Of a stretch of 64,000 nucleotides of DNA, positions 1 to 64,000 are shown one piece after another. The DNA lies in assembly GCF_900539765.1 (NCBI RefSeq), contig NZ_UQDF01000002.1; one strand, written 5' to 3'. Position 1 is the first letter of the stretch. Each line of letters starts with the position of its first letter. The translations under genes were made by a program, and so were the position numbers. This stretch comes from an uncultured Porphyromonas sp. Lineage in GTDB: Bacteria > Bacteroidota > Bacteroidia > Bacteroidales > Porphyromonadaceae. Below the pieces are notes generated by a model, which searched no databases, was not told where the DNA came from, and saw nothing but the letters and a program-made list of their open reading frames with translations.

Positions 1-96
1 CTTAAGCAGAGCGACACAACAAGCGATTCCAATCTGTAGAACACAAAGGACATAGCCCTACAAACCACTATACGACAGCTTTAGTGAAGCTTGGGG

Positions 97-702
97 CTAG
101 ATCCCCTTAGCCTCCTCCATAGAGATCAGATTGTTCATCAGAGCGTAGATCGTCAGACCGCTAGGCGAGTGAATGTCTAGCTTGGCGGCTATGTTGCGCC
201 GATGCGTCACGACCGTGTGCGGTGAGAGGTGCAGGACATCGGCTATCTCCTTATTGGTCAGTCCTCGTGCTACCCACGTGACCACTTCACACTCTCGCTG
301 CGAGAGAGGTGTCTGCTGTGTCTCATCGCTCTCCAAGGTGTCCGCATCAGGCTGCTCCGCTTCTTGTATTAGTTGTATCAAGCTCTGAGGTTCGATCGTT
401 GGTAAGCAGACGAAGCTGTAGCCTTTGTAGAGCTCCTCTGGGAGTAGATTGTGATTGATCGCGACGAGCGTAGGCTCCTTACCCGCGGGGAGTAGATCAG
501 GGTTGTACTGTACGCCTGTCAGGAGCGGGTTAGCGATGATTATGTCAGGCGCGATGAATGTGATATGCTGTCTTAGCGCATCTAGGTCGAGCAGATCCAC
601 GCATATCTGCACGGAAGAGTCGGGGAAGCCTCTACGCAGCGCTAGCTGCAAGCCATAGGCGAGGAGCTTGTGAGGCTCGATGATAAGTATCGTGTGTTGC
701 AT
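97..702 (-). CDS. LuxR-family transcriptional regulator with degenerate (pseudo-)receiver domain
   Basis: C-terminal LuxR/GerE HTH (ECEVVTWVARGLTNKEIADVLHLSPHTVVTHRRNIAAKL). N-terminal REC-like fold lacks the canonical acidic pocket and phospho-acceptor Asp (ILIIEPH instead of ILIVDDH; PDIIIAN instead of ..LLD). Confidence 0.7.
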   Translation of the reverse strand: MQHTILIIEPHKLLAYGLQLALRRGFPDSSVQICVDLLDLDALRQHITFIAPDIIIANPLLTGVQYNPDLLPAGKEPTLVAINHNLLPEELYKGYSFVCLPTIEPQSLIQLIQEAEQPDADTLESDETQQTPLSQRECEVVTWVARGLTNKEIADVLHLSPHTVVTHRRNIAAKLDIHSPSGLTIYALMNNLISMEEAKGI

Positions 703-714
703 CCGTTGGGGCGT

Positions 715-1437
715 TTATGCGTGTCTATTGCTAGCTTGGAGTCTCTCCTCGATCTGCTTGATGAGTGGTACGAAAAGACAGTCCTCGATATGATTGTGCC
801 ACATCAGGTCGCTCTCGGTGGTAAAAAGCTCGTGCAGGACATTCGTCAGCGCATAGTCTCCCATCGACTGGTAGTACTTGATTAGGATATTCTTGAGATC
901 GGTGATCTTCATCTCTATATGGTCGTGCCTACTCTCAAACTCATCGATCGAGTAGCCCTTGTCTCGCTCTCCTTTTAGCAGCCGATGGACGTAGGGGAAG
1001 AGTACCTCGTCTTCGTATCCCATATGCTTGTGCACCTCCTCGACATATGCATCGTAGAAGCGGTGGATCAGGGCAGCCACCTCTGGCGAACCTCCCTCGA
1101 CAGCGGTAAAAAGGTCTCCCCGCAGATTTGGGAGCTTATAGTCTAGGAAGTAGTGATGCGATCGCTGCAGATAAGCTATGAGCGACTCAGCCGAGATCTC
1201 GCCTAGCAGCTCCTCAGGGATCGTGTCGGACTGAGTCGTCAGCATATTGACGACAGCGAGGAGTGTATTCGTATCTACACCATTAGCCTGACATACCTCA
1301 TCGACGCTCTTGTCGCCGAAGCCTAGAGGGATGCCAAAGCGGGTGATCACCATAAGCAGGTCATAGTGCGTCAAGATCAACTTACTCAGAGAGGTGTGAG
1401 CATCGAAGGGATGATTCAAGAGGGTCGGTGGATTCAT
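715..1437 (-). CDS. hemerythrin-like / RIC-type (ScdA/YtfE-like) di-iron protein, tentative
   Basis: 240 aa with repeated His-rich motifs (RSHHYF.., RHDHIE.., WHNHIED..) spaced like hemerythrin HHE cation-binding helices. No signal peptide. Confidence 0.4.
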   Translation of the reverse strand: MNPPTLLNHPFDAHTSLSKLILTHYDLLMVITRFGIPLGFGDKSVDEVCQANGVDTNTLLAVVNMLTTQSDTIPEELLGEISAESLIAYLQRSHHYFLDYKLPNLRGDLFTAVEGGSPEVAALIHRFYDAYVEEVHKHMGYEDEVLFPYVHRLLKGERDKGYSIDEFESRHDHIEMKITDLKNILIKYYQSMGDYALTNVLHELFTTESDLMWHNHIEDCLFVPLIKQIEERLQASNRHA

Positions 1438-1529
1438 AGACTATTAGTTTTGGTAAGTGTGTTACTGTAACTAGATACCGCAGACAAAGATACAAACGAT
1501 CGGCTGATCGCTCAATACCTATCTGTAGG

Positions 1530-1578
1530 TAGAAGTTAGAGATTAGAGGTTAGAAGTTAGATATTAGAAGTTAGAGAG
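1530..1578. repeat. degenerate heptamer tandem array (RNTTAGA)x7
   Basis: gaagttagagattagaggttagaagttagatattagaagttagagag. Same heptamer family as the arrays at 21253-21281 (reverse orientation) and 60276-60327. Confidence 0.6.
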
Positions 1579-1588
1579 TTGTGTCTAG

Positions 1589-1628
1589 GGGCGCTAGTGC
1601 TTCTAGTAGCGCTAGTGGCACTAGTACC
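1589..1628. repeat. CTAGTGC-type palindromic repeat downstream of the T9SS cargo gene; possible terminator
   Basis: gcgctagtgcttctagtagcgctagtggcactagtac. Related to the perfect inverted repeat tactagtgctacta..tagtagcactagta at 32446-32482. Confidence 0.4.
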
Positions 1629-1661
1629 CTTAGCCAATGGCCAACAGCTAACAGCCAACAG

Positions 1662-3860
1662 CTAGTTGACTAGGACTCGGTATAGCTGGTCGCCTATGCG
1701 AACGAGGTAGGGCCCTGAGGGTAGTGCTGAGCAGTCGTACGGCTCACCGCATCGTGCGGTGCTGATCAGTACTCCCTGAGCTGTGTAGAGAGACATCTCA
1801 GTATCTGCTGCATAGCCCTCGACGATGAGCTGGTCGTTGGCGATATAGACACGCTGAGTCTCTGCCGTCGGTGTGGTGAGCGCATTGCCCCGGCAGAAGG
1901 TTACCTCCAGATGGATCTCCTTATCCACCTTGACACCGACCTCTAGTTCGTCTCGCCAGTCGGTCATCTCCTCGCCATTGACGATCCACTTGTCGACCCG
2001 TAGCGTTGGGTCTGGCGTAGCGACACAGTAGACCGTCTCGCCTTCCTTGACCAGTGTCCCAGAGCTTATGATCTCTTGTGTACTGCTGAGTCGTACAGAG
2101 AGGTAGCCTCCAGGGCCATAAGTGAAGTTAAAGGGATACTGTGGCACCGTAAGCTCCTTAAAGACAGCGGTCACGTGACCATCACGATAGAGCTCGTAGT
2201 AGAAAGGACTCCCCTCGTCTAGTGATCGCTCGCCGTCAGTCCTCCAGTAGTCTAGCTCATGCCCCTTGTCCGCTTTAGCCACGAAGGTGATCTCTGCGCC
2301 TGCAGGGATACGGTCGCCCGACTTAACCTTTACCGCCGTGCCCATATTATCCATATAGTAAGCATTTTCGATGACGCCACCACCCTCGCTATCGTAAGTG
2401 ATCGTGTAGCCCTCTGCGGGGAGCTTCTTGTAGTGAGCAACGATGTCTACATCGTCTGTGATAATGTACTCAATGAGATATTGGTAAGCCACGTGACAGC
2501 GCTCGCCATTGATCTCATAGTAGTCAACCTGATAGCCATCCTCTAGCTCAGACTGTATGTACACCTTGGTACCACGCTCCACAAGATCGCCCGAGGCAAG
2601 CTCTTTCCAGGGATTTACGATGGCAACACTCAGAGTACCTCCCTCATTCATAGAGAAAGTGACCCGCGCCTGTCCCGTGGGTTGCTCGCTAGCGGTGCGA
2701 GGCACACGAGCCACGATCTGATTCGTCTCGGCAGCTGCTGCATAGTGTGGGTAGTAGTCATTGTGTGTCTGAATGCCTACCAGCAGCGTGTCCAGTTGCT
2801 GCCCTCCTCGTGTAAAGAGTGACTCAGAAAGCTTGAAGACCCCCCTCTCTACGCTGTATTGATCCGAGAAGATCGGCATATTGGGTGCCTCTCCCTCCTC
2901 AGAGGCGATCATCACGTTGGGGTAGGTCGTGGTGTAGCTCTGTCCCTTGGCATCCTGTACCGTCTGCTGGAAGGAGAGATCTATCGTCAGCGGTGATACG
3001 TGGACAGGGTCAAGAGTTATCTCGGGACACTGGTCATAGTTGACATCAGACTCTCGCAGCTGATCGGTAAAGAGCGGTAGCTGGTCATAGGTGAGGGCAT
3101 TGCCCGTAAGGTTAGCCTTCCGAAGTGTGGAGAGCCCCTTGACACCTATCAGACGACGTAGCTGCGGATTGTTGTACACCTCCAGAGAGCTGAGCTGCGT
3201 CAAGCCCGTGAGATCGATCGCTTGTAACTGTAGCTGCGTATTGAGCTTGAGCTTCTGCAGATGCTTCTGCTGTGTCAGGTCGAGGGTCCCTTGCAGTGAA
3301 GGCATCTCCGGGGTGCCGAGGCGTGTCGAGAGTGAGAGCTCTTCGAGTGTGCCGTCTTGCGGTAGGATGATGCTCCGCAAGTTTTGCACCTTAAGCACCT
3401 TAAGCTGCGGACAGCGAGAGACATCTAGGTGGTATGGAGTCGTAGAGCCCGACATAGGACAGGCGAAAGCAAAGTCTAGTCGCTCTAGCGTGGGTGAGGC
3501 TATCTCGCCAAAACCTAAGACGTTGAGCTTTCCCTCCGTAGCCCACGGCTCTTCGAGCATCGTCACAGAGGTGCCATCGATAGTTATCTTCGTCCCCTCC
3601 GCCACAGGCTTAGCATAGGTGTGGGTGACAGCCTTAGCATAGCGACTCTTGGGGTCAGCAAGCGTCTCGCTCGATCCGTCTCCCCAGTAGATGGTGACCG
3701 AGGCTCCAGGTAGTGTGTTGTACTTAAAGGTCACGGAGCTACTCCCAGGAGTCACACATAGCTCGATAGGGTACTCTAGACCGTTCTGAGCGAGTAGCCC
3801 CTGGAGTGGTAGGAGCGGTAGGAGGCAGAGTAGCAGCCAATAGGTAATCTTTGCTTTCAT
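1662..3860 (-). CDS. secreted leucine-rich-repeat protein with T9SS C-terminal sorting domain (T9SS cargo)
   Basis: N-terminal signal peptide (MKAKITYWLLLCLLPLLPLQGLLAQ). Central LRR-like repeats (LxxLxLxxN..L). C-terminal ~80 aa beta-sandwich-like tail ending ..GPYLVRIGDQLYRVLVN, typical of Por secretion CTDs. Confidence 0.65.
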   Translation of the reverse strand: MKAKITYWLLLCLLPLLPLQGLLAQNGLEYPIELCVTPGSSSVTFKYNTLPGASVTIYWGDGSSETLADPKSRYAKAVTHTYAKPVAEGTKITIDGTSVTMLEEPWATEGKLNVLGFGEIASPTLERLDFAFACPMSGSTTPYHLDVSRCPQLKVLKVQNLRSIILPQDGTLEELSLSTRLGTPEMPSLQGTLDLTQQKHLQKLKLNTQLQLQAIDLTGLTQLSSLEVYNNPQLRRLIGVKGLSTLRKANLTGNALTYDQLPLFTDQLRESDVNYDQCPEITLDPVHVSPLTIDLSFQQTVQDAKGQSYTTTYPNVMIASEEGEAPNMPIFSDQYSVERGVFKLSESLFTRGGQQLDTLLVGIQTHNDYYPHYAAAAETNQIVARVPRTASEQPTGQARVTFSMNEGGTLSVAIVNPWKELASGDLVERGTKVYIQSELEDGYQVDYYEINGERCHVAYQYLIEYIITDDVDIVAHYKKLPAEGYTITYDSEGGGVIENAYYMDNMGTAVKVKSGDRIPAGAEITFVAKADKGHELDYWRTDGERSLDEGSPFYYELYRDGHVTAVFKELTVPQYPFNFTYGPGGYLSVRLSSTQEIISSGTLVKEGETVYCVATPDPTLRVDKWIVNGEEMTDWRDELEVGVKVDKEIHLEVTFCRGNALTTPTAETQRVYIANDQLIVEGYAADTEMSLYTAQGVLISTARCGEPYDCSALPSGPYLVRIGDQLYRVLVN

Positions 3861-4004
3861 ACTGATATGGATCTATTGATACGAAGACAAAGGCTCTCGA
3901 TACAACTATGGGGACTTAGTTGCAGAGCCTTGATGGATCAACCAAGCTCCCGTTACGTATTGCGAAGATAGTTATTTCAAATGACAAAGTGTAATCAAAT
4001 ACGT

Positions 4005-4185
4005 CTGAGCGTCCGTTGTGTCAAGCGAAACGAGCGTCCCTACAGATCGAGGTTACAGCGTTTGATGAATGGAATTGTCGTGCTGACGTAGCTTGTGTAG
4101 GGGCGGACCTACGTGTCCGCCCGCAGAATAGACTGCACTCAGGTGAGGACGGGCGGACACACAGATCCGCCCCTACGGTGGAAGC
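4005..4185. repeat. GCGTCC/GGACGC hairpin-pair repeat (family 3), locus A
   Basis: Contains gagcgtccgttgtgtcaagcgaaacgagcgtccctaca, then two stable hairpins gtaggggcggacctacgtgtccgccc and gggcggacacacagatccgcccctacgg. Shares motifs GCGTCCGTTGTGTCAA(A)GCGA and GCGTCCCTACA with the loci at 17.5 and 60.4 kb. Confidence 0.5.
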
Positions 4186-4366
4186 TTCCACCCCGCCGAG
4201 CGGTTCACCCGAAGAGAAGTCGACTGAGTTTCCGAAACGAGAAAAAACTTCGCATTTTACTTGCATATAAACTTAGAAAGCAGCGGGCTAGACGTCAACC
4301 ACAAAGGCGCATCAAGCAGTACTGCTTGATGCGCCTTTTGTGGTTGATTAGAGGCGAGTAGCCTTT

Positions 4367-5386
4367 TTAGTCTAGTATGGTGACCCAGCCGTGTGTATCA
4401 GGCTCGTCGCCGTACTGGATACCACGTAGCTTGTTGTAGAGCTTCTCGCTGATAGGACCAGGCTTACCATCCTTAGAGATCTCGTAAGTCTTGTTCTCAT
4501 CGAGGTCATCGACACGTAGTATTGGGCTGATGACAGCAGCTGTACCACAAGCACCAGCCTCCTCAAAGGTAGCTAGCTCCTCCTCAGGTACATGACGACG
4601 CTCTACCTTCAGACCGAGATCCTCAGCGAGCTGCATCAAGCTCTTGTTCGTGATAGAGGGTAGGATAGAGGTAGACTCAGGTGTGATGTAAGTGTTGTCT
4701 CTAATTCCGAAGAAGTTAGCTGGACCGCACTCATCGATATACTTCTTCTCCTTAGCATCGAGGAAGAGGCAAGCGCTGTAGCCCTTCTCGTGAGCTAGGA
4801 CGGTAGGTACCATACCAGCAGCATAGTTACCACCCACCTTGATCGTACCAGTACCCAGAGGAGCGGCACGGTCATAGCCACGCATGATAGCCATAGGAGT
4901 AGGCTTGAAGCCCTCCTTGAAGTAAGGACCTACGGGAGATACGAAGACGATAAAGAGATACTCAGGAGCTGGCTTGACACCTACCTGCTCACCTAGTCCG
5001 AGTAGGAGTGGGCGGATGTAGAGTGAAGCACCGCTCTCGTAGGGAGGGACGTAGTCCTTGTTGAGCTCGACAGCCTTCTTGACAGCCTTGATAAAGAGCT
5101 CTTCGGGTACGGGAGCCATGACGACACCCTCAGCTGAGCGGATCATACGCTTAGCATTCTCCTCGACACGGAAGAGGCGGATCTTACCATCCTTACCACG
5201 ATAAGCCTTGAGACCCTCAAAAGCCTCCTGGCCGTAGTGCAGACAGGTAGCGCCCATGTGGAGCGTGATCGTCTCCTGTGAAGTGACCTCTAGCTCACCC
5301 CACTTGCCATCACGATAGTAACAGCGTACGTTGTAATCGGTCTTGAGGTAACCAAACCCCAATGATGACCAGTCCAAATTCTTCAT
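4367..5386 (-). CDS. ilvE: branched-chain amino acid aminotransferase
   Basis: Class IV aminotransferase homology along the full length (..EAFEGLKAYRGKDGKIRLFR.., ..VGGNYAAG..). Start moved to the internal Met (MKNLDWSS..) at residue 33 of the supplied ORF. Confidence 0.85.
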   Translation of the reverse strand: MKNLDWSSLGFGYLKTDYNVRCYYRDGKWGELEVTSQETITLHMGATCLHYGQEAFEGLKAYRGKDGKIRLFRVEENAKRMIRSAEGVVMAPVPEELFIKAVKKAVELNKDYVPPYESGASLYIRPLLLGLGEQVGVKPAPEYLFIVFVSPVGPYFKEGFKPTPMAIMRGYDRAAPLGTGTIKVGGNYAAGMVPTVLAHEKGYSACLFLDAKEKKYIDECGPANFFGIRDNTYITPESTSILPSITNKSLMQLAEDLGLKVERRHVPEEELATFEEAGACGTAAVISPILRVDDLDENKTYEISKDGKPGPISEKLYNKLRGIQYGDEPDTHGWVTILD

Positions 5387-5544
5387 ACTATATATAGGTA
5401 ATAAAGTTGTTAGTAAAGTCCGTAGTAACGATCGGTCTACAAAGATACCTATTTTATTTGGTATTAGACGACTCAAAAACAAACCTCCGTAGATTCAACT
5501 ATCAAGTGAGACGTGTAACCCTAGGGTTACTCGTACTAGTCGCT

Positions 5545-5740
5545 ACACGTAGTTGGCTGAAAAAGTCGATATCCACGTGGGGATTCTCAAATCTCCACGT
5601 GGAAAATAAAAATTCTCCACGTGGAGGCGAAATAAAACTTCGGAGGAATCAAATGATACTTCGGAGGAATCGTTTTGCGCCTACGTGGAGAATAAAAAAT
5701 AGCCACGTGGAGATTTGAGATTTTCCACGTGGATATTGTC
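5545..5740 (+). repeat. CACGTG-box composite palindromic element, copy 1
   Basis: Three tCCACGTGG boxes at ~22-bp spacing, a central tandem repeat (aaacttcggaggaatcaaatga / tacttcggaggaatcg), then three boxes in mirror orientation. Terminal inverted repeat ATATCCACGTGG .. CCACGTGGATAT. Lies in the divergent ilvE/thrS upstream region. Confidence 0.75.
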
Positions 5741-5917
5741 CTCTTCCTAAAAAAAAGTACACAGTTGGAAAGGTGTTACTGAGACGGTACACGGATCGTC
5801 TTTGGCGGGATGGAGAGTGAGAGCTTTTTTGTACCTTTGTGGCGTATATACATTTTTGAGATTGTTGCAGAGAGCAAGAGTCTCCTCATTATATTAGTCG
5901 ACTACAACATACCACTT

Positions 5918-7870
5918 ATGTCTGATCAGATACATATCACGCTACCCGATGGCAGTGTGAAGGAAATGAAGCAGGGGGTGACCCCGCTAGATATAGCTAA
6001 TAGCATCAGCGAGCGACTGGCACAGGAGGTCCTAGCGGCCGAGTGCGACGGCGAGCTTATAGATATACGTACACCGCTGATGCAAGATGCCCACATCAAG
6101 CTCCTCAAGTGGGAGGACGAAGGCGGCAAGCACGCTTTTTGGCACACCTCGGCTCACCTTATGGCCGAGGCGCTTCAGGAGCTGTACCCTGGCGTACAGT
6201 TTGGCATAGGGCCTGCTATCGAGGCAGGCTTTTACTATGATATAGATGCTGGTAATGAGGTGATCAAGTCGGAGGATCTGCCGAAGATCGAGGCTAAGAT
6301 GCTGGAGCTGGCGCATCGCAAGGAGACGCTCGAGCGTAAGGCGATCTCTAAGAGCGATGCCTTGGACTTCTTCAAGAAAACGGGTCAGGGCTACAAGCTA
6401 GAGCTGATCAACGATCTGGAGGATGGCACCATCACGACCTATACGCAGGGTGCCTTCACGGATCTCTGTCGTGGACCACACCTTCCCTCCACAGCGCCTA
6501 TCAAGGCGGTCAAACTACTGAGCGTGGCTGGCGCTTACTGGCGTGGCGATGAGACGCGCAAGCAATTGACTCGTATATATGGTATCACCTTCCCCAAGAA
6601 GAAGCTCCTCGATGAGTATCTCGCTATGCTCGAAGAGGCGAAGAAGCGCGACCACCGCAAGATAGGTAAAGAGCTGGAGCTCTTTGCTTTTTCACAGCGT
6701 GTCGGGCAGGGTCTGCCTCTGTGGCTACCACGCGGTACGCAGCTGAGACTTAAGCTCGAAGACTTCCTCAAGCGTATCCAAAAGCGCTACGGCTATCAGC
6801 AGGTGATGACGCCTCACATCGGCAATGTGGAGCTCTACAAGACGAGCGGTCACTATGCTAAGTATGGTGCTGACTCATTTCAAGTAATCACGACTCCTCA
6901 GGAGGGGGAGGCTTTCATGCTGAAGCCGATGAACTGCCCTCACCACTGCGAGATATACAAGCTCAAACCACACTCTTACAGAGATCTGCCGGTACGTCTA
7001 GCTGAGTTTGGTACGGTCTATCGCTACGAGCAGAGCGGTGAGCTACACGGCTTGACGCGTGTACGTGGCTTCACGCAAGACGATGCACATATCTTCTGCC
7101 GTCCTGATCAGGTCAAGGAGGAGTTCCTTAAGGTGATGGATATTATCTTCATCATCTTTAGAGCTCTAGACTTTGAGAACTTTGAGGCGCAAATCTCTCT
7201 ACGCAGCCAGACTGATCGTAGCAAGTACATCGGTAGCGAGGAGAACTGGGATCGTGCTGAGCAAGCGATCATCGAGGCTTGCCAAGAGGCTGGTCTACCA
7301 GCACATATCGAGTACGATGAGGCTGCTTTCTACGGCCCGAAGCTTGACTTTATGGTCAAGGATGCTCTCGGTAGACGCTGGCAGCTGGGTACGATCCAGG
7401 TAGACTACAACCTGCCAGAGCGTTTTGATCTAGAGTACACAGGCGAGGACAATCAGAAGCACCGCCCTGTGATGATACACCGCGCACCCTTTGGCTCTAT
7501 GGAGCGATTTGTAGCGGTACTCATAGAGCACACGGCGGGTAAGTTCCCCCTATGGTTGGCTCCTGACCAAGTGGTCATACTGCCTGTCTCGGAGCGCTTC
7601 AACGACTACGCCAACGAGGTGGCAGCAGCCCTGAGCGAGCATGACATCAGCGTATCCGTTGACGACCGCAATGAGAAGGTGGGTCGCAAGATACGTGACA
7701 ATGAACTCAAGCGTATCCCCTACATGCTGATCGTCGGTGAGCAAGAGCAGGCTGACGGCACTGTATCGGTACGTAAGCAGGGCAAGGGTGATGCAGGTAC
7801 AGAAAAAATTAGTACCTTTGCCGAGCGTATCCTTCGAGAGATAGAGAGTCAGATGAATGCCAGAGGGTAG
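5918..7870 (+). CDS. thrS: threonine--tRNA ligase
   Basis: TGS/editing/class II catalytic/anticodon domains recognisable (..[11 protein letters not shown].., ..[10 protein letters not shown].., ..[10 protein letters not shown]..). Start set at [12 protein letters not shown] (residue 37 of supplied ORF). Confidence 0.9.
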
Positions 7871-7980
7871 TCGTCCGCCTTTTATCTCAAGAGAAAGAAA
7901 AGTCGTATCAATCTAAGACTTGATCAATTAACCTAACCTAGCAAACTGCTAACGAATCACTAACTGCTAATTGCAGACGA

Positions 7981-8610
7981 ATGGCAAACAGTAGAAATTT
8001 CAGACGTCCACCCATCAAAGAGCAACCGAACCGGATCAACGAGCAGATACCTCATCGTGAGGTACGTCTCGTCGGTGACAATGTAGACCAAGGGGTCTAC
8101 CCTATCCAGCAAGCTCGTCGTATAGCCGAGCTACAGGGACTAGACCTTGTGGAGATCTCTCCCAATGCGGAGCCTCCCGTATGCCGTGTGACTGACTACC
8201 AGAAGTTTCTCTATCAGCAGAAGAAGCGACAGAAGGAGCAGAAGGCTAAGCAGGCTAAAGTGGTCGTCAAGGAGATCCGCTTCGGGCCTCAGACGGATGA
8301 TCACGACTACAACTTCAAGCTTCGTCACGCTGAGGGCTTCCTCAAGGATGGCTTTAAGGTGAAGGCATACGTCTTCTTCCGTGGGCGCAGTATCCTCTTT
8401 AAGGATCAGGGCGAGATACTTCTCCTGCGCTTTGCCAACGACCTAGAGGATCTGGCTCGTGTCGAGAACATGCCAGTGCTGGAGGGCAAACGCATGACGA
8501 TCATGCTAGCTCCTAAGCCAGCCTCTGCCAAGAGTAAGAAGAAAGAGCCGAAGCAGACCTGCGAGCAGCAGACCGATCAAGAAGCATCTGAAAAGAACGA
8601 TAACGAGTAG
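7981..8610 (+). CDS. infC: translation initiation factor IF-3
   Basis: ..[45 protein letters not shown].. matches IF3 N- and C-domains. Conserved thrS-infC-rpmI-rplT gene order. Has a Lys/Glu-rich C-terminal tail. Confidence 0.85.
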
Positions 8611-8767
8611 TCAAGCACAAGACACACGTAAGCAAGTAAATCAACCCTACTCTACCAGCTACGCTCTGTGCGTAGCAGACTATCCAAACAGGCATAGGCG
8701 TGCCTCTAGGTAGTTGGTCGGGAGGATCATCTAACAATAGTTTCACACAATTCAAAATCCAAACAAA

Positions 8768-8962
8768 ATGCCTAAACAGAAGACAGTATCAGGCGCTAAG
8801 AAGCGTTTTTTCCTGACAGGTAGCGGACGCGTCAAGCGTAAGCATGCGTACAAGAGTCACATCCTCACCAAAAAGAGCAAGAAGCGTAAGCGCAATCTTA
8901 CCTACACAGCTCTCGTGCACCCGCACAATGAGAAAAGTGTCAAGGAGATGCTCAACCTTTAA
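8768..8962 (+). CDS. rpmI: 50S ribosomal protein L35
   Basis: [36 protein letters not shown].. 64 aa. Confidence 0.9.
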
Positions 8963-9019
8963 TCGAGGACTCAACAGAGTTTAGTACGTATCTATTAAAC
9001 ACACTAATCGACACAAGAA

Positions 9020-9367
9020 ATGCCTAGATCAGTAAATCACGTCGCTTCACGAGCTAAGCGCAAGAGAATACTTAAGCAAACACGCGGATACATCGGTGCC
9101 CGCAAGAACGTATGGACCGTAGCCAAGAATGGCTGGGAGAAGGGTCTACAGTATGCTTACCGTGATCGTAAGAACAAGAAGCGCTCTTTCCGCGCTCTAT
9201 GGATACAGCGTATCAACGCTGCTGCACGCCTAGAGGGTATGACCTACTCGACACTGATGGGTGGTCTACACAAGCAGGGAATTGAGATCAACCGTAAGGT
9301 CCTCGCTGACCTCGCTATGAACAATCCCGAAGCCTTTAAGTCTATCTGCGAAAAGGCTAGAGGCTAA
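9020..9367 (+). CDS. rplT: 50S ribosomal protein L20
   Basis: [70 protein letters not shown].. Confidence 0.9.
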
Positions 9368-9393
9368 AACGACGGGCTCTCTAATACAAAGCC

Positions 9394-9450
9394 TAGGCGC
9401 AAGACACAGGACGCACGATGTCGCCTTGACGACATCACGATCTTGAGTCT
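9394..9450 (+). terminator. long imperfect hairpin downstream of rplT; family-3-like GGACGCACGAT motif
   Basis: ctaggcgcaagacacaggacgcacgatgtcgccttgacgacatcacgatcttgagtcttgcgtctag has outer stem ctagGcgcaagac/gtcttgcgTctag and inner stem gatgtcg/cgacatc. No U-tract. Confidence 0.4.
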
Positions 9451-9582
9451 TGCGTCTAGTCATTAATCTATCTTCTATCGAGTCGCTATGGCTATGGTCA
9501 CCACACCGCATCAGCTGTAGCAGACTTAGTGTGGCGACACACTCCTTCTGTCATCTTACAACACTCTTCAATCCATAATAGT

Positions 9583-10917
9583 ATGTCAGCTCTTCAAGCA
9601 ATATCACCTCTAGATGGTCGCTATGCGAGCAAGACCGCTCCCCTAGCAGCTTACAGCTCCGAGTCAGCGCTCATCCGCTATCGTGTACGTATCGAGGTGG
9701 AGTACCTCATAGCGCTAACCCAAACGATACCCGCACTGAGCCAATCCCTCACAGAGCCTAAGCAAGAGGCTCTAAGAGAGCTTTACAAGGAGTGGTCTAC
9801 AGAGGCCGCACAAGAGGTAAAGGATATCGAAGCTACGACCAATCATGATGTCAAGGCTGTCGAGTACTACATCAAGCGTCATCTGCCACAGCTGGGACTA
9901 GAGGAGATTGAGGAGTTTGTCCACTTCGGACTAACATCGCAAGATGTCAACAATACCGCCTTCCCGCTGATGCTTCGTGAGGCGCTGCACGAGGTCTACC
10001 TCCCGACGCTCCAGAAGCTCATCGAGCAGCTACGTCAGCTCGCCAATGAGTGGCACGATGTCGCTATGCTGGCTCGCACGCATGGTCAGCCCGCTAGCCC
10101 CACGCGTCTGGGCAAGGAGATTATGGTCTTCGTCTACCGCTTGGAGCAGCAGGCCAAAGCTCTGGAGCAGGTGCCTATCACGGGCAAGTTTGGCGGTGCT
10201 ACGGGCAACTTTAATGCGCACCATGTCGCCTACCCTACCATTGACTGGGTCGCTTTTGGCAATAGCTTTCTCACATCACTAGGGCTAGAGCGTGAGCAGT
10301 ACACAACGCAGATCTCCAATTACGACAACCTCGCTGCCCTTTTTGAGGCGATGGCTCGCATCAACACGATCCTCATCGACCTGGCTCGAGACTTCTGGAG
10401 CTACATCTCTATGGGTTACTTCGGGCAGAAGATCAAGGCGGGTGAGGTCGGCTCTAGTGCGATGCCTCACAAGGTTAATCCCATTGACTTTGAGAATGCT
10501 GAGGGCAACCTCGGACTAGCTAATGCGATGGCTCTGCATCTAGCCTCCAAGCTCCCCATATCTCGTCTGCAGCGCGACCTAACAGACTCGACGGTGATAC
10601 GTAATCAGCTCGTCCCGATGGGCTACACGCTAATAGCTTTCAGTAGTCTCTCTAAGGGTCTTGGCAAGCTAGTCATCCACCCCGAGCGCATCGCTCATGA
10701 TCTCGATTGCAACTGGGCCGTGGTCGCCGAGGCTATCCAGACGATCCTGCGCCGTGAGGGTTATCCACACCCTTATGAGACGCTCAAGGCACTGACCCGC
10801 ACAGGAGAGGAGATAAGCCAAGAGACGATCGCCAACTTCATCGACACCTTGGAGGTTGCTGAGGAGATCAAAGAGGAGCTTCGTCAGATCACCCCGAACA
10901 ACTACGTGGGGGTCTAG
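9583..10917 (+). CDS. purB: adenylosuccinate lyase
   Basis: MSALQAISPLDGRYASKT.. N-terminus and fumarate-lyase signature (GSSAMPHKVNP). Start set at residue 19 of supplied ORF. Confidence 0.85.
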   Translation: MSALQAISPLDGRYASKTAPLAAYSSESALIRYRVRIEVEYLIALTQTIPALSQSLTEPKQEALRELYKEWSTEAAQEVKDIEATTNHDVKAVEYYIKRHLPQLGLEEIEEFVHFGLTSQDVNNTAFPLMLREALHEVYLPTLQKLIEQLRQLANEWHDVAMLARTHGQPASPTRLGKEIMVFVYRLEQQAKALEQVPITGKFGGATGNFNAHHVAYPTIDWVAFGNSFLTSLGLEREQYTTQISNYDNLAALFEAMARINTILIDLARDFWSYISMGYFGQKIKAGEVGSSAMPHKVNPIDFENAEGNLGLANAMALHLASKLPISRLQRDLTDSTVIRNQLVPMGYTLIAFSSLSKGLGKLVIHPERIAHDLDCNWAVVAEAIQTILRREGYPHPYETLKALTRTGEEISQETIANFIDTLEVAEEIKEELRQITPNNYVGV

Positions 10918-10933
10918 TCTGCCAATAAATTAG

Positions 10934-10941
10934 TACCTTTG
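10934..10941 (+). promoter_or_regulatory. candidate Bacteroidota -7 promoter box (TAnnTTTG) upstream of the pseudouridine synthase gene
   Basis: tagTACCTTTGtcg, about 145 bp upstream of the ATG at 11088. Motif match only. Confidence 0.25.
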
Positions 10942-11087
10942 TCGTAGCTCGATCAACTAGTAATATCCACAGTTAGTAAGATCCGAAGGAAAGTCTGTTG
11001 ACACTGATTTAGTAGCAACAGAGACCCCTTGATACAAATACTACCACACAACACACTAAGCTTGTTGTGTAGTCATCAAACAGCTTC

Positions 11088-12500
11088 ATGTCTATAGACA
11101 GCAATCCTACATCAGAGGCACAGCACAAGACAAGTTCCTCTGCTGATTCATCTGCCGAGGTGCCTGCGTCCGCATCTACTGGCAAGCGAAGACGTCAACG
11201 CATAGCACGACCCGCTAACAGCGAGTCCTTGATCCGTGTCAAGGTCAGTGGCGAGGAGAGCGCCACCGTGACGCATCGCAATATAGATGCCTCCGAGATG
11301 GTCAAGCCCCGAGACATCAGTGCAGAAAAAGCATTGGAGCGAAGACATAACTTCGACGAACCGCACACTGGAGAGCGGAGTTTTCACAAAGTGTCGACAC
11401 CTGTGTCTGTAGTTAGCAATGGCGATCAAGATGACCCTGTCATATATCCGTACGCCAAGCAGAGAGGAAAGGCTGCCCGCCCTAAAGCACATAACGAAGA
11501 AGCTCGCACCTCATCACCACGACGCAAGAGAGGAGCCAATACAGCGAACCGTAAAGATAAGCGCTCCTCAGCTCCTCGCAAGAACGCTGGTCAGCGGCCT
11601 AACAAGCAGCGCAAGGGCGAAGCGAAGCCCCGCACACCTAAGGCGCCTGTCGAGCCAGTGCGCTACACCTCTCCCCTAGTTGAGGCTGGCGAACCAATAC
11701 GACTCAATAAGTTCCTCTCCAACTCTGGACTATGCTCTCGTCGTACAGCAGACCAGTACATCGCTGCAGGACGTGTCAAGGTCAACGGTGTCGTTGTCTC
11801 CGAGCTTGGCTCGCAGGTGCTGCCGACTGACCAAGTGATGGTCGATGACAAGCCAGTCTCTCTAGAGGCTAAGGTCTACGTACTACTCAACAAGCCGAAG
11901 AACTGCGTCACCACACTCACCGATCCCGAGGGGCGACGCACGGTCATGGATCTCGTGCACAACGCTTGCACCGAGCGCATCTACCCCATCGGTCGTCTAG
12001 ACCGCAACACGACTGGCATACTCCTTCTTACCAATGATGGCGACCTAGCGGTGCGCTTGATGCACCCCGCCTTTCGCAAGAAGAAGATTTACGAGGTAGC
12101 CCTCGACAAGGAGGTCACCGTAGAGCATATGCAGATGATCGCTCAGGGCTTCGAGCTAGAGGATGGCGAGATCCATGCCGATGCCATCAGCTATATCACT
12201 GGGCAGACCCACGACAAGGTAGGCATAGAGATCCACTCGGGTCGCAACCGCATCGTGCGTCGCATCTTCGAGCATCTAGGCTATCGCGTCGTGCACCTAG
12301 ACCGTGTCTACTACGCAGGTCTCACCAAAAAAGATCTACCACGCGGTCGCTGGCGCTATCTAACGCCCGAGGAGGTACGCTACCTCCGCATGGGCATTAA
12401 GGAGCAAGAGGACAGTGGCGTAGCACCCACCACCAAAGTCTACCACAAGCACCAAGAGACACCAGAGCATCCCTTCTCATCCGAAGAGATAGAAGACTAA
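11088..12500 (+). CDS. RluB/RsuA-family rRNA pseudouridine synthase with ~200-aa basic disordered N-terminal extension
   Basis: S4 domain (IRLNKFLSNSGLCSRRTADQYIAAGRVKVNG) and catalytic motif (IYPIGRLDRNTTGILLLTNDGDLA). First ~200 aa are Arg/Lys/Ser/Pro-rich low complexity. Confidence 0.75.
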   Translation: MSIDSNPTSEAQHKTSSSADSSAEVPASASTGKRRRQRIARPANSESLIRVKVSGEESATVTHRNIDASEMVKPRDISAEKALERRHNFDEPHTGERSFHKVSTPVSVVSNGDQDDPVIYPYAKQRGKAARPKAHNEEARTSSPRRKRGANTANRKDKRSSAPRKNAGQRPNKQRKGEAKPRTPKAPVEPVRYTSPLVEAGEPIRLNKFLSNSGLCSRRTADQYIAAGRVKVNGVVVSELGSQVLPTDQVMVDDKPVSLEAKVYVLLNKPKNCVTTLTDPEGRRTVMDLVHNACTERIYPIGRLDRNTTGILLLTNDGDLAVRLMHPAFRKKKIYEVALDKEVTVEHMQMIAQGFELEDGEIHADAISYITGQTHDKVGIEIHSGRNRIVRRIFEHLGYRVVHLDRVYYAGLTKKDLPRGRWRYLTPEEVRYLRMGIKEQEDSGVAPTTKVYHKHQETPEHPFSSEEIED

Positions 12501-12528
12501 ATAGGTATAAACCATATCAGCAGATACT

Positions 12529-13944
12529 ATGAATAACTCACTACCACGCACTACTATCAAGGAGCTTCCTCAGCTTGCACAGCGTCAGCTCCCCCAGCCC
12601 GTCTGTGTCAAGGGATGGGTACGCACCAAGCGAGGCAACAAGGCTGTCTGCTTCGTTGCGCTCAACGATGGCTCGACCATACACAGCATACAGATCGTCA
12701 TTGACAAGGCTCAGACCGACCCTAAGCTTCTTGAGCAGATCACCACAGGCGCCGCTATCGGTGTCGTTGGCACACTCGTCGCTTCACAGGGTCAAGGGCA
12801 AGAGTACGAGATACAGGCTAACGAGATAACCATCTACGGCACCTCTGATCCCGTACGCTATCCACTGCAAAAGAAGGGACACACGCTAGAGTTCCTTCGT
12901 GAGATCGCTCACCTGCGTCCACGTACCAACACCTTTGCAGCGGTCCTCCGCATCCGCCACCACATGGCTTATGCGATCCACACCTTCTTTCACGAGCGTG
13001 GCTACTACTACCTCCACACCCCAATCATCACCTCGAGCGATGCCGAGGGTGCTGGGCAAATGTTTACCGTCACCACGCTAGATATGAACAAGCTCCCCCT
13101 TGCTAAAGATGGGAGCGTGGACTACAGCAAAGACTTCTTTGGCAAGCACACCTCGCTGACCGTATCGGGACAGCTAGAGGGTGAGCTAGGCGCCCTAGCA
13201 CTAGGCGGTATCTACACCTTTGGTCCTACCTTTAGAGCTGAAAACTCCAATACCCCACGCCACCTGGCTGAGTTCTGGATGGTCGAGCCTGAGGTCGCCT
13301 TTATGGACAATGAGGGCAACCAAGACCTCGCCGAGGCATTCACCAAGCACTGCCTCCAGTGGGCTCTAGATCACTGTATGGACGATCTCGAGTTCCTCGC
13401 CGAGCATTACGACAAGGAGCTCATCGAGCGCATCCGCTTCGTTGTGGAGCGCCCATTCGTACGCATCACCTACACCGAGGGTGTCGCGATCCTCGAGGAG
13501 GCCGTCCGTGGCGGCAAGAAGTTCGAGTTCCCCGTCTACTGGGGCGCCGACCTCGCCAGCGAGCATGAGCGTTACCTCGTCGAGCAGCACTACAATGCGC
13601 CCGTCATCATGACCGACTACCCGAAGGAGATCAAGGCCTTCTATATGAAGCAAAACGACGACGGCAAGACCGTACGCGGTATGGACGTCCTCTTCCCGCA
13701 CATCGGCGAGATCATCGGAGGTAGCGAGCGTGAGACCGACATCGACAAGCTCACGGCACGTGCCGAGGAGGTCGGCATCAAGGACAAGGATCTATGGTGG
13801 TACCTCGACACACGTCGCTATGGCTCAGCACCACATGCGGGCTTCGGACTGGGCTTCGAGAGACTCCTCCTCTTCGTCACCGGCATGACCAATATCCGTG
13901 ACGTGATCCCCTTCCCCCGCACACCAAACAACGCCAACTTCTAG
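12529..13944 (+). CDS. asnS: asparagine--tRNA ligase
   Basis: OB-fold N-domain plus class IIb catalytic core (..[21 protein letters not shown].., ..GGSERETD.., ..[15 protein letters not shown]..). Confidence 0.9.
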
Positions 13945-13989
13945 TCCCTCCCCTACTCGCTAGAGGACTAGCAATCATATCTTATCAGT

Positions 13990-14032
13990 CAAGGCTGTAG
14001 CACCTCCACGTATGGTGCTGCAGCCTTTTCTA
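13990..14032. terminator. intrinsic-terminator-like hairpin between convergent asnS and truA
   Basis: aaggctgtagcacc tccacgtat ggtgctgcagcctt followed by ttttctatttg. 13-bp stem with one G-U pair, then a T-tract. Confidence 0.55.
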
Positions 14033-14070
14033 TTTGTCGCACTACAAAAAGCCCCCCCTGGTTGTTGCTT

Positions 14071-14859
14071 TTACTCGGGATCTGTGCTGTAGATCGAGTC
14101 GGGATAGGTCGCCTCAACGAAAAAGAGTGCACGAGCTGGTGCTGCCGAGCCAGCTAGCGTGCGGTCTTCAGACTGGATTAACTCTGCGATAGAGTCTGGC
14201 GTGCGCTGTCCGTAGCCCACCTCGAGGAGCGTCCCGACCATCGTACGCACCATACCGTGGAGAAAACGATTGGCACACACCTCGTAGCGCATCGCATCCC
14301 AGAGACCAGGCATCTCGACCTGCTCCCAATGCGCTGTGTAGACGGTACAGCGGTTGTGCTTCGTCTGCGTGTGTAGCTTGCTAAAGGAGGTAAAGTCGTG
14401 CTCCCCAATGAAGTGACGACAAGCTTCGTTCATCAGCTCCATATCAGGGAGCGTGCGTCGCTCCCAGCAGTAGTCGCCCCAAAAGGGGTTGCTACAAGCC
14501 GATATGTAGTAGTGATACCTTCGTGAGATAGCGTCAAAGCGAGCGTGAGCCGTCGGGATGACTGGCGTGACAGAGCGAACGGATATTCCTCCACGCAGTA
14601 TGCCACACAAGCCTCTCTGTATCTGCGCTAGCGGAGGGTGCGGGATCGGCAAGTCGGCATGCGCCATCATACTATAAGCGTGTACCCCAGCGTCTGTACG
14701 CCCTGCGCCTGTGACCGAGATCGGCTGGCGAAAGAGTATGGAGAGGGCGCGCTCTAGCTCAGACTGCACCGAGACACCACGAGGCTGTACCTGCCAGCCA
14801 CAATAGTTGGTGCCGTCGTAAGCGACCTCTAGAAATACACGCTGTACGGGAGCCTCCAT
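14071..14859 (-). CDS. truA: tRNA pseudouridine(38-40) synthase
   Basis: ..VAYDGTNYCGWQVQP..GAGRTDAGVHA.. TruA catalytic Asp motif. 262 aa. Confidence 0.85.
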   Translation of the reverse strand: MEAPVQRVFLEVAYDGTNYCGWQVQPRGVSVQSELERALSILFRQPISVTGAGRTDAGVHAYSMMAHADLPIPHPPLAQIQRGLCGILRGGISVRSVTPVIPTAHARFDAISRRYHYYISACSNPFWGDYCWERRTLPDMELMNEACRHFIGEHDFTSFSKLHTQTKHNRCTVYTAHWEQVEMPGLWDAMRYEVCANRFLHGMVRTMVGTLLEVGYGQRTPDSIAELIQSEDRTLAGSAAPARALFFVEATYPDSIYSTDPE

Positions 14860-14880
14860 GGCTTTAAGAGTAGTAGCCTA

Positions 14881-17355
14881 TCACGACTTAGAGGTCGCAC
14901 TACGCTTAGGCGCAACCTTCTTAGCAGTGCTAGTCGTTTTCTTGGTCGTACTCTTCTTAGCCGTGCCAGCGGTCTTCTTCGCTGTTGTGCGTCCCTTTTT
15001 CGGGGTCTCTTTGTTTTGCTCAGCGATGATAGCAACGACCTCGTCGTATGTCAGCTTCGTGGGATCAGCTTTCTGCTCCTTGGTGAGCTTGTAATTCTTC
15101 TTGCCCGCCTTGATGTAAGCGCCCCAGCGTCCGTCACGGATCGCAATATCGGGGTCCTCGGGGAAGCTCTTGAGCAGACTGGCCGCCTCCTTGCGACGCT
15201 TCTCCTCGATAAGCTCGATCGCCTCCCGAAGGGTAATCTCCTCGGGTGTCAGACCGCTGCTCTTGGAGATAGAGGTAAACTTACCTTTGTGTCGTAGGTA
15301 AGGCCCAAAGCGCCCCACAGCAGCAACCACTTCGCTCCCCTCAAATTCCCCGACCATGCGAGGCAGGTCAAAAAGCTTGAGCGCCTCCTCTAGCGTGATG
15401 GTCTCTATGAGCAGATTGCTCGGGATACTGGCGAAGCGAGGCTTGAGGCGCTTCCGCTCCTCCTCAGGCAGAGAGCTATCGGGTGCCTCTCCGATCTGCA
15501 CCATCGGGCCGTAGCGTCCGATGCGAGCGATGACTGGCTTACCACTTACAGGATCGTTACCGAGGAGTCGCTCACCTGTATAGCGCTTGGCTCCAGACTG
15601 GCTCTGCTCCTCGATGATCGGGTGAAACTTATCGTAAAACGTGCCAATCAGATCTTGCCACTGAGCCTCACCCTCGGCAACTTTGTCAAAGTGCTCCTCC
15701 ACGTCTGCCGTGAAGTTGTAGTCGACGACACGGGAGAAGTTTTCCATTAGGAAGTCAGTCACGACGATTCCCATATCGGTGGGGACGAGCCGTCCACGAT
15801 CACTGCCGTAGCGCTCCTTCTGCTTGTGCGACTTGATAGTCGTATTTCCAGCACTGTGCTGCCAGCTGAGGTATAGCACATTGCGACTCTCGCCTTGGCT
15901 CTCACCACGACGCACGTACTCTCTGTTTTGAATCGTCTGAATCGTAGGAGCATAAGTAGACGGACGACCGATGCCTAGCTCCTCCATCTTGCGAACCAAT
16001 GAAGCCTCCGTATAGCGGGGCTTAGGCTTGGTAAAGGATTGCCGCCCCTCTATCTCTCTTAGCTGTAGCGCGTCGCCCTCCTTCAGCTTGGGAAGCTCAT
16101 TGCCAGTGGTATCCTCCTCGTCATCACGGCTCTCTGTGTAAGCGCTGATGAAGCCGTCGAAGACAATCACCTCGCCACGAGCCTCTAGACGAATAGGATC
16201 AGCGCCCTGCGAAGCAATCTGCGCTATCGTCCGCTCGATGCGGGCGTCCGCCATCTGACTAGCGAGGGTGCGCTTGCGTATGAGGTCGTAGAGAGCTTGC
16301 TCCTGCTTGGTGCCCTGTATCGTAGCGTTGCGCAGATAAGTCGGGCGAATCGCTTCGTGCGCCTCCTGCGCTCCTTTGCTCTTAGCGTGATAGCGTCGGC
16401 GCTGATAGTAGTCGGCGCCCCACTGCTCCAGGATCACCGTCTCCGCATCGTGGAGTGCGAGGCTGGAGAGATTGACCGAGTCGGTACGCATATAGGTGAT
16501 GAGTCCTCGCTCATAGAGTGCCTGTGCCACACGCATCGTATTGGAGACGCTCATGCCAAGCTTGCGAGAGGCCTCCTGCTGGAGCGTACTGGTGGTAAAA
16601 GGTGCCGACGGAGAGCGACGTCCAGGCTTCTGCTCCACCTGCTGTACGGCAAAGGCGGACTGACTATCGATAGCTCGCTGCATAAGCTGGCGAGCGGCCT
16701 CTTCGGAAGGGAGGTTGTCAGGAAGTGTCGCAGAGAAGGTGTCTCCCCCCTTGGTCTCTAGGCGTGTCGATATGGCAAAAGAAGTCTCTGGTTCGAAAGC
16801 TAGTATCTCGCGCTCCCGCTCTACAATGAGACGCACAGCTACGCTCTGCACACGTCCTGCTGAGAGCGAGGGACCGACACGTCGCCAGAGGACTGGCGAG
16901 AGCTCAAAGCCCACGATACGATCTAGGACACGACGCGCCTGCTGGGCATCTACGAGGTTTTCGTTGATCGAGCGTGGATTCTGAATAGCATGCTGTATGG
17001 CGCTCTTAGTGATCTCATGGAATGCGATACGATGTGTCTCCTTGTCCTTGAGGTCTAGCACCTGATAGAGGTGCCATGCGATCGCCTCTCCCTCACGGTC
17101 CTCATCGGATGCGAGCCATACGATGTCACTACCCTTCGCTGCTTTGCGTAGCTCTGAGACGACCCGCTGCTTGTCTGCGGGGATCTCATAGATGGGTGCG
17201 AAGTGTTGCTCCACATCTACACTGAAGCTACTCGGCTTAAGGTCACGTATGTGTCCATAGCTCGAGAGTACTTTGTAGTCTGCACCGAGAAATTTGCCAA
17301 TGGTCTTTGCCTTTGCGGGGGACTCTACTATTACTAAGTTCTTCTGCTTTGCCAT
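14881..17355 (-). CDS. topA: DNA topoisomerase I
   Basis: TOPRIM N-terminus (MAKQKNLVIVESPAKAKTIGKFLG), topo IA core, Zn-ribbon region and a Lys-rich C-terminal tail. 824 aa. Confidence 0.9.
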   Translation of the reverse strand: MAKQKNLVIVESPAKAKTIGKFLGADYKVLSSYGHIRDLKPSSFSVDVEQHFAPIYEIPADKQRVVSELRKAAKGSDIVWLASDEDREGEAIAWHLYQVLDLKDKETHRIAFHEITKSAIQHAIQNPRSINENLVDAQQARRVLDRIVGFELSPVLWRRVGPSLSAGRVQSVAVRLIVEREREILAFEPETSFAISTRLETKGGDTFSATLPDNLPSEEAARQLMQRAIDSQSAFAVQQVEQKPGRRSPSAPFTTSTLQQEASRKLGMSVSNTMRVAQALYERGLITYMRTDSVNLSSLALHDAETVILEQWGADYYQRRRYHAKSKGAQEAHEAIRPTYLRNATIQGTKQEQALYDLIRKRTLASQMADARIERTIAQIASQGADPIRLEARGEVIVFDGFISAYTESRDDEEDTTGNELPKLKEGDALQLREIEGRQSFTKPKPRYTEASLVRKMEELGIGRPSTYAPTIQTIQNREYVRRGESQGESRNVLYLSWQHSAGNTTIKSHKQKERYGSDRGRLVPTDMGIVVTDFLMENFSRVVDYNFTADVEEHFDKVAEGEAQWQDLIGTFYDKFHPIIEEQSQSGAKRYTGERLLGNDPVSGKPVIARIGRYGPMVQIGEAPDSSLPEEERKRLKPRFASIPSNLLIETITLEEALKLFDLPRMVGEFEGSEVVAAVGRFGPYLRHKGKFTSISKSSGLTPEEITLREAIELIEEKRRKEAASLLKSFPEDPDIAIRDGRWGAYIKAGKKNYKLTKEQKADPTKLTYDEVVAIIAEQNKETPKKGRTTAKKTAGTAKKSTTKKTTSTAKKVAPKRSATSKS

Positions 17356-17370
17356 AATCTCACGCTATCA

Positions 17371-17392
17371 GAGACTGTTGCCATAGTCTCAA
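17371..17392. repeat. short variant of the GAGACT..AGTCTC hairpin in the topA leader
   Basis: gagactgttgccatagtctc has the same stem and loop start (gagactgttg..) as the 31-bp hairpins at 42023, 59660 and 60692, with a shortened loop. Sits between a putative -7 box and the topA ATG. Confidence 0.35.
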
Positions 17393-17397
17393 TTGGT

Positions 17398-17405
17398 GCA
17401 AAGGT
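17398..17405 (-). promoter_or_regulatory. candidate -7 promoter box (TACCTTTG on minus strand) for topA
   Basis: Plus-strand caaaggta is TACCTTTG on the minus strand, about 45 bp upstream of the topA start codon. Confidence 0.3.
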
Positions 17406-17532
17406 ACTCTTTTATAGGGAAACAAACGCTTTAGCAGAAAAAGAGCTCAACTCCGCAAATCAATTAGCTCAAGGAGATGCATAATCCGCTGTGTAGTCAT
17501 TAGGATCCTGACCGTGTAGCGATCTTGTAACT

Positions 17533-17645
17533 CGTCTCGCTTTGATACAACGGACGCTCGACCGTGCGTCCCTGCACGTCGTTACTCGTCAGTACTCCAA
17601 GAGAAGGCGTCCATCAATCTAACAGTAGATCGACGGACGCCTTGT
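17533..17645. repeat. GCGTCC/GGACGC hairpin-pair repeat (family 3), locus C, inverted relative to loci A/B
   Basis: cgtctcgctttgatacaacggacgctcgaccgtgcgtccctgcacg is the reverse complement of the GCGTCCGTTGT(G/A)TCAAAGCGAGA motif plus the GTGCGTCCCT(A/G)CA motif. Second hairpin ggcgtccatcaatctaacagtagatcgacggacgcc. Confidence 0.45.
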
Positions 17646-17672
17646 TATTGTTAGTATAAGGGTCTCTGTGGA

Positions 17673-18218
17673 CTAGTTGACCTTGATCAGACTATCCATA
17701 CCACGCTTGATAGCCTCCTCATTGAGGGGGATCAGCTTGTGGTGACGCTCGGGCAGAGACTTCTTGAGTCCTGCAATGATGCTCTCGAGCTTTAGCATAG
17801 GAGCAGCCTTGAGCATACCACCGAGGATGATCATGTTGAAGATCTTGTCATTGCCCATCTCGAGGCTCTGATCAGTAGCAGGTACCTCGTAGATGTTGAT
17901 ATCCTTACGGTCAGACTTGTGCTGGATGAGAGCTGGGTCGTAGATAAGGATACCGCCCTTCTTAACACGGGGGCCGAACTTGTCGAGTGATGGCTGGTTG
18001 AGTACGATGACTACATCATACTCATTGACAACAGGCGAGCTAACAGGCTCATCGCTTACGATGACCGTAACGTTACTCGTACCACCACGCTGCTCAGGTC
18101 CGTAAGAAGGCATCCACGATACCTCCTTGTCCTCCATGATACCAGAGTAAGCAAGTATCTTACCCATAGAGAGTACACCCTGACCTCCAAAGCCAGATAT
18201 GACTATTTCGTAATTCAT
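17673..18218 (-). CDS. 2-oxoacid:ferredoxin oxidoreductase gamma subunit (oorC/korC-like)
   Basis: MNYEIVISGFGGQGVLSMGKILA.. pyruvate/ketoisovalerate oxidoreductase gamma family. Last gene of a D-A-B-C operon. Confidence 0.8.
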   Translation of the reverse strand: MNYEIVISGFGGQGVLSMGKILAYSGIMEDKEVSWMPSYGPEQRGGTSNVTVIVSDEPVSSPVVNEYDVVIVLNQPSLDKFGPRVKKGGILIYDPALIQHKSDRKDINIYEVPATDQSLEMGNDKIFNMIILGGMLKAAPMLKLESIIAGLKKSLPERHHKLIPLNEEAIKRGMDSLIKVN

Positions 18219-18237
18219 AGTTGTTCCTTTCGTCTGA

Positions 18238-19041
18238 TTAGATTTTCATTGTAACCACCTCGTCGTTGCTACCCTTAGACTCGACATCCTTGATGTCACC
18301 AAGAGCGTACTTGTCGACCATAAACTTCGACATCCACTCATTAGCCTTAGCCGGACTCATCTTCCAGCCCGTATTGCAGGTTGAGACAAACTCAACGACG
18401 CTGGTACCCTTGCCTGCGAGTGAATTCTCAAAAGCCTTGCGTAGAGCCTTCTTAGCCTTACGTACAGCAGGTGCTGTGTGTACACTCTGACGCGTGACGT
18501 AGCACGTACCATCTAGCTCAGAGAGGATCTTAGAGATGACGAGTGGATAGCCGTTGAGCTCAGGCGTACGACCATCAGGACAGGTGACAGTCTTCATACC
18601 GAGTAGCGTCGTAGGAGCCATCTGACCACCAGTCATACCGTAGATACCGTTGTTGATAAAGATGATGACAATGTTTTCACCACGGTTTGCAGCGTGGATT
18701 GTCTCAGCGGTACCGATAGCAGCTAGGTCACCATCACCCTGATAGGTAAAGACGAGCTTATTGGGGTATAGACGCTTGATAGCAGTAGCTACAGCGGGTG
18801 CACGTCCGTGAGCAGCCTCCTGCCAGTCAATGTCTATATAGTTGTATGCGAAGACGGAGCAGCCCACAGGAGCTATACCGACGGCCTGGTCGCCCATGCC
18901 CATCTCCTCGAGGACCTCAGCAACCAGCTTGTGTACGACACCATGACTACAGCCTGGGCAGTAGTGCATCGTGTTATTGTTGAGCAGACTTGGCTTCTGA
19001 TAGACCAAGTTCTCTGGTTTGGTTATATCCTTTATATCCAT
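18238..19041 (-). CDS. 2-oxoacid:ferredoxin oxidoreductase beta subunit (TPP-binding)
   Basis: ..HYCPGCSHG.. and TPP-binding GDG..(N) motif (FTYQGDGDLAAIGTAETIHAANRGENIVIIFINNGIYGMTGGQ). Confidence 0.85.
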   Translation of the reverse strand: MDIKDITKPENLVYQKPSLLNNNTMHYCPGCSHGVVHKLVAEVLEEMGMGDQAVGIAPVGCSVFAYNYIDIDWQEAAHGRAPAVATAIKRLYPNKLVFTYQGDGDLAAIGTAETIHAANRGENIVIIFINNGIYGMTGGQMAPTTLLGMKTVTCPDGRTPELNGYPLVISKILSELDGTCYVTRQSVHTAPAVRKAKKALRKAFENSLAGKGTSVVEFVSTCNTGWKMSPAKANEWMSKFMVDKYALGDIKDVESKGSNDEVVTMKI

Positions 19042-19081
19042 GATATTTGTTGTCTATTACTGGTTATTGATAAGGGTAAGC

Positions 19082-20161
19082 TTACTTGACGAGCTTCGTG
19101 CGTAGCGCATCGAGTACCTCGTCAGGAGAGAATAGCATACCACCCATACGTCCGAAGTGCTCTACAGGGCAGCGACCGTCTACCGCAAGTCTGACATCCT
19201 CTACCATCTGACCAGCGTTGAGCTCGACAGAGAGGAAGCCCTTGACACCACGCTCAGCGAGCTTGGTGATCACCTCGTATGGATAAGGCCATAGCGTGAT
19301 AGGACGTACGAGACCTACCTTGAGACCCTCCTGGCGAGCTACCTGGACGACCTTCTGGCAGATACGTGCAGAAGAGCCAAAAGCTACTAGTACGTAGTCA
19401 GCATCCTCGGTCATTGTCTCCTCGTAGCGTACCTCGTTCTCCTCGATCTTGCGATACTTCTCCTGGAAGCGTAGGTTGTTTTGCTCCATCACAGCTGAGT
19501 CTAGCTCGAGAGATGTGATGATAGAGCGCTTGTCAGGTGTATGACCTGTAGTAGCCCAAGGGCAGCTAGCAGCGATCTCCTCATCGGTGTGACGAGGCTT
19601 CTGCTCAGGTAGTACGACCTTCTCCATCATCTGTCCGATGATACCATCGCTCAGTATCATAACTGGGTTACGATACTTAAACGCCATATCCATACCGACA
19701 CCGACGAAGTCGACCATCTCCTGTACAGAGTAAGGAGCTAGTACGATGAGACGGTAGTCACCGTGTCCACCACCCTTGGTGGTCTGGAAGTAGTCAGCCT
19801 GACTTGGCTGGATCGTACCTAGACCAGGGCCACCACGCATCACGTTGACGATAAGTGCGGGCAGCTCAGCACCAGCGATGTAGCTGATACCCTCAGCCAT
19901 CAGGCTGATACCAGGGCTAGAGGAGGAAGTCATGACACGCTTACCAGCGCCAGCGCCTCCATATACCATATTGATAGAAGAGACCTCACTCTCAGCCTGT
20001 AGGACGACCATACCAGTCGTCTCCCAGGGGCGTAGCGACATAAGAGTCTCGAGTACCTCAGACTGAGGTGTGATAGGATATCCGAAATAGCCATCCAGTC
20101 CGTTGAGGATTGCCGAGTGTGCCAGGGCCTCGTTGCCCTTCATCAGTTTTACTTCTGCCAT
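19082..20161 (-). CDS. 2-oxoacid:ferredoxin oxidoreductase alpha subunit
   Basis: MAEVKLMKGNEALAHSAILNG..GYPITPQSEV.. POR/KOR alpha family. 359 aa. Confidence 0.85.
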   Translation of the reverse strand: MAEVKLMKGNEALAHSAILNGLDGYFGYPITPQSEVLETLMSLRPWETTGMVVLQAESEVSSINMVYGGAGAGKRVMTSSSSPGISLMAEGISYIAGAELPALIVNVMRGGPGLGTIQPSQADYFQTTKGGGHGDYRLIVLAPYSVQEMVDFVGVGMDMAFKYRNPVMILSDGIIGQMMEKVVLPEQKPRHTDEEIAASCPWATTGHTPDKRSIITSLELDSAVMEQNNLRFQEKYRKIEENEVRYEETMTEDADYVLVAFGSSARICQKVVQVARQEGLKVGLVRPITLWPYPYEVITKLAERGVKGFLSVELNAGQMVEDVRLAVDGRCPVEHFGRMGGMLFSPDEVLDALRTKLVK

Positions 20162-20174
20162 GATAGCTATAGGA

Positions 20175-20402
20175 TTAAAGGTTTACTTTATAGACGCTGA
20201 TACATCCATCGGGACAGACCACGCCACAGTTTGCGCAGCCAATGCATGTTTCGGGGCTGCTCATATAGCAGTAGTGATACCCCTTGTCGTTCACCTCGTC
20301 TGGGTGAAGTGAGATACTCGCAGTAGGACACGCCACAACGCAGAGGTTGCACCCCTTGCAGCGCTGCTCGTTGACTACGATTGCTCCTCTAAATTTTGCC
20401 AT
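20175..20402 (-). CDS. 4Fe-4S dicluster ferredoxin (delta subunit, oorD-like)
   Basis: Two CxxCxxCxxxCP motifs (CKGCNLCVVACP, CIGCANCGVVCP). Start set at MAKFRGAIVV (residue 30 of supplied ORF). Confidence 0.8.
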   Translation of the reverse strand: MAKFRGAIVVNEQRCKGCNLCVVACPTASISLHPDEVNDKGYHYCYMSSPETCIGCANCGVVCPDGCISVYKVNL

Positions 20403-20669
20403 GTGTAGTACTTTATAGATATTGTACCCTCCTCCCGTCAGCTGACAAAAGTCGAGTACTGTGATACAATTAGTTTTCTTCGACCTCAAAGTTACAAAGA
20501 ATATTCGTAATACCTACCACTAGGTAGAGAAAAAGATTGTTTTCCTGCCATATTCTCCGTAAAGAGGCTCTTTTGTAGACGAATAGGTCCTAAAAATGAG
20601 TAGAGACTGCCACTACTAGCGACAGTCTCTAGACGGATAGGTGCAATAAGATGCAGGTTACAGAGTCGA

Positions 20670-21068
20670 TTACGACTGACTAGCTAACTCAGCCGATCGA
20701 AAGTCATCAATAGCCTTCACGAATTCCGCTAGGGATACGCCATCCCACCTTGCAGCCTCTGCTAGGTGCTGATACTTAGGGAGGAGTACGATATGATTGT
20801 CTTCAAGCGTAAGTACAGAGGCGAGGTTTGTAGCCTCTTTCTCGCTGTACTCTTTTTGGCCAGTGAGGGCTCGCACCACCTCGACAGCCTTACGTGTCGT
20901 AGCATCAGCCTGAGCCAGTGTTGCATCCTGCTCAGATAGATGCATGACGGTCTCTATGACCTTTACGATCTCTTGCTGAGATTCATCCAGCGTCACCTGC
21001 TGCTGTCCCTTTGCCACGAGTGGTAGCACGAAAAGGAGCAGAGCGCATAACCATGTTGTGTGTTTCAT
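20670..21068 (-). CDS. hypothetical secreted protein
   Basis: Signal peptide MKHTTWLCALLLFVLPLVAKGQQQ. No recognisable domain. 132 aa. Confidence 0.45.
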   Translation of the reverse strand: MKHTTWLCALLLFVLPLVAKGQQQVTLDESQQEIVKVIETVMHLSEQDATLAQADATTRKAVEVVRALTGQKEYSEKEATNLASVLTLEDNHIVLLPKYQHLAEAARWDGVSLAEFVKAIDDFRSAELASQS

Positions 21069-21252
21069 AATTATAAAGCTTAGAAGTTAGTATTGTTGGT
21101 TTGTTATCATTTCGCTCTCTTTAGATCTCTCGTTGAAGTCTCTCGTTGCTTCAACACCTTGTACCACAGAAGATGAAACAAGCAAGAAACAATCACCATA
21201 CCACAAAGATAGTTTTTTTTGCAAACAACAAAGCGCTTGATGGTAGACGAAA

Positions 21253-21281
21253 CGTCTAACCTCTAACTTCTAATCTCTAAT
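21253..21281. repeat. degenerate heptamer array (TCTAAYN)x4, reverse orientation of the RNTTAGA arrays
   Basis: cgtctaacctctaacttctaatctctaatcc, directly abutting CACGTG element copy 2. Confidence 0.55.
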
Positions 21282-21287
21282 CCGATC

Positions 21288-21452
21288 GTCACGTGGAAAA
21301 TCTCAAATCTCCACGTGGCGGTTTTTCATTTTCCACGTGGAGACGAAATGATTCCTCCGAAGTTTCATTTGATTCCTCCGAAGTTTTATTTCTCGCCTAC
21401 GTGGAGATTTTTTATTTGCCACGTGGCGATTTGAGAATTTCCACGTGGGGAT
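21288..21452 (-). repeat. CACGTG-box composite palindromic element, copy 2
   Basis: cgtcacgtggaaaatctcaaatctccacgtgg..ttccacgtggagacgaaatgattcctccgaagtttcatttgattcctccgaagtttt..cctacgtggag..gccacgtggcgatttgagaatttccacgtgggg. Central tandem in opposite orientation to copy 1. Confidence 0.75.
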
Positions 21453-21628
21453 CAGCTTTTTTTGTGGCAAAGCGTTTCGGGCATAAGAGATTCTGTTCAG
21501 AATGTGCTAGTGAGTGGAATATGCTGAAGGCGGCATATTTTGCTCTCAGCAGTTATTTCAGTAGATTTGCGTTAGAATCGACTGGGCGCATCCAGAGGAC
21601 TGAGCCCCCTAAGTAAGACCATTTACCG

Positions 21629-24600
21629 ATGAACTACAAAGGATTCCTATACACACTACTGCTCTGTGGGCAGTTGCCACTAGCCTACCAACTTCAGGCG
21701 CAAGAGACCTTTAGCATACCCACCGAGCAGCATACTATCGAGGTGACACTCGCAGCAGGTTCGCCCCTGCGTACCACGACGCTCCTCTCCTCTACACATC
21801 GTCTGAGCAAGGCGGACGGGTGGTTTGCCACCTATGGAGCGCATCTACTGGGTCGTCCTAGTGCTGCTGCTGAGCTGGAAGAGTATATCACCACAGACCC
21901 TATCTCCCGTCAGGCACAGGTAGCTCGTATAGCTCGTGCCACACACTACCTATATAATAAGGAGTACAATCGCGCTCGCCATACGCTAGAGCAGGTGCGT
22001 GAAGAGACCTTGACAAGCGAGGCACGCAGCGAGTGGCAGGTCAAGATGGCCTACGCTCTCCTGCTGTCTGGTCGTCCTGTGGAGCAGGTGGAGCAGCTTT
22101 TTGAGATGACCGCTACAGGTGATGACTACTGGGGCGATGTGGCTAGACTCTATCTAGCGCAGCTATACATAGCGCAAAACGATCTGGACAAGGCTGAGCG
22201 CACGCTCCTCCCGATACAGGATCAGGGGGATCTGCAGTACGATGCTCGTCTAGGGCTGGCACGGATAGCTCTCTATCGGCAAAACTACCAGTCGGTGCTC
22301 ACACACACCGAGGCACTCACTACGGCAGGTCTCTCAGAGGAGCAGCGCGCAGAGAGTCAGATCATAGAGGCAAATGCTTGGTATCGTCTGGAGGATCCGA
22401 GCAAAGCTATCGAGCGCCTAGCCCCGCTATCAGACCAGAATGCTAGTCTCCTTACCCCCGAAGACCAACTCATCCTCGCGGCTGCCTATATGGAGACGGA
22501 GCGCACGGAGCAAGCGATCCCGCACCTACTCCTAGCGACCCGTGGCGATGCGGAGACCAGTGGTGTGGCCAACCTCTACCTAGCACGTGCTCGTAGAGAT
22601 ATGGGGCTTTACTCCGAAGCTCTTGCCTCCTATCAGGTGGCGGCAGATAGAGCCGTAGCACCCTCGATCCGTGAGGCTGCTATGTACGAGCAGGTATTGC
22701 TGATGCGCAGCAAGGCGAGCGGTTCGTTTGGTCAGGAGGTAAGGCTCTGCGAGGAGTTTCTCAATACATTCGCTCAGTCGGCACACCGTGAGGCTATGGA
22801 GCACTTTCTCATCGAGAGCTACTACCGTAGCCCAGACTACTTGACTAGTCTAGCCTCCATAGGACGTATCCAAAGCCCTTCGCCAGTTATCATAGAGGCG
22901 CAGTGCTATCTGCTCAATCAGCTCACGCAGCAGGCGCAACAGGCGGGCGACCTAGCCCTAGCACAACGCTATAACCAACAGGCGCAGCGGATTGCCACAA
23001 AATCCGCTCACCACACCGAGGCTGAGCTACTAGGGGCGCAGCTCCTCTCTCAGCAGGGAGCTCACAAGCAAGCATCACAAGCCCTCACAGCTATCCTCAA
23101 TAAGCGCGCAGCCTCTAGCAAGCAGCTACAGATCGCTCGCTACCTACTAGGCTATAGTCAGATCAAGCAGCAGCAGTACAGTGCTGCCACGCAGACACTC
23201 TCCATATTACTCCAAGAGGGCACACTCGACAACACGCTACAAGCTGATGTCCACGCTCGTCTAGGCGATGCGCACTACATGCAGGGTCACTACACGCCGG
23301 CCGTACGCTACTACGAGGAAGCTTATAGACTCGCGCCTGATAATCAGGTCTATGCGCTCTATATGCTGTCAGACATTGAGGGACTCAAGAAGGAGTACAA
23401 AGCACAGATAGCTGCCCTCGATAAGTTAGTCGCTCGTCACCCTAATAGTCTCTACAAGCCTCGTGCTATGTACGATCAGGGACGCGCTATGGAGCTGTCG
23501 GGACAGCATACGGAGGCTATCGGAGCCTTCACGCGCCTGACGCAAGAGTACCCGCAGAGTGAGTATGGGCGCAAGGCTGCCTTGCAGTTGGCACTACTAT
23601 ATTATAATAGGAATGAGACGAGCCGAGCCATCGAAACCTACAAAGCACTCCTAGCCGAAGCGCCACAGAGTGGCGAGGCAAAGCAGGCGTACGAAGCACT
23701 CAAGAGTATCTACATCGAAGAGGGACGCTCCTCCGATTTTGTCCAGTATGCTAACAGCATCGGCGGAAGCTACTCCATCGATGAGAGTGAGGCGATGAGC
23801 ATCTCCTTCGAGACAGCTGAGCGTGCTTACCAGTCCCGACAGCCACAGGCTGAGCGCTTGCTCAAAGAGTACCTAGCTCTGAATCCGCAAGGAGCCTCTT
23901 CGCTCTTAGCGAACTACTACCTGGCCGACCTCTACGATCGTGCTGGTAAGGGAGAGGAGGCTCTAGCACTCTATGAGCGTATCTATCCCAGTCGCAAGCA
24001 ACTATCGCAAGAGCTGCACATCGGTTTGCTTCAGAAGATGTCTGCCATACACATACAGCAGCGAGCTTATGCTCAGGCATTGCCCTTGCAGCAGGAGCTA
24101 CTCACGCTACCGCTAGAGCCTGCGAGCTACCAGACGACACTGCTCTCGGCTACTGAGTGCGCGCTCCAAGCGGGACAGTATGAGTGGGTCATCAAGGTCG
24201 TGACACCTCAGCTAGACAAGTCTAAGGGTTGGAATCAAGAGCAACTAGACCTCCTAACTTGTCGCCTAGCGACCAGCTACTTGAAGACAGGTCGGGGCAA
24301 CCAGATCGAGCCACTCCTGAAGCCACTTGTCGCTCGCATAGAGACCTACGCTGGCACCCAGGGTACGCTCCTATTGGCGCAATACTACGTCTCCAACAAG
24401 ATCCAGCAGAGCTACTCGAAGCAGCTACTCGACAAGTTGGTCAACGATGCCTACCCAGACCCCGAACTATCTGCCGAGACGATCATAACGCTCTCCGACT
24501 GGTACCTCGCCAAGGGAGACCCCGACACAGCAAGACTATACCTCGAGAGCCTACTCAAGAACTACACCGACGAGACCTCGCCGATACGTCTGCGCGCTAC

Positions 24601-24640
24601 GGAGAAGCTCGCACAGCTTCGTCAGAGTACCACTCGCTAA
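21629..24640 (+). CDS. large TPR-repeat (lipo)protein, 1003 aa
   Basis: Signal peptide with possible lipobox (..YTLLLCGQL..). Long run of TPR-like helices (many AxxxY..LG motifs). No catalytic domain recognised. Confidence 0.6.
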   Translation: MNYKGFLYTLLLCGQLPLAYQLQAQETFSIPTEQHTIEVTLAAGSPLRTTTLLSSTHRLSKADGWFATYGAHLLGRPSAAAELEEYITTDPISRQAQVARIARATHYLYNKEYNRARHTLEQVREETLTSEARSEWQVKMAYALLLSGRPVEQVEQLFEMTATGDDYWGDVARLYLAQLYIAQNDLDKAERTLLPIQDQGDLQYDARLGLARIALYRQNYQSVLTHTEALTTAGLSEEQRAESQIIEANAWYRLEDPSKAIERLAPLSDQNASLLTPEDQLILAAAYMETERTEQAIPHLLLATRGDAETSGVANLYLARARRDMGLYSEALASYQVAADRAVAPSIREAAMYEQVLLMRSKASGSFGQEVRLCEEFLNTFAQSAHREAMEHFLIESYYRSPDYLTSLASIGRIQSPSPVIIEAQCYLLNQLTQQAQQAGDLALAQRYNQQAQRIATKSAHHTEAELLGAQLLSQQGAHKQASQALTAILNKRAASSKQLQIARYLLGYSQIKQQQYSAATQTLSILLQEGTLDNTLQADVHARLGDAHYMQGHYTPAVRYYEEAYRLAPDNQVYALYMLSDIEGLKKEYKAQIAALDKLVARHPNSLYKPRAMYDQGRAMELSGQHTEAIGAFTRLTQEYPQSEYGRKAALQLALLYYNRNETSRAIETYKALLAEAPQSGEAKQAYEALKSIYIEEGRSSDFVQYANSIGGSYSIDESEAMSISFETAERAYQSRQPQAERLLKEYLALNPQGASSLLANYYLADLYDRAGKGEEALALYERIYPSRKQLSQELHIGLLQKMSAIHIQQRAYAQALPLQQELLTLPLEPASYQTTLLSATECALQAGQYEWVIKVVTPQLDKSKGWNQEQLDLLTCRLATSYLKTGRGNQIEPLLKPLVARIETYAGTQGTLLLAQYYVSNKIQQSYSKQLLDKLVNDAYPDPELSAETIITLSDWYLAKGDPDTARLYLESLLKNYTDETSPIRLRATEKLAQLRQSTTR

Positions 24641-24682
24641 CACCCCTCTACCCTACTATCCCAACGATTAAGTCTACAAGCG

Positions 24683-26491
24683 ATGAAACGACTATATAGT
24701 CTCCTCCTAATCCTGCTCAGCACACTACTTCCGACTTTAGCTCAAAACACCAAAACAGTGGCCGAGCGTGACACAATCAGCCGTGAGGTCACTGTGGTGA
24801 GCGACAAGGTGAAGCAGATCGATGATACCAATCCTATCTTTACCCCTATACCTCTGACGAGGCCTCAGATCGAGCGCTACAATCCAGCCACGCCTCGCTC
24901 CACGAGAGACTTCACGCCGACCCTCTCGCCAGCACCTACACCTCAGTTGTCTAGCTTTGCCCGTGAGGTGCCCCAGCCCTACAATGGCATTATGGCTCGT
25001 CTCTTCGGAGGCTATGCTCCTGCTTTCGGTGGGGATCTGGCGGGGCAGTGGCACTTTGGGAGCCAGCATAACGTTCTTTCCTTCGATCTGACGCATCGGT
25101 CGGAGCTTTTCACGCTCAGCAAGAACGGACCCAACCGCTCTGTGCATGGTCCTATTGATGAGTCCGATGCGGACTATCACTACCTCGAGGAGATACCACG
25201 AGAGACCGATATGTACCGCCACGCTACCGAGGGAGTCGTAGGCTACAGCTACCACTGGGGAGAGAGTATGGTCAAACTGCAGGGAGGCATCCGCAGTCAT
25301 ATCTTTGCGCACACACCCACACAGCAAAAGCTAGAGCTAAGCACGATACCTCTACTAGATCGCACCCGCTGGCAAGACGAGCTACGCGAGTATAGTCTGA
25401 CAGGACGCATAGACAACCTACAGGCGCAGAACTGGTCTTTCGACCTTGGCGCACGCTACGCTTTCTTATCCCACTCACTACCCAGCCCTGCACAAAGGGA
25501 TCTCATTGCTAACGAGCACTTGCACGTGGTAGACGCTGATGGAGCCACCGCCGTGCAGCTCTCTGATGACTGGTCTCTAGGACTGAGTGCCGATATGCGT
25601 ATCCGCACGAGCCAGCCCTCACAGCTCTTCCTCCTAGGGGCACACCCGCAGTTTCGCTATCGTGGGTTCGTTGGCTTTGCCGATCTGGACTTTGCAGGCG
25701 GTGTGGGCGTAGACTTTGCCAACCAAGAGGTGGTACTCTACCCAGAGGTTCACCTATCGCTCTCTGACCAGAGACGCTGGGAGTGGTACCTACAGGCATC
25801 AGGCGGGCTACAAGATGTGAACCCCTTTGACTACCTAACCCGCATACCAGGCATCATGCTCGACGCACTGCCTAGACCTGAGCGTCAGCAACTAGGCTCT
25901 CGCACAGGAGTCAAGCTACAGCTCGGCTCAGGCACTTACGAGCTGTACGGTGGATACGATCACTACGCCCGCACTTACGGCTTCAACCTCATCCCCTACT
26001 ACGCTGGCGAAGAGCTGTACGGCTCGTGGCTACAGTCGCAGCGCAACGAGTACACGAAGCTCGACATCTTCTACGCTGGGCTAGACCTCTCTACCGTCAT
26101 CGCACGGGTCTGTGAGCTAAGCCTCGGAGCGCAGTTTAACCATCTTGCCAACTACACCTTCCACGTCCCCAAGCCTTACTTCCAGGGCTATGCCAAGCTA
26201 GCCGTTCGTCCTACGAAGCGTCTAGACCTTCGTGGAGTGGTCTACTATGACACTAGTCTCACTACCAAGATCTTGCACCCCGCCCAGGCTCCCGAGATAG
26301 GGCTTCGTGAGGGTGCCGCTAGAGGTTCGCTCACAAGGCTCACCGCTGAGGTGACGGCGCAGTACCGCTTGACCAAGATGTGGACGCTCTTTGCCACCTT
26401 CGACAGTCAGCACTACGGACTAGGTGCTTATGATATGTCACAGCCCTACAGTGGGCGCATCGGTGTACAGTTTAATTGGTCCGCTTTATAA
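24683..26491 (+). CDS. putative outer-membrane beta-barrel protein, 602 aa
   Basis: Signal peptide (MKRLYSLLLILLSTLLPTLAQ). Alternating hydrophobic/Tyr/Gly-rich segments with aromatic C-terminus (..GRIGVQFNWSAL). 43 bp downstream of the TPR gene. Confidence 0.45.
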   Translation: MKRLYSLLLILLSTLLPTLAQNTKTVAERDTISREVTVVSDKVKQIDDTNPIFTPIPLTRPQIERYNPATPRSTRDFTPTLSPAPTPQLSSFAREVPQPYNGIMARLFGGYAPAFGGDLAGQWHFGSQHNVLSFDLTHRSELFTLSKNGPNRSVHGPIDESDADYHYLEEIPRETDMYRHATEGVVGYSYHWGESMVKLQGGIRSHIFAHTPTQQKLELSTIPLLDRTRWQDELREYSLTGRIDNLQAQNWSFDLGARYAFLSHSLPSPAQRDLIANEHLHVVDADGATAVQLSDDWSLGLSADMRIRTSQPSQLFLLGAHPQFRYRGFVGFADLDFAGGVGVDFANQEVVLYPEVHLSLSDQRRWEWYLQASGGLQDVNPFDYLTRIPGIMLDALPRPERQQLGSRTGVKLQLGSGTYELYGGYDHYARTYGFNLIPYYAGEELYGSWLQSQRNEYTKLDIFYAGLDLSTVIARVCELSLGAQFNHLANYTFHVPKPYFQGYAKLAVRPTKRLDLRGVVYYDTSLTTKILHPAQAPEIGLREGAARGSLTRLTAEVTAQYRLTKMWTLFATFDSQHYGLGAYDMSQPYSGRIGVQFNWSAL

Positions 26492-26507
26492 CAATGAAAG
26501 GAGTCGT

Positions 26508-27770
26508 ATGATGAATCAAGCAAAGAGTGGCGGCTATAAGTTTCTCGCCATCAAAGACCGCAACTGCCTACTCGGAAGCAATGGCGAGATCGCTCTAGAG
26601 GATCGCGAAGCTCTTCTAGAGGTGCAGGAGGAGTACGCCCTGCGTGTGGCGGTCGCCAGCGAAGCTCCTATGACTAGTCTTCTGAAGATCTCGGAGCTGC
26701 TGCAACTACCACGCAACAGTGGCTACGTCATCTCCCATCTAGGCGCACGCGTTCACAACTGTCGTACGGGTCGTGAGCTAGCCTCTCGTCCTCTCCGTGC
26801 GGAGCAGCTCACGCATCTCTACGAGCTGGTCGATAGCGACTACACGCTCGCACTCATAGGTGAGAAAGCGCTCTACGCTACGAAGACCCATCAGCCACGT
26901 ATCCTCCAGCTCGCCAAGCTTTGGAGCATGCCGATCCTAGACTTGACCAAAGCAAATGAACCCTTCAAAGCTCCTGCCGAGCCGATCTTTAGAGCTATCA
27001 TCTTAGCCAGACAAGATCGCCTGGCGAAGCTGAGCGACCTGCTTAATTCAGGACAAGGCTTGACCGCTACCTTCTACGATGAGCCGATGAATGAGCTCTC
27101 AGTCGTAGCCTCTGGCGTCAGCCTGCGAGGAGCGCTCGACTTTATTCTCGACCGACTAGACCTCAACCAGCAAAACGTCATTGCCGTCGGCACCACCCTA
27201 GAGGATGCCGCCATGGTGCAGCGTGCAGGACTAGGCGTAGCTATGGCAAACGCTCCCGAGCCGCTCAAGAGCTGCGCTGACTACATCACCACCTCTTGCG
27301 ATGCTGCGGGCTTAGCCCATATGATCACCAAGCAGATCAAGCTGCGCTACGATGGAGTCCCCTTTGACCCAGAAGATGCCAACGAGATCATGCCCAACAC
27401 GCTCATGGGTACGCTCGGTATGCGCTGCACAGAGATAGCTCGTGGCTATGTCACGGGTACTATGCCCGTGGACAATCGTACGAGACAACCGATGGGTATA
27501 CTGCACGGAGGGGCTTCGCTAGCCTTTGCCGAGACCCTCGCAGGACTAGGGTCAGTAGCCATAGCCAACGAAGGCGAGATACAGGTTGGCATGCAGGTGA
27601 GTGGCTACCACGTCTCCTCGACAGTCGTCGGAGACACCGTGCGAGGTGTCGCTACGATACTCCACAAGGGGCGCAGCACACACGTCTGGAACGTAGATAT
27701 CTACTCCACCCAGAGTGGCAAGCTGATCTGCACCTGCCGTGTCATCAACAGTATCATCAAGCAGCGCTAA
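26508..27770 (+). CDS. fusion protein: Cof-type HAD-IIB hydrolase (N) + PaaI/YbgC-type hotdog thioesterase (C)
   Basis: N-terminal ~270 aa has Cof-like HAD features (YKFLAIKD.., ..GVAMANAPEPLKSCADYIT..). C-terminal ~140 aa is a hotdog thioesterase (..GILHGGASLAFAETLAG..VSGYHVSS..STHVWNVDIY). Start set at MMNQAK (residue 29 of supplied ORF). Confidence 0.65.
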   Translation: MMNQAKSGGYKFLAIKDRNCLLGSNGEIALEDREALLEVQEEYALRVAVASEAPMTSLLKISELLQLPRNSGYVISHLGARVHNCRTGRELASRPLRAEQLTHLYELVDSDYTLALIGEKALYATKTHQPRILQLAKLWSMPILDLTKANEPFKAPAEPIFRAIILARQDRLAKLSDLLNSGQGLTATFYDEPMNELSVVASGVSLRGALDFILDRLDLNQQNVIAVGTTLEDAAMVQRAGLGVAMANAPEPLKSCADYITTSCDAAGLAHMITKQIKLRYDGVPFDPEDANEIMPNTLMGTLGMRCTEIARGYVTGTMPVDNRTRQPMGILHGGASLAFAETLAGLGSVAIANEGEIQVGMQVSGYHVSSTVVGDTVRGVATILHKGRSTHVWNVDIYSTQSGKLICTCRVINSIIKQR

Positions 27771-27785
27771 GCATCGGAATACGCT

Positions 27786-29018
27786 ATGAGCCAACTCCTA
27801 GAGCGATTTCTCCGCTACGCAAAGGTTCACACCACCTCCGATCCGAATAGCCCTACGAAGCCCTCGACACCCTGTCAGTGGGACTTGCTCCAGATGCTTC
27901 ACACTGAGCTAGAGGAGCTACAGATCCCCTCCACCTGCTACGATGCAGGCTATCTGATAGCGCAAATCCCCGCCACCACTGGCTACGAAGAGGTACCTCG
28001 CATCGCACTTCTCGCTCATGTAGACACCTCACCCGAAGCTCCAGGCGAAAAGGTCTCTCCCTGTCTCCACCCCAACTACGACGGCAAGCCGATCCAGCTC
28101 AAGGGCAGCACACTGAACCCCAGCGACTACCCCGACCTGCTGCGCTATGTAGGGCATACGCTCATCACAAGCGACGGGACGACACTCCTCGGAGCCGACG
28201 ACAAGGCAGGCGTCGCTATCTTGATGACCCTTGCTGCGGAGCTCCAGAGTAAGCCTGAGCTAGCGCACGGACCTATCGCACTAGCCTTCACGACAGACGA
28301 AGAGGTGGGGCGAGGACTGGAGGCCTTTGACGAGAGCCAGCTTCAGGCTACCTACGCTTACACCATCGATGGAGGACTCGAGGGCGAGTTTGAGTACGAA
28401 TGCTTTCACGCAGCCTCTGCACGCATCACCGCTACGGGACACAACGTCCACCCAGGCAGCGCCTACCACACGATGCGTCACGCACTCCAGTCGCTCATCA
28501 AGCTCGACAACAGACTAGGTTATGAGAGCGAGCGACCCGAGGTGACCCAGGGACGGGAGGGCTTCCTGCACCTATGCCACATGGCGGGAGATGTCTCGTC
28601 CGCAACCGCTGAGTACATCATCCGCGACCACGACCGCCAGCTCCTAGAACAACGCATAGCCCGCATCCGAGAGATAGCTCAGCAGATCAACGAAGAGCCA
28701 TACGCCGCACAGCTAGCGGTCGAAGTCTCCTACCAGTACCGCAATATGTACGACTACATCGCTCCGCACCCAGAGATCATCGAGCACGCTATCGCAGCCT
28801 ACGAGGCGGTCGGTGTCCAGCCGATCATCCAGCCGATACGTGGCGGCACCGACGGAGCGGTTCTCTCGGAGCGAGGCATCCCCTGCCCCAACATCTTCAC
28901 CAGTGGGGGCAACTTCCACTCCATCCACGAGTACTGTTCGCTCGATGCTATGGAGCGCTGCCTCTCTATCGTGACGCAGCTAGTTCGTCGCTATGCAGTA
29001 TCGCAGGCATTAGACTAA
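27786..29018 (+). CDS. pepT: peptidase T (M20B tripeptide aminopeptidase)
   Basis: MSQLLERFLRYAKVHTTSDPNS.. and M20 metal ligands (..LLAHVDTS.., ..GADDKAG.., ..TTDEEVG..). 410 aa. Confidence 0.8.
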   Translation: MSQLLERFLRYAKVHTTSDPNSPTKPSTPCQWDLLQMLHTELEELQIPSTCYDAGYLIAQIPATTGYEEVPRIALLAHVDTSPEAPGEKVSPCLHPNYDGKPIQLKGSTLNPSDYPDLLRYVGHTLITSDGTTLLGADDKAGVAILMTLAAELQSKPELAHGPIALAFTTDEEVGRGLEAFDESQLQATYAYTIDGGLEGEFEYECFHAASARITATGHNVHPGSAYHTMRHALQSLIKLDNRLGYESERPEVTQGREGFLHLCHMAGDVSSATAEYIIRDHDRQLLEQRIARIREIAQQINEEPYAAQLAVEVSYQYRNMYDYIAPHPEIIEHAIAAYEAVGVQPIIQPIRGGTDGAVLSERGIPCPNIFTSGGNFHSIHEYCSLDAMERCLSIVTQLVRRYAVSQALD

Positions 29019-29082
29019 AAGCCAACTCCACACCCTAAATTTGCGAAGTTGAGAAGGACAGAGGTAGTTCTCCTCGTTTTCG

Positions 29083-29090
29083 TACCTTTG
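29083..29090 (+). promoter_or_regulatory. candidate -7 promoter box TACCTTTG upstream of the lipoprotein gene
   Basis: ttttcgTACCTTTGctcg, about 110 bp upstream of the ATG at 29201. Motif match only. Confidence 0.25.
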
Positions 29091-29200
29091 CTCGTTGGGG
29101 GAGGTCTATATCTTCAGCTGAATGACAACAATCATCTGCTGTAGTGCCTCCCTTCGCTATTTAGCCTCTGATATACATACACTAACAAGGTTAGAATACT

Positions 29201-30856
29201 ATGAATAAGCAAATCTATTTGGTCCTTGCGTTGATTTTGTCAACTTGCTTTGGACTAGTCAGTTGTTACCAAGATTGTCCCGATGATGGTGGCGATCCCA
29301 ACAAGAAGGGTCCTAGTAAGGAAGATACGATTCCGATGGGCGAGTACACACCTATCTATGAGCTAGATGCTGACGGCAATCTGAAGCATCTGCCGATCCC
29401 CTTCGTAGACTTTACGGCAGGCGAGCTACCTCTCAAAAAGTGGGAGGCAGACCACGGAGCCGTGCTACAAACGGAGAAGATATCTGAGTTCAAGGACAAA
29501 AAAGTCAAGAGCTACGTCTTCAACACACAGGATAGGAGTGGCAAGCAGCCACTACGCATCTACCTCGTCGGCGATGCGGGTCAGGGCAAACTACAGGTGT
29601 CCACCCTGCTCCTAGACAAAAAGCTTGTCTACACCGAAGATGGCGCCATCAAGCAAGACTTCGACATTATGACCATCAACGATGGCTTTGAGGCACTAGA
29701 CAACAGCTCCAGCAAGACGCCTATGTACCGCAAGGGCAACCTTGTCGTGGGTGTCTCTCTAGCTGACACTCCAGGCTTCGCGCAGCTCTCATTTATCCCG
29801 ATGCCTGGGTCGGTCGCTACGGGCAACTTTGACAAGAGTCTCAAGGACTTCCCCTTCGCCAGCAAGAAGGCTAAGGAGACCTCTCTCGATGAGATCCGCA
29901 AGTATGAGGCTACTCTAGGTCTCAGACAGGAGAAGGCGCAGAGTGACCCCAAGCGTGCCAACTTCATCACGAAGGATAAGCAGAAGGGCAACTTCGACCT
30001 CGTCGCTTACTACCCACAGGGCTACACCTCCAATGGTGACACCTACAAGCCTGGTATCCTAGCACTCAGCTATGCACTCACCATCGATATGATTGAGAGC
30101 AATCCCGATGTTGCCGAGTGGTTTGTACGCAATGGCTTTAGCAAGCCTCAGAAGTCAGACATTAGCGACAAGACCTTCACCAGCGAAAACGACTACTACA
30201 CGCTCCTCATTATGGAGGGTGGTCAGGGTATCGCCTTTAGCTTCTCTGCCAAGGAGGAGGCTCCCACACCCGATCCCGTAGAGGACACCAGCATCTTCCC
30301 CTCCTACAACTTTGGGGAGAAGTTTAACCCCGCCGATGTACCCACCCCAGGGACACCCGCTGGCTCTATATACACCAGTGAGATGGCTAAGGGAGAGAAT
30401 ATCACCTACAACGCTCCTGGAAAAGACGATGATGGCAAGATAGACTATTCCTCTACTTACCTGCAAGTCTTAATTAAAAGCCCTCAAAAAGATTCTTCCG
30501 CCGCCATTAACGGCTATTACTACTACCCCTCCTACGAAGCCACAGAGGCTACGATGCACGTTTACGATAATGGTGGACTAGCCATCAATCACGCTAAGAA
30601 GTTTAAGACGGGCATCGACAAGGAGCTCAAGGCTGTCCTCGAGAAAGCGGGCTACCAATACACTGGTACGGATACAAGTAGTCTAGGCAACGAATATTGG
30701 TACTACTACAACGCCAAGGAGAATGTATCACTACATATAGTGAAGCTCTCGGGGCTAGGATCTTCTACAATGTCTGCATCTTTCTTCTCTGGCGATGACT
30801 ACAAGCCTCAAGCGGGCAAGCAGATCCGCCTGAACACACACTACTTACGTCACTAA
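29201..30856 (+). CDS. hypothetical lipoprotein, 551 aa
   Basis: Lipoprotein signal (MNKQIYLVLALILSTCFGLVSC). No recognisable domain. Asp/Gly/Tyr-rich. Confidence 0.5.
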   Translation: MNKQIYLVLALILSTCFGLVSCYQDCPDDGGDPNKKGPSKEDTIPMGEYTPIYELDADGNLKHLPIPFVDFTAGELPLKKWEADHGAVLQTEKISEFKDKKVKSYVFNTQDRSGKQPLRIYLVGDAGQGKLQVSTLLLDKKLVYTEDGAIKQDFDIMTINDGFEALDNSSSKTPMYRKGNLVVGVSLADTPGFAQLSFIPMPGSVATGNFDKSLKDFPFASKKAKETSLDEIRKYEATLGLRQEKAQSDPKRANFITKDKQKGNFDLVAYYPQGYTSNGDTYKPGILALSYALTIDMIESNPDVAEWFVRNGFSKPQKSDISDKTFTSENDYYTLLIMEGGQGIAFSFSAKEEAPTPDPVEDTSIFPSYNFGEKFNPADVPTPGTPAGSIYTSEMAKGENITYNAPGKDDDGKIDYSSTYLQVLIKSPQKDSSAAINGYYYYPSYEATEATMHVYDNGGLAINHAKKFKTGIDKELKAVLEKAGYQYTGTDTSSLGNEYWYYYNAKENVSLHIVKLSGLGSSTMSASFFSGDDYKPQAGKQIRLNTHYLRH

Positions 30857-30902
30857 GCAGGAGCCTGTCGCCACAGTACGACAGCTCCAGCGCACTAAAC
30901 AG

Positions 30903-30946
30903 AGCAAGAGCCTACTCGCTAATCAGCGGGCAGGCTCTTGTTTTAT
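30903..30946 (+). terminator. Rho-independent terminator downstream of the lipoprotein gene
   Basis: caagagcct actcgctaatcagcgggc aggctcttg followed by ttttat. 9-bp perfect stem plus T-tract. Confidence 0.55.
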
Positions 30947-31025
30947 AGATCAATTGTTTGTGCTAAAGCTTCGTTTGAGCTATTGAGGTCTAACTATTGG
31001 ACTAGCTACGAGGTTGGCTATTAGT

Positions 31026-31922
31026 CTAGCTTTTGGGCTGCGGGACCAAGATGGGTAGTTGCTGCTTTTGGATCGTGATCTCGATACAACGTCCCAGCTC
31101 GATGAGCTCGCCATCGACCTGTGCATAGCCCTCCTCCTCACGCTCTATGATGAGATGGTTGGTGCGGTAGATGTCGATAGAGGCGTTCTCATCCACACGC
31201 TTTGTAAAGAGACTGATGGCCACTTTAGGAGCTTTGAGTAAAGACATATCTCTAATGACCACCACGTCAAAGAGTCCGTCATCTAGCTCGGCATCGGGCG
31301 CTATGATTGCATTATTGCCATACTGATCCGCATTAGCGCAGGTCACAAGAAAAGCTTTCTGCTCGATCACCTCACCATTGAGATGAAGGCGATAGAGCGA
31401 GGACTTGTGCTTGATAAACTGATCGACCGTCGAGAGAACGTAGGAGAGCGGCCCTCGAAAGTTTTTCTGATCATAGCTAGCGGTCACCTGAGCATCAAAG
31501 CCCACGCCGAAGGTCACAAAAAAGGGTACTCCATCGGCCTCGCAACAGTCGATCCGCTTGACATACCCTCGGCGAATAACCTCTAGGGCTGCTTCGGGGT
31601 CTAGCGGTATGTCTAGTGAGCGCGCCAACCCATTGCCCGATCCCATCGGGACGATGCCGAGAGACATATTCGTAGGGCGCACCGCATCGGCTACCTCATT
31701 GATCGTACCATCTCCACCGATCGCGATAACTGTGTCAAACCCTTGACCAGCTATATCCTTGATGATGCGATCGGCATGTCCCTCCCCGTTGGTATAGACG
31801 AAGTATAGCTCACTGTCATTGTCCGAGAGCATATTAAATGCGAGCTCTGGCAAACTCGTCTTCCTAGAGGTGCCAGAGATAGGATTGATGATGACAAGAT
31901 ACTTCTTTTGAGAGCTTAGCAT
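31026..31922 (-). CDS. diacylglycerol-kinase-catalytic-domain lipid kinase (YegS/DgkA-like)
   Basis: ..KKYLVIINPISGTSRK.. and ..IAIGGDGTINEV.. (DAGK_cat GGDG motif). Start set at MLSSQKKY (residue 33 of supplied ORF) to remove the overlap with queF. Confidence 0.75.
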   Translation of the reverse strand: MLSSQKKYLVIINPISGTSRKTSLPELAFNMLSDNDSELYFVYTNGEGHADRIIKDIAGQGFDTVIAIGGDGTINEVADAVRPTNMSLGIVPMGSGNGLARSLDIPLDPEAALEVIRRGYVKRIDCCEADGVPFFVTFGVGFDAQVTASYDQKNFRGPLSYVLSTVDQFIKHKSSLYRLHLNGEVIEQKAFLVTCANADQYGNNAIIAPDAELDDGLFDVVVIRDMSLLKAPKVAISLFTKRVDENASIDIYRTNHLIIEREEEGYAQVDGELIELGRCIEITIQKQQLPILVPQPKS

Positions 31923-31935
31923 ACGACCCAGATCT

Positions 31936-32427
31936 CTAGTGGTGGAAAGCAAGCATACGCTCACGAGCATACGACTCGTAGGGCGTGCCTGGACGACCGT
32001 AATTGCAAAAAGGCACAATGCTGATGCCCCCTCGTGGCGAGAAGTCGCCCGTCACCTCGATATACTTCGGGTTCATCAGACGGATCAGGTCATCCATAAT
32101 GATGTTCACACAATCTTCATGAAAGGCGCCATGCGAGCGAAAGCTAAAGAGATAGAGCTTGAGGCTCTTGCTCTCGACCATACGCACGTCTGGGACATAC
32201 TCTATATATATAGTGGCGAAGTCAGGCTGCCCAGTGATAGGACAGAGTGCTGTAAACTCAGGGCACTCGAAGCGTACGCGATAGTCTCGGTCTTGATGCC
32301 TATTCTCAAAAGCCTCTAGCACACTCGGATCGTAGTCCTGTGCGTAGACGGTGCGCTTATTGCCTAGGAGGGATAGTCCCTCGACAGCTCCGTCACGAGC
32401 TCCCGAGGAAGATATAGTTTCTTTCAT
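31936..32427 (-). CDS. queF: NADPH-dependent 7-cyano-7-deazaguanine reductase
   Basis: ..[23 protein letters not shown].. and ..[21 protein letters not shown].. (QueF Cys motif). 163 aa. Confidence 0.8.
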
Positions 32428-32445
32428 ATTACAGGTTTAGGGTAT

Positions 32446-32482
32446 GATACTAGTGCTACTACACCTCTAGTAGCACTAGTAT
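32446..32482. repeat. perfect inverted repeat TACTAGTGCTACTA-N6-TAGTAGCACTAGTA between queF and PhoH2 genes
   Basis: tactagtgctactacacctctagtagcactagta. Related to the CTAGTGC palindrome at 1589-1628. Positioned as a terminator for the PhoH2 gene. Confidence 0.45.
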
Positions 32483-32490
32483 CTATAGCA

Positions 32491-33927
32491 TTAGAGTAGG
32501 TGTGAAGCCAGCTCACTGAGTTCGCTACGCTCACCCTTGATTAGGTTCACATGTGCGAAGAGCGTCTCGCCACGCATCTTATCGATCATGTAGGCCAGAC
32601 CATTACTTTGGCTGTCTAGATAAAGCGAATCAATCTGCTCCACGTCACCGCAGAAGATCATCTTCGTCCCCTCACCAGCACGTGTGATGATCGTCTTGAC
32701 CTCGTTCGGGGTTAGGTTTTGCGCCTCGTCGACGATCACGATAGCGTCTGCCAGACTACGACCACGCAGATAGGCCAGAGCCTCGATGATGAGCTTATTG
32801 TCCTGCTGCAGCTTCTCCAGCTCAGCCTGCTGCTTGCCACCCTTAAACTGCGACTTGATCACATTCAGGTTGTCAAAGAGGGGCTGCATATAGGGACGTA
32901 TCTTCTCCTGCTCCGTACCTGGCAGAGCGCCAAGATCCTTATTTGAAAGCGCCACAATAGGACGCGCCAGCATGATTTGCCCATAGCGGTCAGCTTGGTC
33001 TAGAGCAGCAGCGAGCGCTAGGAGCGTTTTACCCGTACCAGCCTTACCCGAGAGTGCTACGAGGAGCACGTTGGGGTCCATCAGCACATCGAAGGCAAAA
33101 GCCTGTTCCGCATTTCTAGGCGTGATGCCCATGTGGGTGTACTTGTCCACCCGCTTCACCATCGCCTCAAAGGGATTGTAGCGCGCCAGCACACTGCTCT
33201 GGTCACTCTTGAGGACGAAGCACTCATTCGGCTGTATCTTGTCGCCAAACTCAAATTCATCGAGTGGGACTCCCTGCTCATTGTTGTAGAGACGATTGAT
33301 AAGCTCCACATCGATTCCCTCGAAGACAGGCTGAGCCTCGTCAAAGAGGTCGAAGGTCTGCACCTTATCATTGAAGTAATCCTCGACAGGGATGCCGAGT
33401 GACTTAGCCTTCATACGGAGGTTGATGTCCTTGCTCACGAGGATCGTCTGCTCCCCCTCATTTGCCTCTGCGATGTGCAGTGTGGCACTCAGGATCTTGT
33501 GGTCGGGGATGTTCTCCCCAAAGGCATGCGCCACACGCTCATGAGTCTTATTGCCTAGATAGACGTAGAGACGACCTCTCCCCTCACCTAGATCAACGCC
33601 ATGCTCGAAGAAGTCAGCCCCCGTCAGCTCATCAAGCTTTCGGACGAAGGCACGTGCGTTGAAGTTGATTTGATCGGAGCCTTTCTTAAACTTGTCCAGC
33701 TCCTCGAGTACCACGATGGGGATATAGATATCGTTGTCCTCAAACTTGTCGATACACTCGAAGTCGTGCAAGATGACATTAGTGTCCAGGACAAAGTTCT
33801 TACTGTGCGATACTCTTGGAGCTTTGCTCTTAGCACTGGAGCGGGGCGTTTTCTTTGATTGACTCTTGTTGGTGGTCCCCTCTTGCTCTGTAGTAGCAGA
33901 GGAAGTCTTCTTTTGAGCTGTTGGCAT
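32491..33927 (-). CDS. PhoH2-like protein (PIN domain + PhoH ATPase)
   Basis: PIN motif (FVLDTNVILHD..), Walker A (LSGKAGTGKT) and PhoH family C-terminus. Disordered Lys/Ser-rich N-terminus. Confidence 0.8.
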   Translation of the reverse strand: MPTAQKKTSSATTEQEGTTNKSQSKKTPRSSAKSKAPRVSHSKNFVLDTNVILHDFECIDKFEDNDIYIPIVVLEELDKFKKGSDQINFNARAFVRKLDELTGADFFEHGVDLGEGRGRLYVYLGNKTHERVAHAFGENIPDHKILSATLHIAEANEGEQTILVSKDINLRMKAKSLGIPVEDYFNDKVQTFDLFDEAQPVFEGIDVELINRLYNNEQGVPLDEFEFGDKIQPNECFVLKSDQSSVLARYNPFEAMVKRVDKYTHMGITPRNAEQAFAFDVLMDPNVLLVALSGKAGTGKTLLALAAALDQADRYGQIMLARPIVALSNKDLGALPGTEQEKIRPYMQPLFDNLNVIKSQFKGGKQQAELEKLQQDNKLIIEALAYLRGRSLADAIVIVDEAQNLTPNEVKTIITRAGEGTKMIFCGDVEQIDSLYLDSQSNGLAYMIDKMRGETLFAHVNLIKGERSELSELASHLL

Positions 33928-34139
33928 ATTGGTCTGTTTTTTCTAGTTCATACACGCAAGCTTTGCTTGCTCGTCCCAAAGTTAGCTATTTTGTACCAAA
34001 TGACCAGCATCTAGGGAGAGAGAGTCTTTTGTCTAGAGAGTCAGGGCCTCACTGAGCAAGCGAAAGATGTCGCTGGTTTGAAATATATTTGGTAAGTTTG
34101 TACTATCGAATAAGAACCAATCTAACAACAGAATATTCT

Positions 34140-35891
34140 ATGGCAACTTTATCACCCGAACTAATACAACAGGCACAAGAGCGTGCTAAGCAATGGCTCG
34201 CACCCGCCTTCGACAATGAGACACGTCAGCAAGTAGAGGCTCTACTCGCCGCTGAGGACAAGACACCTCTCGTGGAGGCTTTCTACCAAGTACTAGAGTT
34301 TGGTACGGGCGGTCTGCGCGGCATCATGGGGGCTGGCACCAACCGCATGAATAAATACACCGTCGGCATGGCTACCCAGGGACTCGCCAACTACCTCTTG
34401 CAATGCTTCGCTGGCGAAGAGATCTCCGTAGCTATCGGCTATGACGGGCGCAACAATAGCCCGTTCTTTGCTCAGACGACAGCCGATGTACTCACGGCAA
34501 ACGGTATCAAGGTCTACCTCTACGATGCACTCCGCCCGACCCCTATGGTCTCCTATGCGATTCGTCAGCTGGGCTGCAAGAGCGGTGTCATGGTGACCGC
34601 CTCGCACAACCCCAAGGAGTACAACGGCTACAAGGTCTTCTGGAGCGATGGCGCTCAGATCATAGCCCCACACGACAAGGCTATCGTCAACGAAGTAAAG
34701 AGCATCACGGACATTGACCAAGTGAAGTGGCAGGGCAATCCATCACTCGTTGAGATGATCGGTGCTGAGATGGACGACCGCTTTATCCACGATGTCTGTA
34801 CCCTATCGCTCTCGCCAGAGTCGGTAGAGCGTCATCGTGATATGGGGATCGTCTACACACCTATTCACGGTACAGGCGTGCGCATCGTGCCTCGTACGCT
34901 AGAGGCTTTTGGCTTTAAGAATATCATCCATGTACCCGAGCAAGATGTCACTGATGGTAACTTCCCCACGGTCGTCTCGCCAAATCCTGAGGAGCCTGCA
35001 GCTATGAAGCTGGCTATAGAGCGTGCCGAGGCTACGGGTGCTGACCTAGTCCTAGCGAGTGACCCCGATGGCGACCGCATCGGTGTCGCTGTACGTAACG
35101 AGCAGGGTGAGATGCACCTAATCAATGGTAATCAGATTTGCGCTCTCTTGACCTACTACTCGATAGCTCGTCGCAAGGAGCTGGGCGACTTACGTCCCGA
35201 TGACTTTGTGGTCAAGACGATTGTGACCACGGAGCTGATCCCCGCCATTGCGAAGGACTACGGAGTGGACTATATGGACTGCTACACAGGCTTCAAGTGG
35301 ATCGCCAACGAGATCCGCGAGCAAGAGGGCAAGCGTCGCTACATAGGTGGTGGCGAGGAGAGCTACGGCTACCTCTGGGAGAGCTTCGTACGAGACAAGA
35401 GTTCGGTTTCTGCTTGTGCTATCTTTGCAGAGCTGACCGCTTGGGCTCTAGACAAGGGGCTGACCATTGATATGCTTCTTGAGAAGATCTATTACGAGCA
35501 TGGCTACTTCCTCGAGCAGGGCATCAGCGTGGTACGCAAGGGCATCAAAGGTGCTCAGGAGATAAGCCAGATGATGACCAACTACCGCTCCAACCCGATG
35601 AAGGAGCTGGCGGGCAGTCCCGTGGTGAAGATCCTAGACTATCAGTCGCTCGAGGGTAAGTGCCTCAAGAGTGGCGAGACCTTCCCGATCAAGATGCCTG
35701 CCGCCAGCAATGTGCTACAGTATCATACGGCCGATGGAACGGTTCTCTCCATACGTCCCTCAGGCACGGAGCCTAAGATCAAGTACTACATCGGTGTCAC
35801 CTACAAGCGAGACTCCGATCACACTTGCGACCATCCTGAGCAGCTACTCCGTGATCGCATCAAGGCGATACGTGAGCAACTAAGTATCTAA
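34140..35891 (+). CDS. phosphoglucomutase/phosphomannomutase family protein
   Basis: Active-site Ser loop (..TASHNPKEYNGYK..) and metal-binding loop (..DPDGDR..). Start set at MATLSPELIQQ (residue 18). Confidence 0.85.
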   Translation: MATLSPELIQQAQERAKQWLAPAFDNETRQQVEALLAAEDKTPLVEAFYQVLEFGTGGLRGIMGAGTNRMNKYTVGMATQGLANYLLQCFAGEEISVAIGYDGRNNSPFFAQTTADVLTANGIKVYLYDALRPTPMVSYAIRQLGCKSGVMVTASHNPKEYNGYKVFWSDGAQIIAPHDKAIVNEVKSITDIDQVKWQGNPSLVEMIGAEMDDRFIHDVCTLSLSPESVERHRDMGIVYTPIHGTGVRIVPRTLEAFGFKNIIHVPEQDVTDGNFPTVVSPNPEEPAAMKLAIERAEATGADLVLASDPDGDRIGVAVRNEQGEMHLINGNQICALLTYYSIARRKELGDLRPDDFVVKTIVTTELIPAIAKDYGVDYMDCYTGFKWIANEIREQEGKRRYIGGGEESYGYLWESFVRDKSSVSACAIFAELTAWALDKGLTIDMLLEKIYYEHGYFLEQGISVVRKGIKGAQEISQMMTNYRSNPMKELAGSPVVKILDYQSLEGKCLKSGETFPIKMPAASNVLQYHTADGTVLSIRPSGTEPKIKYYIGVTYKRDSDHTCDHPEQLLRDRIKAIREQLSI

Positions 35892-35912
35892 GAGCTGGTA
35901 CACATCATATAT

Positions 35913-38162
35913 ATGGTTACAGACGATATCTACCAGCTCATCTCTGATCATCAGATCGCCGCAGCCGTCAAGCTACTTGGCGAGCAGATGCAGTCCCAGG
36001 TGCGTATACCCGTAGAGCAGCGTGACCGCTATCACTCGGCAAAGCGCATCCTAGAGACGATGTTGCAATACCTAGAGTCTCCGATACAAGACCCAGAGCT
36101 AGAAGCTAACTACAGCTATCTGCTCCGGACGCTCTACGAGGTGACCGATGCCTTACGAGATACGGAGTGGCTAGCCCAATCGCCTCAATACGAAAAGCAA
36201 GCAAACTACTACTCCCTACTGCTGGACAACGGAGGACTCGCGATGGTTGTCGAGCAACTGACGCTCCAGTCCAACCTCGCCACAGTAGACCGTCCACGCT
36301 ACGACGATCTGGTCAAGAGGCTCACGATGGGACTACTCTACACCCAGGAGTGGAGTGATGAGGTAGCCTCTTCACTAGATCAGCTAGACGACTATGTACA
36401 GCAGGCTACACTCACAGCTGTCACCCTAGCTTTGCTACGCTCGTGGCACTGGGGCAAGCTCTGCTGGCTCCTCGATATGCTCATGAAGACACAAGGCGAG
36501 CAGACGATGGTGCGCATTCGTGCCGTCGTCGGAGTGCTTCTCGTCGGTGAGATATACCATAGTCGCCTACTACTCTACGAGGAGCAGCTCCCCTATACGC
36601 TCCAGCAGGTCGGCGAGGCGATTACCCTCGAGGAGTACGATATGATCTGGAGCCACCGCCTGCGCATGAAGTACACACCACAAGTGGTGGAGTATGTGCA
36701 GAAGCTCTTCGGACGCTTCAACAGTCCTGAGTTTCAGCAACGCTTTCAGGAGATTATCGCCTCGACAGGCGATAGTGAGGGGCCAGCCACCTTCGAGAGT
36801 GTCTTCGGTGATGAGGAGGAGCTACTGCCCCTCGTGGACGACGTACAGGATGGGTACGAAGCGCTGAAGCGTCTCGTGGCACGAGGCTTCGATGTGAATG
36901 CCTTCGCGACTAGCTCGCTCCTACAGGGTCCTTTCTTTGAAGATGAGGCACACTGGCTCATCCCGTTTGATCTACAACACAGTTCGCTGGCAGCTGTGAT
37001 GGCACAGTTTAGCAATGAGTACCAGCTCGGTGAGGATCAGATCATGACGCTACTGCGGGAGTCCATCTTCCAGCAGGTAGACATAGACTTCTACGGTTCT
37101 ATCTTTAGGATTAGCCAGTTGCCTGATCAGGTACTACAAGGCATATCACAGGGCGTCCTAGCTATGGAGAACGTGATCAACCGCACCCCTTACATCCGTC
37201 CACAGGAGCGACGACTACTAGAAGCGGAGGAGTACACAAAAGCACTACAAGGGTACATCTGTCAGCTAGCACGCATCTTCGCTTTTATTGAGTCAAAGGT
37301 GGCAGCTAGGACACCCTTTATAATGCTCTTTGGCAAGCCCAATCCCTTTGCTCAGGCTCAGTCCGAAAAGCTATGTGACAAGCATCTTGACTTGCTACGG
37401 GCCTACTGCGTACAGACGAAGGAGTATGCTGGCGAGCAAACAACTATACAGTTGCAACTCGAACGTACCTCAGATCCTGAGGCTCGTGCTCAGCTCATGT
37501 ACCGCCTCGCACAGACCTACTACGAGGAGGAGAAGTACATGCAGGCTTACTTCGTCATGCAGCAGATCCCGCCACAGCTACTCTCGGGAGACACGAGCCC
37601 GCTCTTTATCGCTCAGATCCTCTACCGCATGGAACAGCCTATGCTCGCCATCTCACTACTAGAGCAGGTGCGCCAGCAGGCAGAGCCTGAGAAGCCTTCA
37701 CTCGCTATCTTACGTCTACTCGGAGTACTCTATGTGAAGCTTCGTATGTACAACAAGGCGCTCCCGCTATTGCTACAATGCGAGTTTGAGGACGATCAGC
37801 ACCCTGACACGCTCTATCCGCTCATCGCTTGGTGCCTCATGATGTTGCAACGATGGGATGAGGCAAAGGCTTACGCCAGTCGCCCCGTCACCTCGTACGA
37901 TCAGCTGGACAAAGACTCTCTGGAGCTTCAATATAAAGAATTTGCACCCCTACTACCAGCTCTCTTGACGCTTATCGGCGGAGACCTACAGGGTACGCTA
38001 CAAGCTTTGGACAAGCTCCTCTCATCGGCAGACGAACAGCAGCAAAAGTGGCTCATCTCCACCTATGGGCAGTGCGTGTACGACCTGCAGCAACTAGGCG
38101 TACCGAGCCATCTGCTGGTGCTAATACATACTTGGCTCCATCAGCGCATCAACACTTTCTAA
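35913..38162 (+). CDS. hypothetical cytoplasmic protein, 749 aa, helical with TPR-like C-terminal region
   Basis: Long ORF with coding-like composition. No signal peptide and no domain recognised. Sits between pgm-family gene and pgk. Confidence 0.5.
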   Translation: MVTDDIYQLISDHQIAAAVKLLGEQMQSQVRIPVEQRDRYHSAKRILETMLQYLESPIQDPELEANYSYLLRTLYEVTDALRDTEWLAQSPQYEKQANYYSLLLDNGGLAMVVEQLTLQSNLATVDRPRYDDLVKRLTMGLLYTQEWSDEVASSLDQLDDYVQQATLTAVTLALLRSWHWGKLCWLLDMLMKTQGEQTMVRIRAVVGVLLVGEIYHSRLLLYEEQLPYTLQQVGEAITLEEYDMIWSHRLRMKYTPQVVEYVQKLFGRFNSPEFQQRFQEIIASTGDSEGPATFESVFGDEEELLPLVDDVQDGYEALKRLVARGFDVNAFATSSLLQGPFFEDEAHWLIPFDLQHSSLAAVMAQFSNEYQLGEDQIMTLLRESIFQQVDIDFYGSIFRISQLPDQVLQGISQGVLAMENVINRTPYIRPQERRLLEAEEYTKALQGYICQLARIFAFIESKVAARTPFIMLFGKPNPFAQAQSEKLCDKHLDLLRAYCVQTKEYAGEQTTIQLQLERTSDPEARAQLMYRLAQTYYEEEKYMQAYFVMQQIPPQLLSGDTSPLFIAQILYRMEQPMLAISLLEQVRQQAEPEKPSLAILRLLGVLYVKLRMYNKALPLLLQCEFEDDQHPDTLYPLIAWCLMMLQRWDEAKAYASRPVTSYDQLDKDSLELQYKEFAPLLPALLTLIGGDLQGTLQALDKLLSSADEQQQKWLISTYGQCVYDLQQLGVPSHLLVLIHTWLHQRINTF

Positions 38163-38197
38163 GTTCATTCACACAGACCAAATACATACTTCTATTC

Positions 38198-39469
38198 ATG
38201 ATAAACATTCATCAGTTCGACTTCTCAGGTCTCCGCGCACTCGTTCGTGTAGACTTCAACGTCCCCTTTGACGACCAGGGGCAGATCACCGACGACACCC
38301 GCATGCGTGCCGCCCTGCCTACACTACGTAAGATCCTATCCGACGGCGGTAGTGTCATCATCGCTACGCACCTTGGTCGCCCCAAGGGTCGTGATCCTAA
38401 GCTCTCTACTGAGCTCATCGTACCGCATCTCAAGGAGCTCACCCACGTACCAGTCATCCACTGCCCTGTGAGCCGTGGAGCTCAGGCACAAGAGATGGCG
38501 CAAGCTCTTCAGCCAGGCGAGATACTAGTCCTGGAAAACGTGCGATTCGAAGAGGAGGAGCAAGGCAAGCTCAACAACCCCGACCAGTACACCAGCGAGG
38601 AGGATCTCAAAGCTGCTAAAGCAGATCTCAAGGAGCGTCAGAAAGCTTACGCCCAGGAGATGGCTGCGCTAGCTGATGTCTATGTCAACGATGCCTTTGG
38701 TGCCGCACACCGAGCACACGCCACGACGGCTCTCATCGCCCAGTACTTTGCCGCAGACAAGAAGATGTTTGGCATGCTTATGCTACAAGAGGTCGAGGCT
38801 GTACAGCGTGTCCTACATGGTGCTAAGCACCCCTTTACCGCTATCTTAGGAGGCTCTAAGGTCTCCTCCAAGATCGATATCATCCTCAACCTGATGGACA
38901 AGGTGGACAATCTTATCATCGGAGGCGGTATGGCCTATACCTTTGTCAAGGCGCAGGGTGGCGAGATCGGTCGCTCCCTCTGTGAAGAAGACAAGATCGA
39001 CGTAGCACGAGACATTATGGAGCGCGCTAAAGCTAAGGGCGTGCGACTGCTCCTACCTGCAGATACGGTCGCCACATGCGACTTTACCAATGATGCTCCT
39101 GCCGACACCTTTCCAACCAATCAGATCCCTGCCGACCGCATGGGTATGGACATAGGCGCTCAGGCCTGTGCTGACTATCGTGAGGTCATCTTGACCAGCA
39201 AGACAATTCTGTGGAATGGTCCTGCGGGGGTCTTTGAGTTTGACAACTTCGCTCGTGGCTCCGAAGCTATCGCCCAGGCTGTAGCTGAGGCTACACGACA
39301 AGGTGCCTACTCGCTCGTCGGTGGTGGTGACAGTGTCGCCTGCATCAATAAGCTCGGTCTAGGCGACGAAGTATCTTACGTATCCACTGGTGGCGGTGCA
39401 CTCCTAGAGGCTATCGAGGGGAAAGCACTCCCAGGCATCGTAGCCATCGACCCCAACTATGGCAAGTAG
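38198..39469 (+). CDS. pgk: phosphoglycerate kinase
   Basis: ..LRALVRVDFNVPFDD.. and ..ATHLGRPKG.. motifs. Start set at MINIHQFDFSG (residue 51 of supplied ORF). Confidence 0.9.
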   Translation: MINIHQFDFSGLRALVRVDFNVPFDDQGQITDDTRMRAALPTLRKILSDGGSVIIATHLGRPKGRDPKLSTELIVPHLKELTHVPVIHCPVSRGAQAQEMAQALQPGEILVLENVRFEEEEQGKLNNPDQYTSEEDLKAAKADLKERQKAYAQEMAALADVYVNDAFGAAHRAHATTALIAQYFAADKKMFGMLMLQEVEAVQRVLHGAKHPFTAILGGSKVSSKIDIILNLMDKVDNLIIGGGMAYTFVKAQGGEIGRSLCEEDKIDVARDIMERAKAKGVRLLLPADTVATCDFTNDAPADTFPTNQIPADRMGMDIGAQACADYREVILTSKTILWNGPAGVFEFDNFARGSEAIAQAVAEATRQGAYSLVGGGDSVACINKLGLGDEVSYVSTGGGALLEAIEGKALPGIVAIDPNYGK

Positions 39470-40055
39470 TTCGCAGGAAAGCTCCTCCACTACCCCACTC
39501 GTCTCGTTAGTTCGCATGACACGGTGTGACCTTTGTAATGAGACGCACCAAAGTCATCTGCCTACGCTCAGACAGCTTTATGAGGAGGCCTTTCCCCGTA
39601 ACGAGCGTCGCCCTTGGAGTGACCTAGAGCAGCTCATCGGGGAGCAGGGCGCTTACCACTTCTTCCTCTTAGAGCATCCCGAGCTAGGCGTCGTGGGCTT
39701 TGTCACGTTGTGGCACTTTGACGACTTCTACTACGGAGAGCACTTTGCCATCCTGCCGCAGCTACGCAACCATCGTCTGGGCGAGCAAACACTGCACACG
39801 GTCAAGAAGTACATTGGGCGTGAGCCCCTTTACTTCGAGGTAGAGCCCGAGACGCTCTCCGAGATAGCTGGGCGACGCATCAACTACTACGAGCGCAACG
39901 GCTTTCAAGTGGTCAAGCGGGACTACCTACAGCCACCGTATCACCGTGAGGAGCAGGGTGTACCGCTCTACATTATGTCGTCCGAGCTGGGCGAGAGAGA
40001 CTTCATCGAGCAGGTCTGCCAGACACTTGTCGATCGAGTCTACCCGCACTTCTAG
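39459..40055 (+). CDS. GNAT-family N-acetyltransferase
   Basis: Acetyl-CoA-binding region (..HRLGEQTLHTVKKYI.. / ..ERNGFQVVKRDYL..). The true start may be the internal Met at about 39516, which would avoid the 11-bp overlap with pgk. Confidence 0.6.
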   Translation: MASSSQESSSTTPLVSLVRMTRCDLCNETHQSHLPTLRQLYEEAFPRNERRPWSDLEQLIGEQGAYHFFLLEHPELGVVGFVTLWHFDDFYYGEHFAILPQLRNHRLGEQTLHTVKKYIGREPLYFEVEPETLSEIAGRRINYYERNGFQVVKRDYLQPPYHREEQGVPLYIMSSELGERDFIEQVCQTLVDRVYPHF

Positions 40056-40080
40056 ACACGAAATTCCCAATCAACGTAAG

Positions 40081-40118
40081 AGGAGACGGCCACACGTGTT
40101 GGTCGTCTCCTTTTGCAT
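40081..40118 (+). terminator. hairpin + T-rich tract downstream of the GNAT gene
   Basis: aggagacg gccacacgtgttggt cgtctcct tttgcatttat. 8-bp stem with a CACGTG-containing loop. Confidence 0.45.
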
Positions 40119-40149
40119 TTATAGACTCGTTGCAGACGCTTGCCACACT

Positions 40150-40320
40150 CTCTCCACGTGAGGAATCACAAATCTTCACGTGGATATTTTTTATTCTCCA
40201 CGTAGGCGAGAAAGATTTCCTCCGAAGTTTCATTTGATTCCTCCGAAGTTTCATTTCTCGCCCACGTGGAGAATTTCTATTCTCTACGTGGATATCTCTA
40301 ATTTTCCACGTGGATATTGC
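40150..40320 (-). repeat. CACGTG-box composite palindromic element, copy 3
   Basis: ctccacgtgagg..cttcacgtggat..ctccacgtaggcgag..ttcctccgaagtttcatttgattcctccgaagtttcattt..cccacgtggag..ctacgtggat..tccacgtggatattg. About 215 bp upstream of gdhA. Confidence 0.75.
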
Positions 40321-40491
40321 ACGATAACGTGCAAGTAGCATTTCGATTAGCCAGTCTAGCCTTGGCGTTTGTAGCCACAAAGCCTGCCTAGGTAGCAACA
40401 ATTCATCAGATTCAGATGCTAAGCACCGATCCTCGCTGAGGCTTTTTGTTTTTTGGAGTAGCGAGGGCTTGCTTCATTGGGAAATAAGGCG

Positions 40492-40499
40492 TAACTTTG
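40492..40499 (+). promoter_or_regulatory. candidate -7 promoter box TAACTTTG for gdhA
   Basis: ggcgTAACTTTGtgg, 36 bp upstream of the gdhA ATG. Confidence 0.3.
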
Positions 40500-40534
40500 T
40501 GGTACATATCTGATAATCCTAATCATTAAATCAA

Positions 40535-41872
40535 ATGAAGACAAGTGAGATCATTGCCCAGCTAGAGGCAAAGCATCCAGGCGAGCCGGAGTTCATCCAG
40601 GCTGTCCGTGAGGTCCTCCTTTCTATCGAGGACATTTACAACCAGCATCCAGAGTTTGAGAAGAACAAGATCGTCGAGCGTCTCGTAGAGCCCGATCGTA
40701 TCTTCACCTTCCGTATCCCCTGGGTGGACGACAAGGGTGAGGTCCAGATCAACCTCGGTTACCGCGTACAGTTCAACAATGCTATTGGCCCGTACAAGGG
40801 TGGTACACGCTTCCACCACACGGTGAACCTCTCTACCCTCAAGTTCCTCGGCTTCGAGCAGACCTTCAAGAACGCCCTCTCTACACTTCCTATGGGTGGT
40901 GGTAAGGGTGGCTCTGACTTCTCTCCAAAGGGTAAGAGCGAGCGCGAGATCATGCGCTTCTGCCAGGCTTATGTCACAGAGCTCTACAAGTATATTGGCC
41001 CGGACATGGATATCCCTGCAGGCGACGTAGGTGTCGGTGGTCGTGAGGTAGGCTTTATGTACGGTATGTACAAGAAGCTCACTCGTGAGTGCACAGGTAC
41101 CTTCACAGGCAAGGGTCACGAGTTCGGTGGATCACGCCTCCGTCCAGAGTCAACGGGCTACGGTGCTATCTATATGGTCAATGATATCTGCAAGCAGCAC
41201 AACATCGACTTCAAGGGCAAGACAGTTGCTATCTCAGGCTTCGGTAACGTCGCTTGGGGTGCTACCATGAAGGCTACTGAGCTAGGCGCTAAGGTTGTCT
41301 GCATCTCTGGTCCTGATGGTTACATCTACGATGAGAACGGTGTCAGCACACAGGAGAAGTTTGACTACATGTGCGAGCTCCGCAACAGTGGCAACGACGT
41401 CGTAGAGCCATATGCTAAGAAGTTTGGCGCACAGTTCTTCGCAGGCAAGAAGCCCTGGGAGCACAAGGTAGACATCGCTCTCCCCTGCGCTATCCAGAAC
41501 GAGCTCAACGGTGACGATGCTAAGAAACTCGTCGAGAACGGTGTAACGATCGTTGCTGAGGTTTCTAACATGGGTTGTACAGCAGAGGCTGCTGAGTACT
41601 TCGTTGAGAAGCGCATCATCTTCGCTCCTGGTAAGGCTGTCAACTGTGGTGGTGTCTCTTGCTCTTGCCTAGAGATGTCACAGAACGCAGCTCACATCTA
41701 CTGGTCTGAGGCTGAGGTAGACGAGCGTCTACATCAGATCATGAAGGACATCCACACTCAGTGCGTAGAGTACGGTAAGGAGCCTGACGGCTACATCAAC
41801 TACGTCAAGGGTGCTAACATTGCCGGCTTCATGAAGGTCGCTAAGGCAATGGTTGGTCAGGGCGTCTGCTAA
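40535..41872 (+). CDS. gdhA: NAD(P)-specific glutamate dehydrogenase
   Basis: ..PMGGGKGGSDF.. catalytic Lys loop and dinucleotide fold (..GFGNVAWG..). 445 aa. Confidence 0.9.
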   Translation: MKTSEIIAQLEAKHPGEPEFIQAVREVLLSIEDIYNQHPEFEKNKIVERLVEPDRIFTFRIPWVDDKGEVQINLGYRVQFNNAIGPYKGGTRFHHTVNLSTLKFLGFEQTFKNALSTLPMGGGKGGSDFSPKGKSEREIMRFCQAYVTELYKYIGPDMDIPAGDVGVGGREVGFMYGMYKKLTRECTGTFTGKGHEFGGSRLRPESTGYGAIYMVNDICKQHNIDFKGKTVAISGFGNVAWGATMKATELGAKVVCISGPDGYIYDENGVSTQEKFDYMCELRNSGNDVVEPYAKKFGAQFFAGKKPWEHKVDIALPCAIQNELNGDDAKKLVENGVTIVAEVSNMGCTAEAAEYFVEKRIIFAPGKAVNCGGVSCSCLEMSQNAAHIYWSEAEVDERLHQIMKDIHTQCVEYGKEPDGYINYVKGANIAGFMKVAKAMVGQGVC

Positions 41873-41889
41873 AACAGATATACAGCACA

Positions 41890-41928
41890 ATAGCCTAGCT
41901 ACACACATATGCGTGTCAGCTAGGCTAT
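41890..41928 (+). terminator. hairpin downstream of gdhA (first of two)
   Basis: atagcctagct acacacatatgcgtgtc agctaggctat is an 11-bp perfect stem. A second 11-bp hairpin lies at 41962-41998 (gagggtcgcta..tagcgaccctc). Confidence 0.45.
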
Positions 41929-42022
41929 AGCTTAGACCTTATTTGTTTGCCTTTTATAAGGGAGGGTCGCTATTCACTCAGCGTGAGTAGCGACCCTCTC
42001 TCTATCTTGTGTCTACGCTCTT

Positions 42023-42050
42023 GAGACTGTTGACTTTTGCGATAGTCTCC
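42023..42050. repeat. GAGACT-N15-AGTCTC conserved-loop hairpin, solitary copy between convergent gdhA and ung
   Basis: gagactgttgacttttgcgatagtctc. Same stem and loop (gttgacttttgc.a.ag) as the 59660 and 60692 copies. Confidence 0.55.
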
Positions 42051-42055
42051 TCTTA

Positions 42056-42721
42056 TCACCAGCGGATCGGCTCGTAGCCGTATCGCTGTAGGTAAGCGTT
42101 GGCCTTGGAAAAGTGCCGACAGCCGAAGAAGCCCCGATGAGCCGACAGCGGACTAGGATGAGGCGCCTCGAGGATGAGGTGCTTCTGGCGGTCGATCAGA
42201 GCCCGCTTACAGCGCGCATAGTTGCCCCACAGCATGAAGACTAGATGCTCTCTCTGGCTACTCAAGAGTGAGATGACCTGATCGGTGAAGGTCTCCCACC
42301 CGCGTCCCTGATGCGAGCCAGCCTCGTGTGCCACGACCGTGAGCGTAGCGTTCAGAAGGAGGACACCCTGACTGCACCATGGCGTCAAATGCCCGCCGAC
42401 GATTTGCGACGGATGCCCTAGATCGGAAGCAATCTCGGTCAGTATATTGCGCAAGCTGGGTGGCACCTCGACACCTTCTGGCACAGAAAAGGCTAGCCCC
42501 TCAGCCTGCCCCACACCATGGTAAGGATCTTGCCCGAGGATGACGACCCGCACATCTTCGAAGGGACAAAGGTCAAACGCTCGAAAGATCTGTCCCCCAG
42601 GGGGGTAGATCCTCTTCGTCTGGTACTCCGAGCGCACAAAAGAGGTTAAGGTCTCAAAGTAAAACTTCTCGAACTCCTCCTCCAGCACCCGATGCCAGCT
42701 AGGCTCTATACGTACATTCAT
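42056..42721 (-). CDS. ung: uracil-DNA glycosylase
   Basis: ..VVILGQDPYHG.. water-activating loop and ..HPSPLSAHRGFFGC.. C-terminal motif. 221 aa. Confidence 0.9.
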   Translation of the reverse strand: MNVRIEPSWHRVLEEEFEKFYFETLTSFVRSEYQTKRIYPPGGQIFRAFDLCPFEDVRVVILGQDPYHGVGQAEGLAFSVPEGVEVPPSLRNILTEIASDLGHPSQIVGGHLTPWCSQGVLLLNATLTVVAHEAGSHQGRGWETFTDQVISLLSSQREHLVFMLWGNYARCKRALIDRQKHLILEAPHPSPLSAHRGFFGCRHFSKANAYLQRYGYEPIRW

Positions 42722-42829
42722 ACGATACGGCTCTTTAGTTTTATCTAAAAGCTAAGCGAGCCTCCTCCGAGCAACGATACTGGTGTCGCTACTAGAGAAG
42801 ACTCGCATATAATGATTGGTAAGCTACGA

Positions 42830-44140
42830 CTACTTGCCCCAGCGCTTGACGACAGCCTCCTGAAGCATCTCTCTAAACTTAGGATGTGCAATGCCGATAA
42901 GTGCCTCAGCACGCTCACGAGCCGTCTTACCACGCAGACGCGCTACGCCATACTCTGTGACGACATAGTCCACATCGTTGCGACCTGTGGTCACAGCAGC
43001 GCCCTCTGCTAGGATAGGCACGATACGACTGATCTCGCCACCCTTAGCGGTAGAGGCGAAGGCGAGGATACTGCGCCCGCCCTTGGAGCGTCTAGCACCA
43101 CGCATGAAGTCCACCTGACCACCAGAGCCACTCAGCATATTGTAACCGATGCTCTCAGCATTGACCTGACCGAGCAGATCGATCTCTAGGCAAGAATTGA
43201 TCGAGACCATGTTGTCGATGCTAGCCACGACAAAGGGGTCATTCGTATAGCTCACAGGATACATCTCAACCTCCTCATTGTGATCGAAGAAGTCATACAG
43301 CTCCTTCGTACCCATTGCAAAGGCTGTTACCACCTTGTTGGCATTGCGTGTCTTACACTTACCAGTGATGACCCCTTTACGCATCAGTTTCATGACTCCA
43401 TCGGTGATCATCTCCGAGTGGATCCCTAGATCCTTGCGATCGGTGAGGTTGCTCAGGACAGCATCAGGGATGGCACCGATACCGAGCTGGAGCGTGTCGC
43501 CATCCTTGATCATCGAGGCACAGATCTCACCGATCTTACGCTCTATCTCACCAGGCACAGCGGGAGGCACTTCAGGTACAGCTGTACTCACCTCGATGAT
43601 ATGATCCAGCTTCGTCACATGGATCAGGTTGTCACCACCGATGAAGGGGAGCTGATCGTTGACCTCTGCGATCACGACACGAGCAGCCTCTGCAGCGGGC
43701 TTGGTGTAGTCGCACGAGAGACTGAAGGAGCAGTAGCCCTCCTCGTTGGGAGGAGTCACCTGGACAATAGCTACATCTACAGGATAGAAGCCATCGGCAA
43801 AGAGTCCTGGTACCTCATGAAAGTGGCAGGGGAAGAAGTCCACCAACCCGGCACGGCACGCCTTACGAGCATTGGCCTCGAGAAAGTTGATCTTAAGCTT
43901 AAAGTGCTGCGCTATCTCAGGGGTAAACTGATACCCAGCGCCATAATACAGGACGTGAAAGATATTACCTGTGGGTAGCTCAGCTACATGCTCCATCATA
44001 CTCTTGAGGATTGTATCTGGAGCAGCAGCCGCATGACCTACGACAATGTTACACCCCTCTGTGAGCTCCTTCTTGAGAGCCTCTAGGGGGGTGGTCAGAT
44101 GAGATTGATAATAGGACTTCCAGTCCTGATTCTTTTGCAT
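42830..44140 (-). CDS. acetyl-CoA hydrolase/transferase family CoA-transferase (4-hydroxybutyrate CoA-transferase-like)
   Basis: Family motifs (..SGSGGQVDFMRGA..). 436 aa. Adjacent to an Fe-ADH, as in succinate/glutamate-to-butyrate pathways. Confidence 0.75.
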   Translation of the reverse strand: MQKNQDWKSYYQSHLTTPLEALKKELTEGCNIVVGHAAAAPDTILKSMMEHVAELPTGNIFHVLYYGAGYQFTPEIAQHFKLKINFLEANARKACRAGLVDFFPCHFHEVPGLFADGFYPVDVAIVQVTPPNEEGYCSFSLSCDYTKPAAEAARVVIAEVNDQLPFIGGDNLIHVTKLDHIIEVSTAVPEVPPAVPGEIERKIGEICASMIKDGDTLQLGIGAIPDAVLSNLTDRKDLGIHSEMITDGVMKLMRKGVITGKCKTRNANKVVTAFAMGTKELYDFFDHNEEVEMYPVSYTNDPFVVASIDNMVSINSCLEIDLLGQVNAESIGYNMLSGSGGQVDFMRGARRSKGGRSILAFASTAKGGEISRIVPILAEGAAVTTGRNDVDYVVTEYGVARLRGKTARERAEALIGIAHPKFREMLQEAVVKRWGK

Positions 44141-44555
44141 AGTGTGTCTAGCTTATCTATTGTTTGAAATGATTCTATACTTAGCCCTCAGAGGCGTAGC
44201 CCCGCCCGTGCTGACCTTTGCACCAATCCGAGCGAGGAGCGCATCAAGCTTTGTCGGATACAAAGATACACATTATTAAGGAAGCGACTTACTTCACGTT
44301 TTTACGAGAGGGATCGTGTAAGGAGTAACTTGCAACAAGCTTTGTCGGTTGACCTATGGAGGTAGCCCTATAGGTTTGGAGTATTTGTTGTCTCGCTCTC
44401 CTTTAGGGCTTGTTGAGACGCTTGGGAACTTTAGGCAGACGTTGAGAACACTAGAATTCAGTCTCCATGGTCTCTCTTATTACCTTTGCACTATCTATTA
44501 AGTAGGCATCGACAAAGTAACAACAGGCGAAACTGGTTTTGCCACAAAACTTGAG

Positions 44556-45719
44556 TTATTCGTAAGCCAGCTCCAATATCTGTCGTACGATCTCGGGCGT
44601 CATATTCTGATGCTCTCCGAGTACAGTCCCACGCTCTGTGAAGCGACGTACCACTTCGTCAATCACCTCGTGGGGCACCTCCGCATCGCGTAGTGTGACC
44701 GAGAGACCGAGCTTGGCGAAGAACTGCTTCGTCGCTTCGATAGCTGCCGTGATAGCATGCTCTTCTCCTTGGCACGCTTGAGGTGTCAAGCCCCATATAC
44801 GAGTAGCGTACTGAAGGAGCTTGTCCTGCTTGCCTAAATGGCGCATCACCTGTAGCGTGGCTGGCAGGATGATAGCGAGTGTATGTCCGTGCGTCAGTCC
44901 CGTCAAGGCGGTCACCTCATGACCTATATAGTGCGTACTCCAGTCTTGGTCCACACCCCAGGAGAGATAGCCGTTAAGGCCGATGGTAGCGCAGAGCATA
45001 AACTCACCCATCAGGTCAACATCCTTATGATTGAGCGTCAGCCCTGGAGCGATCTCAATGAGCGTATGTAGCACGCCCTCGGCCATACGATCCATCAGGA
45101 GCGGACTACGCATCGTCGTCATATACTGCTCCATAACATGAACGAAGGTATCTGCTATACCACACGCTACCTGATAAGGCGGTAGAGAGGTCGGTACACG
45201 AGGGTCTAGGATGGAGAATTGTGGATGCTTGCTTGAGAACGAGTACTTCTCCTGCGTCTCACGACAAGAGATGACACCACCGCTGTTCATCTCCGATCCC
45301 GTAGCGGGGATCGTGAGTACGACACCAAGAGGTAGATGCTCGCCCCTATGCTTGCCAGCACGGACTATATTCCAAGGATCCTGGTCACTGCACATCGCAG
45401 CGATGATTAGCTTGCTCGCATCTATGACTGAGCCACCGCCCACGGCTAGGACAAAGTCGCACTGCTCCTGACGTCCCAGCTGGACAGCCTTACGGATCGT
45501 CTCGACCGTAGGATTGGACTCGATGCCCCAGAACTCGGTCACCGAGCGTCCCTCCAGTGCTTGGCATACAGCATCGTAGACGCCATTGCGCCGTATGCTA
45601 CCACCGCCCATCACGAGGAGGATGCGGTAGTGAGGATCAATGAGCCGAGAGAGCTCGGCTATGCGGCCTTCGCCGAAGACAATCCGCGTGGGATTGTAGT
45701 ATGTAAAGGGTTGTATCAT
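44556..45719 (-). CDS. iron-containing alcohol dehydrogenase (4-hydroxybutyrate dehydrogenase-like)
   Basis: Fe-ADH signatures (..VLAVGGGSVIDASK.., His-rich metal site ..GHEVTALTGLTHGHTLA..). 387 aa. Confidence 0.8.
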   Translation of the reverse strand: MIQPFTYYNPTRIVFGEGRIAELSRLIDPHYRILLVMGGGSIRRNGVYDAVCQALEGRSVTEFWGIESNPTVETIRKAVQLGRQEQCDFVLAVGGGSVIDASKLIIAAMCSDQDPWNIVRAGKHRGEHLPLGVVLTIPATGSEMNSGGVISCRETQEKYSFSSKHPQFSILDPRVPTSLPPYQVACGIADTFVHVMEQYMTTMRSPLLMDRMAEGVLHTLIEIAPGLTLNHKDVDLMGEFMLCATIGLNGYLSWGVDQDWSTHYIGHEVTALTGLTHGHTLAIILPATLQVMRHLGKQDKLLQYATRIWGLTPQACQGEEHAITAAIEATKQFFAKLGLSVTLRDAEVPHEVIDEVVRRFTERGTVLGEHQNMTPEIVRQILELAYE

Positions 45720-45787
45720 GCTTCTTGGTAGATTAAAGTGTGAATAAAGATAGGCTTCGTAGCCTTGCCAAGAGCAAAGATACGAGT

Positions 45788-46690
45788 TTAGTCCATTATC
45801 TTCAGGTAAAGCTGATCGATGATACCGTCCGCCACGCCAATCGTTGGCACGATCACCTGATCCGCATGTAGGGCAGTAACTACTCTAGTGAAAAGCTCAC
45901 CCGCTGGGACGATCACATCGGAGCGGTCGGGCTTCAGATTAAAGCGGGTCATACGCTGCTCATCGGTCAGTGCCGCCAGCGTCTCATAGATCTCTTGCAG
46001 TGCCTCAGCAGAGATGAAGCGAGTATTAGGCTTAGCGAGGTCGGTCGTGCCGTTGAGCCGAGCAAGCCGGTTGATATTGCCACCCGTACCAACGATGGTC
46101 GCAGCTCCATACTCGCTATACAGCTCCGAGAGATACTGGTCGAAAGCCTGAAAGGTCGCATCTCGCACCACTCCGCTCAGCATGCGTACCGTACCTATAT
46201 CGAAAGAGCGTGTAGCGACAGGCTCTCCGCCCACATAGAGGTTTAACTCTGTGCTACCTCCACCCACATCCATAAAGAGGTAGTTGCGATCTGTCGTGAT
46301 GATGCGGTGTATCTTGCTTTGTGCCACAAGAGCAGCCTCCTCCTCACCAGAGATCACCTCTATCTCTATACCAGTCTTGCGTAGCACCTTATCCACGATC
46401 TCATCAGCATTGCTCGCCTCTCGCATCGCTGAGGTAGCGCAGGCTCGATAGTGAGCCACGTCGTAGATCTTCATCAGATGCTTGTAGACCTTCATAAGAG
46501 AGAGTATATCACGCTGCTTCCTCTTAGATATCTGCCCAGAGATGAAAGCATCTTCGCCCAGTCGGAGTGGCACACGCAGGAGCTGCACCTTACTGAGCGG
46601 TTGCTCGGAGAGGTCACTATTGACGCACTTGATCAGGAGCCGCACGGCATTCGAGCCGATGTCGATGGCGGCGAGGTTGAGCTTTCTCAT
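45788..46690 (-). CDS. ppx: exopolyphosphatase / guanosine pentaphosphate phosphohydrolase
   Basis: ..AAIDIGSNAVRLLI.. and ..DVGGGSTEL.. Ppx/GppA ASKHA motifs. 4-bp overlap with ppk upstream. Confidence 0.85.
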   Translation of the reverse strand: MRKLNLAAIDIGSNAVRLLIKCVNSDLSEQPLSKVQLLRVPLRLGEDAFISGQISKRKQRDILSLMKVYKHLMKIYDVAHYRACATSAMREASNADEIVDKVLRKTGIEIEVISGEEEAALVAQSKIHRIITTDRNYLFMDVGGGSTELNLYVGGEPVATRSFDIGTVRMLSGVVRDATFQAFDQYLSELYSEYGAATIVGTGGNINRLARLNGTTDLAKPNTRFISAEALQEIYETLAALTDEQRMTRFNLKPDRSDVIVPAGELFTRVVTALHADQVIVPTIGVADGIIDQLYLKIMD

Positions 46691-48786
46691 ATCTTCGTAT
46701 CAGTGTCTATATCCTGCTGTAGGTAGTAAGCGTAGAGGTCGGTCTGCGAGCGGTACCATGGCGTCGGAGCATCCTCACGCCGAGGACGCCCATCGTGACT
46801 ATTGACGTAGTGTCCCTGCGAGACATCTTGCAGTCCGCACGCCACTATGTGATGCAGGTCTCGCTGTATCTCCTTGTCATAGACTGGAGCAACCACCTCG
46901 ATACGACGATCTAAGTTGCGCTGCATCCAGTCGGCCGAGCCGATGTAGTAGAGCGGATCGTCATTATTGCAAAAAATAAAGATGCGCGAGTGCTCTAGAT
47001 AGCGATCTATAATGCCATAGACGCGAATGTTTTCGCTCACCCCCTTGACACCAGGTACCAACGAACAGTTACCACGCACCAAAAGGTCAACGTCCACACC
47101 CGCTTGAGAGGCTGCGTAGAGACGCTTGATGAGTGCAGGATCAACGATGTGATTCACCTTGACCATAATATAAGCAGGCTTGCCAGCTAGCTTGTTTTTG
47201 ATCTCACGATTGATCAGAGCGGTAAAGCGACGACGCATATCATTTGGCGAAACCAGTAGCTCCTTAAAGTGGGTGTCTAGGTAAGGCTTCTCGATATACT
47301 TAAAGACATCTGCCACCTCCTTGACCACATTCTTATTGGCCGTCATCAGCATCACATCGGTGTAGACACGCGCCGTGCCCTCGTGCATATTGCCCGTACC
47401 GATGCAGGCTATATCTCCATGTCTGGTCGTAATATGAACCAGCTTGCTATGTATCTTCAGCGTCTCAGGACCAAAGAGTACATTGACACCCGCCTCGATC
47501 ATCTCCTTAGCCCAGGCTATGTTGCTCTCCTCGTCAAAGCGTGCTAGCAACTCCACGACGACCGTCACTTTCTTGCCATTTTTAGCCGCAGCTATCAAGG
47601 CGTTGATTACATTCGAGTCCTTGGCAACACGGTAGAGCGTACACTTGATCTCTCGCACCTCTTCACTAATAGCAGCCTCACGGAGGAGTCGCAGGAAGCG
47701 ATCGAAGCTGTGATAGGGGAAGTGTAGATGTCGATCTCTATGACGTACCTGATCGATCATACTCTCCGTAAAGTCAATGCTATCACCTAATATCGGTGGC
47801 TGTGGGGACTTGCAGAGATCATTGCGACCACACTTGGGGAAGTCCATCAAGTCTCTCGAATTGTGGTATCGTCCCCCAGCTACTTTGGCATCATTGCTGT
47901 CTAGACCAGCCTTGCGAAAGATCTTGTTGCGTAGTGTAACTGGCATCTCCTCATCATAAACCACACGGAGCATCTCTCCTTTGCGACGACGACGCAGGCC
48001 CTTGGAGACACGTTGCACTACGCCTGCATCAATCTCTTCGTCCCGAATGTCCATCTCAGCATCCTTGGTAAACTTGAAGGTGTAAGCCTCAAAAGAGTTG
48101 AACCGCAAGCCCGCAAAGATATACTTAAGATTGAAGCGGATCACGTCATCGAGAAACATAATGCAGACCCGTCCCTCTTCATCATCTGCGATACGGATGA
48201 ATCGGCCGAACTTCTCTACTGGAGCCTTGATGATGCCAACGCTCTGACGCAGTGGCTTGCCACTCCCCTCCTGCAGCTCCTTCAGTTGCACTGCTAGGTA
48301 AATCGACTCCTCTATCTGATCTGCCGAAAAGTCCATCTTGCGCAGAGAGAGTGGATTGGTACTCGCACCCAGCTGCCTAATATAAAAGTCAAAGACCTGC
48401 TCCTCCTGTCGTGGCGTCAGCTCCCGCTCGTTGACCACTCGTATGCCCTCCTTAGCGAGATCATCTAAAGCCTGCTGAAAGTACTCCTCAAAAGTAGCCG
48501 CATACTCCTTATTAAGTTTGTAAATCTTGCGTAGCGTACGCTCCGCTTCCTTACGCTGCTGTAGCGACAGATCCTCGTCCTCTGCAATGCGACGTAGCGA
48601 AGCTACTCGCACACGAAAGAACTCGTCTAGATTGTTTGAGTAGATGCCCAGGAAGTTCAGTCGCTCCATCAGCGGTACATCCTCTCGGGCACTCTCTAGG
48701 AGGATGCGCCGATTGAAGTACATCCAGCTTATATCTCGATCTATGTAGGGAAATTTGTTCACTTTGCGTCTCGTTGTTTTGCCCAT
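46687..48786 (-). CDS. ppk: polyphosphate kinase 1
   Basis: PPK1 N, head and two PLD-like C domains (..HSKLVHITTRHG..HEGTARVYTD..). 699 aa. Confidence 0.9.
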   Translation of the reverse strand: MGKTTRRKVNKFPYIDRDISWMYFNRRILLESAREDVPLMERLNFLGIYSNNLDEFFRVRVASLRRIAEDEDLSLQQRKEAERTLRKIYKLNKEYAATFEEYFQQALDDLAKEGIRVVNERELTPRQEEQVFDFYIRQLGASTNPLSLRKMDFSADQIEESIYLAVQLKELQEGSGKPLRQSVGIIKAPVEKFGRFIRIADDEEGRVCIMFLDDVIRFNLKYIFAGLRFNSFEAYTFKFTKDAEMDIRDEEIDAGVVQRVSKGLRRRRKGEMLRVVYDEEMPVTLRNKIFRKAGLDSNDAKVAGGRYHNSRDLMDFPKCGRNDLCKSPQPPILGDSIDFTESMIDQVRHRDRHLHFPYHSFDRFLRLLREAAISEEVREIKCTLYRVAKDSNVINALIAAAKNGKKVTVVVELLARFDEESNIAWAKEMIEAGVNVLFGPETLKIHSKLVHITTRHGDIACIGTGNMHEGTARVYTDVMLMTANKNVVKEVADVFKYIEKPYLDTHFKELLVSPNDMRRRFTALINREIKNKLAGKPAYIMVKVNHIVDPALIKRLYAASQAGVDVDLLVRGNCSLVPGVKGVSENIRVYGIIDRYLEHSRIFIFCNNDDPLYYIGSADWMQRNLDRRIEVVAPVYDKEIQRDLHHIVACGLQDVSQGHYVNSHDGRPRREDAPTPWYRSQTDLYAYYLQQDIDTDTKI

Positions 48787-48811
48787 AAGTTACGATACAA
48801 TTGTATTTGGG

Positions 48812-48819
48812 CAAATGTA
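48812..48819 (-). promoter_or_regulatory. candidate -7 promoter box (TACATTTG on minus strand) for ppk-ppx
   Basis: Plus-strand caaatgta, about 26 bp upstream of the ppk start. Confidence 0.3.
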
Positions 48820-48871
48820 CCACTTGTATGTTGAGGATCTGTTAAGGGAGCTTGTATTCCCCCCTTCCACT

Positions 48872-50110
48872 CTAGTCTCGGCGGAAGATGTCTCGTGTGT
48901 AGACTCGCTCAGCGACATCGTCAAGATCAGGGTGATAGCGGTTGGTGATGATCGCTTGAGAGCGAGCCTTAAAGGTTGCTAAGTCATTCTCCACAAGGCT
49001 CCCGAAGAAGGTCGTATGCTGAGCCAACGTAGGCTCGTAGATGATTACCTTAGCCCCTTTTGCCTTGATACGCTTCATCACTCCTTGGATCGATGAGTGG
49101 CGGAAGTTGTCACTGTGGCTCTTCATCGTCAGGCGGTAAATGCCGATGACACACTCACGCTCTTGCGTGGGGTCGTACTGATTCTCCTCCATATAGCTGT
49201 AATAGCCCGCCATCTTGAGGACCTGATCAGCGATGAAGTCCTTGCGTGTACGATTGCTCGCCACGATGGCACCGATGATGTTTTGCGGCACAGCATCGTA
49301 GTTGGCGAGGAGCTGCTTCGTATCCTTAGGCAGACAGTAGCCTCCATAGCCAAAAGAGGGATTGTTGTAGTGATCACCAATGCGGGGATCTAGGCAAACG
49401 CCCTCGATGATGCTCTTGCTATCCAGCTCCTTGAGCTCAGCATAGGTGTCCAACTCGTTGAAGTAAGAGACCCGCAACGCTAGATAAGTGTTGGCAAAAA
49501 GCTTGACCGCCTCAGCCTCCGTCGTACCCATCAGCAGCACAGGCATGTCTTGGCGAATAGCCCCCTCACGTATCAGCTCTGCGAAGCACTCTGCACGCTC
49601 TCGCTGATGCTCACTCTGCTTGTCATAGCCCACGATAATGCGAGAAGGGTAAAGGTTGTCGTAGAGCGCCTTGCTCTCACGAAGGAACTCTGGCGCAAAG
49701 AGTATATCGTCGCATCCCGTCAGTTCACGCAGATGAGCCGTATAGCCCACAGGCACCGTCGACTTGATCACAATCGTCGCAGCGGGGTTGCAGGCTCGTA
49801 CGGCAGTGACCACCGCCTCGACGGCAGAGGTGTTGAAGAAGTTCTGCACCGAGTCATAGTTGGTCGGCGTAGCCACCACGACGAAGTCCGCCCCTCGGTA
49901 CGCCTCCTCGGCATCTAGCGTAGTGCGCAGCTGGAGCCGTCGTGTCGCCAAGTACTCCTCGAGGTAGTCGTCCTGTATCGGTGACTTACGCTGATTGATT
50001 AGGTCTACCCGCTCGGGCTGTATATCCACGCCCACGACCTCGTGGTGCTGCGCTAGGAGTACCGCCACCGAGAGTCCCACATAGCCCATACCTGCAACTG
50101 CTATCTTCAT
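48872..50110 (-). CDS. UDP-glucose/GDP-mannose dehydrogenase family (UDP-glucose 6-dehydrogenase-like)
   Basis: [14 protein letters not shown].. Rossmann N-terminus, catalytic Cys region (..[10 protein letters not shown]..). 412 aa. Confidence 0.8.
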
Positions 50111-50481
50111 ACGTTGAGAGGTTATATCTTAGTGTTTGGACAAAAATACAACAATTCGTGGATAGCGACTCATTACCCCTTCCCCAAAAGGACAACGTAC
50201 ATTCATCCACTAATGTAACTTTCCAAGGGTGGAAAGCGAGAGCGCCCTCGGAGGGGCTTGCCACCGCCCACCAATATGCTTGTCCGACAAGAGGAGACAA
50301 CACAGTATATTCCACTGATAAACAAGTAGCTAGAGCGAGCTGTCGAGACACTCTTTGGAAGCAACGGCCGAGATATTTCGCGCTAGATATACGTTCGTTG
50401 GTCGATTTTTATTACCTTAGCGACCGAATACCATTTCCGAGTAGTTTCTAGCAATACATGATTTCGACCCAATACAATGCG

Positions 50482-51480
50482 ATGATCACTGCCGTAGGTG
50501 CTTACCTACCAGAGGATCGACTGACTAATGCCGACCTAGAGCAGATGGTCGACACCACCGATGAGTGGATTATGACACGTGTAGGCATCAAGGAGCGCCG
50601 CATACTCAAGGACAAGAGCCTCGGTGCTTCCTACCTAGCTATCCAAGCTGTTCGCCAGATGTTGGAGCGTTGGAATATAGACCCACTTACCGTAGAGGGT
50701 GTCATACTAGCGACGAATACGGCCGACTATCACTTTCCATCTACCTCTTCGATCGTAGCCTTTGAGACTGGGTGTCGACACGCTTTTACGTTTGACATCA
50801 ACTCGGCCTGCCCTAGCTGGCTCTACGCTCTAGAGACTGGTGCAAACTTCATTCGCTCAGGACAGTACAAGCGACTGATCGTAGTGGCTACGGAGAAGAT
50901 GTCCGCAGCAATCGACTACACCGACCGCCAGACGAGTCCACTCTTTGGCGATGGTTCGGGATGCGTCTTATTGGAGCGTACGGAAGACACTTCGCTAGGC
51001 GTGCAGGATGCTCTCTTTAAGACCGACGGCAATGGGCGCTCGCACTTGATCATGAAGTCGGGCGGATCGGCTAGTCCCGCCACGGCGGAGACGGTCGCAC
51101 GCCGTGAGCACTTCGTCTATCAGGAGGGGCAGCATGTCTTTAAGAATGCAGTCCTCGATATGGCTCGTGTGAGCCGTGAGGTGATGAAGCGCAACCATCT
51201 GACCAACGATGATGTCGCTTGGGTCGTACCTCACCAAGCTAATATGCGTATCATCCAGGCGGTATCAGAGTATACCGATGTGCCGATGGACAAGGTGATG
51301 GTGACCATTCAGAAGTATGGCAACATATCCTCTGCGACGATACCTATCTGCCTCTGGGAGTATGAGCCTAAGCTCAAGAAGGGCGACAAGCTCATCCTAA
51401 GCTCCTTTGGTGCAGGGTACACGTGGGGAGCAGTATATCTAGTTTGGGGCTATGACGGAGCTACAGCACCTCGCCGGTAA
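50482..51480 (+). CDS. fabH: 3-oxoacyl-ACP synthase III
   Basis: ..ACPSWLYAL.. (active Cys), ..[11 protein letters not shown].. (His), ..[10 protein letters not shown].. (Asn). About 10-aa C-terminal extension overlaps era by 29 bp. Alternative upstream start at 50458. Confidence 0.8.
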
Positions 51481-52372
51481 GTCTCTGACAGAGGGCTACA
51501 AGAGCGGCTTCGTGAGCATCGTCGGCAACCCCAATGTAGGTAAGTCGACGCTGATGAACTACCTAGTCGGAGAGCGCATTTCGATCATCACGAGCAAGGC
51601 GCAGACGACGCGGCACCGCATCCTAGGCATCGTCAATAGCGACCATATGCAGGTGGTCTACAGTGATACGCCTGGTGTGCTACAGCCTAGCTACAAGCTA
51701 CAGGAGCGTATGCGTGCCTACTCGGAGCAAGCTCTAGAGGATGCCGACCTGCTACTCTACGTGACCGACACGATGGAGGAGCGAGACAAGCACCACGACT
51801 TTGTGGAGCGTGTACAGCGACTCTCCTGCCCGATCATTGTTGTCATTAATAAGGTAGACCTGACAGACCAGAAGCATCTGGAGGAGCTGGTCGATTACTG
51901 GCACAGCATCATTCCGCAGGCGGAGATTATCCCCGTGTCGGCACTGAGGCAGTTTAACTTAGCCCCGCTCAAAAAGCGCATCGAGGAGCTACTCCCCGTG
52001 TCGCCACCTTACTTCGAGCAGGACGCTCTGACCGATCGTCCAGCACGCTTTTTCGTCTCGGAAATTATCCGCGAGAAGGCGCTTCAGTACTATCACCAAG
52101 AGGTGCCGTACGCTGTGGAGGTAGTCGTGGAGGAGTTTGTAGAGAGTCCCGACCGAATCGATATGCGCTGCGTGATCCTCGTAGAGCGTGAGTCGCAAAA
52201 GGGAATCATCATCGGTCATAAAGGCTCTGCCATCAAGCGTCTAGGCATCTCGGCACGAAAGGATCTAGAGCGGTTCTTTGACAAGCATATCCACCTGACA
52301 CTATTGGTTCGTGTGGATAAAGATTGGCGTCAGAGCGATCAAGCATTGACACAGTTCGGCTATGACATATAG
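51452..52372 (+). CDS. era: GTPase Era
   Basis: G1 (GNPNVGKST), G3/G4 (..DTPG.., ..NKVD..) and KH domain C-terminus. 306 aa. Confidence 0.85.
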
Positions 52373-52445
52373 CCGATGAGCAGCTTTTTGACGCACCTAT
52401 TTATATACTAAGCAGACTGACATAGTCTATAAGAGATATCAAGCT

Positions 52446-53756
52446 ATGAGTAATCTAGTAGCCATCGTAGGGCGCCCCAACGTGGGCAAGAGTACCCTCT
52501 TCAACCGTCTGACCCGCTCCCGCCAAGCGATCGTCACAGAGGAGGCGGGTACGACACGTGACCGACAATATGGTCACGTCACTTGGTGCGAGCGTACCTT
52601 TTCGATTGTAGACACTGGTGGATGGGTCTTGCGCAGTGATGATGTATTTGAGGAGGAGATCAATAAGCAGGTGCGCATAGCAGTCGAAGAGGCTGACCTG
52701 ATCCTCTTTGTCGTGGACATACTCAACGGCGTGACCGACCTAGACGACGAAATAGCTCTGATGCTCCGACAGACGAACAAGCCTGTCATTTTGGTGGCCA
52801 ACAAGGCGGACAACTTCACCCAGCACAACGACGCTGCGGAGTTTTACTCCCTAGGTCTTGGCGACCCCTACCCTATCTCTGCCATCAACGGCTCCTCAAC
52901 GGGCGATCTCCTAGATCATATCTTAGAGCTACTCCCTAAGGAGGGCAATCATGAGCCTCTCCTCGAGCTACCTCGCTTTGCCATCGTGGGCAGACCAAAT
53001 GCTGGTAAGTCTTCGCTTCTTAACGCGCTCATCGGTGAGGAGCGCAACATCGTCACCGACCGCTCTGGTACGACTCGTGACAGCATCTTTGCGGAGTACG
53101 ACAAGTTTAACCAGCACTTCTACCTCGTCGATACAGCGGGCATACGCAAGAAGGGCAAGGTCAACGAAGACCTCGAGTATTACTCGGTGATCCGTGCTAT
53201 CCGTGCTATCGAGAATGCCGATGTCTGCATCATGCTGATCGATGCTACGAGAGGTATAGAGGCTCAAGACGCCAACATCTTTCGTGTGATCCAGCGCAAC
53301 AACAAGGGGCTTGTCGTCTGCGTCAATAAGTGGGACCTCGTCGAGGACAAGAGTATGCCAGTGCAGCGCACTATGGAGGAGGCGATCCGTGCGCGGTTTG
53401 CCCCCTTTACCGACTTCCCTATTATTTTCATCTCAGCACTCAACAAGCAGCGCATCCTAAAGGTGATCGAGACGGCACAGCATGTCTACGATATGCGCTC
53501 GACACGTATCCCGACGCACCAGCTCAACCAAGTGCTACTGCCACTGATCGAAAAGACTCCTCCCCCCTCTATCAAAGGTAAGTACATCAAGATCAAATTC
53601 GTACAGCAACTCCCCACAGCGGTGCCGACCTTCGCTTTTTATGCCAACCTACCTCAATGGGTACGTGAGCCGTACAAGCGCTTTCTCGAAAACCAAATCC
53701 GCAAAAACTGGGACTTCTGCGGTACTCCGATCAACATCTTCCTCAGAGAGAAGTAG
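52446..53756 (+). CDS. der: ribosome-biogenesis GTPase Der (EngA), tandem GTPase
   Basis: Two G-domains (GRPNVGKST.. and GRPNAGKSS..) plus KH-like C-terminus. 436 aa. Confidence 0.9.
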
Positions 53757-53786
53757 CCCTCCTCTTCACCATCTACCATAAATAAT

Positions 53787-54539
53787 ATGGAGCAAGCAAT
53801 AACTGCGTCAGATCATATTAAAAGGTATCTCATCATCCCCTCTGGAGGGTCGGGTGTTCGTATGGGAGCTGATCTGCCCAAGCAATACATCAAGCTGGGA
53901 GGCAAAACAATCCTTCAGCACACCATAGAGGCGCTAGCAAAGCATGTGGACTACATCGTCCTCGGCATATCGTATGAATACCGCATCATCGTCGAGGATA
54001 TGCTCCAAACGATGGGTCTTGCGGATCGTGTCCATCTGACTGTCGCTGGCAGAAAACGCTTCGATACCGTCCAAAGAGCTCTGCGTGTCGTTCCTGACGG
54101 AGTACTCGTTGGGATACACGATGCGGTACGACCTTTTGTCTCTGGAGCGGTCGTGGACAAATGCTACGAAGAGGCTCAACGAGTGGGAGCCGCTGTGCCT
54201 GTACTACAGCTCACGGAGAGCTTGCGCTATCTACCCGAAGAGGATGCAGAGCAGCAACCTTCGCAAGCAACAAACCGTAGTCACTACCGCTTGGTGCGTA
54301 CGCCTCAGGTCTTTTGGTCCGAGCGTATCAAGGAGGCTTACCAGCAACCCTTTCAGGAGAGCTTCACCGATGACTGCTCCGTCTATGACCAGCTCTACAG
54401 CGATCTTGCCTTAGTACCTGACAATACGGAGAATATCAAGATCACCACTCCTGACCAGCTTTACTGGGGCGAGCATCTCCTGACCACATCTCGTCAAGAG
54501 CGTCTACGCCTCACCGAGAGACTGCTCTCGAGTAGATAG
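53787..54539 (+). CDS. ispD: 2-C-methyl-D-erythritol 4-phosphate cytidylyltransferase
   Basis: ..YLIIPSGGSGVRMGADLPKQYIKLGGK.. IspD N-terminal signature. 250 aa. Confidence 0.8.
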   Translation: MEQAITASDHIKRYLIIPSGGSGVRMGADLPKQYIKLGGKTILQHTIEALAKHVDYIVLGISYEYRIIVEDMLQTMGLADRVHLTVAGRKRFDTVQRALRVVPDGVLVGIHDAVRPFVSGAVVDKCYEEAQRVGAAVPVLQLTESLRYLPEEDAEQQPSQATNRSHYRLVRTPQVFWSERIKEAYQQPFQESFTDDCSVYDQLYSDLALVPDNTENIKITTPDQLYWGEHLLTTSRQERLRLTERLLSSR

Positions 54540-54564
54540 GCTGTCCCTCTCTGTCCATACTGCT

Positions 54565-56658
54565 ATGAGCTTCTTGACCACACCCCTAGCAGATCTCCCT
54601 GGACTGGGAACCAAGCGGGCGCAGCTAATAGCCGAAGAGCTGGATCTACACACCTATCGGGATCTGCTCTACTACATCCCCTACCGCTACGCCGATCGTC
54701 GGGTCATCTACCCTATAGGCTCGCTTATGCCCTCTATGTCGGAGGTACAAGTCGAGGGGATTTTACAGCCCTTTAGCGCACCCTCGCTGGGACGCAAGAG
54801 CAGCCTGTCGGCACGCCTTATGGACGACACAGGAGAGTTGCTATTGGTTTGGTTCAAAGGGTACAACTACATACAGCGCTCACTCACCCCTGGCTGCAAA
54901 TATATCGTCTACGGCAAGCTACAGCTTTTCAACAATCAACTGCAGATCACACACCCAGAGATCAAACCCGCAGACAAGCCAAACCCATCCGTCGGCGGGT
55001 ACCAACCGATCTACCGAACTACTGAGCGGCTCAAGCGTGCCCGCATCGACTCCGCTTTCTTAGGACGCTACATCGACCAACTCCTCCAGAGTCCTTACTT
55101 CTCCATCCCCGAGACGCTCTCCGAGCCTCTCATAGCGCACCGTCATCTAGCACCTCTCCAGACTGCTATCAGGTGGATTCATCACCCGCAGAGTGTCGAG
55201 CAGGCTCAGGTTGCTAAGTTTAGACTGAAGTACGACGAACTCTTTTACCTCAACCTCTATCTGCGTCGCCTAGCCGTCATGCAGCGCATGCGCTACGAAG
55301 GCTACCGACTAGATCAGGTGGGCAAGCTCTTCAACGGCCTATACCACGCACTACCTTACGACCTCACTGGAGCGCAAAAGCGGGTCCTCCGTGAGATACG
55401 TCAGGACACACTCTCGGGTACACAGATGAACCGCCTCATACAGGGTGATGTGGGCAGTGGCAAAACCCTCGTTGCACTCTTTGCCATGCTCCTAGCCGTA
55501 GACAACGGCTACCAAGCCTGCATGCTCGCCCCGACGGAGATCCTAGCACAGCAACACTACGAGACCATCTCCGAGTTCGTCGAGGGGCTGAATGTCTCCA
55601 TAGCACTCCTCACGGGGAGTAGCAAGACAAGAGAGCGACGTGAGACCTTGTCGGCACTAGCCGATGGCTCTCTCTCCATCTTGATCGGCACGCACGCTAT
55701 ATTAGAGGAGCGGGTTGCCTTTCGCAAGCTCGGTATGGCCGTCATCGATGAGCAGCACCGCTTTGGCGTAGCCCAGCGCTCCAAGCTCTGGGGCAAGAAT
55801 GTGCTGACACTCCCCCACATACTCGTCATGAGTGCCACCCCGATACCCCGCACCCTAGCCATGACCATGTATGGCGACCTCGAGGTCTCGGTCATAGACG
55901 AGATGCCCCCCGGACGCAAACCGATCACGACCGTCCAGATAGCAGAAAAGAAGAAAGAAACACTCTACAGCCTCATCAACGAAACGATCAATCGTGGACA
56001 GCAAATCTATGTCGTTTTCCCTATGATCGAAGGAACGGAGGAGTCTGACTTTGCCAATCTAGAGGTAGGCTACAAGGAGTACGTAGAGCGCTTTGGCGAG
56101 CAGCGAGTCGTCTACGTTCACGGACGTCTCAGCGCCGAGGACAAGGCGGAGCAGATGGAGCGGTTTGCCTCGGGAGAGGTACCGATACTCCTAGCCACGA
56201 CGGTCATCGAGGTGGGTGTCAACGTGCCAAACGCTACGGTCATGGTGATCAACGATGCGCAGCGCTTCGGACTGGCACAGCTACACCAGCTACGGGGACG
56301 TGTGGGACGTGGTGGCGACAAGAGCTACTGCATCCTCGTCACGCCCGACGACCTGCAGGGCGATGCCAAGCAACGCATCGACACGATGGTCGCCACGCAG
56401 GATGGATTTAAGATAGCCGAGGAGGATATGCGCCTACGAGGCTTCGGACAGATGGAGGGGACACGACAGAGCGGTACTCTAGCGGGCATCCGCATAGCTG
56501 ACCCCGTGGCAGACTACAATCTCCTCGCTCTCACACGACTAGATGTCAACTACCTCCTCGACTACAGCCCACTCCTCGACAAGCCCGACACAGAGCTCTA
56601 CCGCATCAACCTCGAGCGCATCCACCCCAACGCCCACCACTGGGGACAAATCAGCTAA
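54565..56658 (+). CDS. recG: ATP-dependent DNA helicase RecG
   Basis: Wedge domain then SF2 helicase motifs (..GDVGSGKT.., ..DEQHRFG.., ..MSATPIPRT.., ..QLHQLRGRVGRG..). 697 aa. Confidence 0.9.
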   Translation: MSFLTTPLADLPGLGTKRAQLIAEELDLHTYRDLLYYIPYRYADRRVIYPIGSLMPSMSEVQVEGILQPFSAPSLGRKSSLSARLMDDTGELLLVWFKGYNYIQRSLTPGCKYIVYGKLQLFNNQLQITHPEIKPADKPNPSVGGYQPIYRTTERLKRARIDSAFLGRYIDQLLQSPYFSIPETLSEPLIAHRHLAPLQTAIRWIHHPQSVEQAQVAKFRLKYDELFYLNLYLRRLAVMQRMRYEGYRLDQVGKLFNGLYHALPYDLTGAQKRVLREIRQDTLSGTQMNRLIQGDVGSGKTLVALFAMLLAVDNGYQACMLAPTEILAQQHYETISEFVEGLNVSIALLTGSSKTRERRETLSALADGSLSILIGTHAILEERVAFRKLGMAVIDEQHRFGVAQRSKLWGKNVLTLPHILVMSATPIPRTLAMTMYGDLEVSVIDEMPPGRKPITTVQIAEKKKETLYSLINETINRGQQIYVVFPMIEGTEESDFANLEVGYKEYVERFGEQRVVYVHGRLSAEDKAEQMERFASGEVPILLATTVIEVGVNVPNATVMVINDAQRFGLAQLHQLRGRVGRGGDKSYCILVTPDDLQGDAKQRIDTMVATQDGFKIAEEDMRLRGFGQMEGTRQSGTLAGIRIADPVADYNLLALTRLDVNYLLDYSPLLDKPDTELYRINLERIHPNAHHWGQIS

Positions 56659-56917
56659 TCCCCCGTCCCGCTCCCCTTCAAGGTCCTTTTCCTGCTTCCC
56701 CTCAAGGTGCTTAGGATGCCAATCGAGAGCAAAGCCTAATTAATCGACTCTGCAAAGGTAATATAGGAGACTACAAAGCGTGAACTCTGATGCGCTGAGC
56801 GTCTCTCTGTAGTCTCCAAACGTCTCAACAGAGCGTAAAGGAGCGCGACACGACAAACGAGTCCTGTCAATCTTCTATATTATGCGCACCATCGCTGATG
56901 CGAGTCCGAGCTTGCTA

Positions 56918-57885
56918 CTACTCAGTAGCTCGTCCTAGTAACGTGTCTACATCCTTCTGGATATCGCGCAAGGCAGCCCACAGACGCTCTGGAACAATAG
57001 ATATGTCCCAATTCTTATCGGTGGCATCACCTAGATGGCCTCCCATCATGCAGCAGGCCTCCTCCTCTTGCTCAGCGGTGAAGAGATGGAGCTCGCCAGC
57101 AACTGATCCTCTTCGATCGGGCAGCCCGTCCACCAGCCTACGCGCTTGCTCGTTATCAAGAGCAGTCCCGTCGAAGCGGACGACACGTAGGTTAGGACAA
57201 TCCACAATCCAAATAGACCCCAACTTACTGTCTCTAGCATCCACCTCCTCCAAGGCTTCACAGCCACAGATGTCCAACTCTTCCAAAGTTTTGCTCGGAC
57301 AGTGCAGGCTCTTTAGCTGCTTACAGCTTTGCACCATGAGTCTACTGAGTGGGCTCTCAGGGAGCTTTAGCATCGCCAGCTCCTTGTTGCCACTGCAGAG
57401 TAACTCCCTTAGATCAGAGCAAGCTGTCAGATCCAAGCTAGTCAGCTGAGTGTCCATACAGTTAATCTCTTTTAGATTAACACAGTGCGACAGGTCTAGG
57501 CTGGTCAATTGGTTGTTATGACAATCTAGCTGTGTCAAGGCAGCATTCTTAGAGAGGTCCAAGCTCGTTAGCTTATTACCATGGCAATATAGCTTTTCAG
57601 GTTGACAGAGTGCGAGACATCCAGGCTTACGATACTATTGTCGCCATACGTGCCACAATTGAAGCTTGTCAGCTCCCCACGGATGACCACCTCCGAGGAG
57701 GTCAACGTGTAGTGATAATACACACCACCCGTCTTGGGAGACTCAGCAACGCCCTCAACGGTGACCTCCCCTACGGTCCTCAGTCCGAGGCAAAGTTTTC
57801 CTGAGCCTGTTGCATTATCCACGCTCAGCCGTATGATAGATTGCTCTGCTGCTTGAGAAGAGAGATTAGCGTCTTTAATATTCAT
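56918..57885 (-). pseudogene. leucine-rich-repeat protein disrupted by a frameshift (two ORFs 57568-57885 and 56918-57562)
   Basis: Upstream ORF ends ..SLDVSHSVNLKSYIAMVIS*. The adjacent frame continues the same LRR register (..GNKLTSLDLSKNAALTQLDCHNNQLTSLDLSHCVNLKEINC..). A single-nt indel near 57575-57590 would restore one ~320-aa LRR protein. The downstream ORF begins with a non-ATG start in the supplied track. Confidence 0.55.
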
Positions 57886-57917
57886 CTGTTTATTCCTCTA
57901 TTATGGTTTGTGCTTGT

Positions 57918-58901
57918 CTATAGCTTACGCCAGTGATCGATCATGGCGGTTAGGAACTTCTTGCGCTGAGGATCTGCAATACTTGCAAAGGGTGCAGCAC
58001 CGATGTCCTTTAGAGCTTTTGCAAACTGCTCATCAATCTTTTTTTCCCGGCTCTTATCTCCTTTTATAGGAGGCGTTGGTTTGACATGGTTAATGAGCAT
58101 CTTATACTCACCCTCGGTCAGCAGGAGTGAGAAGTTGCCACCTTCCAGCTTGCCCATCCACCATAGGTAAGCATCTAGTATGTCAAACTGTTGTAGACCA
58201 CAGAATAGAGCTGTAGATCCCTTGCCAAAGATCACCTCTCTCAGCTCATTGAGTGCTGAGATATACTCTCCGATGCTTCCGTATTCTAGCACCTGTTTTT
58301 GTTGGGGCTTTAGTCCCATAGCGCTCATCACCTTACGATATGACTCCCTAGCTAGTCTGTCATATATCGGGAAGCCGAGCGGGTATCTCTTCGTATCCAT
58401 CAGCATGCAGTAGTAGGCATACTTGCTAATGAGGGACTTGAGGGTGGCCCCTGGCGTCCCAATCTTCTGAATCCCATACGATGCCTCAAAGATATTCTTA
58501 CCTATGGTCGTTGGCTTACCTAGGTTTTGCAAAACGATGTCATAAAAGTAGTCATTGGGCAACTTTCCACTCTTACCAGCGAACTGCGTGGTCTCATGAA
58601 TAATCCTCTCCGCCAGCTGCTCCAGCGAGAAGTAACTATAGGCGGCATTCGTAGAGTAGTAAGAGTTGAGGACTACAAGACGCAGGAGTATATGCTCCTG
58701 AACATGACTATGACCCGGTCCCTGACCTTGATCTAGCCCCTGACCCTGTCCTTGAACTCCTTTTCCACTGAAGAGTCTCGATATGATCGCCCGCTGATTA
58801 TTGTACGGGAGACCTTTCGTATCGATCTTTCCTTTATTCGCTGTGATAGTCTGCGCTAGGAGCGTCATGACCTCTCTAATCTCTGAAGCAGTTATTGCCA
58901 T
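57918..58901 (-). CDS. hypothetical protein, 327 aa, no recognisable domain (orphan in a lower-GC islet)
   Basis: Coding-like ORF with a Gly/Gln-rich low-complexity linker (GKGVQGQGQGLDQGQGPGHSH). Local GC is lower than neighbouring housekeeping genes. Confidence 0.5.
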   Translation of the reverse strand: MAITASEIREVMTLLAQTITANKGKIDTKGLPYNNQRAIISRLFSGKGVQGQGQGLDQGQGPGHSHVQEHILLRLVVLNSYYSTNAAYSYFSLEQLAERIIHETTQFAGKSGKLPNDYFYDIVLQNLGKPTTIGKNIFEASYGIQKIGTPGATLKSLISKYAYYCMLMDTKRYPLGFPIYDRLARESYRKVMSAMGLKPQQKQVLEYGSIGEYISALNELREVIFGKGSTALFCGLQQFDILDAYLWWMGKLEGGNFSLLLTEGEYKMLINHVKPTPPIKGDKSREKKIDEQFAKALKDIGAAPFASIADPQRKKFLTAMIDHWRKL

Positions 58902-59040
58902 TTCGATTCTGTATTAAAGATGAATGTAATAGTGTCGTGTGGAGCGGCTAGCTTATGGGCATATCACTCTTCTTTGGGTGGGGTAGCCTCATGAGACACG
59001 CCCCCTAGTACGTGGACGGTCTCATGTGAGTCTCCTTTGC

Positions 59041-59505
59041 TTAACCATAAGAGTTTGCTGTTGCGTCTGAAGCCCTAGAGCCTCTCGGCGTCTGGAGGAT
59101 CTTGTCCGCCTTCTCCTTGTTCTCCAAGAGGTGGTCGACCAACTTCGATCCTAAGGTCTGGGTGTTCCAAGACTCATCATAAGGGAAGCCCATCTTATCT
59201 GAGATTATGCGGAGTTCCTCTTTGACATTCCCGTGCCCACACTCCTTGTAGATCTCGATCTGTTGGGTAGGTAGCCTTTTAACTACGAGATCTCCGAAGT
59301 GAGCCTCCTTGCCATCGCCAAACTCCTTAACGAGCCTGCGACCGAGGTCTCGCATATTCCACTTCTCATCTACGGGGAAGTCCTTCTCTTTTGCAATACC
59401 GCGCATAGTCTGGTAGAGGTTACTAGGTACGCACAAGACATCTACATGTCCATTGTCGGCGATCTCGATGATATACTCGCCTGCGATTACTGATTTTCTA
59501 GCCAT
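59041..59505 (-). CDS. hypothetical protein, 154 aa, with internal tandem duplication of a ~35-aa module
   Basis: IAKEKDFPVDEKWNMRDLGRRLVKEFG and ISDKMGFPYDESWNTQTLGSKLVDHLL align as a duplicated motif [IS]..K..FP.DE.WN...LG..LV. No known domain recognised. Confidence 0.5.
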   Translation of the reverse strand: MARKSVIAGEYIIEIADNGHVDVLCVPSNLYQTMRGIAKEKDFPVDEKWNMRDLGRRLVKEFGDGKEAHFGDLVVKRLPTQQIEIYKECGHGNVKEELRIISDKMGFPYDESWNTQTLGSKLVDHLLENKEKADKILQTPRGSRASDATANSYG

Positions 59506-59659
59506 TTGGTTTTAGTGTTATTAAGATGAATATTCATTGTTGATTAATCGGTAAGTCTTACTCCTATTATTATATATAGGAAAAAAGCACCGCTTATATA
59601 AGTCTCTCGGCACACGCTCCGCCTGCACTGATGCCCTCCTCGTATGAGGATACGACAAA

Positions 59660-59690
59660 GGGAGACTATTGCAAAAGTCAACAGTCTCCC
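59660..59690. repeat. GGGAGACT-N15-AGTCTCCC conserved-loop hairpin (left copy of an inverted pair)
   Basis: gggagactattgcaaaagtcaacagtctccc, followed by a second palindrome caatcttgcaagcaagattg. Confidence 0.6.
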
Positions 59691-59854
59691 AATCTTGCAA
59701 GCAAGATTGTCTAGACTTTGCAGAAAGGATGAAGCGCAAGACGCCGAGGGTGAGGTCTGAAGGGAACATACCTCCGTATGTGACCGAAGCCGAATCCCGA
59801 AAGCAACACAGCGATTCGCCTTTATGCAACAGTCCCAAAGGGGCTGGTGCGGAG

Positions 59855-59960
59855 CGAAGCTCGGCACAAGCGCATAGGGTGCGACCATCGGGGCGGACGC
59901 TTGTTGCGTCAGCCTGCGAGTCGTCTGATAAGAATGATGAACCGCCCCTGTACAGCCGCC
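59855..59960. repeat. family-3-like GC-rich hairpin repeat inside the gene-free region
   Basis: ggggcggacgcttgttgcgtcagcc .. ccgcccctgtacagcc shares the GGGCGGAC/GTCCGCCC and GGACGC..GCGTC motifs with loci at 4.1, 17.6 and 60.4 kb. Confidence 0.35.
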
Positions 59961-60275
59961 TAGAAGGCGCCCTGCGCGTTTTCGGGGGGGGATGGCAAAA
60001 CGCTCGCCGTCAGCGAGATGCGACGGCAGAGAGGCTCTGAAATGGCTCTACATCCATGTATAGACGTAGGGTGGAGAGGGTTGATTTCACCACAATGATA
60101 TGTAGTGAAGCAGTCTCTCTGAGACCTAGCGGTACTATAGTGATAAATAGTACCAGCTCTTTCGATACTATACGCAGTCAGAGCCATGTGGGCTGTCACT
60201 GTTTGTTACTTTTCTGTTGAGAGGGGGGCCTCTCGTAGGTAATGTTCTGCACAAAGATAAAACTTTATTTCAAGT

Positions 60276-60327
60276 CGTGCAAGAGAGGAGAGATTAGATG
60301 TTAGAGATTAGAAATTAGAGGTTAGAA
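60276..60327. repeat. degenerate heptamer tandem array (GANRTTA)x7
   Basis: gagattagatgttagagattagaaattagaggttagaagttagagcgag. Confidence 0.6.
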
Positions 60328-60384
60328 GTTAGAGCGAGACGTGTAGCCCGTATAGTGATGCACAGATAGTGTCTAGCGAGAGGA

Positions 60385-60545
60385 TGTCCGTTGCCGAACC
60401 ATCCAACGTGTAACGGGTGTAGGGACGCACGATCTGTGCGTCCGTTGTGTCAAAGCGAGATTGCGTCAAGTTTTGTATTCGTCCTGGCTGGTTCGAGAAC
60501 GGACGCACGAGCCGTGCGTCCCTACAACCGTTACACGTCTCACGA
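60385..60545. repeat. GCGTCC/GGACGC hairpin-pair repeat (family 3), locus B
   Basis: acgtgtaacgggtgtagggacgcacgatctgtgcgtccgttgtgtcaaagcgagattgcgtcaag..gaacggacgcacgagccgtgcgtccctacaaccgttacacgt. The two ~40-bp arms are inverted copies and each arm is itself a hairpin. Confidence 0.5.
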
Positions 60546-60559
60546 GGAAATCGGAAAGC

Positions 60560-60735
60560 TCCAGGGAGGAAACGGAATTTCCCCACGGAGGACCGAAATA
60601 AAAGTTCGGAAGAATGAAATGAAACTTCGGAAGAATGAAATCGAAGTTCCGAAGAATTTTTGCCTCCGTGGAGAGTCTCGCTTTCTTCCGTGGAGACTGT
60701 TGACTTTTGCAAGAGTCTCCCGTGGACAATTCTGA
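60560..60735 (+). repeat. CACGTG-box composite element, copy 4 (diverged: CCACGG/CCGTGG boxes, triple central unit)
   Basis: ..ccccacggagg..aaagttcggaagaatgaaatgaaacttcggaagaatgaaatcgaagttccgaagaat..cctccgtggagag..ttccgtggagactg..cccgtggac. Same architecture as copies 1-3 but with the G of CACGTG lost in the boxes and cggaAgaa instead of cggaGgaa. Confidence 0.55.
60692..60721. repeat. GGAGACT-N15-AGTCTCCC conserved-loop hairpin (right copy, inverted relative to 59660)
   Basis: ggagactgttgacttttgcaagagtctccc is nested between two CCGTGG boxes of element copy 4. The loop is the reverse complement of the 59660 loop. Confidence 0.6.
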
Positions 60736-60896
60736 TTTTCCTCGAGCTGTGGGGAGTTGATTTGCGGACAGGGTATAGGTACTTTCAGGCTATGGCAAAC
60801 AAAATGAGCGTGCTGACTGTACTTAGTCAACACGCTCACGGTTGGGGTGTAGTGTGAGGGGCGATGGGCCACTACACTATTCCTTATAACGAGTGC

Positions 60897-62396
60897 TTAC
60901 TCAAAGGGGAAGGTCTTGATGAGCTCCTCTGCCTTGTTCATCTGCTCGTACATGACGACGTCATCCTCGACGCGAGGACATACCTTGCGGAAACTAGCGA
61001 GGAAGCCCTCGAGACGCTCCGAGGTCTTCATAGGACGACGGAATTCGATCGCCTGAGCTGCATTGAGTAGCTCGATCCCGAAGAGACGATAGAGGTTCGC
61101 GATGAGTGGCATAAGCTTGGTTGCCGCGTTGGCACCCATAGAGACGTGATCCTCCTGCCCATTGCTGGAGACGATGCTATCGCTAGCTGCTGAGTGGCAG
61201 TACATCTTATTTTGGCTGACCATAGCGGCAGCAGCATACTGCGGGATCATGAAGCCACTGTTGAGTCCAGGGTTGGCAACGAGGAACTCAGGCAGGTCGC
61301 GTAGACCAAGGATGAGCTGAGCGACACGACGCTCTGAGATATTGCCTAGCTCAGCGAGTGCTATAGCGAGGAAGTCGTAGACGATCGCTAGAGGCTGGCC
61401 ATGGAAGTTACCACCTGATACGACCATATCGTCATCGGGGAAGACGGTGGGATTGTCCGTAACAGAGTTGATCTCAGTCTCTACTACACTGCGCACGTAA
61501 GCGATAGCGTCACGCGAAGCTCCGTGAACCTGTGGCACACAGCGGAAGCTGTATGGGTCCTGTACCTGGGGCTTGGGCTTAGCAATCATCTCGCTGCCCT
61601 TGAGTAGCTCACGCATATGGGCTGCGACCTGTATCTGTCCCTGGTGTGGACGTATCTGATGCAGACGATCATCGTAGGGAGCGTCTAGTCCAGCGAACGC
61701 CTCTAGTGAGAGTGCTGCGCACCAGTCAGCGGCTAGCTTGAGGCGCTCTGCCTGTATGAGGGCATAGACACCATGTGAACTCATAAACTGAGTACCATTG
61801 AGCAGGGCTAGACCCTCTTTGCTCTTGAGCTTGATGGGCTCCCAGCCAAACTTAGCGAGGACCTCGCAGGAGGGAAGCTTTTCACCCTTGTAGCGTACCT
61901 CGCCGTAACCGATGAGCGGTAGGAAGAGGTTAGCTAGAGGAGCTAAGTCACCTGAAGCACCTAGCGAACCGCGGTCATAGACGATGGGTAGGACATCCGC
62001 ATTGAGCATATCAACGATGCGCTGTACGGTCTCTACCTGTACACCACTATTGCCGATCTGCAGGGCATGAGCCTTTAGAAGGAGCATAAGGCGAACGATG
62101 GGCTCTGCGACCTCGTCACCACAGCTACAAGCGTGGCTCTTGACAATGTTTTCCTGAAGCTTGGTGAGCTGATCAGGAGAGATGGTGCGGTTGCAGAGTG
62201 AGCCAAAGCCCGTGGTAACACCGTAGATAGGCTTGTCGACCTCCTCGACCTTGCGGTCTAGGTAGTTACGACAATGCTCGATACGCTTGACAGCCTCTGG
62301 TGAGAGGGTTAGCTCGAAGTGGTTTTCTAGATACTCTCGGCATAGCTCGATGGTGAGCTGCTCGCTACCGATGGCGAATGATTTGCGTGCTGACAT
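60897..62396 (-). CDS. hutH: histidine ammonia-lyase
   Basis: MIO-forming ..GSLGASGDLAPL.. motif and aromatic ammonia-lyase family along the full length. 499 aa. Confidence 0.9.
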   Translation of the reverse strand: MSARKSFAIGSEQLTIELCREYLENHFELTLSPEAVKRIEHCRNYLDRKVEEVDKPIYGVTTGFGSLCNRTISPDQLTKLQENIVKSHACSCGDEVAEPIVRLMLLLKAHALQIGNSGVQVETVQRIVDMLNADVLPIVYDRGSLGASGDLAPLANLFLPLIGYGEVRYKGEKLPSCEVLAKFGWEPIKLKSKEGLALLNGTQFMSSHGVYALIQAERLKLAADWCAALSLEAFAGLDAPYDDRLHQIRPHQGQIQVAAHMRELLKGSEMIAKPKPQVQDPYSFRCVPQVHGASRDAIAYVRSVVETEINSVTDNPTVFPDDDMVVSGGNFHGQPLAIVYDFLAIALAELGNISERRVAQLILGLRDLPEFLVANPGLNSGFMIPQYAAAAMVSQNKMYCHSAASDSIVSSNGQEDHVSMGANAATKLMPLIANLYRLFGIELLNAAQAIEFRRPMKTSERLEGFLASFRKVCPRVEDDVVMYEQMNKAEELIKTFPFE

Positions 62397-62402
62397 GTTT
62401 CT

Positions 62403-63038
62403 TTATTTGCAAGCTTCCTTAGTATACTCTATGACCTTCGCCTCACGCTCGATCACCTCACGCTCGAGACGATCAGCCTCTGCGGTCATATCTGCGACGA
62501 ACTGCTCGTCCTTGATGGAGGTTAGGTTGATGCGAACGTTAAAGAGTGCACCGATGATCGCATTGCGTGCTGACATCATAGCGACACAGCCATCGGTGAC
62601 GGCGTTTTGGTTACCATTGGAGACAACCTCCTCGATATCGCTGAGCAGGCTGTAGACACGGCGAGCCACCTCCATAGGTACGTTGGCGGCAATCTTGGTG
62701 GCCTCCTGGATCTGCGCAGAGCGTGCAGCCTTCTGCTCGTCAGTCTCTTTGGGCATTTGGAAAGCTGCAAAGACAACGTTGTAAGCCTCGCTATCACGAT
62801 CTACATCGAGGATCAACTGCTGACGAATCTCCTGCACACGCTCGACGAGTTGCTTCATCTGCTCCTCGACCTCGGCATACTTCTTCTTGCCAATGGTGAG
62901 TCCTGCGACCATCTCCGTGAGAGCGGCTGCGATGGAACCACTGAGTGCTGAGATGCTACCACCTCCAGGTACAGGATCCTTGCCTGCGGTGACGTCAAGA
63001 AGTCCCTTGACAGTCAAATCTGTTAGACTATTATTCAT
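62403..63038 (-). CDS. formimidoyltetrahydrofolate cyclodeaminase-domain protein (FTCD C-terminal domain / methenyl-THF cyclohydrolase-like)
   Basis: ..PVPGGGSISALSGSIAAALTEMVAGLT.. cyclodeaminase signature. 211 aa. Sits between hutI and hutH. Confidence 0.7.
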   Translation of the reverse strand: MNNSLTDLTVKGLLDVTAGKDPVPGGGSISALSGSIAAALTEMVAGLTIGKKKYAEVEEQMKQLVERVQEIRQQLILDVDRDSEAYNVVFAAFQMPKETDEQKAARSAQIQEATKIAANVPMEVARRVYSLLSDIEEVVSNGNQNAVTDGCVAMMSARNAIIGALFNVRINLTSIKDEQFVADMTAEADRLEREVIEREAKVIEYTKEACK

Positions 63039-63098
63039 AGGATGATTGGGATTGTTTGTTAGTTAATTAGCTGGGGTGCGACTAACCTTGCTAGAACG

Positions 63099-64000
63099 CT
63101 AGACGCTGGGGGCGGGTGTCACGAGTTTGTTTTCGTAAACGGTACCCGCCTTAATGGTTGCTCGTACGAGGTTGACACCAAAGTGATAGGAGAGGAACTT
63201 GTACGAGGGGAAGCGTAGGAGCGCTAGGTCACCCGCCTTGCCTACCTCGATGCTACCTATCTGATCAGCACGACCGATGGCAGCAGCGCCATTGAGCGTG
63301 AGTGCGGTGACAGCCTCCTCGACGGTCATACCCATATAAATAGTTGCTAGAGCAAACATGAGCGGGATGGAAGAGCTGAAGCAACTTCCTGGGTTAAGGT
63401 CGGAAGCAACGGCTACAGCACAACCTGCATCGATCATACGACGTGCTGGCGCGTACTCTTCGCCTAGGCTGAAGGCAGTACAGGGAAGGCAGGTAGCCAC
63501 CGTGTCGCTCTGAGCCAATGCTTGGATACCCTTGTCGGAGATCTGTAATAGGTGATCTGCAGAGAGACATCCTAGCTCGGCTGCTAGCTCAGCACCGCCG
63601 AAAGAGACGATCTCGTCGGCATGCATCTTAACCTTGAGTCCCAGCTCCTTAGCACGAGTCAAGAGGATGCGTGTCTGCTCATGGTCGAAGACTCCTTGCT
63701 CAGTAAAGATGTCGCAACACTCTGCCAAGCCTCGCTCTACGACTACTGGCATAACAGTGTCACAGAGGTAGTGGATGAAGTCTGTGGAGCGTCCCTTGTA
63801 CTCGGGCGGGGTGTCGTGCGCCCCCATAAAGGTGGGGTAAAGGTCTATCGGGTGCTGCTCCTGTAGCGTCCGAATGACCTCAAGCTGCTTGATCTCCGTG
63901 TCAAGCTCCATACCGTAGCCACTCTTAGCCTCGACGGTGGTGACACCCATAGATAGCATCGCATCTAGATGTGCAGAGGCTCGCTGGGTAAGTTCCTCAG
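63099..64000 (-). CDS. hutI: imidazolonepropionase, 5'-truncated by the window edge
   Basis: Amidohydrolase motifs (..HADE.., ..DLNPGS..). The reading frame stays open to position 64000, so the N-terminus lies outside the window. Confidence 0.8.
   Translation of the reverse strand, partial: EELTQRASAHLDAMLSMGVTTVEAKSGYGMELDTEIKQLEVIRTLQEQHPIDLYPTFMGAHDTPPEYKGRSTDFIHYLCDTVMPVVVERGLAECCDIFTEQGVFDHEQTRILLTRAKELGLKVKMHADEIVSFGGAELAAELGCLSADHLLQISDKGIQALAQSDTVATCLPCTAFSLGEEYAPARRMIDAGCAVAVASDLNPGSCFSSSIPLMFALATIYMGMTVEEAVTALTLNGAAAIGRADQIGSIEVGKAGDLALLRFPSYKFLSYHFGVNLVRATIKAGTVYENKLVTPAPSV

Follow-up and report, generated by a model that had tools for sequence, protein, structure and literature searches.

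Four copies of a boxed element in the window

The window, by which we mean the whole stretch of 64,000 nucleotides analysed here, has a G+C content of 52.8% and contains four copies (c1 to c4) of an element built of short boxes around a central tandem repeat. The strand of each copy was assigned from the polarity of the central tandem. The copies and the features that belong to or adjoin them are as follows.

5566..5738, plus strand: c1, core element of the CACGTG type
5573, 5595, 5617 (left arm) and 5681 (CTACGTGG), 5703, 5725 (right arm): boxes of c1
5630-5671: central 21-nt tandem of c1
21251..21280, no strand: tandem array of the 7-mer (TCTAAYC)n, immediately adjoining the tail of c2
21283..21455, minus strand: c2, core element of the CACGTG type
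21289 (TCACGTGG), 21311, 21333, 21397 (CTACGTGG), 21419, 21441: boxes of c2
21349-21391: central tandem of c2
40150..40319, minus strand: c3, core element of the CACGTG type
40154 (CCACGTGA), 40176 (TCACGTGG), 40198 (CCACGTAG), 40262, 40284 (CTACGTGG), 40306: boxes of c3
40217-40256: central tandem of c3
~60536..60750, plus strand: c4, diverged element of the degenerate-box subfamily, boxes CCACGGAGG / CCTCCGTGG
60595-60657: three central 21-nt units of c4
60694..60721, no strand: 27-bp palindrome GAGACTGTTGACTTTTGCAAGAGTCTC inside the right arm of c4

Long ORFs flank each of the four copies on both sides. By Pfam labels, c1 separates a divergent aminotransferase class IV gene and thrS; c2 separates a divergent gene for a hypothetical protein of 132 aa and a TPR gene of 1003 aa; c3 follows the 3' end of an acetyltransferase gene and its terminator-like hairpin, upstream of the glutamate dehydrogenase gene gdhA. 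The extra length of c4 is due to the 27-bp palindrome in its right arm, which looks like two abutted IS5-type terminal inverted repeats (TIRs).

Exact matches to the box sequence CCACGTGG number 11 in the 64 kb, against 0.64 expected under shuffling that preserves dinucleotides. A count of 11 was never attained in 100 shuffles, and the sites are confined to c1, c2 and c3. Box starts follow a phase of exactly 22 bp (5573/5595/5617, 21311/21333 and 21419/21441), and the other boxes of these three copies are one-mismatch variants of CCACGTGG in the same register. Tandem Repeats Finder reports 2.0 copies of the central 21-nt period in c1 to c3 and 3.0 in c4. When c1 is aligned to the window with BLASTN, c2 and c3 are recovered on the opposite strand at 86% and 84% identity, and c4 is matched only partly. 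Folded as single-stranded DNA, the four copies reach -52, -42, -39 and -39 kcal/mol, with z scores against shuffled sequences of -12.2, -8.6, -8.2 and -4.8. No Rfam family is found anywhere in the window.

A preliminary description of this DNA had reported four intergenic copies, and these are confirmed as three good copies and a diverged one, with refined coordinates. It was also right in naming the neighbouring genes, in giving the copies a polarity and both orientations (c1 and c4 forward, c2 and c3 reverse), and in expecting each copy to fold into a long imperfect hairpin. Other parts of its architecture hold with amendments. The phased array of three boxes and three inverted ones stands, with its phase set at 22 bp, but the boxes of c4 are not palindromic. 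The central direct duplication is present in every copy, and its period is corrected to 21 nt. The inverted outer ATATCCACGTGG, proposed for all copies, is found at both ends of c1 but at both ends of no other copy.

Modular anatomy and box subfamilies

The anatomy of the element was derived from an alignment of 41 distinct full-length copies. The most conserved parts are the boxes and the centre CGGAGGAATCAAATGAAACTTCGGAGGAA, and the spacers are more variable. The element has ends GATnnCCACGTGG and inverted arms of about 60 nt, each of which carries three boxes with a 22-bp period. The central tandem is near-invariant (CTTCGGAGGAATCAAATGAAA) and has the unit AAACTTCGGAGGAATCAAATG. Central units number two or three, and a box unit is swapped for a central unit between copies: two left boxes accompany three central units in L053, L073, L083, L049 and L024, and four boxes accompany one central unit in L045 and L071. 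The motif ...GGA(G)GAAT is common to box units, degenerate boxes and central units, so that the whole element resembles a row of some eight diverged units of 21-22 bp.

The second spacer of the left arm reads AAAATAAAAATTCT in copies of the window type and AGAATTTTTATTTC in the other main type. At 13 of their 14 bases each is the reverse complement of the other, so the segment between two palindromic boxes has been inverted, and that part of c1 consequently cannot pair. In L075 and L052 the centre had seemed to be flipped with respect to the arms, which was rejected as an artefact of strand choice by nhmmer.

Box types are nearly exclusive within one element. By type, 118 elements carry CACGTG boxes, 10 carry CCTAGG boxes and 40 carry degenerate boxes, with 16 mixed or other. 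Copies of the c4 type found elsewhere are 80-88% identical, with boxes CCACGGAGG, CTACCGAGG and CCTCGGTGG and three well-conserved central units; c4 is a member of a degenerate (CGGAGG) subfamily and not simply a decayed copy. The third type has the common centre and boxes TACCTAGGAA / TTCCTAGGTA with the core CCTAGG, three per arm and, by eye, at similar spacing. CACGTG and degenerate types occur on the same contigs, the window among them, and CCTAGG and degenerate types occur together on one contig. In this small sample the CACGTG and CCTAGG types were never met at one locus. In the similarly small sample of CCTAGG loci, long stretches of 98-99% identity are shared only with CCTAGG, degenerate or element-free loci, and the CACGTG-bearing matches of these loci are 80-90% identical.

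Host range and copy number

We scanned one genome per species for pairs of phased boxes. Among the matches listed, many loci came from at least eight genomes of uncultured Porphyromonas species (UMGS107, MGYG-HGUT-03837, UMGS907, UMGS18, MGYG-HGUT-03897 and three others), and unrelated phyla contributed single matches at chance level. A profile of c1 to c3 run with nhmmer recovered 48 full-length copies in the Porphyromonas loci and had no match at the box-pair loci from other phyla. The near-invariant 32-nt central dimer matches more than 119 metagenome stretches, all labelled ones being from the human gut, and only one viral contig among the matches listed, which makes it a specific marker. 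That viral contig, from IMG/VR, has its copy near a contig end. No copy was found in annotated plasmid or phage records.

Profiles of both main subfamilies gave a catalogue of 222 elements in 194 loci totalling about 2.1 Mb. Element lengths have modes at 170-179 nt (99 elements) and 190-199 nt (36 elements), corresponding to two or three central units. Copies per genome amount to at least 26 in HGUT-03837, 13 in UMGS107, 10 in UMGS907 and 7 in UMGS18; these counts are lower bounds, the metagenome-assembled genomes (MAGs) being fragmented. The earlier extrapolation to tens of copies per genome is borne out by the at least 26 copies in the retrieved parts of a single MAG. Many of the copies are located at the ends of contigs, where a repeat that interrupts assembly would be expected. 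In UMGS107, copies from separate loci share 92-97% identity, which fits recent amplification or homogenisation; in UMGS907 they share only about 76%.

The ThrS protein of the window is found unchanged on ENA metagenome contigs, at least one of which is labelled human gut. Its identity is 98-100% within the clade and falls to 86%, with other Porphyromonas following at about 82%. In a small sample of three outgroups that includes P. circumdentaria, about 20 kb around thrS contain no element even at E <= 10. The family is a clade-restricted repeat superfamily of uncultured human-gut Porphyromonas, previously undescribed.

Larger mosaics around the core

Sequence conservation extends beyond the core in HGUT-03837, UMGS107 and UMGS18, where 50-180 nt of left flank and 15-210 nt of right flank belong to the repeat. 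At L013 a pair of outer inverted repeats (TACATATCGAAACGG ... CCGTAAAGATATGTA) encloses the core, a (TAGAGNT)n 7-mer array adjoins it directly, and copies of another palindromic module, about 115 bp long and termed P, flank it. Of 184 elements, 49 have a 7-mer array within 150 nt and 56 have the end of a P module within 400 nt. The same intergenic islands harbour a distinct MITE, about 175 bp long and bearing IS5-type TIRs (GAGACTGTTGCA). These TIRs had been a candidate for the boundary of the element and were rejected as such, since they belong to the separate MITE. In several copies a GAAAAA tract stands immediately outside the left end.

Rearrangement and turnover

Comparison of closely related strains places chromosome rearrangements inside the element. 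L001 and L003 belong to the same species as the window and are 99.9% identical to it over 12.3 kb, but a TetR gene stands beside thrS where the window has the aminotransferase gene. Their element departs from c1 all along its left arm and in the first unit of the centre; from the second unit onward the two are identical. L120 (GCA_048293755.1) is 98.9% identical to the window and matches c3 exactly through one arm and the central tandem before continuing into a different arm, in which the boxes are kept and the spacers differ, with gyrA in place of the gdhA of the window. From these switch points, both crossovers took place at the near-invariant central tandem, which is what homologous recombination between dispersed copies is expected to produce. 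Crossovers inside the element thus account for differences in gene order among strains that are 99% identical.

Sites also differ in occupancy and in the type of element they hold. One site, just past the 3' end of a gene, is unoccupied in L238; it holds a CCTAGG-type element in L255 and a P module with a degenerate-type element in L229. A mosaic of 576 bp, composed of P, a 7-mer array, a long-form element and P, is present in L073 and absent as a block from L239, the flanks being 95-97% identical. The junctions at both the empty/filled site and the 576-bp indel are not clean. At one site downstream of a gene, L228 has a CCTAGG-type element, and L045 and L246 have CACGTG-type elements in the opposite orientation. 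Since it is a different module that bounds the block-level indel, larger mosaics may often carry the core as a passenger.

Several sites are conserved. The site of c1 (in L070, L107 and L112) and that of c2 (in L041) are occupied in species about 90% identical, and within the species of the window the element is present on all contigs retrieved for three sites. Given this conservation across species and fixation in the window species, current mobility may be low.

Some candidate observations were set aside. Window positions 3997-4351 compared with L060 had seemed to offer an empty site, but the whole spacer is replaced by other repeats. A 'Module Z', considered as the end of an insertion sequence (IS) targeting the element, turned out to be only conserved thrS-proximal sequence at orthologous sites. 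An IS-like ORF lies at the junction of L115 and has no other copy.

Tests of mobility and function

No consistent target-site duplication was noticed when the flanks of the 48 full-length copies were inspected by eye, and none is consistent between empty and filled sites. No short canonical TIR ending could be defined. Clustering of element neighbourhoods revealed no recurrent transposase or recombinase family within 1.2 kb of 184 elements; the only sizeable cluster of paralogous neighbours has 9 members at 35-37% identity, which look like large secreted surface proteins. A small ORF led by the SD-like GGAGG-N6-ATG of the centre was rejected as a coding sequence: in 22 of 39 copies a stop follows after 6 codons, and the 39 show no codon-position pattern and no conserved ORF.

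The strong folding (z of -8 to -12) invites the view that the elements are structured nucleic acids of the REP/ERIC kind, with a co-transcribed hairpin that would stabilise the mRNA, be a target of RNase or act as an insulating terminator. The GAAAAA outside the left end of several copies agrees with this view, as the A-run would become a T-run after the hairpin on the other strand, and such a role would be compatible with the elements being a repeat family. The arms, however, do not covary. Over 41 copies the proportion of paired cells is 74.9%, equal to the mean of the shuffles, of which 236 in 500 do at least as well, and the covariation score is 0.079 against 0.077 in shuffles. Complementarity of the arms therefore results from conserved palindromic boxes in register and not from selected pairing, and RNAalifold prefers local box-to-box hairpins. 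The inverted second spacer, which cannot pair in window-type copies, the absence of an Rfam match and a placement unbiased towards gene 3' ends also count against a structural role, and we consider it unlikely as the explanation of the family.

The preliminary description had listed an array of operator sites among its candidates: the phased CCACGTGG boxes would bind a transcription factor controlling the adjacent genes as a regulon. Palindromes of about 14 bp in an exact 22-bp phase, which are among the most conserved positions of the element, are suited to this role, and of the four copies in the window three stand upstream of a gene start. Gene context does not bear it out. Of the 35 copies that have an ORF of at least 100 aa to each side, 19 lie between tandem, 8 between divergent and 8 between convergent genes, which is the ratio of about 2:1:1 expected of random intergenic placement. 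Neither promoter positions nor gene 3' ends are favoured among these copies, and the distance from element to ORF varies from 20 to 900 nt. All 35 lie between their flanking ORFs, but this is no independent test of intergenic location, as ORFs overlapping an element were set aside. The neighbouring genes are functionally unrelated, and related genomes hold different box types and orientations at the same site. The invariant part of the element is the centre and not the box, the CCTAGG and degenerate subfamilies have the common centre, and whole subfamilies lack CACGTG. By eye, the consensus contains no good match to the Bacteroidota -7 TAnnTTTG with -33 TTTG, and a literature search on CCACGTGG in bacteria found nothing relevant. 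A regulon of this kind is decidedly unlikely.

Both box cores are classic 6-bp palindromes of the restriction type, and box type seems lineage-specific in our small sample, so that the boxes might be targets of lineage-specific methyltransferases or restriction-modification systems; an intergenic repeat associated with methylation exists elsewhere (mentioned in PMC10969869). The degenerate subfamily lacks a palindromic core, and neither CACGTG nor CCTAGG is depleted outside the elements (observed/expected 0.89 and 0.99), which also led us to reject avoidance of these sites by restriction. We regard this explanation as very improbable. A part in chromosome maintenance, as parS-like centromere sites or DnaA-titrating boxes, is less credible still and close to negligible: CACGTG is common to the box core and to the parS consensus TGTTNCACGTGAAACA, and the TATCCACg of some boxes resembles the DnaA box TTATCCACA, but the outer GTT/AAC arms of parS are absent, the last base of the DnaA box is wrong, the TAT flank is present in some boxes only, the copies number tens genome-wide and whole subfamilies lack CACGTG.

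A probable modular intergenic repeat superfamily

The four copies probably represent an undescribed, clade-restricted superfamily of non-coding, non-autonomous and modular intergenic repeats of the MITE/BOX/BIME kind. Of the explanations offered in the preliminary description, the MITE-like and REP/BIME-like pair fits best, and the operator array is not supported, given the contexts of 19:8:8 and the subfamilies without CACGTG. As in MITEs, the elements are small (170-192 bp) and non-coding and have inverted arms of about 60 nt; as in REP/BIME clusters, small palindromic modules form mosaic clusters in intergenic DNA. The family data fit a repeat old enough to have been fixed at many sites and amplified or homogenised later in some genomes.

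A copy would be composed of about eight related units of 21-22 bp, three of them boxed on the left, two or three central, and three boxed and inverted on the right. Such an element would spread and turn over between intergenic sites, often within larger mosaics. Its central tandem supplies the dispersed homology through which homologous recombination rearranges the chromosome within a species. The box, a palindrome of about 14 bp (TnTCCAC|GTGGAnA), is a putative site for a dimeric protein, and the spacing would place three dimers per arm on one face of the DNA. The putative box-binding protein might be an architectural protein of the host, or else the transposase or recombinase responsible for moving the element. 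That boxes change in concert between subfamilies may reflect co-evolution with this protein or homogenisation of units within elements.

More speculatively, each arm might constitute three in-phase sites for a dimeric protein specific to the clade, either a transposase or recombinase or a domesticated architectural protein, whose specificity was switched between sister lineages (TCCAC|GTGGA, then TACCT|AGGAA). We offer this as a tentative idea with rather low odds of being correct. If it is true, the repeats and the protein form a co-evolving system through which nucleoprotein complexes are placed at intergenic sites by the tens, and the near-exact inversion of the second spacer might even be a footprint of site-specific recombination centred on the boxes. 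Because all six boxes change together between subfamilies, they offer a clean natural experiment that could tell protein co-evolution from internal homogenisation.

The superfamily adds an uncharacterised repeat family to a poorly studied clade of uncultured gut Porphyromonas. It also bears on the assemblies themselves, as the fragmentation of MAGs in this clade is explained by the many contigs that end inside an element.

Comparison with known systems

The ends of Tn7, Mu and IS21 have asymmetric subterminal sites beside a defined terminal di- or trinucleotide, and these elements make target-site duplications. They resemble the present family in having several repeats per end, of about 22 bp and the size of a binding site, inverted between the ends. 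They differ from it in that the boxes described here are palindromic, and that defined termini and duplications were not found.

The BIMEs, or REP clusters, of enterobacteria are intergenic mosaics of small palindromic modules that serve as recombination substrates and are bound by host proteins in E. coli. Single REP units are palindromes of 20-40 nt, usually located at gene 3' ends and linked to RAYT transposases. Our elements are likewise intergenic mosaics of several palindromic modules and substrates of rearrangement, but differ from REPs in having no 3' bias and no recurrent transposase-like family in the clustered element neighbourhoods.

Within the genus, the preliminary description had hinted at identity with a known composite repeat. 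This would be BrickBuilt, a MITE/minisatellite of P. gingivalis and P. gulae with 1-23 copies of a 23-nt repeat (consensus AGAYCATARTATCCTCTCRTRTG), non-repetitive arms of 285-318 nt, and IS5-like TIRs (GAGACCTT(T/C)GCA ... TGCAAAGGTCTC) at the outer ends of its leader and tail (Klein et al. 2015, PMC4596501). The likeness in design is considerable: both are families of a variable short tandem between two flanks, strictly intergenic, in tens of copies and of limited host range, with long predicted stem-loops and no Rfam match, and both break draft assemblies and vary between strains beside other repeats (PMC4596501). There is nonetheless no similarity in sequence. Even with up to 4 mismatches allowed, the BrickBuilt consensus is absent from the window and from 131 loci; its TIRs have no exact match, and their sole one-mismatch match in the window (27531) lies away from the copies. 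Aligned to the consensus of the element, its repeat scores 8, no better than shuffled sequences, whose mean is 8.3. The unit here has a period of 21 and not 23 nt and is present two or three times, the arms are repetitive and about 60 nt long, IS5-type TIRs are lacking, and the host clade is another one, of the gut and with a G+C content of about 53%. Membership in BrickBuilt is thereby refuted by sequence and extremely improbable, and a tempting mis-annotation is corrected. PgRS/MITE464 of P. gingivalis has a 41-nt tandem and repetitive flanks, and tandem repeats of 22 nt are reported for strain W83.

The BOX elements of pneumococcus have the structure boxA-boxB(n)-boxC, about 100 or more intergenic copies and no known transposase. 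They cluster with other small repeats and nest into them (PMC10969869). The elements of Porphyromonas have the same A-B(n)-C arrangement of modules, in which the terminal modules pair and the central copy number varies, here from 2 to 3. This is an analogy and not a membership: sequence and phylum are unrelated, and the terminal modules here are arrays of palindromic boxes with a 22-bp period that are related to the central unit, the boxes varying by subfamily. By design, and not by sequence, the family resembles bacterial "junk" repeats such as BOX and BrickBuilt.

Small repeats in the intergenic islands

The intergenic islands that hold the box elements, ~170-bp repeats with inverted three-box arms around a central 21-nt tandem, also contain 7-mer arrays, a palindromic P module and a MITE of the IS5 type. 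These are listed below with a GC-rich palindromic repeat and a class of short palindromes.

Small repeats other than the box element (bare coordinates, window; after an L-number, comparison locus)
1530-1580, 21251-21280, 60282-60334; L013 4351-4385; L228, either side of 10410-10601: 7-mer tandem arrays
4000-4300, 60400-60540; L125 559-806; left flanks of the L067 and L024 elements: additional GC-rich palindromic intergenic repeat
L013 3938-4052, 4430-4530; L073 5370-5470, 5850-5960; L229: P module, palindromic, ~115 bp
59662-59836; L004 6688-6862; L054 7378-7552; L073 4202-4376; L080 146-320; L085 4523-4697: IS5-type MITE, ~175 bp, distinct from the box element
60694-60721, 5858-5884; L006 4255; L055 194; L085 4497; L078 5665: palindromes of 20-27 bp

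The ends of box elements are often adjoined by arrays of the 7-mer TTAGAGA, TTAGAAG or TTAGAGG, and the L228 element (10410-10601) has such arrays on both sides, in inverted orientation. The GC-rich repeat comprises the sequences GTAGGGACGCAC...GTGCGTCCCTAC and GGGGCGGACC...GGATCCGCCCC; L125 559-806 and window 4049-4296 are 92% identical, and this repeat stands where the orthologous site in L060 (5161-5331) has a box element. The P module has the ends CAGGGCTGACGCATTATAAT. Two P modules in direct orientation bracket a 576-bp mosaic, the whole of which is absent from L239; no copy of the module was found in the window.

Sequence context of individual box elements

The threonyl-tRNA synthetase reading frame called from window position 5810 encodes 686 aa and is probably overlong at its 5′ end, in the region 5810-5920. 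Because ThrS homologues outside the clade measure ~650 aa and cover 94% of the frame, the true start is likely to lie near 5920, which would place c1, the first box element of the window, ~185 nt upstream of it. The site of the second element, c2, occurs without a box element in a contig of the same species (L115 1-139; junction at window 21268). There the 7-mer array adjoins the beginning of an ORF (MKEEKSNRGRKGYPLDFKWRVIDDLLATGE...), possibly an insertion sequence, which is truncated by the end of the contig; no second copy of it was found within the fetched DNA. Ahead of the third element, c3, and just 3′ of an acetyltransferase gene, a GC-rich hairpin that leads into a T-run (40078-40112; gaggagacggccacacgtgttggtcgtctccttttgc) looks like the intrinsic terminator of that gene, and includes one CACGTG outside the element.

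Only one predicted viral contig, IMGVR_UViG_3300045988_180429, carries a full box element (L132 190-335). About 200 nt of the fetched stretch precede the copy, which may represent the host flank of a provirus rather than phage DNA. Among 347 neighbouring proteins, a single family recurs beside box elements in non-orthologous contexts: nine large, apparently secreted paralogues (L078 1351-4899 and eight other loci), which are ~1180 aa long, carry a signal-like sequence at the N-terminus and share 35-37% mutual identity.

Relation to known IS5-type elements

The 20-27 bp palindromes resemble two IS5-type terminal inverted repeats abutted, as in GAGACTGTTGACTTTTGCAAGAGTCTC, and may be either footprints left by excision or minimal MITEs. 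One lies within the right arm of c4, the fourth box element of the window, and another in the thrS leader region. In L125, a contig of the same species with a groES/groEL neighbour, homology to the window ends at 59834, the end of the ~175-bp MITE. The terminal inverted repeats of this MITE are of the IS5 type, GAGACTGTTGCA, and are identical to those listed for MITEPgRS/ISPg4 of P. gingivalis (PMC4596501).

Follow-up and report, generated by a model that had tools for sequence, protein, structure and literature searches.

The locus raises the question of whether two conserved hairpins, inverted with respect to each other and about 1 kb apart, delimit a segment of DNA that can flip or move as a unit. 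The window analyzed is a stretch of 64,000 nucleotides from an uncultured gut Porphyromonas sp., in which a sequence-only reading had put forward 59660-60721 as a candidate cassette, either invertible or mobile. The evidence points to another explanation, to which a probability of about 75% is assigned: one hairpin is the end of a 175-bp MITE and the other a 27-bp remnant, the two having been inserted separately by mobilization in trans, with collapse of the second element.

The hairpin as part of a dispersed element

The 31-mer GGGAGACTATTGCAAAAGTCAACAGTCTCCC is located at 59660-59690 (+), with an inverted partner at 60691-60721 (-) that carries two mismatches, and a third copy is found between gdhA and ung at 42022-42050 (-), so that the hairpin (27-31 nt) is present three times in the window; the expected number of copies in 100 shuffles was zero. 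The inverted pair, the third copy and the conservation of the loop, all previously described from the sequence, are thus borne out. The looser pattern GAGACT-N8-22-AGTCTC occurs five times in the window against 0.19 expected, including a 20-mer at 17371-17390 and a copy at 20603-20629. The true repeat unit is 27 nt long (59662-59688, 60693-60719 and 42023-42049), the apparent length of 31 nt being due to outer G/C pairs supplied by the flanking target duplications. It has the layout GAGACTGTTG-CAAAAGT-CAACAGTCTC and forms the left end of a 175-bp MITE; the hairpin at 59660 is not free-standing and corresponds to the first 27 nt of the element at 59662-59836. The features of the locus and of the related copies are as follows (strand in brackets where one applies).

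59662-59836 (+): full-length copy of the 175-bp MITE, 167/175 identical to the family consensus; about 70 homologous copies end at both borders
59657-59661: AAAGG, left target-site duplication of this MITE
59837-59841: AAAGG, right target-site duplication of this MITE; the apparent empty site in contig L139 reads TACGAC-GAGGG-GGGCTTG
59842-60280: unique non-coding stretch outside every repeat family; its G8 tract (59985-59992) differs in length among strains
60289-60330: heptamer (TTAGAGR) array, a separate dispersed repeat family
60336-60541: small inverted-repeat element with ends GAGACGTGTA...TACACGTCTC and GTAGGGACGCACG hairpins inside
60586-60648: 21-nt minisatellite, third dispersed family, with one additional unit in one strain
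60688-60692: CCGTG, inner target-site duplication of the solo 27-mer
60693-60719 (-): solo 27-mer, probable collapsed MITE remnant, sitting inside another dispersed repeat
60720-60724: CCGTG, outer target-site duplication of the solo 27-mer; from 60725 on there is homology to strains that lack a 3.87-kb variable segment
60804-60839 (-): terminator-like hairpin and T-run of hutH, transcriptionally upstream of the 60693 solo 27-mer
42023-42049 (-): solo 27-mer in the ung/gdhA gap, flanked by CTCTT at 42018-42022 and 42050-42054
17371-17390: 20-nt relic GAGACTGTTGCCATAGTCTC, with two differences from the 20-nt collapsed form GAGACTGTTGCAACAGTCTC and without a duplication

Within the Porphyromonas asaccharolytica/uenonis clade, more than 113 loci carry the 175-bp MITE, a lower bound obtained by scanning a single genome for each species, and at least 14-21 copies occur per genome. 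Among the matches listed, nearly all carriers are Porphyromonas of this clade, together with Bacteroidales KA00251, and the 27-mer runs on into a common conserved body in 74 copies and stands without it in 47. Of 47 complete long copies, 44 measure 175 bp; apart from two dinucleotides, conservation is at least about 90% at every position, and it ends sharply at both borders. The element is small and non-coding, with terminal inverted repeats, duplications of fixed length, many dispersed copies and empty sites. Its terminal repeats, GAGACTGTTGCA... on the left and ...TGCAACAGTCTC on the right, are complementary at 12/12 positions (about 15/18 over 18 nt), and the 27-mer holds the left repeat (12/12) plus a 10-mer resembling the right end. 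The MITE has a single open frame, for which 113 matches were obtained, all of them hypothetical proteins of 37-98 aa that lack a Pfam domain. A variant of 1.7 units was found at two loci, one of them with an ATTAA duplication, and flips of the loop within the hairpins were seen in the family.

The ends of the MITE fit the IS5 family. ISPg4, which belongs to this family and comes from P. gingivalis, shares its left repeat with the MITE over all 12 nt, as does MITEPgRS; on the right, 11/12 positions agree with ISPg4. This likeness refers to the published 12-nt repeats of this other species (PMC4596501, Table 2). A transposase with matching ends was found neither in the window nor in about 1.3 Mb of related loci. 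Pairs of terminal repeats 0.4-3 kb apart enclosed ordinary genes only across all loci, clustering of the open reading frames of these loci detected no multi-copy protein, and a phmmer search with the E. coli IS5 InsH against 2260 ORFs of the collected loci gave no match. A BLAST search of the MITE against plasmids was also negative, and a protein search with its open frame retrieved short hypothetical ORFs only, which are spurious.

Target duplications, empty sites and the fate of the inverted pair

Perfect 5-bp duplications flank 29/47 long copies and 16/41 solo copies, with one mismatch in 7 further solos. Overall they were observed in 45/107 elements and in none of 321 shifted-offset controls, with an AWNWT-like composition. 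All three copies of the window (59662, 60693 and 42023) have perfect ones (AAAGG, CCGTG and CTCTT, respectively). Besides the failure to find a matching transposase, two observations count against the MITE explanation: in about 40% of the copies the duplication is not perfect or is missing, and 5 bp is not the textbook length for most IS5 subgroups. IS1126/ISPg1 reportedly makes 5-bp duplications.

Filled and empty versions of the same site were found for L102 and L058, in both directions, and for L061 compared with L084 and L030, and a solo copy in L105 corresponds to an empty site of the window at about 56835. Within the window, the solo at 42023 clearly has an empty counterpart in other genomes (L108, CP002689 (L134), L133 and L135). 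An empty site at 59662 is observed more tentatively, in metagenome contig L139, where recognizable homology on the left side extends over only about 20 bp. At the 60693 solo, a comparison with other copies of the host repeat gave a single match (72%) spanning the junction, too weak to be informative about an empty site. This polymorphism of filled and empty sites evidences that the MITE family is mobile. Most likely, the conserved hairpin serves as a recognition sequence for a transposase; it is made up of two abutted IS5-type terminal inverted repeats and comes from a family that has target-site duplications as well as this polymorphism. The previous proposal of a protein recognition site is in this way retained in the form of a transposase site, while an invertible or mobile 1.06-kb unit is unsupported.

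Several lines of evidence bear on the latter proposal, according to which the inverted pair delimits a segment that acts as a switch and is flipped by a site-specific recombinase or else through homologous recombination. The geometry would allow it, with 30-nt arms of 97% complementarity separated by 1002 nt; in addition, the structure of the locus varies between strains and the loop flips are evidence of recombination between short inverted repeats within the family. However, the assemblies that cover the whole 59.8-60.7 kb interval (L114, L124, L125, L127 and L128) are all collinear with the window, and L139, which spans nearly all of it, has the same orientation. An inverted junction would read AAAGG-27mer-CACGGAAGAAAGCG. 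At the 60693 end, the junction in L137 and L138 is the native one, and both contigs stop at about 59984. Thus, no assembly carried the interval inverted, in a comparison of assemblies that leaves room for a rare minority orientation. Each arm has its own target duplication, and L139 contains the 60693 solo and apparently lacks the 59662 MITE, from which it follows that the two are independent insertions. A domain search identified no recombinase among the genes neighboring the span, which are the hut genes, four small unknown genes (for which PADLOC and NCBIfam gave nothing useful), recG and ispD. Given this evidence, a switch at this locus is scarcely credible. A composite or non-autonomous cassette was also rejected: the outer flanks (AAAGG and CCGTG) differ, no duplication is common to the whole span, and 59842-60280 has no other copy.

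The content of the span agrees with this outcome in part only with what had been anticipated. It is gene-free as claimed, with short ORFs of which none matched Pfam, and no promoter-like element or gene was recognized inside it; a 223-aa ORF produced by a gene caller in strain L128 had no Pfam match either. A tRNA/tmRNA scan of the span was negative, and Rfam detected nothing at gathering score in the whole window and nothing at E<=1 in 59400-61000. The description as repeat-dense holds for about half of the span, where the heptamer array, the hairpin pair and the 21-nt repeats are located. The remaining stretch at 59842-60280 is single-copy, with no second copy among 113 related loci and no match in a BLAST search against phages.

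Origin of the solo hairpins

The preferred explanation, separate insertions followed by collapse, can be formulated as follows. The sequence at 59662-59836 would represent one insertion of the MITE, which, having no transposase of its own, was most likely moved in trans by an ISPg4/ISPg1-like IS5-family DDE transposase. This enzyme would make staggered cuts that generate 5-bp target duplications at AT-rich, AWNWT-like sites. The solos at 60693-60719 and 42023-42049 would be leftovers of further insertions of the 175-bp MITE, in which loss of the sequence between the direct repeats CAACAGTCTC (positions 18-27 and 166-175) left the 27-nt hairpin with its original duplication. The collapse may have proceeded by replication slippage or by recombination aided by the intervening hairpins, a route that is documented in part and in part deduced. 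The inverted orientation of 59662 and 60693 would then be coincidental, the result of two independent insertions into a spacer that has also gathered three other small repeat families.

This explanation is supported by the observation that the MITE has no longer direct repeat than CAACAGTCTC (10 nt, positions 18 and 166), whose deletion product is exactly 27 nt, and that the same orthologous site holds a long copy in L090 and a solo in L002, with the ATTAC duplication in both. Collapse has also left forms 20 and 26 nt long, some of them with duplications, such as the 20-nt form GAGACTGTTGCAACAGTCTC in L084. The shortened variant noted in the topA leader exists as a 20-mer at 17371-17390, a relic that has no target duplication. 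Intact duplications are rarer in solos than in long copies (39% vs 62%), as expected if solos are older. Against collapse, the one same-site pair of long and solo copies (L090/L002) is between species, and within P. asaccharolytica sites are solo/empty or long/empty and never long/solo. A metagenome scan for the predicted collapsed form at 59662 found none.

In an alternative scenario, the 27-mer itself is the mobile unit, a "nano-MITE" in which two terminal repeats abut and from which the 175-bp form derives, unless the two forms are siblings. Such a unit would account for the same 5-bp duplications in solos and long copies, for the proportion of solos (about one third of all copies), for the combination of a left repeat (12/12) with a right-end-like 10-mer, and for the solo/empty polymorphism inside one species at a site with no long form in 24 contigs. 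If true, the 27-nt hairpin, with two IS5-type ends 3 nt apart, would be smaller than any other transposable DNA unit known from bacteria, and it could possibly move as a snap-back single strand or a pre-cleaved fragment and not through a looped synaptic complex. Nevertheless, judging from known DDE synaptic complexes, a 27-bp duplex would be too short to bend and synapse its own ends. Moreover, the 27-mer is the exact product of deletion between the longest direct repeat of the MITE, long and solo forms share one site and one duplication, and the duplications at relics of 20 and 26 nt fit deletion better than a single defined unit, making direct mobility of the 27-mer unlikely.

Transcript-level functions were weighed as well. 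The hairpin had been suggested as a member of a conserved family of terminators or attenuators, and it could likewise be a REP-like structural repeat that spread without transposition. It has a stable stem of 10 to 12 pairs; the copy read as 59690-59660 (-) together with the T-rich duplication scores as terminator-like, gene 3' ends flank the copies more often than 5' ends (82 vs 48), and the whole MITE is predicted to fold strongly (-73 kcal/mol, z = -5.5). However, copies are found in gaps of every kind (27 convergent, 28 tandem and 10 divergent), a T-run is absent from the element itself, and hutH has a separate terminator of its own (60839-60804). Target duplications and empty sites are marks of insertion and are not produced by REP elements, and the REP/BIME class was rejected on account of the 5-bp duplications and the IS5-type ends. 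An intrinsic terminator or structural repeat is therefore quite unlikely as the origin of the family, and effects on transcripts, if any, would be secondary. The strong predicted fold is also compatible with a multicopy gene for a structured non-coding RNA of 175 nt, as is a divergent copy (L051) that keeps one hairpin through two-sided changes (CATAC/GTATG to TTTAC/GTAAA). This possibility is highly doubtful, however: no Rfam family was matched even at E<=1, copies at least 90% identical are too alike for covariation, and the terminal repeats, duplications and random orientation to genes indicate mobility at the DNA level.

Significance and comparison with known systems

As a consequence of these results, a false lead is removed, as 59.7-60.7 kb harbors neither a switch nor a cassette, and a high-copy MITE is now defined in P. 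asaccharolytica, an anaerobe of the gut and urogenital tract, and in P. uenonis. No published description of this MITE was found in the literature searched, and it is apparently undescribed so far. The element breaks assemblies and accounts, in annotations, for over 100 different "hypothetical proteins"; its consensus can be used for repeat masking and for strain typing by insertion site. It also marks strain-level rearrangements beside the hut operon, where MITE copies act as recombination breakpoints between strains: L126 has a chimeric MITE with unmatched flanks (ATTCA vs CCTTT) that joins groEL to a 154-aa gene. The 27-nt remnants would constitute a natural record of MITE decay via internal direct-repeat deletion.

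The most similar elements known are the MITEs of P. gingivalis (MITEPgRS/MITE464 and BrickBuilt), which have ISPg1 and ISPg4 as IS5-family partners (Naito 2008, PMC2575886; Klein 2015, PMC4596501). They belong to the same genus, are non-coding and intergenic with about 10-20 or more copies per genome, are tied to strain rearrangements and often lie beside minisatellites; in terms of published 12-nt repeats, both groups have terminal repeats beginning GAGAC(T/C)...TTGCA, and the left 12 nt are those of ISPg4/MITEPgRS. In contrast, the present MITE belongs to the asaccharolytica/uenonis clade, has a 175-bp body without a tandem-repeat core and a left end that is a complete 27-nt hairpin, and its 27-nt remnants are abundant.

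Among other bacteria, the Correia elements (CREE) and the ATR MITEs of Neisseria, related to ISNme1/IS1301, are likewise MITEs of roughly 100-160 bp with terminal repeats, and the ISNme1 repeat GAGACCTTTGCAAAA resembles that of the present element; they also lie near genes and form hairpins in transcripts. They differ in belonging to another phylum and in having documented functional effects, and the duplication of Correia elements is TA. REP/BIME sequences are also conserved hairpins of about 30 nt dispersed intergenically, but REPs do not duplicate their target and go together with a gene for the RAYT (HUH) transposase that mobilizes them, whereas the copies described here have 5-bp duplications and IS5-type ends. 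As to the remnants, Foster et al. are said to have described, in 1981, a "nearly precise excision" remnant of Tn10. There, as in solo LTRs, a direct-repeat deletion inside inverted ends leaves a small palindromic remnant with the target duplication kept. Unlike in Tn10, the repeat involved here is 10 nt long, the remnant 27 nt, and the parent a MITE and not a composite transposon, with remnants as frequent as about one per two full copies.

Hairpin copies in the window and the element they belong to

The conserved hairpin first described from the sequence alone was recovered at all its reported places: 59660-59690 holds the 31-mer and 60691-60721 its inverted partner, with two mismatches (0 expected, 100 shuffles), a third copy was retrieved at 42022-42050 by searching with a 29-nt core, and the shortened variant of the topA leader is a 20-mer (17371-17390) matching GAGACT-N8-22-AGTCTC, a pattern with five occurrences in the window against 0.19 expected. 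The conserved hairpin holds, but not the 31-nt unit, as the outer G/C pairs are parts of target duplications; the remaining 27-mer shows one or two substitutions from the family consensus, GAGACTGTTG-CAAAAGT-CAACAGTCTC, in each of the three copies. A further match to the pattern (GAGACTGCCACTACTAGCGACAGTCTC, 20603-20629) shares its 7-nt ends with the family, differs by a loop unrelated to it, lacks a duplication and is either an ancient relic or a chance match.

Family copies in the window (duplications in direct reading)
59662-59836: full MITE, 175 bp, 167/175 identical to the consensus; AAAGG on both sides
60693-60719: solo 27-mer; CCGTG on both sides
42023-42049: solo 27-mer; CTCTT on both sides

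A family scan with GAGACTNTNGCAAAAGTCAACAGTCTC as query, using one genome per species, returned more than 113 stretches as a lower bound, with at least 14-21 loci per genome, and nearly all hosts among the matches listed are Porphyromonas uenonis, uncultured Porphyromonas of the same clade and 'Bacteroidales bacterium KA00251'. Among these matches, 74 copies have the 27-mer directly joined to one conserved body (ACAATCTTGCNNGCAAGATTGTC...CGCCTTTATGCAACAGTCTC) and 47 are solos, and the length is exactly 175 bp in 44 of the 47 complete long copies. Across 57 aligned copies conservation is at least about 90% everywhere but at two dinucleotides, and it falls to background precisely where GAGACT... 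begins and ...GTCTC ends. The ends of the MITE are inverted repeats (left GAGACTGTTGCA, right TGCAACAGTCTC), and those of the IS5-family element ISPg4 (GAGACTGTTGCA/CGCAACAGTCTC) and of MITEPgRS of P. gingivalis (GAGACTGTTGCA/TGCAACGGTCTC) have been tabulated (Klein et al., 2015, Table 2, PMC4596501). Because its own ends match the terminal repeats, the 27-mer is, judging by sequence, the left end (positions 1-12) abutting a right-end-like 10-mer (positions 18-27).

The variable dinucleotides are positions 38-39 and 51-52 (window 59699-59700 and 59712-59713), with TA and CT equally frequent at 51-52. The loop variants of hairpin 2 (TT/AA, TC/GA, CT/AG) are reverse-complement pairs, which suggest loop flipping, and in two homologous loci (L008, L110) the loop of the 27-mer is inverted while the body is not. 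Divergent subfamilies are represented by a protein of Porphyromonas levii (P0111) and by L051, a low-coverage 408-bp contig labelled Streptomyces sp. P17 that is probably a contaminant; in L051 the 27-mer and right end are identical, the body is only about two-thirds identical (judged by eye) and one hairpin is kept despite two-sided changes (CATAC/GTATG to TTTAC/GTAAA). One full-length MITE without a clean duplication lies in another genus (Hallella bergensis DSM 17361, L053, 635-809), where a larger region may have been horizontally transferred.

Mobility of the MITE and origin of the solo 27-mers

Among the matches listed, 29 of 47 long copies (62%) and 16 of 41 solos (39%) lie between perfect 5-bp duplications, and 7 further solos between duplications with one mismatch; pooled, 45/107 copies have a perfect duplication against 0/321 controls in which the right-hand pentamer was taken at shifted offsets. 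A+T make up 70% of the duplicated sites, whose pattern is AWNWT-like. Filled and empty alleles were also found: one site is filled in L102 and empty in L058 and a nearby second site shows the reverse; another is filled in L061 and empty in L084 and L030; L105 carries a solo with a CTGTT duplication where the window (~56835) has one CTGTT and no solo. The site of the window solo at 42023 is empty in L108, L133, L134 (CP002689, which we take to be P. asaccharolytica DSM 20707) and L135, the last three having identical Ung proteins, by which the window too is assigned to P. asaccharolytica. A 1.7-unit variant occurs at two P. uenonis loci, with an ATTAA duplication at one, and has also moved. By its defining features, a cognate IS excepted (none was found), the element is a MITE.

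In L115-L117 and L119 (~6849-7037), strains lacking the 3.87-kb segment described below, hutH and recG are separated by a full MITE flanked by a CTTTA duplication; the orthologous position of the window (~56690) has none, so this is a within-species insertion polymorphism.

The longest direct repeat within the MITE is CAACAGTCTC (positions 18-27 and 166-175), and a deletion between its copies leaves exactly 27 nt. One orthologous site is occupied by the long form in UMGS907 (L090) and by the solo in UMGS107 (L002), with a shared left flank and ATTAC duplication. Other collapsed forms are GAGACTGTTGCAACAGTCTC (L084, CTAAC/CTAAT), GTGACTTTTGCAACAGTCTC (L086, ATGAG/ATGAG), GAGACTGTTGCAAAAGTCTC (L034, L020) and a 26-mer (L074); the window 20-mer at 17371, which lacks a duplication, is two substitutions from the L084 form. 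The lower proportion of intact duplications among solos is expected if they are older. Based on the size of the deletion product, the L090/L002 site, the other collapsed forms and the fewer duplications, we favour in-situ collapse as the origin of the solos, for which the nearly precise excision of Tn10 offers an analogue. Insertion of the 27-mer on its own would agree with the P. asaccharolytica sites, where solo/empty and long/empty pairs were seen and no long/solo pair; it is nevertheless considered improbable, mainly since a 27-bp duplex should be unable to join its two ends for a DDE transposase.

The interval between the hairpins and rearrangements next to hutH

The interval 59660-60721 had been proposed as an invertible or mobile cassette, a reading that the data do not support: each hairpin of the pair has its own duplication, a signature of separate insertion, and none flanks the pair as a unit. 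Five loci chosen by identical HutH or 154-aa proteins (L114, L124, L125, L127, L128) align collinearly to the window in a single block over the whole interval at 99.3-100% identity, the sole strain differences being an additional 21-nt unit and a G-tract whose length varies. Almost the entire interval is present in L139, in the window orientation; L137 and L138 keep the native junction beside the 60693 copy but end at ~59984. None of these assemblies is inverted, and the neighbours (hutH, FTCD_C, hutI, four small unknown genes, recG, ispD) contain no recombinase domain. The 60693 copy stands in its native setting in three metagenome contigs, of which L139 lacks the 175-bp element: the window reads TACGAC-AAAGG-[MITE]-AAAGG-GGCTGG and L139 TACGAC-GAGGG-GGGCTTG, good rather than perfect evidence of an empty site given a left-side homology of only ~20 bp. 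The insertions at 59662 and 60693 appear to be independent events.

Features around the interval
56918-57562, minus: small gene, no family match
57568-57885, minus: small gene, no family match
57918-58901, minus: small gene, no family match
59041-59505, minus: small gene (154 aa), no family match
60289-60330: TTAGAGR heptamer array, dispersed family
60336-60541: inverted-repeat element of ~200 bp with GTAGGGACGCACG hairpins, dispersed family
60586-60648: 21-nt minisatellite region, dispersed family
60839-60804: strong terminator-like hairpin of hutH
60897-62396, minus: hutH

The hairpins were alternatively read as plain terminators. Family copies among the matches listed lie in 27 convergent, 28 tandem and 10 divergent gaps, and hutH has its own terminator-like hairpin, which speaks against that role; the hairpins could still influence transcripts.

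In the 1.39-kb spacer between the 154-aa gene and hutH the ORFs are all short and without Pfam matches, and scans for tRNA/tmRNA genes and Rfam families (even at E<=1) were negative. Between the MITE and the solo, 60280-60692 is where the three other dispersed families lie (also at window ~1530, 17535, 21250-21450 and 40195-40312), with the solo at the edge of this patchwork; 59842-60280, partly G+C-rich, has no other copy among at least 113 loci (BLAST of 59400-61000) and no Rfam, Pfam or phage match. The segment is a dump of small repeats and unique DNA, no single element.

Heptamer arrays also occur at window 1530-1576 and 21251-21280 and in L005, L021, L099 and L113, within an element with ends like CAGGGCTGACGCATTATAAT whose AT-rich tip is a recurrent target of MITE and 27-mer (e.g., L012, L068, L087, L095, L103). 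The element at 60336-60541, also at 17535-17589, represents one more family of small repeats; its ends are of GAGAC type (GAGACGTGTA...TACACGTCTC), and it contains hairpins GGACGCACG-NNNN-CGTGCGTCC. Units related to the 21-nt repeat also lie at window 21351-21447 and 40195-40312, and the loci listed have them at up to ~50 positions; L127 has one unit more at 60586-60648, as minisatellites behave. The G8 tract (59985-59992), 3-5 nt longer in other strains and the breakpoint of several assemblies, might be phase-variable or merely a slippage-prone run; its longer version in L128 joins ORFs into one frame of 223 aa, for which Pfam gave no match.

The notion of a plastic region related to mobile elements proved correct at the level of MITE-linked strain rearrangements. 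Strains with identical HutH diverge downstream of hutH: some have the window layout, others pass directly from hutH to recG without 56857-60724 (3.87 kb), homology restarting at 60725, immediately beyond the solo's duplication, and further ones have unrelated neighbours. This segment, a repeat-rich spacer plus the four small genes, varies in presence among P. asaccharolytica with identical HutH, the short form having a 28-bp filler. The four-gene module lies after groEL in L126, and the junction between them is formed by a chimeric MITE whose flanks do not match (ATTCA vs CCTTT) and whose SNPs change parent midway; this junction is a product of recombination between two MITE copies.

Putative partner transposase and known relatives

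No transposase was detected in the window or in ~1.3 Mb of related loci, the MITE had no match in plasmids, and the 113 proteins matched by its open frame are all short hypothetical ones (e.g., HMPREF1869_00100, PORUE0001_0271), which are gene-caller artefacts. Judging from the terminal repeats, an ISPg4/ISPg1-like IS5-family enzyme would mobilise the MITE.

A literature search on MITEs and IS elements of P. asaccharolytica and on the terminal-repeat sequence retrieved P. gingivalis papers only, and the nearest known systems are the P. gingivalis MITEs with their IS5-family partners (PMC2575886, PMC4596501). Comparable too are the remnants of Tn10 excision and those Neisseria MITEs whose ends are similar. 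The element is apparently an addition to a known MITE type, its unusual feature being the plentiful 27-nt remnants with target duplications.

Follow-up and report, generated by a model that had tools for sequence, protein, structure and literature searches.

The 64-kb stretch of Porphyromonas DNA analysed here (the window) carries short structured repeats in three intergenic regions. Each lies between two co-directional minus-strand genes: an aminotransferase gene and the gene for a 732-aa InlB-repeat protein, oorC and topA, and hutH and a 154-aa ORF. A sequence-only reading of this DNA had noticed a shared motif at these places, and the sharing is well above chance. The 16-mer GCGTCCGTTGTRTCAA occurs in three exact copies, at 4009 (+), 17557 (−), and 60438 (+), against 0.04 expected from shuffles, and with up to two mismatches allowed, CGTGCGTCCCTRCA is matched five times where 0.8 would be expected.

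A covariance model (R1), built from 90 distinct units of the family, was applied to the window without filters and recovered only three intact units; all other matches below E = 1 were reverse readings of the same three palindromes. The positions of these units and of the less well-preserved copies are collected in Table 1.

Table 1. Repeat units and related features in the 64-kb window.
Feature	Position	Strand	Evidence and remarks
Rearranged type-1 REPIN remnant	4009-4062	+	Exact motif at 4009, rest read from the sequence; missed by R1
Subtype-2 REPIN	4097-4176		GTAG-GGGCGGAC..GTCCGCCC at 4097-4122 (plus strand); 26-nt spacer; inverted copy at 4176-4149 (minus strand)
Lineage-specific insertion	17443-17600, boundaries ± ~3 nt		Solo unit, decayed second unit, and ~55 nt of unique sequence
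Solo REP unit	17535-17591	−	R1 63 bits, E 4e-11
Decayed "long-loop" REP unit, in tandem, before the REPIN	60336-60403	+	~37/46 positions agree with the long-loop consensus CTGTAGGGACGCACGGCTAGTATCTAGCGAGAGGGCGTCCGTTG, by eye; inverted repeat I25; missed by R1
Left REP unit of the REPIN	60404-60460	+	R1 71.4 bits, E 7.5e-13; GTAG 60419-60422; stem 60423-60430 with 60436-60443; loop GATCT; tail GTTGTGTCAAAGCGAGA
REPIN spacer between the inverted units	60461-60483		Read from the sequence; loop of the long hairpin
Right REP unit of the REPIN, inverted	60484-60540	−	R1 51.8 bits, E 8e-9
Core of the right unit, GTAGGGACGCACGGCTCGTGCGTCC	60525-60501	−

Repeat copies in the window

At the hutH locus, two units face each other as an inverted doublet. 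The arms, 60406-60446 and 60498-60538 (inverted repeat I12), are 41 nt long and 88% complementary, and each is itself a hairpin, as the sequence-only reading had described. The left unit folds with a dG of −10.2 kcal/mol (z −5.0) and the right unit with −11.5 kcal/mol (z −4.5). The whole stretch 60330-60545 folds at −57.6 kcal/mol (z −7.3), with the doublet at 60404-60540 forming one long hairpin.

The solo unit between oorC and topA has GCAG in place of GTAG and one A·A mismatch in its stem, as though the A and T variants described below had been combined, and its hairpin is weakened (dG −6.6 kcal/mol, z −0.7). This locus had been drawn as a single inverted copy reaching from 17533 to 17645. 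The solo unit accounts for one part of that interval, while the other part, 17603-17644, is the native oorC terminator stem, which is present also in strains that lack the repeat.

The 4.0-kb locus holds two different elements. The GGGCGGAC..GTCCGCCC stems that had been pointed out there are real; they form an inverted doublet that carries the GTAG tag and represents a rarer subtype. Its two hairpins fold at −9.9 and −8.3 kcal/mol (z about −2.9), and an orthologous copy of the doublet lies at positions 871-950 of another contig (L003). In the neighbouring remnant, which has lost its hairpin, two 3' arms survive, the first with its tail and the second with CTAC, together with a piece of spacer reading GGTTACAGCGT. 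The gene context given earlier was right in being intergenic for all copies and misread in part, since the 732-aa minus-strand gene has the 4.0-kb element upstream rather than downstream.

The family had been thought to occupy five or more loci, whereas the exact motif is found at three. Two candidates were rejected. The hairpin after rplT (9393-9459) is strong (z −4.75) but unrelated, having only an 11-mer in common with the repeats. The interval 59855-59960, taken earlier for a degenerate copy, shows no significant fold (z 0.07), no model match, and no homologue at other loci. Because the window has few copies and some decay is evident in them, the REP system may be quiescent in this lineage.

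Anatomy and subtypes of the REP unit

Aligned copies define a unit of about 57 nt with the order GACGTGTAACGGTT - GTAG - GGACGCAC - loop of 4-5 nt - GTGCGTCC - GTTGTGTCAAAGCGA. Its core of 24-25 nt has a stem of 8-9 bp formed by the GC-rich palindrome GGACGCAC/GTGCGTCC, and core hairpins fold with a dG of −10 to −11.5 kcal/mol (z −4.5 to −5). Written as an oligonucleotide, the REP sequence is GTAGGGACGCACGGTCGTGCGTCC. The bases G17, T18, A19, and G20, which abut the 5' side of the stem, are invariant in 90 of 90 distinct units, a set gathered with a pattern that contained GTAG and tolerated up to one substitution. GTAG was also found in subtype 2 and beside distant RAYT genes (see below), both of which were located independently of the collection pattern.

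Pairing within the 8-bp stem is retained in 98.9% of cells among the 90 distinct units, and in 98-99% across both unit sets. Stem pair 7 is A-U in 68 of the 90 units, U-A in 19, and C-G in one; in 150 model matches, A-U occurs 97 times and U-A 32 times. We show here that the stem of this REP family is kept by compensatory change, the covariation lying essentially at one position, where it may represent a few events multiplied by copying. The lack of such change had been named beforehand as something that would speak against a structured-RNA or REP interpretation. Compensatory change is equally expected where a single-stranded DNA hairpin is recognised by a transposase.

Several variants of the unit exist. 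One further palindromic stem reads GTGACGCACG/CGTGCGTCAC, and the stem of subtype 2, likewise palindromic, reads GGGCGGAC/GTCCGCCC. Subtype 2 is rarer than type 1, and the two stand in tandem in two contigs (L002 and L038). The "long-loop" form contains about 13 extra bases and has the consensus given in Table 1.

Distribution and arrangement in related genomes

The extended 20-base motif GCGTCCGTTGTRTCAA(N)GCGA was searched in one genome per species across 185,579 species. It gave 49 matches, all in P. uenonis or uncultured Porphyromonas, and many of these loci hold two or three motif matches 50-250 nt apart. Several of the matching contigs are shorter than 1 kb and consist nearly entirely of repeat. 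Identity between the window and P. uenonis 60-3 is 89-90% over coding DNA, indicating that the window comes from a sister species.

In 406 kb of sequence picked for its motif content, the model found 179 units; the 64-kb window, which is an unbiased sample, has three loci. The units fall into 75 clusters, of which 73 are intergenic. A fixed order was observed: "><" occurred 17 times, ">><" 11 times, and "><<" nine times, and "<>" alone never. An array comprises at least one forward copy, the spacer GTTGTGTCAAAGGTTACAGCGTCGTGGTTTTAACGGGGAC, and at least one inverted copy, and in tandem arrays direct copies with a period of 51-68 nt are followed by inverted copies. A CRISPR-like array was ruled out because the sequences between tandem units are themselves conserved. 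The genes flanking the clusters are in tandem in 27 cases, divergent in seven, and convergent in six, with no enrichment at 3' ends.

Filled and empty sites

Insertion polymorphism between strains, proposed earlier as a point to check, is seen in the oorC-topA spacer. OorC is a 181-aa protein that occurs in identical form in many metagenome contigs, 10 of which were fetched. The insertion site is filled in the window and in two contigs (L061 and L064), and empty in seven contigs with identical OorC. In the empty sites, CCCTTTTTTCTGC comes immediately after the oorC terminator stem. About 155 nt long, the insertion has the oorC terminator stem on one side and the T-run of that terminator on the other, so that the two are separated. 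It is not a clean REPIN, and its tail of about 55 nt was found nowhere else. No target-site duplication was seen at this filled site, a single filled/empty pair in which the copy is partly decayed.

The hutH locus is variable as well. Among strains with identical HutH, one (L054) has the ~4.2-kb stretch of the window including the REPIN, four (L053, L055, L056, and L058) are without it, and another contig (L057) has a different neighbour altogether. At the orthologous place beside hutH, P. uenonis 60-3 (L032) carries four forward units and one inverted unit, so that array size differs between the window and this strain.

A RAYT gene flanked by the same repeats

No RAYT gene was found within the 64-kb window. 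In a related contig (L006), listing the ORFs beside the arrays revealed a gene at 4564-5061 for a 165-aa protein with HUH and tyrosine motifs. Its sole NCBIfam match was NF047646, "REP-associated tyrosine transposase" (RAYT; E 1e-14), at 54.6 bits, below the curated (equivalog) cut-off of 80 bits that all the RAYT homologues likewise miss. Pfam Y1_Tnp scored 20 bits, under its gathering score of 23. All 30 aligned homologues match NF047646 and no other NCBIfam model (best E 2.5e-17). More than 1000 homologues exist. Close homologues bear the name "transposase [Porphyromonas uenonis]" or "[uncultured Porphyromonas sp.]", and some distant ones carry the JGI name "REP element-mobilizing transposase RayT".

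In the 30 homologues, MPNH79-x-H81 and Y147-I-x-x-N151 are invariant and align to the HUH and tyrosine motifs of E. coli TnpA-REP (PDB 4ER8). This protein was also the best match in a profile search of solved structures (6e-5), ahead of IS200 transposases (0.04-0.06). A single-sequence structure search gave spurious matches to repeat proteins and found TnpA-REP only at E 0.92. W94, Q95, and R104 of TnpA-REP are the residues that contact GTAG (PMC6006769). They align with W126, which is invariant, and with Q127 and R136, which are conserved in at least 90% of homologues. E100 of TnpA-REP is replaced by the invariant D132 in the Porphyromonas proteins. A regular expression for HUH and YxxxNP, applied to six-frame translations of all loci, gave no match because the tyrosine motif here is YIENNV.

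The gene has these REPINs on both sides in seven contigs (L006, L050, L051, L052, and L073-75). In L050, for example, the gene at 423-920 lies between REPINs at 257-346 and 966-1055. Each RAYT locus has one homogeneous loop variant in its flanks. The pattern persists in more distant relatives: a REPIN with the same GTAGGGACGCACG..CGTGCGTCC core precedes a 55% homologue located inside a type I restriction-modification operon, and GTAG-GGATGCACC-cag-GGTGCATCC, another palindromic variant, precedes a 51% homologue. Among homologues with at least 77% identity, the gene and its flanking REPINs occur in at least four contexts (frd, a FimA-like gene, mutS/uvrA, and BamH).

Two apparent features of these loci were discarded. 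RAYTs of 121 aa that seemed truncated were gene-calling artefacts, the full 165-codon frame being open in L073. L051 and L057 have the frd neighbourhood in common, but with an identity of only 91% they belong to different species.

Interpretation and alternatives

GTAG-type REPs and REPINs are defined in the literature by a GTAG before a GC-rich palindrome and by the inverted doublets that such units form (PMC2817692, PMC3116915, PMC3733652). We therefore conclude, with high though not complete confidence, that the repeats are GTAG-tagged REPs (repetitive extragenic palindromes), mostly arranged as REPINs, in which two inverted REPs enclose a spacer, and frequently multiplied in tandem. We also conclude that the Porphyromonas asaccharolytica/uenonis clade harbours them as non-autonomous selfish DNA, with a cognate RAYT in sister genomes. 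Elements of this kind are already known, and the repeats represent neither a new RNA gene nor a terminator nor a new class of element. The earlier description of REP-like structured elements is borne out in this more specific form.

The RAYT is most likely the enzyme that spreads these repeats. In the proposed mechanism, the RAYT, a TnpA-REP-type Y1 HUH nuclease, would recognise the folded hairpin together with the 5' GTAG on single-stranded DNA. It would then cut and rejoin the single strand, and doublets would spread in this way. Landing sites would be the intergenic "dead zones" that extend from a terminator to the next promoter. For the Porphyromonas enzyme, we infer both its role in moving the repeats and the chemistry of single-stranded DNA cleavage from the literature on E. 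coli TnpA-REP and IS200/IS605. Any effect of the REPs on transcripts would be a by-product. It is conceivable, if rather unlikely, that insertions home to host terminator hairpins resembling the REP stem: the arm of the oorC terminator has ACGGACGCC where the REP arm has ACGGACGCA, and the insertion point falls precisely at the junction of that stem with its T-run. Along similar lines, several RAYT paralogues in one genome might each maintain their own REP loop variant.

The sequence-only reading had suggested that the hairpins serve as terminators, stabilise mRNA 3' ends, or encode a small structured RNA, which would make them RNA elements under selection for a host function. The hairpins are indeed stable and GC-rich, their pairing is kept by compensatory change, and they are intergenic and mostly downstream of some gene. 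REPs of E. coli are known to affect mRNA decay (PMC3733652). However, neither strand shows a T-run behind the stem; the sequences there are GTTGTGTCAAAG and CTACAACCGTTAC. A terminator scan of 59500-60900 flagged the hutH terminator (60839-60804) and none of the REP hairpins. Transcription of hutH and oorC should mostly stop before the repeats, because each gene has its own stem-plus-T-run terminator (that of oorC at 17603-17644) upstream of them. The seven clusters between divergent genes and the lack of 3'-end enrichment also speak against such a role, as does the variable presence of the repeats among strains whose neighbouring proteins are identical. Rfam gave no match at the gathering score in the whole window and none at E ≤ 1 in 59500-60900. 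A promoter scan found no sigma-70-like promoter, Bacteroidota promoters being outside the model of that scan. Moreover, perfect two-strand symmetry and the fixed "><" order suit a DNA element. Taken together, these observations make selection for an RNA function very improbable.

The nearest alternative is that the 165-aa protein is an ordinary autonomous transposase of the IS200/IS605 type, with the hairpins as its ends and the doublets as deletion derivatives (palindrome-associated transposable elements), without a domesticated REPIN-RAYT partnership. It stays alive because the gene occurs together with REPINs in at least four contexts among close homologues, a behaviour like that of insertion sequences. 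The 55% relative within a restriction-modification operon and the single homogeneous loop variant around each RAYT locus also fit it. We nevertheless consider it improbable, since NCBIfam assigns the RAYT model alone and no IS200 model, TnpA-REP outranks the IS200 transposases among solved structures, and the GTAG tag and the GTAG-contact residues are hallmarks of RAYTs. In addition, the loci first fetched contained 179 non-coding units against one gene, and no TnpB partner was seen. The repeats could also have arisen by deletion from a DDE insertion sequence with terminal inverted repeats, making them conventional MITEs of the sort represented by BrickBuilt and MITE464 in P. gingivalis. Porphyromonas genomes do contain several MITE families in which tandem repeats occur internally (PMC4596501). 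The element termini are inverted, GACGTGTAAC...GTTACACGTC, and IS5-type terminal repeats (GAGACTGTTG...) lie close by at 59660-59689 and 60692-60721. Yet none of the terminal repeats given for insertion sequences and MITEs of P. gingivalis resembles these termini (PMC4596501), and each "terminal repeat" is itself a GTAG-tagged hairpin. The filled oorC-topA site is without a target-site duplication, and the gene that the repeats flank encodes a Y1 transposase rather than a DDE enzyme. This explanation is hardly credible.

Implications

The assignment to REPs and REPINs gives a mechanistic name to conspicuous repeats of P. asaccharolytica/uenonis, bacteria linked to colorectal cancer and bacterial vaginosis. 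REP arrays explain why draft assemblies of these genomes break at such sites, and REP sites are hot spots of strain-level rearrangement, as in the variable hutH-recG region. There are also two warnings for annotation: ORFs called across REP regions are spurious, and the "transposase" WP_007365601.1 and its relatives are RAYT-like. Should homing to terminator hairpins be true, terminator stems would be systematically uncoupled from their T-runs, and operon read-through would be rewired in a human-associated anaerobe.

Comparison with known systems

An earlier description of this REP family for Porphyromonas was not found in the literature. Di Nocera et al. (2013) reported GTAG repeats in Proteobacteria, Cyanobacteria, Chloroflexi, and the PVC superphylum, and for Bacteroidetes listed only CGTC-tagged repeats (PMC3733652). 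The present family is a clear example of a GTAG-REP with its RAYT in Bacteroidota, where that 2013 survey had CGTC-tagged repeats only. Quentin et al. (2018, PMC6006769) describe RAYTs of subclass 2.4 (Bertels Group 4) as plentiful in Cyanobacteria and Bacteroidetes. These RAYTs are characterised by the motifs NH[IFV]H, WQ, and YIxNNP, and their canonical long REPs are tagged 5' GT[AG]G (PMC6006769). Porphyromonas is not named in the accessible part of PMC6006769 and its supplements. By its motifs NHIH, WQ, and YIENNV, the Porphyromonas protein appears to fit subclass 2.4, with Val replacing the Pro of the tyrosine motif and a length of 165 aa against a subclass mean of 194 aa.

The MITEs of P. 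gingivalis (BrickBuilt and MITE464/PgRS) carry 12-nt terminal repeats of the IS5 type and are bordered by target-site duplications, and DDE transposases are thought to move them; they have no sequence similarity to the present repeats, no GTAG-tagged hairpin, and no Y1 transposase (PMC4596501).

Similarity to E. coli TnpA-REP (PDB 4ER8; Messing et al. 2012, PMC3479197) is remote, at E 0.92 with a single sequence and 6e-5 with a profile. Nevertheless, its HUH motif, catalytic Tyr, N119, W94, Q95, and R104 align with conserved residues of the Porphyromonas protein, E100 being Asp in the latter.

Close parallels exist with the GTAG-tagged REPs and REPINs of Proteobacteria, including the REP/BIME elements of E. 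coli and those of Pseudomonas fluorescens (Nunvar et al. 2010, PMC2817692; Bertels and Rainey 2011, PMC3116915; Di Nocera et al. 2013, PMC3733652). Both have a 5' GTAG, a short GC-rich palindrome, and compensatory stem variants; both form extragenic inverted doublets that fold into a long hairpin; and in both, the RAYT gene lies between its own REPs and insertion leaves no target duplication. The Porphyromonas family differs in its host phylum, Bacteroidota, and in its longer unit of about 57 nt, whose flanks GACGTGTAACGGTT... and ...GTTGTGTCAAAGCGA are conserved. In the BIMEs of E. coli, REPs alternate and are regularly spaced, whereas the Porphyromonas arrays consist of direct tandem copies on either side of a doublet. 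The "long-loop" variant with its insertion of about 13 nt is a feature of Porphyromonas.

REPs at RAYT loci

At each of the RAYT (REP-associated tyrosine transposase) loci L050, L051, L052 and L073-75, the flanking REPs, which are GTAG-tagged palindromic units, uniformly carried a single loop variant (GGCTC, GGTCT or GATCT). Several loop variants were found side by side in single genomes, e.g. that of P. uenonis 60-3. This pattern may stem from the presence of several RAYT paralogues that each maintain a separate REP population, or from local homogenisation. Downstream of the L073 RAYT gene, tandem repeats (three to four copies, period ~182 nt) contained a REPIN, i.e. an inverted REP doublet, together with a copy of the promoter-proximal sequence upstream of RAYT.

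The association extended to divergent homologues. In a type I restriction-modification operon (L069), a RAYT homologue sharing only 55% identity is inserted between hsdS and hsdR, and it was preceded by a REPIN retaining the GTAGGGACGCACG core. A homologue of 51% identity (L071 and L072, 1400-1500) had a single GTAG-GGATGCACC/GGTGCATCC hairpin ~70 nt upstream of the start codon. The REP core thus persists through much of the divergence of the protein.

REP insertion at the oorC terminator and the rplT hairpin

At oorC, a REP-containing insertion lies exactly between the terminator stem and its T-run, which is displaced by ~155 nt. The terminator arm ACGGACGCC is similar to the REP arm ACGGACGCA. 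This position might alter how much transcription reads through into topA, or might point to a target preference.

The long hairpin after rplT, which the sequence-only reading had grouped with the REPs, was rejected as a family member; it is unrelated despite an 11-mer in common. It folds with a dG of −19.2 kcal/mol (z = −4.75), and no T-run was present at this hairpin.

Coordinates of the features, in the window unless a locus is named
Feature	Window position	Other loci	Description
recG-hutH variable segment	about 56900-60800		~4.2 kb
ORFs of this segment	56898-57449, 57568-57885, 57918-58901, 59041-59505
~180-nt repeat	59655-59845		terminates in the 30-nt palindrome
~170-nt palindromic element	60546-60670, 5560-5746, 21290-21461, 40153-40317	L027 1638, L030 3985	CCACGTGGAG...TTCGGAAGAAT
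Heptamer minisatellites	60275-60334, 1517-1590, 21251-21282		(TTAGAGN)n
30-nt palindrome	59660-59689, 60692-60721, 5858-5885, 42004-42057		GGGAGACT(A/G)TTG...CAACAGTCTCC
REP-containing insertion	17443-17600
oorC terminator stem	17603-17644
rplT hairpin	9393-9459		outer stem 13 bp, inner stem 7 bp
55% RAYT homologue		L069 1300-2060
Tandem repeats		L073 2866-3660	period ~182 nt

Variable segment between recG and hutH

The segment between the convergent recG and hutH genes is strain-variable. It carries at least four repeat families, and its four ORFs had no Pfam match. Four contigs encoding an identical HutH protein are without this segment, and contig L057 has another neighbourhood in its place.

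The ~180-nt repeat recurs at at least nine further Porphyromonas loci with 92-97% identity, and in three strains with the identical HutH protein (L055, L056 and L058) it lies directly upstream of recG. A MITE is one candidate identity for this repeat, a promoter/leader module another.

The right end of a REP unit directly borders the ~170-nt element, with the identical junction ...GTTACACGTCTnCC|GAGGAAATCGG... in the window and in the Porphyromonas loci L027 and L030. These appear to be different loci, because the neighbouring ORFs differ. The shared junction suggests nested or targeted insertion, or co-mobilisation. The heptamer minisatellites directly adjoin REP arrays in the window, and likewise in L008, L020, L021, L025 and L026.

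The REPIN, the heptamer array and the ~170-nt element all lie between two copies of the 30-nt palindrome that are separated by 1002 nt. From their sequence, we read these palindromes as putative back-to-back junctions of two IS5-type terminal inverted repeats (cf. those of ISPg4/MITE464, GAGACTGTTGCA / CGCAACAGTCTC; PMC4596501).
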